Shown one piece after another: positions 1-32,000 of a stretch of 32,000 nucleotides of DNA (the first letter of the stretch is position 1; every line of letters starts with the position of its first letter). Origin of the DNA: Microcystis aeruginosa NIES-843 (lineage in GTDB: Bacteria; Cyanobacteriota; Cyanobacteriia; Cyanobacteriales; Microcystaceae). The stretch covers positions 2,940,001 to 2,972,000 of the forward strand of contig NC_010296.1 in assembly GCF_000010625.1 (NCBI RefSeq). Reading direction: 5' to 3'. Under the pieces are notes generated by a model, which saw nothing but the letters and a program-made list of their open reading frames with translations, was not told the origin of the DNA and did no database searches. Both the position numbers and the translations under genes were made by a program.

Positions 1-2
1 CC

Positions 3-119
3 GTTGCCTATGCTTCCCCCCAAAACTGGGATCAATCGAAACCCCTTCTCTATGTGGGTTCGGCAATTTGGGCGATTTTAGTCGTTGCCGTCGCTATTTT
101 AAACTTTTTAGTGATTTAG
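3..119 (+). CDS. psbZ: Photosystem II protein PsbZ (Ycf9), C-terminal part; 5' end lies outside the window
   Basis: Frame 3 is open from the window edge to TAG at 117-119. It reads [38 protein letters not shown], which matches the conserved loop (ASPxxW) plus second TM helix of cyanobacterial PsbZ as I recall it. psbZ-ribH adjacency is also recalled from Synechocystis. Confidence 0.7.
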
Positions 120-127
120 CCTTGATC

Positions 128-296
128 AGGAGACGGGAGACAGGAGGAGATAGGGTGATAGGGTTTTGGGGTGATAGGGTGATGAGACAGCTTCCCCACT
201 ACCCCACTACCCCACTACCCCACTACCCCACTACCCCACTACCCCACTACCCCACTACCCCACTACCCCACTACCCCACTACCCCACTTCCCACTC
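128..296. repeat. Tandem-repeat spacer: G-rich units followed by 11 perfect CCCCACTA octamers
   Basis: 128-187 holds caggagacgggagacaggaggagatagggtgatagggttttggggtgatagggtgatg. 194-281 holds 11 exact copies of CCCCACTA, decaying to ccccacttcccactcc by 296. This fills nearly the whole psbZ-ribH spacer. Confidence 0.95.
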
Positions 297-312
297 CTAT
301 CCCCTTCTACCT

Positions 313-858
313 ATGACTGTTTTTGAGGGAAATTTTACCGAGGACATATCCTCTTTGCGCTTTGCGATCGTGATTGGTCGTTTTAATGATCTCGTCACTG
401 ATAAACTGTTATCAGGCTGTCAAGACTGTCTCAAGCGTCACGGGGTTGATGTCAATCCCGATGGCACCCAAGTCGATTATATCTGGGTACCGGGTAGCTT
501 TGAAGTGCCAATGGTAGCCCGTCAAGTCGCCCTTTCCCACCGTTACGATGCCGTTATTTGTCTAGGGGCAATTATTCGCGGACAAACGCCCCATTTTGAC
601 TACGTTGCTGCCGAGGCCGCTAAAGGTATCGCCGCAGCCGCTTTTCAGACCGGTGTTCCCGTTGTCTTCGGTATTCTCACCACTGATACTCTACAACAGG
701 CCCTCGAACGGGCCGGTATTAAAAGTAATTTGGGCTGGAATTATGGCCTATCTGCCCTAGAAATGGCTAGTCTCATGCGTCAATTGCGCCCCCGGAATGA
801 AGATAAACCCCTAGAATTATTGGAAAATAATCCCCAACAGGCACTGATGGAAGGCTAA
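313..858 (+). CDS. ribH: 6,7-dimethyl-8-ribityllumazine synthase
   Basis: 181-aa [47 protein letters not shown] and [12 protein letters not shown] are typical lumazine synthase blocks. Confidence 0.93.
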
Positions 859-912
859 GAAAATTCCCCCGGCATTTAGGATTTTAGTTGTCCCCACTCC
901 CGGAGTTCCACT

Positions 913-1100
913 GTTGACATCCTCACCGCCGTAAACGGACGGTGATTCCCAAACCTCACGATTTAGGTTTCTGCTTCTTTCCCTTGCGGGGTTCCGCACC
1001 TGCCTTAACAGATTTACTCTGTTCTGGTCTTATGGTCGCTCTACAGACTGACACCGCAAGCCCTGCGGCCAAAATATTTTTACTGGCGTTAATATCTCGG
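913..1100 (-). ncRNA. Candidate omegaRNA (reRNA) scaffold of copy A, overlapping the tnpB 3' end and RE
   Basis: In characterised TnpB systems the guide RNA scaffold is made from the tnpB 3' end plus the RE. This stretch is identical between copies A and B and ends in the RE hairpin. Extent is not determinable from sequence alone. Confidence 0.35.
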
Positions 1101-2144
1101 TCATGGTGCGTCCCACAGTCTGGACAATCCCATTCTCGAACATTTAACGGCATTTTCAAGGGCAATATACCCGCAATTACTACACCTTTTAGAGCTAGGA
1201 AACCATCTATCTATTTCGATGTAGTTTCTCCCATACCAACGGCATTTATAGGCTAATTGTCGGGTAATTTCTCCCCAGCTTACATCAGATATTGCCTGAG
1301 ATAATTTCGGGTTTTTGACCATATTCTTGACGGCTAAATTCTCAACCACAATCGTTTGGTTTTCCCGAACTAATTGAGTGGTTAGCTTGTGTAAATGGTC
1401 TTTCCTGCTATCGGTGATTTGAGCGTGAATTTTGGCTAATTTGATTCTTGCCTTTTCTCGATTCTTTGAGTCTTTCTGTTTTCTAGAAATATTTTTCGAT
1501 GCTCTTCGCAACCTCTGATAATGCTTTTTAAAATGCTTGGGATTAGACACTTTATCGCCATCGCTGGTAATCACGAGGCTACTAATTCCTAAGTCAATTC
1601 CGATGGCTTTATCTGTTACTGGTAATGGCTTAATCGTTGGGTCATCAAATCTTATTGAAATATGCCAACGTCCAGAAGGATGTAATCTGACTGTTACTGT
1701 GCTTGGTTCACAGCTTTCTGGTATTTGTCTTGACCATCGAATAGGTAAGGGTTCTGTGCATTTGGCTAAATAGATTTGTTTGTCTTTAAATTTAAAAGCA
1801 GACTTGGTAAATTCGGCACTTCCTCCTTGATGTTTTTTCTTAAAGTTAGGATACTTAGTACGACCAGCAAAGAAGTTAGTGAAAGCTGTTTGTAGGTGTC
1901 TTAACCCTTGTTGTAAAGGTACACAGCTTACTTCGTTTAAAAAGTTTAATTCTTCTTGTTTTTTCCACTCGGTTAGCATTGAAGAAGTTTGAGCGTAGCC
2001 TACTCTTTCTTGTCTTTCGTACCATGCTTGTGTTCTGACATGGAGAGCTTTGTTGTAAACTAATCTTACACAGCCCAATGTGCGCCGCAATAGCGACTCT
2101 TGTGTTGGTGTGGGGTAAAATCGGTAAGAATAGGCTTTTTCCAT
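956..2144 (-). CDS. tnpB: TnpB (IS605 OrfB) RNA-guided endonuclease, split by a +1 frame break near 1151-1170 (ORFs 1101..2144 and 956..1165)
   Basis: The N-terminus [12 protein letters not shown], RuvC-I IGIDLGI, RuvC-II VVENL and zinc-finger half CSNCG are in the long ORF. The second zinc-finger half and RuvC-III ([23 protein letters not shown]) are in the +1 frame ORF. Confidence 0.88.
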
Positions 2145-2234
2145 GTCTCACATTTTAGCATATATCGTGTAAATGCGCTAATATTTAACGGTAAAGCCGT
2201 CGTAGAACGACGGGGTTTCAGACCCAAATTTTCG

Positions 2235-2567
2235 ATGAGCGAAGCTGAACAGAACAAATATATTAACCAACTCAGACGGCAATTAGTCAACGCTGTCGAG
2301 AGAATCAAGACTCTGGAATTAGATTTAGAACCAGAGGGGCGGATTACGGCAGCTTTTGACGCTATGGAACGGCATATAGATGAAAAATTCGCCGCCATTG
2401 ACAAGCGCTTTGATCGCTTGGCACATCAGTTCAACCGACTACAGGCTAAGATAGAAGTAGTTCTCGAAGCTATTACCGGTTTGGGGGACTTGCCGGAAGA
2501 TGAATCATTGTCAAAAAATGCTCCAAACTACTTGACAAATGCTCTGAGATTTGGCATACTCAGGTAA
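2235..2567 (+). CDS. Hypothetical coiled-coil protein (110 aa)
   Basis: The tracked ORF 2100..2567 has its first 135 nt inside the IS left end. The first ATG outside the IS is 2235 (MSEAEQNKYINQLRRQL...). Heptad-like sequence; no family recognised. Confidence 0.5.
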   Translation: MSEAEQNKYINQLRRQLVNAVERIKTLELDLEPEGRITAAFDAMERHIDEKFAAIDKRFDRLAHQFNRLQAKIEVVLEAITGLGDLPEDESLSKNAPNYLTNALRFGILR

Positions 2568-2585
2568 GTGTGAAAAAAACGGCTT

Positions 2586-2657
2586 GCGGGCATAGCTCAG
2601 TGGTAGAGCGTCACCTTGCCAAGGTGAATGTCGCGCGTTCGAATCGCGTTGCCCGCT
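2586..2657 (+). tRNA. tRNA-Gly (anticodon GCC)
   Basis: Cloverleaf folded by hand. Acceptor gcgggca/tgcccgc, D arm gctc-agtggta-gagc, anticodon arm tcacc-ttGCCaa-ggtga, T arm gcgcg-ttcgaat-cgcgt, discriminator T. CCA is not encoded. Confidence 0.93.
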
Positions 2658-2828
2658 TGAAAAAATCTTGAAATATACCTTAAGGTCAGGATGAATAATT
2701 TAGGGATATCCCTTAAGATGGGAATTACCCGTGAGCAATAGGGTTGAGGATTTTGGGCAACCATTGAATACCTTAGCCATTGACCACGAGCGACTAAAAA
2801 CAACCGTTTATAAACAAAAATTTAGCTT

Positions 2829-3236
2829 GTGCGACCGCATAAATATACCAAAATCGACCAACACCAAGACTATCCTTGTCCCTGTCGTCGGAAAGGGACA
2901 TTATGCCCGATTTTATTGACCGATGCCTTTGGCTGCGATCGCTGTCAACAGATATTTGTGGTACAGGAAAACGGCCAAATTATCGAACAATTAGCCCCCC
3001 ACTATCCCTATAAACGCACTTGGCGCTGGACGGGATTTCGTTGGGTGAGTACGAATCAGCGTCTTGGGGAAGGAGTCTTGCCCCTGATGATGGGGATAAT
3101 TCTGTTATTATCGGTCGTCTGGCTACCGTTAATCTTGAAATCACCGCCGGGGGTAAGCGTGATTTTTGGGGCAATTCTAGTTATGCTATTAGTTATTTTG
3201 CCCGCATTCATCTTTTGGTTAGCCTATCGACGCTAG
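2829..3236 (+). CDS. Hypothetical membrane protein with N-terminal Cys-rich (CPC...CDRC) zinc-ribbon-like segment
   Basis: 135-aa ORF with a GTG start. It has a Cys4 pattern followed by two hydrophobic helices (LPLMMGIILLLSVVWLPLIL and VIFGAILVMLLVILPAFIFWLAY). Confidence 0.55.
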   Translation: MRPHKYTKIDQHQDYPCPCRRKGTLCPILLTDAFGCDRCQQIFVVQENGQIIEQLAPHYPYKRTWRWTGFRWVSTNQRLGEGVLPLMMGIILLLSVVWLPLILKSPPGVSVIFGAILVMLLVILPAFIFWLAYRR

Positions 3237-3246
3237 ACAAGAATCT

Positions 3247-4494
3247 ATGATCGAAAGTTCCCCCAAAACCCCCCCGACGATCTTTAAGCAAGCATACAAT
3301 GCTTTTCTGGATCTGGGTCAATTCAATGGCAACGAAAGAAATCGCGGGGTAATCGCGATCGCTAATGGCATTAAAACTGGCTTTGATCGCATTTTAGAAG
3401 CCAATACCCTCGATTTAGAGGTCAGTCGAGAGATGGCCGTCTCAGAACAAATGATTCGCTGGTTACGGTTAACTCCCGAACGTTTAGAGACGACGGTGGA
3501 GGTATTGCAACAACTAGCGGAAGCATCGGATCCGCTGCAACAGGTAATTAACGCGGCCTATCAACTTAATCCGTCCCAAACCTATTGCCAAAGGATGCCT
3601 TTAGGAGTGATTGCCTTAGTCTATGAAGGTTTTCCCGAATTAGCGATGGTAGCGGCGGGATTTTCCCTAAAAAGTGGCAATAGTTTGATTATTCGCGGTT
3701 CCAATGCCTCTAGTCATTCCGATGGAGTGATTACGGAAATTATCCAAGAAGCATTGGAAGATGTGGGTTTACCGGTGGATTGTGTTAGTGGTTTACCCTG
3801 TGATTCTAGTCCCTCCCTAGAGGAGTTGGTGACGCAGGAAAATTATGTTAATTTGATTATTCCCTACGGTCGCCCTAGTTTAATCGGTCAGGTGAGTCAA
3901 TTGGCCACGGTTCCCGTTTTGCGCGCGGCCATGGGAAACTGTTATTTGTATTGGTCTCCTAGTGGCGATTTGGAGTTAGCCCGTCAGGTAATTATCGATA
4001 GTCATGGCAGCATACCCGATCCGGTTAACGCGATCGAAAAAGTTTTAATTAGTCCCCATCAGAATTCTTCGACTTTAAGTCGTTTGTTTAAAAGTTTGCA
4101 GGAAAAAGGCTTTAAATTGCGGGGAGATACCCGATTAGCGGCGGATTTTCCGGAACATTTAACCATTGCTACCGATAATGATTGGCAAAGACCCTATTTA
4201 GAAAAAAAGCTGGCCTTTAGGTTAGTGGATACCCTAACTGATGCGATCGCTTGGATTAATAAGTATAGTAGCGGTCATGCCGATTGTATTGTCACCGAAT
4301 CCTATCGAGAAAGTCGTCAATTCGCCATGGAGTCCGATAGTGCTTTAGTTTATATCAATTCTTCACCCCGATTCGATCGCAATCCCAAACAGGGAGAATC
4401 GGTATTTTTGGGCATTTCCAACCAAAAAGGCCAGCGCCGGGGGTTAATCAACCTAGAAACCTTTACCACCCTTAAACAGGTGGTGCAGGGGTAG
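3247..4494 (+). CDS. proA: Gamma-glutamyl phosphate reductase (ProA) family protein, divergent paralog lacking the catalytic Cys
   Basis: Collinear with E. coli ProA as recalled: PLGVIALVYEGFPE, LKSGNSLIIRG, GHADCIVTE, NSSPRF. The active-site block RPSTCNTVETLLV is IPDPVNAIEKVLI here. Confidence 0.75.
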   Translation: MIESSPKTPPTIFKQAYNAFLDLGQFNGNERNRGVIAIANGIKTGFDRILEANTLDLEVSREMAVSEQMIRWLRLTPERLETTVEVLQQLAEASDPLQQVINAAYQLNPSQTYCQRMPLGVIALVYEGFPELAMVAAGFSLKSGNSLIIRGSNASSHSDGVITEIIQEALEDVGLPVDCVSGLPCDSSPSLEELVTQENYVNLIIPYGRPSLIGQVSQLATVPVLRAAMGNCYLYWSPSGDLELARQVIIDSHGSIPDPVNAIEKVLISPHQNSSTLSRLFKSLQEKGFKLRGDTRLAADFPEHLTIATDNDWQRPYLEKKLAFRLVDTLTDAIAWINKYSSGHADCIVTESYRESRQFAMESDSALVYINSSPRFDRNPKQGESVFLGISNQKGQRRGLINLETFTTLKQVVQG

Positions 4495-4523
4495 TTTTGG
4501 TGAACTGGGTATTGTTAAGTTAG

Positions 4524-4745
4524 CTAGGGTTTGCGGCAAAAAGTTTTTCGTGGGGACAGGGTGTGGGGTGTGGGGTGTGGGGTGTGGGGTTTTAGGGATT
4601 TTGAGGGGGTCAGTTACCTAATTTTCAGGGAAAAAGTCCCGGAATTTTACCCCCGATCACTCCAATGGTTGGCACTTTTTGAGGGAAAAAAAGTCTAAAA
4701 GTCTTACCCAACAAGGTTTTTAGATTTATTCAGCCAACCCTACCT
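4524..4745 (+). repeat. MITE-like repeat, copy 1 (contains a GTGTGGG heptamer run)
   Basis: Aligns by eye with 26461-26696 (same orientation) and 6001-6235 (inverted). Shared blocks: gcggcaaaaagtttttc..gggtgtggggtgtgggg.., acctaattttcagggaaaaagtcc.ggaatttt, and ggcactttttg...aaaagtc.aaaagtcttacccaacaagg. Confidence 0.85.
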
Positions 4746-4929
4746 AGTGGTCTGCGGCAAAAAGTTTTTCGTGGGGGTAGGGGTAGGGTTGATTCATGAA
4801 TCAACCCTACGACATCGGGGGGGTCGGGGGGGCGGGGGCAAGAGGCAAAAGGAGGAATAAATAATCAGTCTTTAATAACTGGATTTAGTATTAGAACAAT
4901 GGCGAGAAAATGAGCGTTTGGAACTGAAA

Positions 4930-5745
4930 TTACTGTCCAAATAAAACCGAACTATTGCCAGATCCTTGGAACAAGATCCAGGTCATCAGCAGATTAGATA
5001 CAAAAATCGCTAAGAGCATAGTGACTACGGCCGCGGTAGTAGCTTGGCCGACTCCTTTAGCACCGCCATCGGTCGTTAAACCCCAATTACAGCCGATAAT
5101 CGCGATTAAAGCCCCAAAAACCACCCCTTTAACCGGTCCACTCAGCACATCTCCCACACCCAGAAAACCGCGAACCGAGTCGAGAAAAACTGAATTGGCA
5201 ATCCCGTATAAACTTTGGCCGACCAGCAAACCGCTACCTAAACCGATCAGCAACGCCATAACACTCAAAGCGGGAACCATCAGACAACAGGCAATTAAAC
5301 GGGGCAGCACCAGATATTCCACGGGATCGGTTTTGAGCATATAGAGTGCGTCGATCTGCTCTGTCACCTTCATGGTACCGATTTCCGCCGCAAAAGCCGA
5401 TCCTACCCGACCGGCTACCACGATCGCCATCATAATCGGACAGAGTTCCCGACCGAGAGCAAGGGCCAAAATTCCCCCCACCATACTGCCAGCGCCCAAA
5501 GCTTGGAACTCCCGGGCCACTTGGATCGTAAAGATCATCCCGATCACCGCGGCCGTGATCATGGCGATAATCAGCGAGGCAGGCCCAGCTGCTACCATTT
5601 GTTCTTGGGTGACGCGCCAATCGGGTTGGCGCGTGAATAGGAAGTAAAAAACCCTGCCGGTCAATAGTACCGCTAACCAACAGCGCCGAAACCAAGAGCT
5701 TAATTCCTTGCTAAAAATCGCCAATAAATCCTTCATGGTCCCCAA
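4930..5745 (-). CDS. mlaE: MlaE/TGD1-family ABC transporter permease (lipid trafficking type)
   Basis: 271-aa polytopic ORF. QVAREFQALGAGSMVGGILALALGRELCPIMMAIVVAGRVGSAFAAEIGTMKVTEQIDAL is the MlaE signature region. Confidence 0.85.
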   Translation of the reverse strand: MGTMKDLLAIFSKELSSWFRRCWLAVLLTGRVFYFLFTRQPDWRVTQEQMVAAGPASLIIAMITAAVIGMIFTIQVAREFQALGAGSMVGGILALALGRELCPIMMAIVVAGRVGSAFAAEIGTMKVTEQIDALYMLKTDPVEYLVLPRLIACCLMVPALSVMALLIGLGSGLLVGQSLYGIANSVFLDSVRGFLGVGDVLSGPVKGVVFGALIAIIGCNWGLTTDGGAKGVGQATTAAVVTMLLAIFVSNLLMTWILFQGSGNSSVLFGQ

Positions 5746-5834
5746 AATCGATCGGACTAGAGAAAAGTCTATCCTGTTTTGTCTTCTAATACCAAATCCT
5801 GTTATAATAAAACGAGTAAAAACAAGGAGATAAA

Positions 5835-5909
5835 ATGCCCAAGAAAGCTTACTTAGCCGAACATCTAAGTTCAGAGGAACTGATACTAAATCTGGTTATT
5901 AAAAACTGA
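5835..5909 (+). pseudogene. Possible N-terminal remnant of a transposase (24 codons)
   Basis: aaggag SD followed by ATG, then MPKKAYLAEHLSSEEL. This resembles N-termini of cyanobacterial IS630-type transposases from memory. The ORF runs into the inverted-repeat block at 5884 and stops. Confidence 0.25.
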
Positions 5910-6000
5910 TTATTTATTCCCCCTTTTGCCTCTTGCCTGTTGCATGAGTGCCTCTCCTCTATAAGTAGCCTATACTCAACGGATTTAGTATAAGCGGTTT

Positions 6001-6235
6001 AAATAGGGTTGGCTGAATAAATCTAAAAACCTTGTTGGATAAGACTTTTGGACTTTTTTCCCCTCAAAAAGTGCCAGCCATTGCGGGGATAGGGGGGAAA
6101 ATTCCGGGACTTTTTCCCTGAAAATTAGGTAGTTGACCACCTGAAAATCGATCAAACCCCACACCCCACACCCCACACCCCACACCCTGCCCCCAGAAAA
6201 GCTTTTTCAGCAGCCCCTAAATAGGGTTGGCTGAA
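6001..6235 (-). repeat. MITE-like repeat, copy 2 (inverted relative to 4524-4745)
   Basis: The reverse complement aligns with copy 1, including the ccccaca x4 run (6160-6187). Both ends carry aaatagggttggctgaa. The tracked ORF 5985..6185 lies inside it. Confidence 0.85.
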
Positions 6236-6255
6236 AAAGTTTGCTCCCCCTAAAT

Positions 6256-7209
6256 TATAGTCATTTCAAATAAGTGTGAGACGAGGGAAAAATAAGGTAA
6301 AATCAAGAGAAACGAGCAACCCATACAGAAAAATGTCTTATAGCCTAGACTTGAGAAAAAAAGTAATCGATTATGTAGAGAATGGGGGAAGCATAACCAA
6401 AGCCGCCGCTCTATTTAATATAGGAAGAGCGACGATATATAGATGGCTAGGTAGGGAAAAACTGGAAGCAACAAAGGTAAAACACCGTCAGAGAAAGCTG
6501 GACTGGAAAGCACTGTCAAAAGATGTCCAAGAAAATCCCGAGGCAAGATTAAGAGACAGAGCCGAGAAATTTGGAGTGAGACCAAGTGCCATTTGCTATG
6601 CCTTAAAAAACATGAAAGTTACCAGAAAAAAGAAGGAACTTCGTTATAGAGAAAGAAACCGAGAAGAAAGAATGAAATACTACAGAGTGCTGAGAGAATT
6701 GATTAAAATATATGGAAGTGAAAGCCTTGTATTTATTGATGAGTCAGGGTTTGAAGAATTTCAAGCCTGTTTTTATGCTTGGTCAAAAAAAGGGAAGAAA
6801 GTCTTTGGAGATAGACAAGGAAAACGAGGAAAAAGAGAGAACCTTGTCGCTGGTAGAAGAAAGGGAAAAAAAGACTTTATTGCACCGATGGTATTTACGA
6901 GAAGCCTGAATGCCGAAGGTTTTGAAGGGTGGTTATCTTTATATTTGTTGCCCTCTCTAACCATAACATCAGTATTAATTATGGATAATGCACCAATTCA
7001 TCGGAAGACAGTCATTAAACAACTGGTAGAGGAAGCAGGTCATCAGGTCGTGTTTTTGCCAAAATACTCTCCTGATTTAAATGATATCGAACATGATTTT
7101 AGTGCATTAAAGAGGGCAAGAATGTATGCTCCTGTGGGGACACCCCTTGATGAAATTATTCGTACTTATTGTGTCGCCTAGTGTCTCGTTCTTATTTGAA
7201 ATAACTATA
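6256..7209 (+). mobile_element. IS630 (Tc1/mariner) family insertion sequence
   Basis: Terminal inverted repeats tatagtcatttcaaataag (6256-6274) and cttatttgaaataactata (7191-7209). A TA dinucleotide at both outer ends is consistent with TA target duplication. One transposase ORF inside. Confidence 0.85.
6333..7181 (+). CDS. IS630-family DDE transposase
   Basis: MSYSLDLRKKVIDYVENGGSITKAAALFNIGRATIYRWL (HTH). DDE-type blocks LVFIDESGF, LIMDNAPIHRK, PKYSPDLNDIEHDFSALK. The tracked ORF starts at GTG 6276 inside the TIR, so ATG 6333 is preferred. Confidence 0.88.
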   Translation: MSYSLDLRKKVIDYVENGGSITKAAALFNIGRATIYRWLGREKLEATKVKHRQRKLDWKALSKDVQENPEARLRDRAEKFGVRPSAICYALKNMKVTRKKKELRYRERNREERMKYYRVLRELIKIYGSESLVFIDESGFEEFQACFYAWSKKGKKVFGDRQGKRGKRENLVAGRRKGKKDFIAPMVFTRSLNAEGFEGWLSLYLLPSLTITSVLIMDNAPIHRKTVIKQLVEEAGHQVVFLPKYSPDLNDIEHDFSALKRARMYAPVGTPLDEIIRTYCVA

Positions 7210-7234
7210 TCCTTAAAAAGAGTGACTTAAAGCT

Positions 7235-7257
7235 GAAAAAAGGGGCTTTGCGCCCCC
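7235..7257 (-). terminator. Rho-independent terminator of ndhF
   Basis: The minus strand reads gggggcgcaaagcccc followed by ttttttc, about 30 nt after the ndhF stop. Confidence 0.7.
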
Positions 7258-7285
7258 AAAAGTCTTTAGTTAACGGATTAAAAAT

Positions 7286-9337
7286 CTACACCAGACTATA
7301 GACAATTACTAAACCCAAAACTGCGGCAAAGACAATTAAAGCGTAGAATTGGGCGCGACCATTTTCGAGGTATTTGAGACCTTCACCACTGACAAGAGTA
7401 GCTAAACCAGTTAAATTCACTGCCCCATCGATAACGCGATAATCCACTTCCATAATTTGCCGTGCGAGACGACGACAACCCTGGACGAAAACTCGATCAT
7501 AGAGATTATCAATGTACCACTTGTTCAGGGAAAAACGATACAAAGCGGGGAATTTTTCGGCAATAGTTGCGGGGTCAATTTTCTTCTGGAGATACATCAA
7601 AGAAGCGACAGTAATCCCGATTAAAGCAATCCCCACCGAATTACCCGCCATAATCAGAAACTCTGTCCAATCAAAAGCATGAACTTCTTCCACCACTTCG
7701 TTAGGAACATGAATAAAACCCTCGAAGAAATTCTGCCAAGGTTTACCCACCAAACCGATTAACAAAGAGGGAACCGCCAAAATCATGAGAGGTAAAGTCA
7801 TAGTAATTGGCGATTCGTGGGGTTCATGGGCATGATGGCCGTGGTTGTCTTCTTCCTGCGCTTCCGAGTCTAATTGCTTAACATTCATTGCCCCCGGTCC
7901 AAAAGCTGGAATCGCACCCGCATTGGCTAACAGTCGGCGTTTAATCTCCTTATTAGTGCCTCTAAACTCCCCTTCAAAGGTGTTAAAGTACATCCGGAAC
8001 ATATAAAAAGCCGTTAAACCCGCAGTCCCCCAACCGATTAACCATAAAGCTGGGTTCGCCTCAAAAGCTAAACCGAGAATTTCATCCTTCGACCAGAAAC
8101 CAGCGAAAGGAGGAATCCCACAGATGGCCAGAGTTCCCACCAGGAAAGTTAGGGCGGTAATCGGCATATACTTGCGTAAACCGCCCATCATCCGCATATC
8201 TTGCGCTAAAACTGGCTCATGACCGACCACATCCTCCATACCGTGGATGACGGAACCAGAACCGAGGAACAACATCGCCTTAAAATAAGCGTGGGTCATC
8301 AGGTGGAATAACCCCGCACTATAAGCGCCGATACCCATAGCCATAACCATATAACCCAATTGGGAGATGGTGGAATAGGCTAAACCCTTTTTGATATCAT
8401 TCTGGGTAAGGGCGATACTTGCCCCTAGAAAGGCAGTAAAAGCCCCCGTCCAAGCAATTACCGTCATCGCCGTGGGAATTGGCTCAAAAACGGGATACAT
8501 TCGGGCAATCAGGAAAACTCCGGCGGCCACCATGGTGGCGGCGTGAATCAGGGCCGAAATCGGGGTCGGACCTTCCATGGCATCCGGTAGCCAGACATGA
8601 AGGGGAAATTGGGCTGATTTGGCCACGGGTCCCAGGAAGACTAAAACGGCGAATAATGCCGCTAAACTGCCGGCAATGGCTCCAGAAGAGACTAATTCCT
8701 CTAGACGTTCACCCATGATATCAAACTCGAAGCTACCAGTGGCCCAGAAAAGCCCCAGCATTCCCAGTAATAAGCCAAAATCGCCGACGCGGTTGGTAAC
8801 GAAGGCTTTTTGACAGGCCTCGGCAGCCGCCGGACGAGTGAACCAGAAACCTACTAGCAGATAGGAACACATCCCCACCAATTCCCAGAAAACGTAGATC
8901 TGGACGAGGTTGGGACTAATGACCAAACCGAGCATAGAACTGCTAAAAATGCTCAGATAGGCGTAAAAACGCACATAACCGGGGTCGTGGGCCATGTAAC
9001 CATCGGTATAAATCATCACCAAAAAGGCTACGGTGGTGACGATAACCGACATTAAAGCGCTGAGGTGATCGATCGTATAACCCATTTTCAGGTGAAAGTT
9101 ACCCGCCGATGCCCAATCGATCATTTGGTTGTAGGGAGCGTGTCCATTGATTTGACTCCACAACAGCGCAAAAGAAAGCACCATCGACGCGCCGAGGGTA
9201 GAAATGATCAATACAGCATTTGCCTGTCGCAGACGATTGGTGACTTCATTAAAGGAAATTAAGCCCGCGCCGACTAGGGTAGCGCCTACCAAAGGCAGGA
9301 CGGGAACTAGCCACGCGTACTGATAAAGCGGTTCCAT
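7286..9337 (-). CDS. ndhF: NAD(P)H-quinone oxidoreductase (NDH-1) subunit 5 / NdhF
   Basis: 683-aa polytopic ORF. The N-terminus MEPLYQYAWLVPVLPL and blocks VGDFGLLLG, KSAQFPLHVWLPDAMEGPTPISALIHAATMV and WSKDEIL are typical NuoL/NdhF. The length fits the ndhF1 type. Confidence 0.93.
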   Translation of the reverse strand: MEPLYQYAWLVPVLPLVGATLVGAGLISFNEVTNRLRQANAVLIISTLGASMVLSFALLWSQINGHAPYNQMIDWASAGNFHLKMGYTIDHLSALMSVIVTTVAFLVMIYTDGYMAHDPGYVRFYAYLSIFSSSMLGLVISPNLVQIYVFWELVGMCSYLLVGFWFTRPAAAEACQKAFVTNRVGDFGLLLGMLGLFWATGSFEFDIMGERLEELVSSGAIAGSLAALFAVLVFLGPVAKSAQFPLHVWLPDAMEGPTPISALIHAATMVAAGVFLIARMYPVFEPIPTAMTVIAWTGAFTAFLGASIALTQNDIKKGLAYSTISQLGYMVMAMGIGAYSAGLFHLMTHAYFKAMLFLGSGSVIHGMEDVVGHEPVLAQDMRMMGGLRKYMPITALTFLVGTLAICGIPPFAGFWSKDEILGLAFEANPALWLIGWGTAGLTAFYMFRMYFNTFEGEFRGTNKEIKRRLLANAGAIPAFGPGAMNVKQLDSEAQEEDNHGHHAHEPHESPITMTLPLMILAVPSLLIGLVGKPWQNFFEGFIHVPNEVVEEVHAFDWTEFLIMAGNSVGIALIGITVASLMYLQKKIDPATIAEKFPALYRFSLNKWYIDNLYDRVFVQGCRRLARQIMEVDYRVIDGAVNLTGLATLVSGEGLKYLENGRAQFYALIVFAAVLGLVIVYSLV

Positions 9338-9695
9338 TCAGTAATACCTAGTTTACAACTTCACACTATTTGGTTTATCTTCATCTATTGTGACATAGGT
9401 TAATTCTTAAGAAAGTGTTTATACCTAGTTTTGCTTAATAGGGCGGCGAAAGGTCAAAGGATCTTATCAATTTGGCAGTTTAGCGAGCGGGACGGTAATT
9501 TTTAGGGAGAAGCGGGAAAATTATCGAATAACCACGAAAGCAAGGAAACAATCAAACCAGCAGAAAAGGAAATTATCGCCACGATCGCCTCGCTGCCAAG
9601 ATAACGCGATAAAAAACTGCCTTGAATTTGGGCGATCGGTAGTCGCGGATTTAACCCCACTTGGATGCTGTTGGTATTGCCGGAAACGCTCACTT

Positions 9696-10424
9696 CTAAA
9701 CCTTGTGATGCTTCGGTAAATTGAATTTTTGGGGAAAGAAAAAGAAAATAGATAAGCCTATTGCGATGACACCCATCAGATTATCAGATTCCGGAATGGT
9801 TGCTGCTGTAGTAACAGAAACCGGAGCCTGATTAGGAGAAAAAAGCGCAAAGGTACGGGTTGCATCAATAGCGATTCCATATATATCGGGATCAATATTG
9901 TAACTTATCGTGCAAGCGCACATTCCTCCGTATTGATACATCTGCGCCAAGTGTTCCTGCCATTTACGACCTGCATAATACGATCCATAATTTCCCAGGA
10001 CAGCACCAAACAAATCAGAAGGATAAGTAAAATTGCCTTGGCTATCAATGACACTCAAACCCAAGAAGGCAGATTGTTGCGGAATAACATAATTCCCTGT
10101 GTTTTGCGTCTCACCTAAAGCAATTAAAGCGGGATAAGTCGTTGTTAGGACATTATCAATGGCATTCCGTGCCGCTTCTGCACCCTGAGCATTTAGCCAA
10201 AAGGTGGGTTGCAGATTTAAATTAGAGGGATTGCCGAATAAATTGCTAAAAGTATCCTGAACAAAATTAACATTGTAGGAATAATTATTGACGACTAGAT
10301 CTTTAATGCCGGTGATATTTCCCTGGGTGTTAAACTGAACAGTAGCCGCTTTAGCTGAGGAGAGCGTAAAGCTGAAAACTGAAGCTAAAATCGTTAAACC
10401 GAGGATTTTAGTCTGTTTAAACAT
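9696..10424 (-). CDS. Secreted hypothetical protein with PEP-CTERM-like C-terminal anchor
   Basis: Start chosen at MFKQTKILGLTILASVFSFTLSSAKA (signal peptide). The C-terminus IPESDNLMGVIAIGLSIFFFFPQKFNLPKHHKV resembles a PEP-CTERM sorting signal (P-E-x, TM, basic tail). The body has no recognised domain. Confidence 0.5.
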   Translation of the reverse strand: MFKQTKILGLTILASVFSFTLSSAKAATVQFNTQGNITGIKDLVVNNYSYNVNFVQDTFSNLFGNPSNLNLQPTFWLNAQGAEAARNAIDNVLTTTYPALIALGETQNTGNYVIPQQSAFLGLSVIDSQGNFTYPSDLFGAVLGNYGSYYAGRKWQEHLAQMYQYGGMCACTISYNIDPDIYGIAIDATRTFALFSPNQAPVSVTTAATIPESDNLMGVIAIGLSIFFFFPQKFNLPKHHKV

Positions 10425-10623
10425 GATTCTTTCTGTACTCAGGATAGTTAAAGTAACCCATCTGTTATAGCACAAAATATTCCCAGAACATTTGGCTATT
10501 AGACTTCTGGCAAAAGTAAGCTCTTGAGCTGCTATCAGATCAGAATATCTAAAATACTAGATAAATTTGACATAATCAGAGGTTATACAGATATTTTAGT
10601 CGTCTGTTGTCTTTTTTCTCCTC

Positions 10624-11367
10624 TTAGTCTCCTGTCTCCCGAAAACGAAAACTTTGTACCTCACTATTGAGCAGCTTATCCATCTGCCAACCTAACTGAG
10701 TTGGCTGCTGATAAACCTTTTTTAAAGTGTTAATATCCCGGCTAGAAATCGGTGGAATATCTCTAGTTTGAGCGAAATACATCACATCCGTCTCCAGGGG
10801 ACTATGACCCCAAATTCCCAAAGCGTGACCTAATTCGTGCCGCGCTGCCGCTAAGGCCGACCGATCGGCTAAATTAGGACTAATCTGGATACTCATCCGA
10901 TGAGTTAGGCGATTTTCCTTGACAAAAATCTCGTATTGTGTTATGGCAGAACGCACCCGGGGCAGTTCTAACTTACCCGTTTCGGGATTAAAACGGACTC
11001 CCGACGGCGGTAACTCTCGTTTAATGAGGATATCGGCCAATTCTGCCCGATTTACCAACTCCATCGGCAAATACTGCCCCCATTCAGCGATCGCCTGTTG
11101 TACCAAACTCAGCCAAGAACTGCGATCGCTCTGAAGATAAATCTTCACGGGAAATTGCGACCAAATCAACGCTCCCACGGGACTGATTTCCACAGCATCA
11201 AAATAATCCCCGGACTGGTTTTGCTCTTGCCATTGGGCTAAATTAGCGGGTAAAGGATGGGTTTTTAACTCTGGTAGCGATCGACTGTCGGCAATCAAAG
11301 AATAGGAAAACAGCAAAAGACTCGCCAAGGCTGCGAGTCCTAGAAAAGAGAACCGACCTCTTAGCAT
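10624..11367 (-). CDS. Metzincin/matrixin-like zinc metalloprotease, secreted
   Basis: N-terminal signal/TM (FLGLAALASLLLF). Zinc motif HELGHALGIWGHS, with the third His one residue later than the canonical HExxHxxGxxH, then a Met-turn candidate DVMYF. The ATG abuts the secG stop with 0-nt spacing. Confidence 0.65.
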   Translation of the reverse strand: MLRGRFSFLGLAALASLLLFSYSLIADSRSLPELKTHPLPANLAQWQEQNQSGDYFDAVEISPVGALIWSQFPVKIYLQSDRSSWLSLVQQAIAEWGQYLPMELVNRAELADILIKRELPPSGVRFNPETGKLELPRVRSAITQYEIFVKENRLTHRMSIQISPNLADRSALAAARHELGHALGIWGHSPLETDVMYFAQTRDIPPISSRDINTLKKVYQQPTQLGWQMDKLLNSEVQSFRFRETGD

Positions 11368-11607
11368 TTAGCGATTTAACCAGCCGGCGCTCAGTACAAT
11401 AGTTAGGGTGATAAATACCGTCCCCAACGCCCAAGTCACCTGATTTAAGGTTTTTTCCGCCGTTTTTGCGCTGGTAAAAATCTGTGATTGGCCGCCAATA
11501 CCGCCAATACCATCCCCTTTGGGACTGTGTAATAACACCAAAATCGCCAGAAAGGCCGCCGCCAGCGCCCAAATAATCTGTACTACCAGCACCACTGTCA
11601 TGATCAT
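11368..11607 (-). CDS. secG: Preprotein translocase subunit SecG
   Basis: 79 aa with two TM helices separated by the Gly-rich loop LLHSPKGDGIGGIGGQSQIF, which is typical of SecG. Confidence 0.85.
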   Translation of the reverse strand: MIMTVVLVVQIIWALAAAFLAILVLLHSPKGDGIGGIGGQSQIFTSAKTAEKTLNQVTWALGTVFITLTIVLSAGWLNR

Positions 11608-11636
11608 TACTCTCTATTTTCCATTACAAAGTATAG

Positions 11637-11680
11637 CAGTTATCATCAGTTATCAGTTATCAGTTATCAGTTATCAGATG
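11637..11680. repeat. STRR-like heptamer array (CAGTTAT)n
   Basis: cagttat cat cagttat cagttat cagttat cagttat cagatg, just upstream of the secG start. Confidence 0.9.
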
Positions 11681-11962
11681 TAAGTTTTAAATTTTTATGG
11701 CTCTCTCGGAAATTGGCTGAAAAATGTTCATTATCTTACATTCAAAGATGCCCTACGCCCTTTCTTCGATAAGATTTGCTGATCAGCATAACTACAAGAG
11801 AGCGGTTTTTATTGGTCATTTTTCTGCTAATTAGGGCTTGCTGAATAATGGTGAAATATAGACGAGGTAAGGGTTGTAGGGTCTTGTTTCGCGAAACAGG
11901 TGCAAGATTTTGAGAGAATCGTGCTTCCAAACCTTGCGTCTTCATCGGCCCGCGTCCTGTAG

Positions 11963-12027
11963 GGGCGAAGCATTCGGGCAATAACCTATCGGTGAAACCG
12001 GAGATTTTCTATCCGAATGCTTCGCCC
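11963..12027. repeat. Long perfect hairpin (15-bp stem), MITE-like
   Basis: gggcgaagcattcgg (11963-11977) is the exact reverse complement of ccgaatgcttcgccc (12013-12027), with a 35-nt loop. It is followed by ctttttgccgcaaaccctaattag, which is related to the MITE end. Confidence 0.8.
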
Positions 12028-12074
12028 GTACTTTTTGCCGCAAACCCTAATTAGCCAATTTTTTAATTATTTCC

Positions 12075-12106
12075 ACTGATTACCGATTACTGATTACTGA
12101 TCACTG
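12075..12106. repeat. STRR-like heptamer array (GATTACT/GATCACT)n
   Basis: cactgat taccgat tactgat tactgat cactg, ending directly at the gpmI stop codon (12107-12109). Confidence 0.9.
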
Positions 12107-13705
12107 TTAAAGCGAGATGCGGACGGGAGTGCGACTGGCTTTAATTTCCACTTCGGCCGGTTTAATCAGCGATCGCCCGGTCATTTCTACTGGGACGGGA
12201 ATAGAGAGAATTTCCAGGATAGTGGGGGCAATATCGGCTAAACGACCATCATCCCGCAGCTGCACATCGCCACCGTGGCCGGGTATTTTTCTCCCTTCCC
12301 CTTCAATTAAAATTAAAGGAACGGGATTAGTCGTGTGGGCGGTCCAAGGATTACCCGACTCATCCACCATCGTTTCCGCGTTACCGTGGTCTGCGGTGAT
12401 TAACACTGTTCCCCCCAATTTATTGACGCTACTTAACAACTTAGCCAAGCATAGATCCACCGTTTCCACTGCTTTCATGGCCGCGTCTAAAATGCCCGTA
12501 TGACCCACCATATCGGGGTTAGCGTAATTGACTACCACGAGACTATAGATCCCCTGTTCGATCGCCCCACAGACCGATGTTGTCACCGCGGCTGCCGACA
12601 TGGCCGGAGCTTGGTCATAGGTGGCGACTTTCGGACTAGGAATTAATTCGCGCACTTCTCCCTCAAAGGGTTTTTCTAATCCCCCATTAAAAAAGTAGGT
12701 GACGTGGGGATATTTTTCGGTTTCCGCACAACGAAACTGTTTTAATCCCTGTTGAGCGATCACCTGTCCTAAAATATTATTTAAATTCTGGGGAGCAAAG
12801 GCCACATCTACCGGTAATTTCGGATCGTATTGGGTGAAAGTAACAAAACTAAGCGGAGAAATTAAATCTCGATCGAAATCTTCAAAATCGGGCATAGTCA
12901 GGGCATAACATAACTGTCTAGCTCGATCGGGACGGAAATTATAGAATATCACCCCATCGCCCGCTTCGATCGCCCCCGGTGCAATTCTGGTGGGGGGAAT
13001 AAATTCATCGGTAATATTTTGATCATAAAATGCCTGTAATACTTCAGTAATCGATCGCCCGTCAATACCTTGATCACTGGTCATCACGTTATAGGCTTTT
13101 TCCACCCGATCCCAACGGCGATCCCGATCCATGGCATAATAACGGCCACTGAGAGTCACCATGCGACCGAGTTTGATTTTATTAATATGTTCTTGAATCC
13201 GTTTAATCGCCGGCATTCCGTCGGTGACATTAGTATCGCGACCATCGGTGATGACATGAATGCAGACATCGCTAATCCCTTGCACTTTCGCTAAGTCTAA
13301 TAATCCCAGTAAGTGATCGAGATGGGAATGGACTCCCCCCTCGGAACATAAACCAATCAGGTGTAATTTGCTTTTTTTGGGGCGAATCTCGGCGCAGAGT
13401 TTTAATAAAGCCTGATTTTGTTGAATCGAACCATCTTCGATCGCATCGGAAATCCGTACTAATTCTTGTGGTACAACCCGCCCCGCTCCGATATTCAGGT
13501 GGCCAACTTCCGAGTTGCCCATCTGTCCTTCTGGTAGTCCCACATCCTTAGCGGAGGTGCGGATTAAGGTGTGGGGATAAACTTCCCAGAGACTATCCAT
13601 AATCGGGGTTTTCGCCATTGCAATCGCATTATCCGACCTTTGCGGGCGATAACCCCAACCATCAAGGATAACCAGTACGACTGGGGATATAGGTGCGTGG
13701 GTCAT
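12107..13705 (-). CDS. gpmI: 2,3-bisphosphoglycerate-independent phosphoglycerate mutase
   Basis: 532 aa. VVLVILDGWG, MGNSEVGHLNIGAGR, GGVHSH, ITDGRD and ADHGNAE are iPGM signatures. Confidence 0.95.
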   Translation of the reverse strand: MTHAPISPVVLVILDGWGYRPQRSDNAIAMAKTPIMDSLWEVYPHTLIRTSAKDVGLPEGQMGNSEVGHLNIGAGRVVPQELVRISDAIEDGSIQQNQALLKLCAEIRPKKSKLHLIGLCSEGGVHSHLDHLLGLLDLAKVQGISDVCIHVITDGRDTNVTDGMPAIKRIQEHINKIKLGRMVTLSGRYYAMDRDRRWDRVEKAYNVMTSDQGIDGRSITEVLQAFYDQNITDEFIPPTRIAPGAIEAGDGVIFYNFRPDRARQLCYALTMPDFEDFDRDLISPLSFVTFTQYDPKLPVDVAFAPQNLNNILGQVIAQQGLKQFRCAETEKYPHVTYFFNGGLEKPFEGEVRELIPSPKVATYDQAPAMSAAAVTTSVCGAIEQGIYSLVVVNYANPDMVGHTGILDAAMKAVETVDLCLAKLLSSVNKLGGTVLITADHGNAETMVDESGNPWTAHTTNPVPLILIEGEGRKIPGHGGDVQLRDDGRLADIAPTILEILSIPVPVEMTGRSLIKPAEVEIKASRTPVRISL

Positions 13706-13811
13706 GATATACAGTCCTAAATTAAGAGTGGATTTCCATGCACTAAGATAATATCATCGAAACTTCCATTGATCACCGGTGTCGGGGCGATCGACCCCCT
13801 AATGTCAGCAA

Positions 13812-14789
13812 ATGATGGGTATGTCTCAAAAAAACGAAACAACTGCTTTAATAATCGCTCTTTTAGCCACTGCGGGCATTTTAGGTGGAGGTTACTTCTG
13901 GCTGCAAAGTCAATGTGCTGCGGGTCAAGAATTCTTTCTCTGTGGCAGCAGTAAAAGTCCGCAAAAATCCCCAACATCGGGAAGTGCCTCCTCTCCGCTA
14001 CCCCCTCCCCCTTCACCCCAGGGAGTGGTCAGTTTTGCCCCACCGACTTCTATCCCCAGTGGCACGACAATTCGCATTAACGGCTCTACCAGTATGGTAC
14101 AGATTAATCAAGCCTTAAAAGCCGCTTTAACGGCCAAATTTCAGGGGGTAGAGGTCTTGACAAATGCTCAAGGATCTGATAGGGGATTAGAGGAAGTGGC
14201 CCGGGGGGCGATCGATATTGCGGCGGTGTCACGACCTTTAACCGAGTCGGAACGCTCTCAGGGATTGGCTTCTAGTCCGATCGTTCGAGATGCGATCGCT
14301 ATTGTGGTGGGAGTAAAAAACCCCTTTGCAGGGGGGTTAACCACTGCCCAAGTTAAAGATATTTTTACCGGAAAAATCACCTCTTGGTCGGAGGTGGGCG
14401 GTTCTGCTGCTACTATTCAAGTGATTAATCGTCCTCCTATTAGTGGCACTTATCAAAGTTTTCGTCAGGAAGTGCTGCAAGGGGGAGAATTTGGTAGGGG
14501 AACTAATTTTAAAATGATGGATAGGGATGCCACCACCCCGATTTTGCGAGTTTTGGGACTGAATGGCATTAGTTACGCAACCTATAGCCAAATTGCCGAC
14601 CAAAAAACCGTCAGGGCGCTCGCTGTGGACGGAATTTCAGCCAGTGAACCTAATTATCCCTGGCAGCGTACCCTTTACTACGTTTACAAAGAACCTGCTA
14701 GTGAAGCAGTCAAAGCTTTTATGGGTTTTGTGTCCTCTAGTGGTGGTCAAGAAGCGATTTTTCGGGCCAATGAAGATCTACAAAAGTAG
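13812..14789 (+). CDS. PstS-family (phosphate-binding-like) periplasmic substrate-binding protein with N-terminal membrane anchor
   Basis: A TM segment (TALIIALLATAGILGGGYFWL), then a Pro/Ser linker, then INGSTSM...AAVSRPLTESE...VGVKNPFAGGLTTAQVKDIFTGKITSWSEVGG, typical of the PBP2 PstS-like fold. Confidence 0.75.
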   Translation: MMGMSQKNETTALIIALLATAGILGGGYFWLQSQCAAGQEFFLCGSSKSPQKSPTSGSASSPLPPPPSPQGVVSFAPPTSIPSGTTIRINGSTSMVQINQALKAALTAKFQGVEVLTNAQGSDRGLEEVARGAIDIAAVSRPLTESERSQGLASSPIVRDAIAIVVGVKNPFAGGLTTAQVKDIFTGKITSWSEVGGSAATIQVINRPPISGTYQSFRQEVLQGGEFGRGTNFKMMDRDATTPILRVLGLNGISYATYSQIADQKTVRALAVDGISASEPNYPWQRTLYYVYKEPASEAVKAFMGFVSSSGGQEAIFRANEDLQK

Positions 14790-14805
14790 TCGAGGAAAAC
14801 TAACT

Positions 14806-14916
14806 CAGAAGACAAAACAGGATAGACTTTTCTCTAAGTCCGATTTAGTTTGGGGGCCATGAAGGATTTATTGGCGATTTTTAGCAAGGAATTAAGCTTT
14901 TGGTTAGCGGTACTAT
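14806..14916 (+). pseudogene. Duplicated fragment of the mlaE upstream region plus first codons
   Basis: Matches the reverse complement of about 5668-5789. Blocks agaagacaaaacaggatagacttttctcta and ccatgaaggatttattggcgatttttagcaaggaattaagct are identical. A 15-nt deletion lies between TTGGTT direct repeats. Leaves a 22-codon ORF MKDLLAIFSKELSFWLAVLSSHN*. Confidence 0.85.
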
Positions 14917-14933
14917 CAAGCCATAATTAGCCA

Positions 14934-15185
14934 ATGAACAAAAAACAGAGGAAAACCTATAATGCTATTTTTGCCGATCCCATCCGTTGTAACATCGTTT
15001 GGGATGATGTCCTTAACTTAATTCAGTCATTAGGAGGTAACATTACTCAAGGCGATGGCTCAAGAGTACGATTTGACCTTAACAAAATTTCCCTCAATAT
15101 TCATTCCCCTCACCCCCAAAAAGAACTAAAAAGATACCAAATTAAAGCTCTTCGTGAATTTTTAATTAAAGCAGGAGTAAATTAA
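14934..15185 (+). CDS. hicA: HicA-family type II toxin
   Basis: 83 aa. The pattern KQRKTYNAIFADP...W.DV..L...LGG....GDGSRVRF.L......IHSPHPQKELKRYQIKALREFL matches the HicA subfamily as recalled. The stop overlaps the next ATG (TAATG). Confidence 0.75.
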   Translation: MNKKQRKTYNAIFADPIRCNIVWDDVLNLIQSLGGNITQGDGSRVRFDLNKISLNIHSPHPQKELKRYQIKALREFLIKAGVN

Positions 15186-15403
15186 TGCAATACAAAGGCT
15201 ATGAAGCTGTGATTGAATACGATGAAAGCGATCGCTTATTTTTTGGTCGTGTCATCAACATAGAAGATATTATCGTTTTTGATGGTCTTTCCGTTGATGA
15301 ACTAGAACAGGCTTTTAAAACTGTTATTGAACAATACTTAGCAGATTGTCAAACCCTTAATAAAAACCCTAATCAACCGACTTATCCCTTATCTTCTCAT
15401 TAG
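15185..15403 (+). CDS. hicB: HicB-family antitoxin, N-terminal domain only (apparently truncated)
   Basis: MQYKGYEAVIEYDESDRLFFGRVINIEDIIVFDGLSVDELEQAFKTVIEQYLADC is the HicB fold. It ends where homologs continue into an RHH DNA-binding domain. Confidence 0.7.
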   Translation: MQYKGYEAVIEYDESDRLFFGRVINIEDIIVFDGLSVDELEQAFKTVIEQYLADCQTLNKNPNQPTYPLSSH

Positions 15404-15517
15404 TTAGAAGGTGATTGCGTTTTGTGGTGAGTGATTAGGCGATCGCCTATAATAATTAGGATTATTGTCAAGTTCAGCCGCTATGACTACCACAATCAAG
15501 AAAGAAGAAACCGGTTG

Positions 15518-15619
15518 ATGACGAAAGAAATCATTCCTTTCCATCAACGACTAAATTCTAGATTAAATAAACAAAAAATTACCATATTACAAGTTAATTT
15601 AGGCAAACACTACAATTGA
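15518..15619 (+). pseudogene. N-terminal remnant of a radical-SAM (ArsS-like) gene
   Basis: MTKEIIPFHQRLNSRLNKQKITILQVNLGKHYN* resembles the N-terminus leading into the CxxxCxxC radical-SAM motif (..LQ[VI]NLGKxCN..). It stops before the motif, and no continuation exists in any frame. Confidence 0.4.
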
Positions 15620-15680
15620 TATTGTAATCATTGCCATTTATAACCGCTTCTTCGAGGTTCTTTACTCGGCAGATAATCGG

Positions 15681-15962
15681 CTATTGCGATTGATGTTTGA
15701 CGTAGGTTAGTAATACATCATTAATCAGGTCGTGATAGCTCTTTTCTTGAGCATGATTCCTAAACCACTCAAGGATTTCTGAATCCAACCTGATACTAAT
15801 TTGCTCTGTTTGTGGATTTGGTTTGACCAGTTTAGCATTCTTGAAAAATTCATCATCTAGGGGAGGAATATCTGAATAATCAATATTCTCATCGGACATT
15901 TGCATAAATTTCTCTTGTCGCTCTTTAAGAGGCATATCAAGGGAAAATTCAGGGTTGCTCAT
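15681..15962 (-). CDS. brnA: BrnA-family antitoxin (orphan, no BrnT upstream)
   Basis: Start at MSNPEF. DDEFFKNAKLVKP...ISIRLDSEILEWFRNHAQEKSYHDLINDVLLTYV matches the BrnA antitoxin pattern. No toxin-sized ORF lies in 15963-16289. Confidence 0.75.
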   Translation of the reverse strand: MSNPEFSLDMPLKERQEKFMQMSDENIDYSDIPPLDDEFFKNAKLVKPNPQTEQISIRLDSEILEWFRNHAQEKSYHDLINDVLLTYVKHQSQ

Positions 15963-16232
15963 AGCGTTTTCTCGGGAGCATCTCATTTATGCAAGTGAGT
16001 AATTATACTTATCCATAAAACTGGTTTCTAGCAAGGCTTTCAAAATAGCTTGACATAAAAACCTGATTTAGGGGTTACAAAGGTGAGATGCTCCCTTAGA
16101 GCATCGGTTTTTGAGAATTGTCTATATACAAAGTCAGCATTCATGAGGGGAACCCTGGGGCGAATTACTTCGCCCCTTTAAAAGCCCCGTCTCATCGCAC
16201 TAAGCGCTTCGGGTCTTCGCCCCGACATTTGA

Positions 16233-16263
16233 GATAAAATAAGGACGCTGCCACTTGCGTCCT
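16233..16263 (-). terminator. Candidate terminator downstream of rpsD
   Basis: The minus strand reads aggacgc-aagtggca-gcgtcct, then tattttat. The 7-bp GC-rich stem is followed by an interrupted T tract. Confidence 0.45.
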
Positions 16264-16289
16264 CAAGGTATCTGGAAAAGGCTTTTTTC

Positions 16290-16898
16290 CTAGACTTTCC
16301 GAGAGTAGTATTCCACTACTAACAGTTCATTAATCGAGAGGGCAATCCATTCTCTTTCCACAACGCCATTCACTTTGCCCACAAGGGTGTTTTTGTCAAA
16401 TTCCAAATGACTCGGCAGGTTGGCTAAACCGGGGTATTCCATATTTCTTTTGACTAGATCCTGGGAACGCTCTTGATTTCTAACTCCAATCACATCACCC
16501 GGACGGCACTGATAACTGGCAATATCCACAACTCTACCGTTAACGGTGACGTGACCGTGATTGACTAATTGTCGCGCCCCCGGAATTGTCCCAGCCATAC
16601 CGAGACGGAAAACGGTATTATCCAGACGCATTTCTAAGAGTTGCAGCAGCACTTGACCAGTGGAACCGGTAGCCCGGCGAGCTTTGCGGACATAGCGAAT
16701 TAATTGTTTCTCGCTGACACCGTAGTTAAAACGCAGTTTTTGTTTTTCTTCTAGACGAATGGCATATTCTGAACGTTTTTTGCGGGCCTGGCCATGTTGC
16801 CCGGGTGCATAGGCACGACGGGCATTTTTACGGGTTAAGCCTGGTAATTCCCCTAAACGACGCACAACGCGCAAGCGCGGTCCTCTATAACGAGACAT
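16290..16898 (-). CDS. rpsD: 30S ribosomal protein S4
   Basis: [24 protein letters not shown]... and the S4 domain [39 protein letters not shown]. Confidence 0.96.
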
Positions 16899-16974
16899 AC
16901 AGACAGTCTGCTCCTATTTAAATTTATCCCAAAACTATTATCGTAGCACAAATTAAGTGATTTAGTTGGCGTGT

Positions 16975-17143
16975 GGGGAGATGGGGAGAGGGGAGAACGG
17001 AGTGGGATGATGGGGTGTGGGGTGTGGGGTGTGGGGTGTGGGGAGAATAAATAAAAGCAATCTCCTGAATACTGACTCCCGACTCGGAGAATACTGATCA
17101 CTGATTACTGATTACTGATTACTGATCACTGATTCAAGCCTGA
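16975..17143. repeat. Composite tandem repeats upstream of rpsD: G-rich (GTGTGGG)n then (ACTGATT/ACTGATC)n
   Basis: ggggagatggggagaggggag..., then ggggtgtggggtgtggggtgtggggtgtgggg (about 17012-17043). A second array atactga tcactga ttactga ttactga ttactga tcactga sits at 17091-17143. Confidence 0.9.
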
Positions 17144-17167
17144 CGGCAGCTGATGTATTTTTTTCAT

Positions 17168-17521
17168 CGGAAATTTTGGGTCTGAAACCCCGCCGTTCTA
17201 GGTTGGCTTTACGTTAGAATTAAAAAGCCAGTCTCGAAAACCAAGTGGACGGCGCAGCACCTTGAAAACTCGGCTTAGGGGGTTCCGACCAGAAAAGCTT
17301 GGCCGGGTAAAAAGTCGCGCGCAACAAGTACAAGAAGCTATAGGCGGTCAACGTACCGTGGGACACACGGAATCGGGCTTCTGAAATGGGGCGAAAGTCT
17401 GTGGACTCTGTGTAAGACAGTACATGGTTTTTTAACTGTGGTATGCGACGGTGGTGGAAGCAGAAACTTAAATCGTGAGGTTTAGGAATCGCCGCACTTT
17501 TAGGGCGGCGAGGATGTCAAT
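17168..17521 (+). mobile_element. tnpB-less miniature derivative of an IS200/IS605-family element (LE-like and RE/omegaRNA-like ends, no ORF)
   Basis: The 5' end cggaaattttgggtctgaaaccccgccgttcta matches the IS left end cgaaaatttgggtctgaaaccccgtcgttcta. The 3' end gaagcagaaacttaaatcgtgaggtttaggaatcgccgcacttttagggcggcgaggatgtcaat matches the IS right end, with the hairpin retained. The same TCAT flanks the 5' side. Confidence 0.6.
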
Positions 17522-17642
17522 AAAGATGAGGCTAATCTCTGCCATCTTAGGGCATACTGTGAGTGTAACGAAGCACTATATTACTCAGTTTGCTTTCCCA
17601 CTCCTTCCCTAGCTGAATCTCTATCTTGGAGAAGCCATAGTC

Positions 17643-18143
17643 ATGATCGAAATGAAAGTCGCTGGAATTGCCCTAGACGCTATCACTCGCAGTCCCATTG
17701 TACTACTCAAGGATGGTTCCGAGCGTCGCGCCCTACCTATCTACATCGGACAAGATCAGGCTAAGGCCATTATCACCGTCCTCGAACAACAAAAACCCCC
17801 TCGTCCCCTCACCCACGATTTGATCGCTAATATTTTTAAAGTTTGGGACATGGATTTAGAAAAGATTATCATCCATTCTCTCCAAGATAATACCTTTTAT
17901 GCTGTTCTCTGTCTCCAGCGCGGCGAAGTCAAAAAAGAAATCGATTGTCGTCCCAGTGATGCGATCGCTATTGCCCTGCGTACCAACAGTCCCGTCTGGG
18001 TAATGGAAGAAGTGATCGCTTCCGCTTCTATTCCCGTCGATCGTGACGCGGATGAAGAGGAACGTCAAGCTTTTCGCAATTTCGTCTCCAATCTTAGCCC
18101 CTCAGACCTGATCCAACGTCGCGGTGATTTTAGTGAGCAGTGA
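17643..18143 (+). CDS. Bifunctional nuclease (BFN/DUF151) family protein
   Basis: MKVAGIALDAITRSPIVLLKD...LPIYIG..QA.AI......KPPRPLTHDL...CRPSDAIAIALRTNSPVWV is the DUF151 pattern. Confidence 0.8.
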   Translation: MIEMKVAGIALDAITRSPIVLLKDGSERRALPIYIGQDQAKAIITVLEQQKPPRPLTHDLIANIFKVWDMDLEKIIIHSLQDNTFYAVLCLQRGEVKKEIDCRPSDAIAIALRTNSPVWVMEEVIASASIPVDRDADEEERQAFRNFVSNLSPSDLIQRRGDFSEQ

Positions 18144-18147
18144 AAAT

Positions 18148-18401
18148 TCAGGAGATAGGAGATAGGGGTTTAGGGGTTTAGGGGTTTAGGGAAATTTCAG
18201 CCAAATGCTCCACTGCCCCACTTCCCCACTTCCCCACTTCCCCATCACCCCACTTCCCCACTGCCCCACTTCCCCACTGCCCCACTTCCCCACTTCCCCA
18301 CTTCCCCACTCCCCCATCACCCCACACCCCACACCCCACACCCAATACCTTCTAACTGGTAACTGATAACTGGTAACTGATAACTGATAACTGGTAACTG
18401 A
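18148..18401. repeat. Composite tandem-repeat spacer (G-rich units, conserved core, CCCCACTT octamers, CCCCACA heptamers, TAACTGR heptamers)
   Basis: In order: caggagataggagatagg; ggtttagg x3; core gggaaatttcagccaaatgctccact; about 13 ccccact[tg]/ccccatca units; ccccaca x3; taactgg/taactga x7. The array ends 4 nt before the ATG at 18406. Confidence 0.95.
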
Positions 18402-18405
18402 ATCA

Positions 18406-19533
18406 ATGCGTTATCGACGATTTGGCCGTACTAATTGGCAATTTTCGCTGTTTTCCCTGGGGACAATGCGCTGTTTGTCCTCAGAGTCGGTGTTTACCGC
18501 AACAGTTGATCGCGCCCTAGAATTGGGGATTAATCACCTAGAAACGGCCAGAGGTTACGGTAATAGCGAAGTTTTTCTCGGTCGCTACCTGCAGCGTCAA
18601 GGGGTGCGGGAGCGGGTTTATCTGACTACGAAATTAGTCCCCACTCCCGATCGCCAAACTATGGAAAAAGCGATCGCCGAATCCCTAGAACGATTACAAT
18701 TAAATTACCTCGATTGTCTAGCAATTCACGGTATTAACACCCGCGAGCATTTAAACTGGATTAAAGACCCGCAAGGCTGCATGAAAGCCGTTTTTCTGGC
18801 CCAAGAAGCTGGAAAAATCGGTCATATTGGCTTTTCTACCCATGCACCCCTAGAAATTATTCTGGAGACGATCAATACAGATTTCTTCGCTTTTGTCAAT
18901 ATCCATTACTATTTTTTTTGGCAAAGACAGCAACCGGCGATCGCTTTAGCCCAAGCAAAGGACATGGGTGTGTTTATTATTTCCCCTGCTGATAAGGGAG
19001 GGGGTCTCCACAGACCTCCCAAGAAGCTAGAGGAATTATGCGCTCCTTTTTCACCCCTAGAGCTAAATTATCGCTTTTTATTGAGCGATCCGCGCATTAC
19101 TACCCTCAGCGTCGGGGCAGCGATACCAGAGGAATTAGAGACAATTATTAACGTATGCGAAGGAGATCAGCCCCTAGATGCGGCAGAAATTGCCGTTTTT
19201 AAGCGTTTAGAGGCACATTTAACCGATAAATTGGCTACAGATTTATGTAGCCAATGTTATCAATGTTTACCCTGTCCTGAAAATATTAATATCCCCGAAG
19301 TGTTGAGACTGCGGAATCTGGCAGTAGCTTACGAAATGACCGATTTTGGCCAGTATCGCTATCGAATGCTGGAAAATGCCGGTCATTGGTTCCCCGGACG
19401 CAAAGCGAATAATTGTACTGAATGCGGTGATTGTTTACCTCGCTGCCCGGAAAAATTGCCGATTCCCCGGCTGTTATTTGATACACACGAACTACTTAAC
19501 GGCCCGCCGCGACGGAGATTGTGGTCATCTTAG
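18406..19533 (+). CDS. Aldo/keto reductase with C-terminal Cys-rich (4Fe-4S-type) extension
   Basis: AKR blocks ALELGINHLETARGYGNSE and IGHIGFSTH. C-terminal CSQCYQCLPCPENINIP and CTECGDCLPRCPEKLPI resemble ferredoxin-like cluster motifs. Confidence 0.8.
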   Translation: MRYRRFGRTNWQFSLFSLGTMRCLSSESVFTATVDRALELGINHLETARGYGNSEVFLGRYLQRQGVRERVYLTTKLVPTPDRQTMEKAIAESLERLQLNYLDCLAIHGINTREHLNWIKDPQGCMKAVFLAQEAGKIGHIGFSTHAPLEIILETINTDFFAFVNIHYYFFWQRQQPAIALAQAKDMGVFIISPADKGGGLHRPPKKLEELCAPFSPLELNYRFLLSDPRITTLSVGAAIPEELETIINVCEGDQPLDAAEIAVFKRLEAHLTDKLATDLCSQCYQCLPCPENINIPEVLRLRNLAVAYEMTDFGQYRYRMLENAGHWFPGRKANNCTECGDCLPRCPEKLPIPRLLFDTHELLNGPPRRRLWSS

Positions 19534-19665
19534 GACGAAACTGGGAAAAATTTTTTTGGGGGATCGTCAAAGTGTAAAAACTATCTTAAGATTAACAGGT
19601 AAGAGAATTAACTTTCTTGAATTTAAAGAGACAAAAAACAAGAAATAGATTAAGGAGTAAAGGAT

Positions 19666-20745
19666 ATGGCACTCGTCCCCATGCGGTTATTGTTGGATCA
19701 CGCGGCTGAGAACGGATATGGCATCCCCGCTTTTAACGTAAATAATATGGAGCAGATCCAAGCGATCATGCAAGCGGCGGCAGCCACCGATAGCCCCGTT
19801 ATCCTGCAAGCTTCTCGCGGTGCGCGCAAATATGCAGGGGAAAACTTCCTGCGTCACCTGATCACCGCCGCGGTGGAAACCTATCCTCATATCCCCATCG
19901 TGATGCACCAAGATCACGGTAATGAACCCGCCACCTGCTACTCGGCGATCCGTAACGGTTTCACCAGTGTTATGATGGATGGTTCCTTAGAAGCGGATGC
20001 TAAAACTCCCGCCACCTACGAGTACAACGTTAACGTTACTGCTGAAGTAGTAAAAGTTGCTCACTCGATCGGTGCTAGTGTGGAAGGGGAACTCGGTTGT
20101 TTAGGTTCCTTAGAAACCGGTAAAGGAGAAGCGGAAGATGGCCACGGTTTTGAAGGGGAATTAGATCACTCGATGCTGTTAACCGATCCCGATGAAGCGG
20201 TGGATTTCGTCGAAAGAACCCAAGTAGATGCTTTAGCAGTAGCCATTGGTACTAGCCACGGCGCTTACAAATTTACCCGCAAACCCACCGGCGAAATTCT
20301 CGCTATTAGCCGCATTGAAGAAATTCATAACCGCTTACCCAATACTCACTTGGTCATGCACGGTTCTTCCTCGGTCCCCGAAGATCTCCTCGAATTAATC
20401 AACCAATTCGGTGGCGCTATCCCTGAAACCTACGGTGTTCCCGTGGAAGAAATCCAAAAAGGCATCAAGAGTGGTGTGCGTAAAATCAATATCGACACCG
20501 ACTGCCGTTTAGCAATTACCGCCGCAGTTCGTGAAGCACTATTCAGCAACCCGAAAGAGTTTGATCCCCGTTTCTTCCTGAAACCCTCGATCACCTATAT
20601 GCAGAAAGTTTGTGCCGATCGCTATCAACAATTTGGTACCGCCGGTAACGCCAGCAAAATCAAACAAATGTCCCTCGATGACTACGCAGCCAAATATGCT
20701 AAAGGGCAATTAACCCAAGTCAGCAAAAAAGTTGTGGCTGTCTAG
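19666..20745 (+). CDS. fbaA: Class II fructose-1,6-bisphosphate aldolase
   Basis: 359 aa. [41 protein letters not shown] and HGSSSVP are class II FBA blocks (cyanobacterial CbbA type). Confidence 0.95.
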
Positions 20746-20797
20746 TAGCTGAACAATTAAGCGATCGCTTAATAGCACCGATCTAGTAGAATTTTTT

Positions 20798-20829
20798 GGG
20801 GTGGTTAACCATAACTACCCTCTTTTTTA
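20798..20829 (+). terminator. Rho-independent terminator of fbaA
   Basis: gggtggtta-acca-taactaccc forms a 9-bp stem with one G.U pair, followed by tctttttta. It sits about 50 nt after the stop. Confidence 0.6.
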
Positions 20830-20936
20830 TGGGAATGCCTTCAAGGGAAAGAGTTACCAGATAAGAATCGATTTCAGAGAAAAGACTATACTGAAAATAA
20901 TCAGCAGATCAGCACTGGATTTATAAGAGAAGCAAG

Positions 20937-22175
20937 ATGAGAAAAAAATCGTTGTGGGCGGGATTATTGGTGGGATTTTGGTTTTGTCTAACTTGGATGG
21001 CATGGACACCCACAGCAGCCGCCTTTAGCGAAGAACAAAAATTACTACTGCAATCTTGGCGATTAGTCAACCAATCCTATTATGATGACACCTTTAATCA
21101 TCAAAACTGGTGGCAGGTGCGGGAACAATTCATCAAAAAACCCCTCAACGATCGGACGGCGGCCTACAATGCGATCGAACAGATGTTAGCCACCCTCGAT
21201 GAACCTTTTACCCGTCTCCTGCGACCGGATCAATACCATAACCTACAAATTAGCACCACGGGGGAATTATCGGGGGTAGGACTGCAAATTAATATCAATC
21301 CTGACAATGGTTACTTAGAAGTAGTTGCCCCCCTTGCCGGTTCTCCTGCTGAGGCCGCTGGTTTGACTAGCCACGATCGCATTTTGTTTATTGATGGCAT
21401 CGATACCACTACTTTAACCCTCGACGCGGCGGCGGCCAAAATGCGCGGCACCCCCGGAACAGAAGTTTCCTTAGTCATTCTTCCCGATCAAAAAAGTCAA
21501 CCAAAAACCCTATCTTTAACCCGTCAACGCATTTCTTTAAGTCCAGTAGTAGCGGTTTTAGATAAAAATTCTAGTTCCTTGCCCATCGGTTATGTGCGCT
21601 TAAATCAATTTAGTGCTAACGCTGCCAAAGAAGTCTCGGAAGCGGTGACGAACTTACAAAAACAAGGAGCCAAGGGTTATATTTTAGATTTAAGAAATAA
21701 CCCCGGTGGTTTACTGCAAGCGGGCATAGAAATCGCTCGGATGTGGATTAATCAGGGAACGATTGTTTATACGGTTAATCGCGAGGGAATTGCCGATAGT
21801 TTTGCCGCTTCTGGCAATGCTTTAACCGACTCGCCTTTAGTCGTTTTAGTCAATCAGGGAACCGCCAGCGCCAGCGAGATTTTAGCCGGAGCATTACAGG
21901 ACAATCAGCGAGGGGTTTTAGTGGGAGAAAAGACTTTCGGTAAGGGATTAATTCAGTCCTTATTCGAGTTACCCGATGGGGCAGGATTAGCGATTACCGT
22001 CGCTAAATATGAAACTCCCGCCCACCATGATATTCATAAGTTAGGCATTATGCCCGATCAAGTGGTGGCACAGGAACCGATCACATATCAGGAAATCGGC
22101 ACCGAAAAAGATAGTCAATACCAAACGGCGATTCAGTTTTTAAACCAGAAGACCGTTTTAGCCAAAGCTTCCTAA
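20937..22175 (+). CDS. Carboxyl-terminal processing protease (S41 family, Ctp)
   Basis: Signal/TM segment, a PDZ region (GVGLQI...VVAPLAGSPAEAAGL..DRILFIDG), and S41 catalytic blocks DLRNNPGGLL, NQGTASASEILAGAL and GEKTFGKGLIQ. Confidence 0.9.
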   Translation: MRKKSLWAGLLVGFWFCLTWMAWTPTAAAFSEEQKLLLQSWRLVNQSYYDDTFNHQNWWQVREQFIKKPLNDRTAAYNAIEQMLATLDEPFTRLLRPDQYHNLQISTTGELSGVGLQININPDNGYLEVVAPLAGSPAEAAGLTSHDRILFIDGIDTTTLTLDAAAAKMRGTPGTEVSLVILPDQKSQPKTLSLTRQRISLSPVVAVLDKNSSSLPIGYVRLNQFSANAAKEVSEAVTNLQKQGAKGYILDLRNNPGGLLQAGIEIARMWINQGTIVYTVNREGIADSFAASGNALTDSPLVVLVNQGTASASEILAGALQDNQRGVLVGEKTFGKGLIQSLFELPDGAGLAITVAKYETPAHHDIHKLGIMPDQVVAQEPITYQEIGTEKDSQYQTAIQFLNQKTVLAKAS

Positions 22176-22184
22176 GTGGGGTTT

Positions 22185-22226
22185 TCAGTTATCAGTGACC
22201 AGTGATCAGTAAACAGTTATCAGATG
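22185..22226. repeat. STRR-like heptamer array (CAGTTAT/CAGTGAC/CAGTGAT/CAGTAAA)
   Basis: cagttat cagtgac cagtgat cagtaaa cagttat cagatgc, starting 10 nt after the ctp stop. Confidence 0.9.
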
Positions 22227-22423
22227 CGAGTTTTCAGGGTTCTTCGTTACTTGGTCTGGTTCGATCGGGTGGCATAAATCGACTAAATTCTTATCTGGTA
22301 AGATACTTAATTGATTAGTTCGTTAGAGAGGGAAAATAATTGACCAAGATCCCATCAATGTCTTTCTATATAAGGGTTTCATCCCTTATAACCCTGTACG
22401 TTGCATAAGACAAACCGAAGAAC

Positions 22424-22453
22424 CATAATTCATAATTCATAATTCATAATTAC
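22424..22453. repeat. Heptamer array (CATAATT)x4
   Basis: ccataatt cataatt cataatt cataatt ac, in the upstream region of the binding-protein gene. Confidence 0.9.
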
Positions 22454-22609
22454 TAGGGCATAAATCGAACAAATTAGCCGTTTTTTCCATCAATATCTAA
22501 ATTAAGATGAAAACCTGTTTGATTTGGAGAGAATGCTAACATCGATTAGAATTTTCCCAGTCCGGGTTTTTCAGCCTTGCAACCTTAACTCATCCTTGAT
22601 TTTACTGCC

Positions 22610-23914
22610 ATGCAGAGATATATTCGATCGCCCCTAGCCCTAACCCTGAGCATCACCCTGTTAGCTAATTTTTTAACCGCTTGTAATAATGCCCAAACCC
22701 CCGATAACACTGCCTCTAGTCCCACCACCACTGGCCCTGGTGATCAAGGCTTAAAATTAGGGGCTTTACTGCCCATTACTGGAGATTTAGCCGCTATTGG
22801 TCAAAATATGCCCGAAGCAGCCGCCCTAGCGGTGGAGACTATCAATGCCTGTGGTGGAGTCAATGGCAAACCCGTCACCCTCGTGAAAGAAGATGACCAA
22901 ACCGATCCCGCTGCCGGTGCTTCAGCGATGACCAAACTAGCGGAGGTGGATAAAGTAGCCGGTGTAATCGGTTCCTTTGCCAGTAGCGTCTCAGGAGCCG
23001 CCGTCGATGTGGCGGTGAGAAAGAAAGTTATGTTAGTCTCTCCGGGTAGCACCAGTCCTGTATTTACTGACAGGGCGAAAAAAGGCGATTTTAAAGGTTT
23101 TTGGGCGCGGACGGCTCCCCCGGACACCTACCAAGCTCAAGCTTTAGCGGTCCTAGCTAAGAAAAAGGGTTTTCAAAATGTGGCCACCGTCGTGATCAAT
23201 AACGATTACGGAGTCGGATTTGAACGGGAATTCGTGAGCGCTTTCGATAAATTAGGCGGCACTATCACTAATAAGCAAAATCCTGTCCGTTATGACCCGA
23301 AAGCTGCCACTCTCGATAGTGAAGCGGCGGCTGCCTTCGCTAACCAACCAGATGCTGTAGCGGCAGTCCTTTACGCTGAAACGGGCAGTTTATTACTGCA
23401 AGCGGCCTATAAACAGGGATTGACCAAAGGAGTTACCGTCCTCCTCACCGATGGGGTTTATTCGGAAGATTTCACCAAACAGGTGGGGAAAGGAACCGAT
23501 GGTAAGTCAATTATTGCTGGGGCCCTAGGCACGGTCCCTGGGGCCGACGGTCAAGCTTTAAGCGCTTTTACTACTCTCTGGAAAGAAAAGACCGGCAAGG
23601 ATGTCACTGCTTTTGTTCCCCATACTTGGGACGCGGCGATTTTATTGATGTTAGCGGCCGAGGCGGCTAAATCTAACACCGGTGAAGGGATTCAAAGCAA
23701 GATTCGTGAGGTGGCTAACAGTCCGGGTACGGAAGTAACCGATGCTTGTCAAGCCATGGAAATGATTCGCAAAGGCGAGGATATTAACTATCAGGGGGCC
23801 AGTGGCAATGTGGATATCGATGAAAATGGCGATGTGGTCGGTAGTTACGATGTCTGGACTGTCAAGGATGACGGGACTCTCAAGGTTATCGATCAGGTGA
23901 CACCTAATCAGTAA
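22610..23914 (+). CDS. ABC transporter substrate-binding lipoprotein, type-1 PBP (branched-chain/neutral amino-acid LivJ/NatB-like)
   Basis: Lipobox LLANFLTAC. LKLGALLPITGDLAAIGQNM..AA.LAVE.IN..GGV.GKPV and GSFASSVS are typical of the Leu/Ile/Val-binding family. Substrate cannot be assigned from sequence. Confidence 0.8.
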   Translation: MQRYIRSPLALTLSITLLANFLTACNNAQTPDNTASSPTTTGPGDQGLKLGALLPITGDLAAIGQNMPEAAALAVETINACGGVNGKPVTLVKEDDQTDPAAGASAMTKLAEVDKVAGVIGSFASSVSGAAVDVAVRKKVMLVSPGSTSPVFTDRAKKGDFKGFWARTAPPDTYQAQALAVLAKKKGFQNVATVVINNDYGVGFEREFVSAFDKLGGTITNKQNPVRYDPKAATLDSEAAAAFANQPDAVAAVLYAETGSLLLQAAYKQGLTKGVTVLLTDGVYSEDFTKQVGKGTDGKSIIAGALGTVPGADGQALSAFTTLWKEKTGKDVTAFVPHTWDAAILLMLAAEAAKSNTGEGIQSKIREVANSPGTEVTDACQAMEMIRKGEDINYQGASGNVDIDENGDVVGSYDVWTVKDDGTLKVIDQVTPNQ

Positions 23915-24060
23915 TCAGTAATCAGTGAGCAGGAGTCAGGAGGCAGAAGGCAGAAGGCAGAAGGCAGGAGGTAGGGGATAGGGTGATAGGGATTTAGGGG
24001 TTTAGGGAAATTTCAGCCAAATGCTCCACTTCCCCACTACTTCACTACCCCACTTCATAA
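23906..24060. repeat. Composite tandem repeats with gradual motif drift, plus the conserved core shared with 18181-18219
   Basis: aatcagt x3 > gagcagg > agtcagg > aggcaga x3 > aggcagg > aggtagg > ggatagg > gtgatagg > gatttagg > ggtttaggg. Then the core gaaatttcagccaaatgctccact, then ccccacta-type units. The array starts inside the last codons of the preceding CDS. Confidence 0.9.
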
Positions 24061-24155
24061 TTCATCGAAAATTTGGGTCTGAAACCCCGTCGTTCTACGA
24101 CGGCTTTACCGTTAAATATTAGCGCATTTACACGATATATGCTAGAATGCGAGAT

Positions 24156-25344
24156 ATGGAAAAAGCCTATTCTTACCGATTTTACCCCACACCAAAACAA
24201 GAGTCGCTATTGCGGCGCACTTTGGGCTGTGTAAGATTAGTTTACAATAAAGCTCTCCATGTCAGAACACAAGCATGGTACGAAAAGCAAGAAAGAGTAG
24301 GCTACGCTCAAACTTCTTCAATGCTAACCCATTGGAAAAAACAAGAAGAATTAAACTTTTTAAACGAGGTAAGCTGTGTACCTTTACAACAAGGGTTAAG
24401 ACACCTACAAACAGCTTTTACTAATTTCTTTGCTGGTCGTACTAAGTATCCTAACTTTAAGAAAAAACATCAAGGAGGAAGTGCTGAATTTACCAAATCT
24501 GCTTTTAAGTTCAAAGACAAACAAATCTATTTAGCCAAATGCACAGAACCTTTACCTATTCGATGGTCAAGACAAATACCAGAAAGCTGTGACCCAAGTA
24601 CAGTAACAGTCAGATTACATCCTTCTGGACGTTGGCATATTTCAATAAGATTTGATGACCCAACAATCCAGCCATTACCCCCAACCGATAAAGCCATCGG
24701 AATTGACTTAGGAATTAGTAGCCTAGTAATTACCAGCGATGGAGACAAGGTATCTAATCTCAAGCATTTTAAAAGGCATTATCGGAGACTGCGAAAGGCA
24801 CAAAAAAGTCTTTCTCGAAAACAGAAAGGCTCAAAAAATCGGGAAAAAGCGAGAATCAAAGTAGCCAAGATTCACGCTCAAATCACCGATAGCAGAAAAG
24901 ACCATTTACACAAGCTAACCACTCAATTAGTTCGTGAAAACCAAACGATTGTGGTTGAGAATTTAGCCGTCAAGAATATGGTCAAAAACCCCAAGTTATC
25001 TCAGGCAATATCTGATGTAAGCTGGGGAGAAATCACTCGACAATTAGCCTATAAATGCCGTTGGTATGGGAGAAATTACATCGAAATAGATAGATGGTTT
25101 CCTAGCTCTAAAAGGTGTAGTAATTGCGGGTATATTGCCCTTGAAAATGCCGTTAAATGTTCGAGAGTGGGACTGTCCAGACTGTGGGACTCACCACGAC
25201 CGAGATATTAACGCTAGTAAAAATATTTTGGCCGCAGGGCTTGCGGTGTCAGTCTGTAGAGCGACCATAAGACCAGAACAGAGTAAATCTGTTAAGGCAG
25301 GTGCGGAACCCCGCAAGGGAAAGAAGCAGAAACCTAAATCGTGA
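24156..25344 (+). CDS. tnpB: TnpB (IS605 OrfB) RNA-guided endonuclease, split by the same +1 frame break (ORFs 24147..25211 and 25135..25344)
   Basis: Start at MEKAYSY (24156). About 15 aa differ from copy A upstream of the break. The 69-aa downstream frame is identical in protein sequence to copy A. Confidence 0.88.
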
Positions 25345-25387
25345 GGTTTGGGAATCACCGTCCGTTTACGGCGGTGAGGATGTCAAC
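25200..25387 (+). ncRNA. Candidate omegaRNA (reRNA) scaffold of copy B
   Basis: The tnpB 3' end plus the RE hairpin (caccgtccg-ttta-cggcggtg). It is nucleotide-identical to copy A over the last ~170 nt. The guide would be the flank starting near 25388 (attcatactttgtgc...). Extent is inferred from characterised TnpB systems. Confidence 0.35.
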
Positions 25388-26440
25388 ATTCATACTTTGT
25401 GCTTTTTGTCAAAAAAACTTTTTTTTTGCAACAAAACTACACAAAAAAAAGATCATCGTTGTGGGTGAAATTGACTCATTTACCTGTCTTAATTAGGATT
25501 ACCTTCTAGCTGTGGTAAGGGTTTCAAGCGTTGCTGTCCAAAAAAGCACAGAAAAACCCATTATGAAATTCAGTAAAATCGCTGTAACCATTGTAACATC
25601 GTTGTTAAATAAAAATCTTTCTCAATTAATTTTTAAGAATTTGTAAATATTGCGGAATGTTAATTTAAATATTCTCAAGTTTTTGGCATCAATCAATAAT
25701 TTTTGCTTATCTTTGTCGAACATTGGGTTAGGAGTAAGGAGTCAGTCCTGATGCCAAAGTCGGCACCGCCAAACATGAAAATATTCTGATTGACGAATTT
25801 GCCTTATTTCAGCCTCTATTTTCCAGTCAGGAGCCGGTCGTCGGGAGGGGAAGTCAGAATAACTGGACTTCCCCCATACAGAAATACTAAAAAATTAACA
25901 AAACCCTTACTGCCTGGAGCTTCTCAGAAAAAATTGAAAAGACGCTACTGGGTACATTTTCCCTTTGAAAATGGCTGTACCGTTGACTGTATCTAGAGTA
26001 GAGCGATTCCGTAGAGTTGGCTGTATAGTGATCGCTAACCTTATTGTAACAGATGGTGTCATTAATCTCTAGAGTCAGCGATTCCCTCGGTAGCCATGTT
26101 TTTCATGGTTTTCTGCCTGGAAACAAGCTATAATGGTCGAAGGGTCAAATTTGAAAAATTTTGCCTCAAACCCTGTCTGCGTAAGGATTTCAGGAGTTTG
26201 TACCCAGTAGTTTATTAGTATTACATTGCTTTAACTCAGGCTCTGTAAGACTTTGAGCCATAGCTAGTATATTTATACGGGGGAAGTTCAGGAATAACAG
26301 AATCACCTCGCACGTCTGGAAGCAGACCCCTTCGAGATCGAAGAGCGAAAGTGCAGGGGTTTTGAGTCCCTCGGATCGGTTTCTCAACGTTTGTCTCTTG
26401 CACTTTTTTGACTAAAAAAGTCCCTAAACCGTTTTCTAGC

Positions 26441-26696
26441 AAGGCTTCCAGTAATATTCAGCAAACCCTAATTAGGGTTTGCGGCAAAAAGTTTTTCCTG
26501 GGGGCAGGGTGTGGGGTGTAGGGTGTAGGGTGTAGGGTTTTAGCGATTTTGAGGGGGTCAATTACCTAATTTTCAGGGAAAAAGTCCAGGAATTTTCCAC
26601 CCGATCACTCCGGGATCTGGCACTTTTTGGTTTCCAAAAAGTCTAAAAGTCTTACCCAACAAGGCTTCCAGTAATATTCAGCAAACCCTAATTAGG
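26441..26696 (+). repeat. MITE-like repeat, copy 3, bounded by 36-nt direct repeats
   Basis: aaggcttccagtaatattcagcaaaccctaattagg occurs at 26441-26476 and again at 26661-26696. The interior aligns with 4524-4745. It contains the perfect 22-nt palindrome gcaaaccctaattagggtttgc. Confidence 0.85.
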
Positions 26697-26788
26697 AGTC
26701 GGTTTACCTCACCGGTAGCATAGCGCAAGTTTGCATAATAACGGAGAGATTTAATAATAATTTGTCTCATTTTTTCTAAACTATCCAT
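26697..26788 (-). pseudogene. xisI: XisI-family N-terminal remnant, truncated by the MITE
   Basis: The minus strand reads MDSLEKMRQIIIKSLRYYANLRYATGEVNR, which resembles XisI N-termini (MDKL..YR..I..LL..YA). The reading frame then runs into MITE sequence and stops. Confidence 0.5.
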
Positions 26789-26931
26789 CTTAAAATAACC
26801 TCCTCAATTTTGTCAAAAACCAATAATTTGAATCGTTTATTGTCTAATAAAACTTGACCAATAGAATCTTCAAAAATATCGGCAAAAGCTTGTTGATGAA
26901 TTGCTAAATATAAAGTTATTTCAGATTTTTG
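26776..26931 (-). pseudogene. xisH: XisH-family C-terminal remnant
   Basis: The minus strand reads ..ITLYLAIHQQAFADIFEDSIGQVLLDNKRFKLLVFDKIEEVILRWIV*, matching the XisH C-terminus pattern (..LYLAVP...Y..FF.......KLI[VI][YF]D...EVI..WI). An in-frame TGA lies upstream and the N-terminal ~90 aa are missing. Its end overlaps the xisI ATG, as in intact pairs. Confidence 0.55.
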
Positions 26932-26970
26932 TCATATCTTTGTAATTTTATAAGATACTTGTTAAATGAA

Positions 26971-27372
26971 TCAAATTTTTGGCTTTAAATAAACAAGTCG
27001 GTTTGTCCAATCCTGTTTGCCTTGTAGATCCCATAAAGCTAAAAGTGAACGAATTAAAAGACCAAAATTGCTAGGAGGAATGGACTGATAATCGATAAAA
27101 ATAACGCCACTATGACTTTTTTGAGCTTCTCCCCATTCGCACAAAAGCGGGGGAATAGTGTTCTGGTCGTATGTTACTAGGGTTAACTGGGCTTCGGTTG
27201 CGGCTTTTAAAACGATTTCATCCGAATCAGCCAAATATCGACCTTCTTGCCAAGTGATTAAAGGAAAAATCAGGATTTCTGGACGTTTACGACTAATTTG
27301 TTCGGCAACCGTCGGAGAAATATGTTCATCTAATAAAAAAGATAGCATTTTAGCTATTCCCCACTCACTCAC
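26971..27372 (-). CDS. DUF5615-family PIN-like protein (putative toxin)
   Basis: FLLDEHISPTVAEQI...DSDEIVLKAATEAQLTLVTYDQNTIPPLL..W......HSGVIFID matches the DUF5615/Mut7-C-like pattern as recalled. The GTG start overlaps the upstream stop (GTGA). Confidence 0.7.
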   Translation of the reverse strand: MSEWGIAKMLSFLLDEHISPTVAEQISRKRPEILIFPLITWQEGRYLADSDEIVLKAATEAQLTLVTYDQNTIPPLLCEWGEAQKSHSGVIFIDYQSIPPSNFGLLIRSLLALWDLQGKQDWTNRLVYLKPKI

Positions 27373-27797
27373 AGGGAATCAGGATAAACCGTAATTGTTT
27401 CTAATTGGGGTAAGAGCCGTTTGAGTGTCGTTTCATTGAGGGTTTGAGCCTCGGTGATCGCCTTTTGAACTTCTGACTGATAAGCTTCAGCATAGAGCAA
27501 AGCAGAGCGGACCCATTCGAGGGGTCGATGAAAATGTGCCGCCGTTTTTTGTTCATCTAGCGCGTAGCTTTGAGCAATTTGAATTACTTCCCAGAGAGCC
27601 AAACTGGAGTTTTTGAGGTAGGGTTGTCGCCCCAAAGGAGACTGGCGAAATTCAATATAGGGGAACTCGCTTTCTCTGAGGGATTCCTCAATTAAAATTG
27701 CGCTGGTTTCACTAGGGGTTTTTCCTAATCGGCGGGCCAACTGTTTAAGTCGTTCCGCTGTGCGATCGGGGAGTCGGGTACTAATAACTTGAGACAT
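27369..27797 (-). CDS. RHH (CopG-like) + DUF433 domain protein (putative antitoxin)
   Basis: The N-terminus ISTRLPDRTAERLKQLARRLGKTPSETSAILIEESL is ribbon-helix-helix-like. It is followed by YIEFRQSPLGRQPYLKNSSLALWEVIQ, which is DUF433-like. Confidence 0.65.
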   Translation of the reverse strand: MSQVISTRLPDRTAERLKQLARRLGKTPSETSAILIEESLRESEFPYIEFRQSPLGRQPYLKNSSLALWEVIQIAQSYALDEQKTAAHFHRPLEWVRSALLYAEAYQSEVQKAITEAQTLNETTLKRLLPQLETITVYPDSL

Positions 27798-27838
27798 AAA
27801 TTTTTCAACCTTAAATTTTAAATCATCGATTTAGAGAT

Positions 27839-27856
27839 ATTATATGCCAATTGGCA
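27839..27856 (-). promoter_or_regulatory. Candidate -10 box plus palindromic operator upstream of the RHH-DUF433 gene
   Basis: The minus strand reads TGCCAATTGGCA (a perfect 12-nt palindrome, 27845-27856) followed immediately by TATAAT (27839-27844), about 42 nt before the ATG at 27797. Confidence 0.35.
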
Positions 27857-27975
27857 CAAGAGGAAGAGGAGGTCATTCTATATTTCCCAATACTTCATTA
27901 GAATTAGAAAATTCAACTTCAATTTAGATCATTCCTCTCAATAGCGCCATATCAGTTTTTTCCACTGATAACTGT

Positions 27976-28404
27976 TCACTGTTCACTGTATGAAGGATTT
28001 AGCAGTCGAGTGAACCCTGCTTGTTCAAAATGCCGATCTGATGTAAAGGCTAATGTAATTACTTCTTGCTGCATAATGACAAAGCTAATACAATCAGTTA
28101 GCCCCCAATCTTTATCAAGACGCTGACTATAAAGTTTCCAACCCTCATCGAAAAGAGATTTATTGAGCGGTATAATCTGTAAACCAATTAGATTGTTGAG
28201 GTGATTAATAAATCTAATTGTTTGAGAGCGAATTTTCGGCGAAACCAGAGCATCAGCCACTTGCAATAAAACAAAATCTGTTGTTATAAGCTGACATTTC
28301 TGTTGTTGAAGATTCGCCTTAACACGCTTGGCTTGTTCATGAAAAACATCATCAACATTAATTAAGGCAATCCAGGCTGCCGTATCAACAAAAACCTTCC
28401 TCAC
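27976..28404 (-). CDS. vapC: PIN-domain ribonuclease toxin (VapC-like)
   Basis: GTG start at 28404 overlapping the antitoxin TGA (GTGA). VFVDTAAWIALINVDDVFH...ITTDFVLLQVADAL...DCISFVIM......AFTSDRHFEQAGF gives the PIN acidic residues. The tracked ORF 27976..28488 over-extends upstream. Confidence 0.8.
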   Translation of the reverse strand: MRKVFVDTAAWIALINVDDVFHEQAKRVKANLQQQKCQLITTDFVLLQVADALVSPKIRSQTIRFINHLNNLIGLQIIPLNKSLFDEGWKLYSQRLDKDWGLTDCISFVIMQQEVITLAFTSDRHFEQAGFTRLLNPSYSEQ

Positions 28405-28637
28405 GATTCTAGCTCTCGCTTGGGTAGCCCGTGAATGTAATGATCGTGCTGATAGGACAAATCGGAAGTTCCTGTATTCATCTGGCACTCTTCTAAGATT
28501 TGGTCAAACTCGTCCCAAAAATCATACTCTGGGGATCTGGATTCAAGCTGCTTTATGAGCATTGCGGCAATCTTATTTTGCTCTGATTCGGGGAGTTGTT
28601 TGACTTGAGCGATCGCCTCTTCTAATAGCTTTGTCAT
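28401..28637 (-). CDS. Putative antitoxin of the VapC-like toxin (unclassified family)
   Basis: 78 aa. MTKLLEEAIAQVKQLPESEQNKIAAMLIKQLE and a C-terminal ..HDHYIHGLPKR motif, translationally coupled to the PIN gene. A second copy is at 29603-29863. Confidence 0.65.
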   Translation of the reverse strand: MTKLLEEAIAQVKQLPESEQNKIAAMLIKQLESRSPEYDFWDEFDQILEECQMNTGTSDLSYQHDHYIHGLPKRELES

Positions 28638-28684
28638 ATCTTTGGAATTGTATAAAACCCTAATAACGATTATCTCATCATCTC

Positions 28685-28730
28685 GTTACCAGGTTCTACC
28701 TGGTAACGCTCTTTTCAGGTTCTACCTGAA
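28685..28730 (-). promoter_or_regulatory. Two inverted repeats sharing the core CAGGTAGAACCTG (candidate operators) upstream of the antitoxin gene
   Basis: Plus strand: gttaccagg-ttcta-cctggtaac (28685-28707) and ttcagg-ttcta-cctgaa (28714-28730). They lie 50-90 nt upstream of the ATG at 28637. The duplicate locus at about 29915-29935 has only one hybrid copy. Confidence 0.4.
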
Positions 28731-28751
28731 GAATGCTTTTCAACAACAGTC

Positions 28752-29144
28752 TTATGGGATGAAAATTCGACCGACTCCCATATAGTTTTCTAGATCAAAT
28801 AAAATCTCAATCAAGCGGGTAGCACATCTTTGCCGATAGCTACTTTCATCAAGGCGATCAGGGTTTCCAATTGTCAGAATTGGCAGGGAAGCGGGTGTAT
28901 TTTCTTCACGTATGGTTTGTTCCAGCGAATCAATTCCTTTCATATTTCGATTTGCTGTAATTAAAATCATCTGAGTGTTTTGAGCAAATTGCCAAACAAC
29001 CCGATCACTACTATCCATCGGCAATCCAACATCCTGAAAGGTGAAGAAGCGGATGGGCAAAAGATCAAGCCATCCTTCTGCTGAGAGGGTTCCCCAGAAT
29101 AAAACAACATCGCCCGTTAAGTTGTAGTCAATCAGAAAGTTCAT
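28752..29144 (-). CDS. PIN-like (DUF5615/Mut7-C-type) protein, putative toxin
   Basis: 130 aa. MNFLIDYNL...DVGLPMDSSDRVVWQFAQNTQMILITANRN. The ATG overlaps the stop of the upstream DUF433 gene (ATGA). Family assignment is by pattern and gene context only. Confidence 0.5.
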   Translation of the reverse strand: MNFLIDYNLTGDVVLFWGTLSAEGWLDLLPIRFFTFQDVGLPMDSSDRVVWQFAQNTQMILITANRNMKGIDSLEQTIREENTPASLPILTIGNPDRLDESSYRQRCATRLIEILFDLENYMGVGRIFIP

Positions 29145-29521
29145 GATTGAGATTCAATGCGTGCTTTCCACTCTTGAAGCTTCGCACGAATGGTTTCTTG
29201 ACCGGGCTTAGGGGGCATCGCCGCAATCTTGGCAAATCGCTCACGATTTCGCTCTTCCCAGTATTGACGAATTTCTGTCGCTGTCTGCAAGCATTCTTGA
29301 TACTCGGCTTCAACCTCAGTACAATGAGTCTCAATGTATGCTAGGGCTGAATCAATCTGTCTATCATTAAGACCAAGTTTTTCACGAATCAGCTTGGGGG
29401 GATACTGAGCCTTTAGGTAATCCATAACATCATAAAGGGTAATTCGCGTACCGGCGATTGTCAATCCACGCTCTGTACGAATAATGGCTGATTGCCCGTT
29501 GGATACTAGAACCATACTCAT
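29141..29521 (-). CDS. DUF433 domain protein with C-terminal coiled-coil tail (putative antitoxin)
   Basis: IRTERGLTIAGTRITLYDVMDYLKAQYPPKLIREKLGLNDRQIDSALAYI is the DUF433 pattern. It is followed by a charged helical tail, EAEYQECLQTATEIRQYWEERNRERF. Confidence 0.7.
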   Translation of the reverse strand: MSMVLVSNGQSAIIRTERGLTIAGTRITLYDVMDYLKAQYPPKLIREKLGLNDRQIDSALAYIETHCTEVEAEYQECLQTATEIRQYWEERNRERFAKIAAMPPKPGQETIRAKLQEWKARIESQS

Positions 29522-29602
29522 AACCTTCTAGAATTTCATTCTATTGTACGTTATTTGAATGCTGAACAGCTTACCTAATTACTCTGAATAGCACTATATC
29601 AA

Positions 29603-29863
29603 TCAGTTTTTTCTACTGTTCACTGTTAACTGTTCACTGTATCGCTTGGGTAGCCCGTGAATGTAATGATCGTGCTGATAGGACAGATCGGAAATTCCTG
29701 TATTCATCTGGCACTCTTCTAAGATTTGGTCAAACTCGTCCCAAAAATCATACTCTGGGGATCTGGATTCAAGCTGCTTTATGAGCATTGCGGCAATCTT
29801 ATTTTGCTCTGATTCGGGGAGTTGTTTGACTTGAGCGATCGCCTCTTCTAATAGCTTTGTCAT
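29603..29863 (-). CDS. Second copy of the antitoxin, orphan (toxin gene deleted), C-terminus fused to the last vapC codons and heptamer-repeat sequence
   Basis: The first 73 aa match 28401..28637 except T56I. It then reads YSEQLTVNSRKN* in place of ELES*. Confidence 0.6.
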   Translation of the reverse strand: MTKLLEEAIAQVKQLPESEQNKIAAMLIKQLESRSPEYDFWDEFDQILEECQMNTGISDLSYQHDHYIHGLPKRYSEQLTVNSRKN

Positions 29864-30015
29864 ATCCTTGGAATTGTATAAAACCCTAATAACGATTATC
29901 TCATCATCTCGTTCCCAGGTTCTACCTGAAGAATAGTTTAAGGCAGCTCCTTAAATATTGTCTGTCAAGGCAGAGCCTTGGCACAAGCGAAAGGCATACA
30001 AGCAAGCATTTTCGG

Positions 30016-32000
30016 TTATTGAGGATTTTTTCTTTTTGCGGGTTTTTGTTTGCTGGTAGGGAGTAGGGGAGCGGTTAATTTTTCATAGAGTTCAAAGAGG
30101 TATTCAATACGGTTTAATTCACTGGTAAAGGGTTGGGGACGATAACACAAATCAACGGCTTTGTCAAGTTTTTGGTGAGCTTTGAGCAAGTCGGGAGGCA
30201 TGGTTAAAGGATCGTATAAATCCGCAAGGCTACTATCAGGATATTTTGACCTTGTATCTAGCACAGCTTGAGCGCAGGTTTCGACGGTTTGTTTTTGTTT
30301 GTCGGTGATATTTTCTGGAAAGGGGTAGTTATTATAAACAATATCTTTTGAGTAACGATAATCACTTTTTAATCGTCCGCAAACATATTTAACCCATGCC
30401 ATGTGCATTTCTGAAGTAAGAATACCAAATAAATATAAATCGCCGTTCGGAATAGACTGACAAGTATCACTGACGATATTATCAGCCGTAAAAAAGCCAA
30501 TGGGAATGTATTTTCTATTTTCTGACGTAGTTCTAGGTACAAGAATATAGTCTGATTTGGGTTGTGTGATTTGTCGAAATAAACAATGATAAGAATAGTT
30601 TCGAGTTGAAGCTGCAATACTTTTTGATCTGAATTGCTTCACGGCTTCCACACGCTCCAAAATTTCAGGTATATTCTTTAGTTCATCGGGTTTAATATCG
30701 AGTAGCCACAAACACCATTTTTTGCCACCATTTAAAAATTCTCTAGCACTAATAAAAGGTTTGATAAATTTAATCACCAAAGGATTTTTTAAGACAAGAG
30801 TATTTTTTTCTTCTTCAGATAAAATAAAATTGCCTCCATCTGTTGGCTTATTGCCATACATCATATTAGGGACATTACAGAGAGGATATTTTCGATTAAA
30901 AACCAAAATATTGTTTGCATTGATTAAGTAAGGATTAATATTTTGGGCTTTTATTAAAAGCGGCTCACTGGTTATAGTCTGATAGTCGAATAGATATTTT
31001 TCATTAGCTTCAAAACTAGCAAATCCAATAATCACACAATGAACCGCAGCATTACCTTTAGCTTCATTACTCCATTTGAAAGTTCTATGGGCAAAATGAA
31101 TACTGATATTAAATTCGTTTATTAAAACATTCCATAAGATAGATGATTGTTCCCCTTGAGAAATAGAATTAGTCGCCACTAATCCCACCTTGATTTTTGT
31201 GCTTTGAATAAATTGAGCAGATTTATAAAACCATGCTGATACATAATCCATAACCCCTGATCCAATAATTTTATCAAGAACTAGCTTTAAGTCTTCTTTT
31301 TGATCAAAATTTTGGTAATGATGCCCCACAAAAGGAGGATTTCCTAAAATAAAATTGAGCTTCTCTTTTGAGATAACTTCCTCCCAATCAATCCGCAAGG
31401 CATTTCCATTAACAATCTTTGCCGATTTCTTTAATGGTAAACGCACAAAATACTGACCAAAAGTATTACTAACTTTAATATTCATCTGATGATCAATTAA
31501 CCACATCGCCACCTCCGCCACCCTCACCGCAAACTCATCGTATTCAATACCAGCAAACTGATTAACATCTACCTGAATAATGGTACTAATATCTGTTACT
31601 AACTGCCCCGTTTTATCTAACTCCTGTAATACCAAAATCTCTAAATCGCGTAACTCTCGATAGGTAATAATTAAAAAATTGCCGCAACCACAGGCAGGAT
31701 CAAGAAAATATAAATTAGCAATCTTTTTGTGAAATTCTAGTAATTTATTGCGATTGCCTTTAATCTTCTCAAATTCTCTGTGTAAATCATCTAAAAATAA
31801 TGGTTTAATCACCTTTTGAATATTTTTCTCGGAGGTATAGTGCGCCCCTAAATTGCGTCGCTCTTTTGGATTCATTACCGCTTGAAACATAGAACCAAAA
31901 ATAGCCGGGGAAATTTTTCCCCAATCAAAAGCACAAGCTTCTAATAACATGACTCGCATCTTGCTATCAAAAGCCGCTAAAGGTAACGACTCCTCGAATA
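30016..32000 (-). CDS. MmeI-like type IIL/IIG restriction-modification enzyme (methyltransferase and specificity portion); N-terminus outside the window
   Basis: The frame stays open to the window edge (..FEESLPLAAFDSKMRVMLLEAC..). ISPAIFGSMFQAVMNPKERRNLGAHYTSEKNI, SAM motif FLDPACGCGNFLI and catalytic motif GNPPFVG indicate a gamma-class N6-adenine MTase. The long C-terminal region fits the MmeI-family layout as recalled. Confidence 0.75.
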   Translation of the reverse strand, partial: FEESLPLAAFDSKMRVMLLEACAFDWGKISPAIFGSMFQAVMNPKERRNLGAHYTSEKNIQKVIKPLFLDDLHREFEKIKGNRNKLLEFHKKIANLYFLDPACGCGNFLIITYRELRDLEILVLQELDKTGQLVTDISTIIQVDVNQFAGIEYDEFAVRVAEVAMWLIDHQMNIKVSNTFGQYFVRLPLKKSAKIVNGNALRIDWEEVISKEKLNFILGNPPFVGHHYQNFDQKEDLKLVLDKIIGSGVMDYVSAWFYKSAQFIQSTKIKVGLVATNSISQGEQSSILWNVLINEFNISIHFAHRTFKWSNEAKGNAAVHCVIIGFASFEANEKYLFDYQTITSEPLLIKAQNINPYLINANNILVFNRKYPLCNVPNMMYGNKPTDGGNFILSEEEKNTLVLKNPLVIKFIKPFISAREFLNGGKKWCLWLLDIKPDELKNIPEILERVEAVKQFRSKSIAASTRNYSYHCLFRQITQPKSDYILVPRTTSENRKYIPIGFFTADNIVSDTCQSIPNGDLYLFGILTSEMHMAWVKYVCGRLKSDYRYSKDIVYNNYPFPENITDKQKQTVETCAQAVLDTRSKYPDSSLADLYDPLTMPPDLLKAHQKLDKAVDLCYRPQPFTSELNRIEYLFELYEKLTAPLLPTSKQKPAKRKNPQ

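Follow-up and report, generated by a model that had tools for sequence, protein, structure and literature searches.

Background

IS200/IS605 elements transpose as top-strand single-stranded DNA, and in TnpB systems the 3' region of the tnpB elements acts as an omegaRNA. We take the omegaRNA (reRNA) of TnpB from IS605/IS1341-type elements such as ISDra2 (Karvelis 2021, Altae-Tran 2021) to be the closest system for the 3' module described below. PATEs (Dyall-Smith et al. 2011) are cited here as presented in Meers et al. 2023 (10.1101/2023.03.14.532601), where they "often encode omegaRNAs" and need TnpB in trans. An ORF-less PATE derived from IStrons, which combines a group I intron with an omegaRNA, is the subject of another report, in which TnpB was functional with an omegaRNA provided in trans (10.1101/2023.11.20.567912). 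Microcystis has 14–16 active IS200-type tnpA genes (PMC11448079), and M. aeruginosa NIES-843 carries 49 copies of ISMae10, a 1330-bp member of the IS605 family (PMC2779907). Classical bacterial MITEs such as MaeMITEa-h and Nezha have terminal inverted repeats and duplications (PMC2779907, PMC3184786).

The window analysed here is a 32,000-nt stretch of the M. aeruginosa NIES-843 genome. The 745-nt spacer between rpsD and a BFN-domain gene harbours a short non-autonomous element (17168-17520), which we call the mini-element, and the window also contains two tnpB-only insertion sequences (IS). The features used in the following sections are:

16290-16898, minus strand: rpsD
17643-18143, plus strand: BFN-domain gene
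17164-17167, plus strand: TCAT, the target (transposon-adjacent) motif directly before the left end; part of the flank, not of the element
17168-17520, plus strand: whole non-autonomous element, 353 nt, delimited by its exact absence in two genomes and by near-identical copies elsewhere
17168-17212, plus strand: left end, 88% identical to its counterparts in the IS, containing subterminal hairpins at 17178-17190 and at 17191-17205
17215-17220, plus strand: TAGAAT, a -10-like hexamer and possible promoter, judged by its position
17234-17349, plus strand: 5' RNA domain with a long bent hairpin (17261-17328) and invariant internal loops (covariance model R2, helices 5-6)
17356-17520, plus strand: omegaRNA-like 3' module with an extra hairpin (17377-17392), homologous to the IS region that comprises the 3' end of tnpB and the right end
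17489-17511, plus strand: right-end hairpin with an A-U to G-C paired substitution (helix 14)
17521-17537, plus strand: right flank TAAAGATGAGGCTAATC, predicted guide by position and by analogy with TnpB omegaRNAs
914-2234, minus strand: tnpB-only IS copy A, ISMae10-like, tnpB frameshifted as in copy B
24066-25386, plus strand: tnpB-only IS copy B, ISMae10-like, tnpB frameshifted

Comparison with described systems

Like a PATE, the mini-element has IS200/IS605 ends with subterminal hairpins, has no ORF, is present in multiple copies and inserts after a fixed tetranucleotide without duplicating it; its guide-RNA region suggests that both TnpA and TnpB would be used in trans. The first-pass annotation had proposed a tnpB-less, PATE-like IS200/IS605 element, and the ends, the lack of an ORF, the insertion at TCAT without duplication and the copies at several loci all agree with that proposal. 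The mini-element departs from PATEs in adding a conserved, covarying RNA domain of ~116 nt that is missing in its tnpB-bearing relatives, in belonging to an old family that spans cyanobacterial genera and has several types of ends, and in possessing a -10-like box of its own. The IStron-derived PATE is also a protein-less IS605-type element with a structured 5' RNA and a 3' omegaRNA scaffold, but the 5' domain of the mini-element has no match to group I introns or other Rfam families and, at ~116 nt, is too small for a group I intron.

As in ISDra2-type omegaRNAs, the last ~165 nt of the mini-element form a multi-hairpin scaffold, related by homology to the 3' end of copies with tnpB, that continues through the right-end hairpin to ...TCAA, and by analogy the flank would occupy the position of the guide. 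In contrast to these omegaRNAs, the module does not overlap a tnpB gene, contains the extra hairpin at 17377-17392 and has a structured 5' domain, not coding sequence, ahead of it; any activity of the module is putative. With ISMae10, as represented by the copies in the window, the mini-element shares the TCAT target, the left end (88% identity) and the last 64 nt (88% identity), but it lacks tnpB, and its interior 5' domain is unrelated to the ISMae10 sequence of these copies.

The mini-element resembles MaeMITEa-h and Nezha in its short length and lack of coding sequence, in its multiple copies and in being common in Microcystis. Nevertheless, we rejected a classification as classical MITE, because there are neither terminal inverted repeats nor a target-site duplication and the two ends form different hairpins. 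Its length of 353 nt equals none of the eight listed MaeMITE lengths, and it would be expected to move by single-strand 'peel and paste' rather than by a DDE transposase. The kind of element is known from publications; this variant, a family with a wide cyanobacterial distribution and an additional conserved RNA domain, is new among the sources that we searched.

Boundaries, ends and insertion site

The insertion site is occupied in six other loci and empty in two complete genomes, L230 (CP142375) and L228 (CP046973). In both of the latter, exactly positions 17168-17520 are absent and no target duplication is seen. The empty site of L230 reads ...TTTTTTTCAT/TAAAGATGAGG... (in a longer form ...GATGTATTTTTTTCAT/TAAAGATGAGGCTAATC...), with the joint TCAT/TAAAG, where the slash marks the insertion point. 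These empty sites define an element of 353 nt and an insertion signature of the IS200/IS605 type, and they place T17521 in the flank. The mini-element ends with ...GATGTCAA at 17520, and the base following TCAA is variable in other copies, so that the length of 354 bp and the end at 17521 given in the first-pass annotation have to be corrected by one nucleotide. TCAT is the 5' neighbour of both IS copies in the window, which terminate with ...GAGGATGTCAA, and of nearly all mini-elements of the same subfamily (i) elsewhere. The empty site of L228 has TCGT in place of TCAT at the insertion point, a variant that may resist insertion or cutting by TnpB.

An insertion with 100% identity is found at the same locus in several strains and metagenomes; carriers of the element include GCA_003389435.1 and the complete genomes CP191409 and CP086723. 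Several M. aeruginosa assemblies encode BFN-domain and S4 proteins identical to those of the window. Assemblies break or show N-gaps within the mini-element, which is typical of repeats. For Microcystis genomics, the element explains contig breaks and presence/absence differences beside core genes.

The left end (17170-17212, 43 nt) is 88% identical to 24067-24109 and 2191-2233 of the IS copies, and the same identity is reached by the right end (17457-17520, 64 nt) with 25323-25386 and 914-977. The earlier assignment of the first ~35 nt to the IS left end and of the last ~65 nt to the 3' end of tnpB together with the right end therefore holds. The left-end hairpin had been called degraded, a description that does not fit: its first hairpin has stayed intact, two mismatches occur in the second, the same left end occurs at no fewer than six loci, and the pairs of both hairpins (helices 1-2) are kept to 92–96% among 26 family members. 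As had been noted, the interior is richer in GC (0.51, with 0.50 for the whole mini-element) than the IS (0.41), the window as a whole being at 0.44, and there is no ORF of 60 aa or more; the longest has 48 aa.

The right-end hairpin (helix 14) shows changes on both sides in six of its eight pairs, while 94.7% of the cells in the alignment remain paired. For one pair (alignment columns 468/489), the 26 members have AU 13 times, CG nine times, and GC and UA twice each. The paired substitution pointed out before (tcACCG...CGGTga in the IS, tcGCCGC...GCGGCga in the mini-element) is real. It is not specific to the mini-element, however: the G-C stem and G.U intermediates are also present in full-length, tnpB-bearing copies, and the substitution is therefore a polymorphism of the family.

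The resident tnpB insertion sequences

The two IS copies in the window are inverted relative to each other, measure 1321 nt each and are 95% identical. Both encode OrfB_IS605, HTH and Cas12f1-like TNB domains. Their designation as ISMae10-like is based on the published size and family. The tnpB genes at 24147-25211 (plus strand) and 1101-2144 (minus strand) have a +1 frameshift patch in common, GGGTATATTGCCCTTGAAAATGCC instead of the GGGCATATTG-CTGAAAAAATGCC of an intact copy, and the 170 nt 3' of this patch, which comprise the omegaRNA region, are 100% conserved. Hence, either a frameshifted tnpB lineage has spread or the copies have been homogenised. The frameshift deprives TnpB of the second half of the zinc finger (the second CxxC) and of the last RuvC Asp. 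Both window copies are thereby excluded as TnpB partner of the mini-element, and such a partner would have to be encoded elsewhere in the genome. An intact TnpB of 395 aa with RuvC motifs is present at the site of copy B, 6.7 kb from the same mini-element, in another assembly (GCA_003389435.1, L001:16546-17733). A match of 15 out of 16 positions between TATTGCACCTTGAAAA in the mini-element and the frameshift patch of the window IS was dismissed as coincidental, as 7 of 200 shuffled sequences scored as high.

The 3' module is homologous to tnpB-linked guide RNA regions

We built a covariance model (R1) exclusively from 13 tnpB-linked 3' ends. R1 aligns with positions 17371-17520 of the mini-element over model positions 1-165 (70.6 bits, E about 1e-19), and a separate local match at 17356-17370 corresponds to hairpin H1 of the IS. 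It also matches every family member tested, with 28–72 bits. Conversely, a profile HMM of the family finds the IS of the window at 25250-25386 over ~125 model positions (59 bits). The resemblance of the interior to the IS, which had been described as only faint, is thus considerably larger in the 3' part, where the model built from IS ends fits from end to end. At the level of sequence and predicted structure, these matches show homology between the last ~165 nt of the mini-element and the guide-RNA (omegaRNA) region linked to tnpB. That such a module had been retained was recognized before, but it extends beyond the limits reported then.

If the module functions like other TnpB omegaRNAs, its guide would be its own right flank, TAAAGATGAGGCTAATC. 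This sequence occurs once in the window, and TCAT followed by TAAAGATGAGGCTAATC is what the empty site of L230 contains. By this analogy, the guide would direct TnpB to the element's own empty site and not, as had been envisaged with a 'different guide', to another target.

Distribution of the family and evidence for mobility

Genomes were scanned with the left-end core and metagenomes with an interior pattern, followed by a profile search. Together, the two collection scans and the profile search yielded 40 full-length copies, which include 34 unique ones and originate from Microcystis, Roseofilum, Lyngbya, Oscillatoria, metagenome-assembled genomes of Microcystaceae and many metagenomes. Subfamily i (352–385 nt) is inserted after TCAT and subfamily ii (~397 nt) after TTAC; the right terminus of the family is ...GTCAA. 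Additional groups have other end hairpins with the same interior. Across genera, family members are 60–80% identical and differ by compensatory changes. The family is old, widespread and distinct from the resident IS.

The mini-element has moved recently to several loci. Copies with 98–100% identity lie in different flanks (L039, L066, L138, L028, L036), deletion forms with different flanks also exist (L013, L027), and Microcystis copies with more than 95% identity are found in at least eight distinct flanks. We also observed shorter gene-less derivatives (L107:6383-6532, L013:3283-3455, L072:5202-5410). One of them, of ~150 nt, consists only of the left end and the terminal ~64 nt of the right end, and the others are internally deleted mini-elements. 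As these derivatives have spread without the interior, the interior is dispensable for mobility.

None of 117 interior matches has a tnpB within the element, and none of the 117 copies adjoins an alternative partner protein. The 221 sampled loci yielded no tnpA with these ends, and none follows the common left end. The plasmid search returned only left-end or right-end matches in cyanobacterial IS copies and chance matches in Enterobacter, and the viral contigs searched contained no match to the mini-element. A supposed tnpB-bearing parent, suggested by matches to model positions 2-248, proved to be mini-elements with another MITE nested inside. Nested MITEs are seen in some family copies: in L028 (2920-3029) and L036 (2026-2076), a GC-rich insert, probably another small MITE, follows mini-element position 94 within the 5' hairpin of the RNA domain.

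Covariation and the folded strand

An alignment of 26 diverse members was made with MAFFT without structural input (mean column identity 60%). On this alignment, RNAalifold predicted 63 pairs, 30 of which show compensatory changes. In a recount with one hairpin added, 93.4% of the cells were paired over 69 pairs, and 32 of these had changes on both sides. The covariation score was 0.377 compared with 0.178 for shuffled alignments, none of 500 reaching the observed value, and it fell to 0.083 or less when the partners were slid. Helices 7-14 of the 3' module combine conserved pairing with covariation. That the structure is under selection, as had been argued from a single hairpin, is thus borne out by strong covariation throughout a large family. 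By itself, the mini-element folds with unremarkable stability (z = -1.1).

G.U pairs (213 cells) by far outnumber A.C combinations (26 cells), which identifies the plus strand as the folded strand, read as RNA. This is also the direction of tnpB in the IS. Some G.U pairs are invariant, being present in 26 of 26 and 25 of 26 sequences.

As to expression, nearly all of the 34 unique members have a TAnnnT hexamer ~15–35 nt 5' of the conserved GAAAACCAAG block, in several cases with a TGn extension. This -10-like box is a possible promoter, and transcription of the mini-element is putative. A consensus scan revealed no two-hexamer (canonical) promoter and no terminator, and the Microcystis transcriptome literature offered nothing usable on transcription start sites.

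A family-specific 5' RNA domain

Helices 5 and 6 of the 5' domain are paired in 95–97% of the cells, with three and six pairs, respectively, changed on both sides. The unpaired blocks GAAAACCAAG, GCACCUUGAAAACU, GGGGUUC, GGUAAAA and CAAGUAC are invariant. A covariance model of this domain (R2) scores 105.7 bits on the mini-element. Elsewhere in the window and in eight tnpB-bearing loci, searched with filters off, its score did not exceed 10.6 bits (E>3). These 116 nt have no counterpart in the tnpB-bearing copies. Simple deletion within the IS, one of two possibilities raised in the first-pass annotation, therefore does not account for the mini-element, which represents an old family of its own.

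Rfam gave nothing relevant for the window at the gathering threshold, for 16900-17700 at E<=10, or for six other members at E<=1. One match to MOSES4 with 35 bits, on the opposite strand of L175, was judged to be noise. We also rejected an origin of the domain from a decayed tnpB or IS 5' region, since collinear comparison against shuffled sequences gave z<1.5, local matches were inconsistent and likewise not significant and R2 was silent on the IS loci. Extensions of HMM alignments past the left end had low posterior probability.

Two segments of the domain, UGC (17256-17258) and CUUG (17261-17264), have two mutually exclusive, covarying partners each. For the first, a triple covariation links 17256-17258, 17243-17245 and 17445-17447; the three columns concerned (195, 179 and 421 of alignment A4) occur as A-U-A, G-C-G and G-U-G. 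This means that one segment has a choice between a local partner and one in the omegaRNA core; the triple covariation may reflect a switch or a phylogenetic correlation. In the window copy, A17256 disrupts both alternative pairings.

Proposed mechanism and alternative explanations

Taken on the sequence comparisons above, the best reading, and in our opinion a probable one, is that of a PATE-type element that is moved by TnpA in trans and that, through its RNA, uses a borrowed TnpB to cut the site it has vacated, in line with the homing model of Meers et al. (10.1101/2023.03.14.532601). A Y1 TnpA encoded elsewhere would excise and insert the mini-element as single-stranded DNA via the end hairpins. 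Starting at a promoter immediately internal to the left end, with TAGAAT as its -10 box, a ~300-nt RNA would extend through the right end into the flank, and the 5' domain (17234-17349) would be part of the same transcript. An intact TnpB of the ISMae10 type, supplied from elsewhere in the genome, would bind the 3' module and use the flank TAAAGATGAGGCTAATC... as guide. After excision, TnpB would cut the joint left behind at the donor site, TCAT/TAAAGATG..., and the element would be restored by recombination with a sister chromosome. The mini-element would then be a parasite of both TnpA and TnpB. Its module differs from that of the IS by the extra hairpin and by sequence divergence upstream of the last 64 nt, and compatibility of its RNA with ISMae10 TnpB is putative.

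A homing guide needs only a scaffold of ~130–165 nt, and the homing model therefore leaves the conserved 5' domain unexplained. RNA stability, folding, competition for TnpB and a conformational switch are candidate roles. We tentatively propose, as an idea that is possible but doubtful, that a guide-RNA-only transposon has acquired a new functional RNA module, namely the 116-nt 5' domain with its invariant internal loops and its possible alternative pairings to the omegaRNA core. A related, rather unlikely explanation is that the element is mobile but that its conserved RNA does not mainly serve as homing guide for TnpB, being instead a TnpB decoy or regulator, the guide of another TnpB-like protein, or a regulatory RNA or ribozyme with the 5' domain as its core. 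The 5' domain equals the omegaRNA core in conservation and covariation (helices 5-6), is missing from all tnpB-bearing relatives tested and is retained across subfamilies that differ in end hairpins and target motifs, and the exclusive partners of UGC and CUUG hint at a switch. On the other hand, the homology of the 3' module to tnpB-linked omegaRNA is clear and continues to the ...GAGGATGTCAA junction, and this is the portion on which use of a guide depends; Rfam offers no ribozyme, riboswitch or intron match, and the alternative partner protein looked for next to the 117 copies was found at none.

It is quite improbable that the conserved pairing serves the single-stranded DNA intermediate of transposition (recognition by TnpA, compaction of the circle or protection) instead of an RNA. 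The pairing does lie on the top strand, in which IS200/IS605 elements move, and the hairpins at both ends are known DNA-level signals, but TnpA requires only these subterminal hairpins, the short derivatives without interior (L107, L013, L072) spread as well, RNA is where invariant G.U pairs and invariant internal loops are typically seen, and the region of TnpB systems with which the 3' module shares homology acts as RNA. Co-option by the host, with the mini-element as promoter or 5' leader of the BFN-domain gene (17643-18143), has still less probability. The element lies 122 nt upstream of this gene in the same orientation, may read outward, and is 100% conserved in several strains; yet insertion-free strains retain the same BFN gene and upstream region, other copies are in unrelated contexts, and the carrier strains are near-identical throughout, which makes the conservation uninformative. 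An inert, randomly decayed ISMae10 remnant, a case that the first-pass annotation had tied to the lack of covariation, is already refuted and has next to no probability. The missing tnpB, the repeat-rich intergenic setting and the two frameshifted IS copies nearby would suit a remnant, but the precise empty site, the near-identical copies at other loci, the 60–80% identity across genera with compensatory changes and an interior that is not derived from the IS do not; among the 26 aligned members, covariation is strong.

Gene-less IS200/IS605 elements with a guide RNA have received mention in publications but little study, and the present family is a well-defined natural case. It offers exact boundaries, a natural empty site, dozens of diverged copies and a structure supported by covariation, and its guide scaffold of the TnpB type is cleanly separated from the additional conserved domain. 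This makes it possible to test whether guide RNAs spread as parasites of TnpB, and which RNA features are selected once the guide has left the overlap with a gene. The mini-element also provides a compact, natural omegaRNA design with a putative promoter. If the 5' domain is indeed a new module, it could work as a switch, serve as a platform that binds proteins or be a ribozyme. It might outcompete tnpB-encoded guides for TnpB, making the element a hyperparasite of TnpB transposons, or it might instead couple guide production to a cellular signal.

Other repeats in the window

The window contains several further repeats. A MITE family of ~205–228 nt with a tract of CCCCACA heptamers is present at 4525-4752 and 26473-26700 and, inverted, at 6000-6207 (81–89% identity). 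It is also found nested in mini-elements of subfamily ii (L218:3705-3925), and this composite occurs at many loci. A direct repeat of 287 nt (28416-28702 and 29642-29928, 99% identical) adjoins small DUF433/DUF5615/PIN-type genes, which resemble toxin-antitoxin genes. The ~100-nt arms of an inverted repeat (5690-5787 and 14807-14905, 93–100% complementary) are 9 kb apart and probably belong to another small mobile element. Finally, arrays of heptamers (GGGGTGT, ACTGATT) and an array with a period of 8 nt, located at 17000-17046, 17085-17131 and 18167-18400, flank the rpsD, BFN and aldo-keto reductase genes and vary in repeat number between strains.
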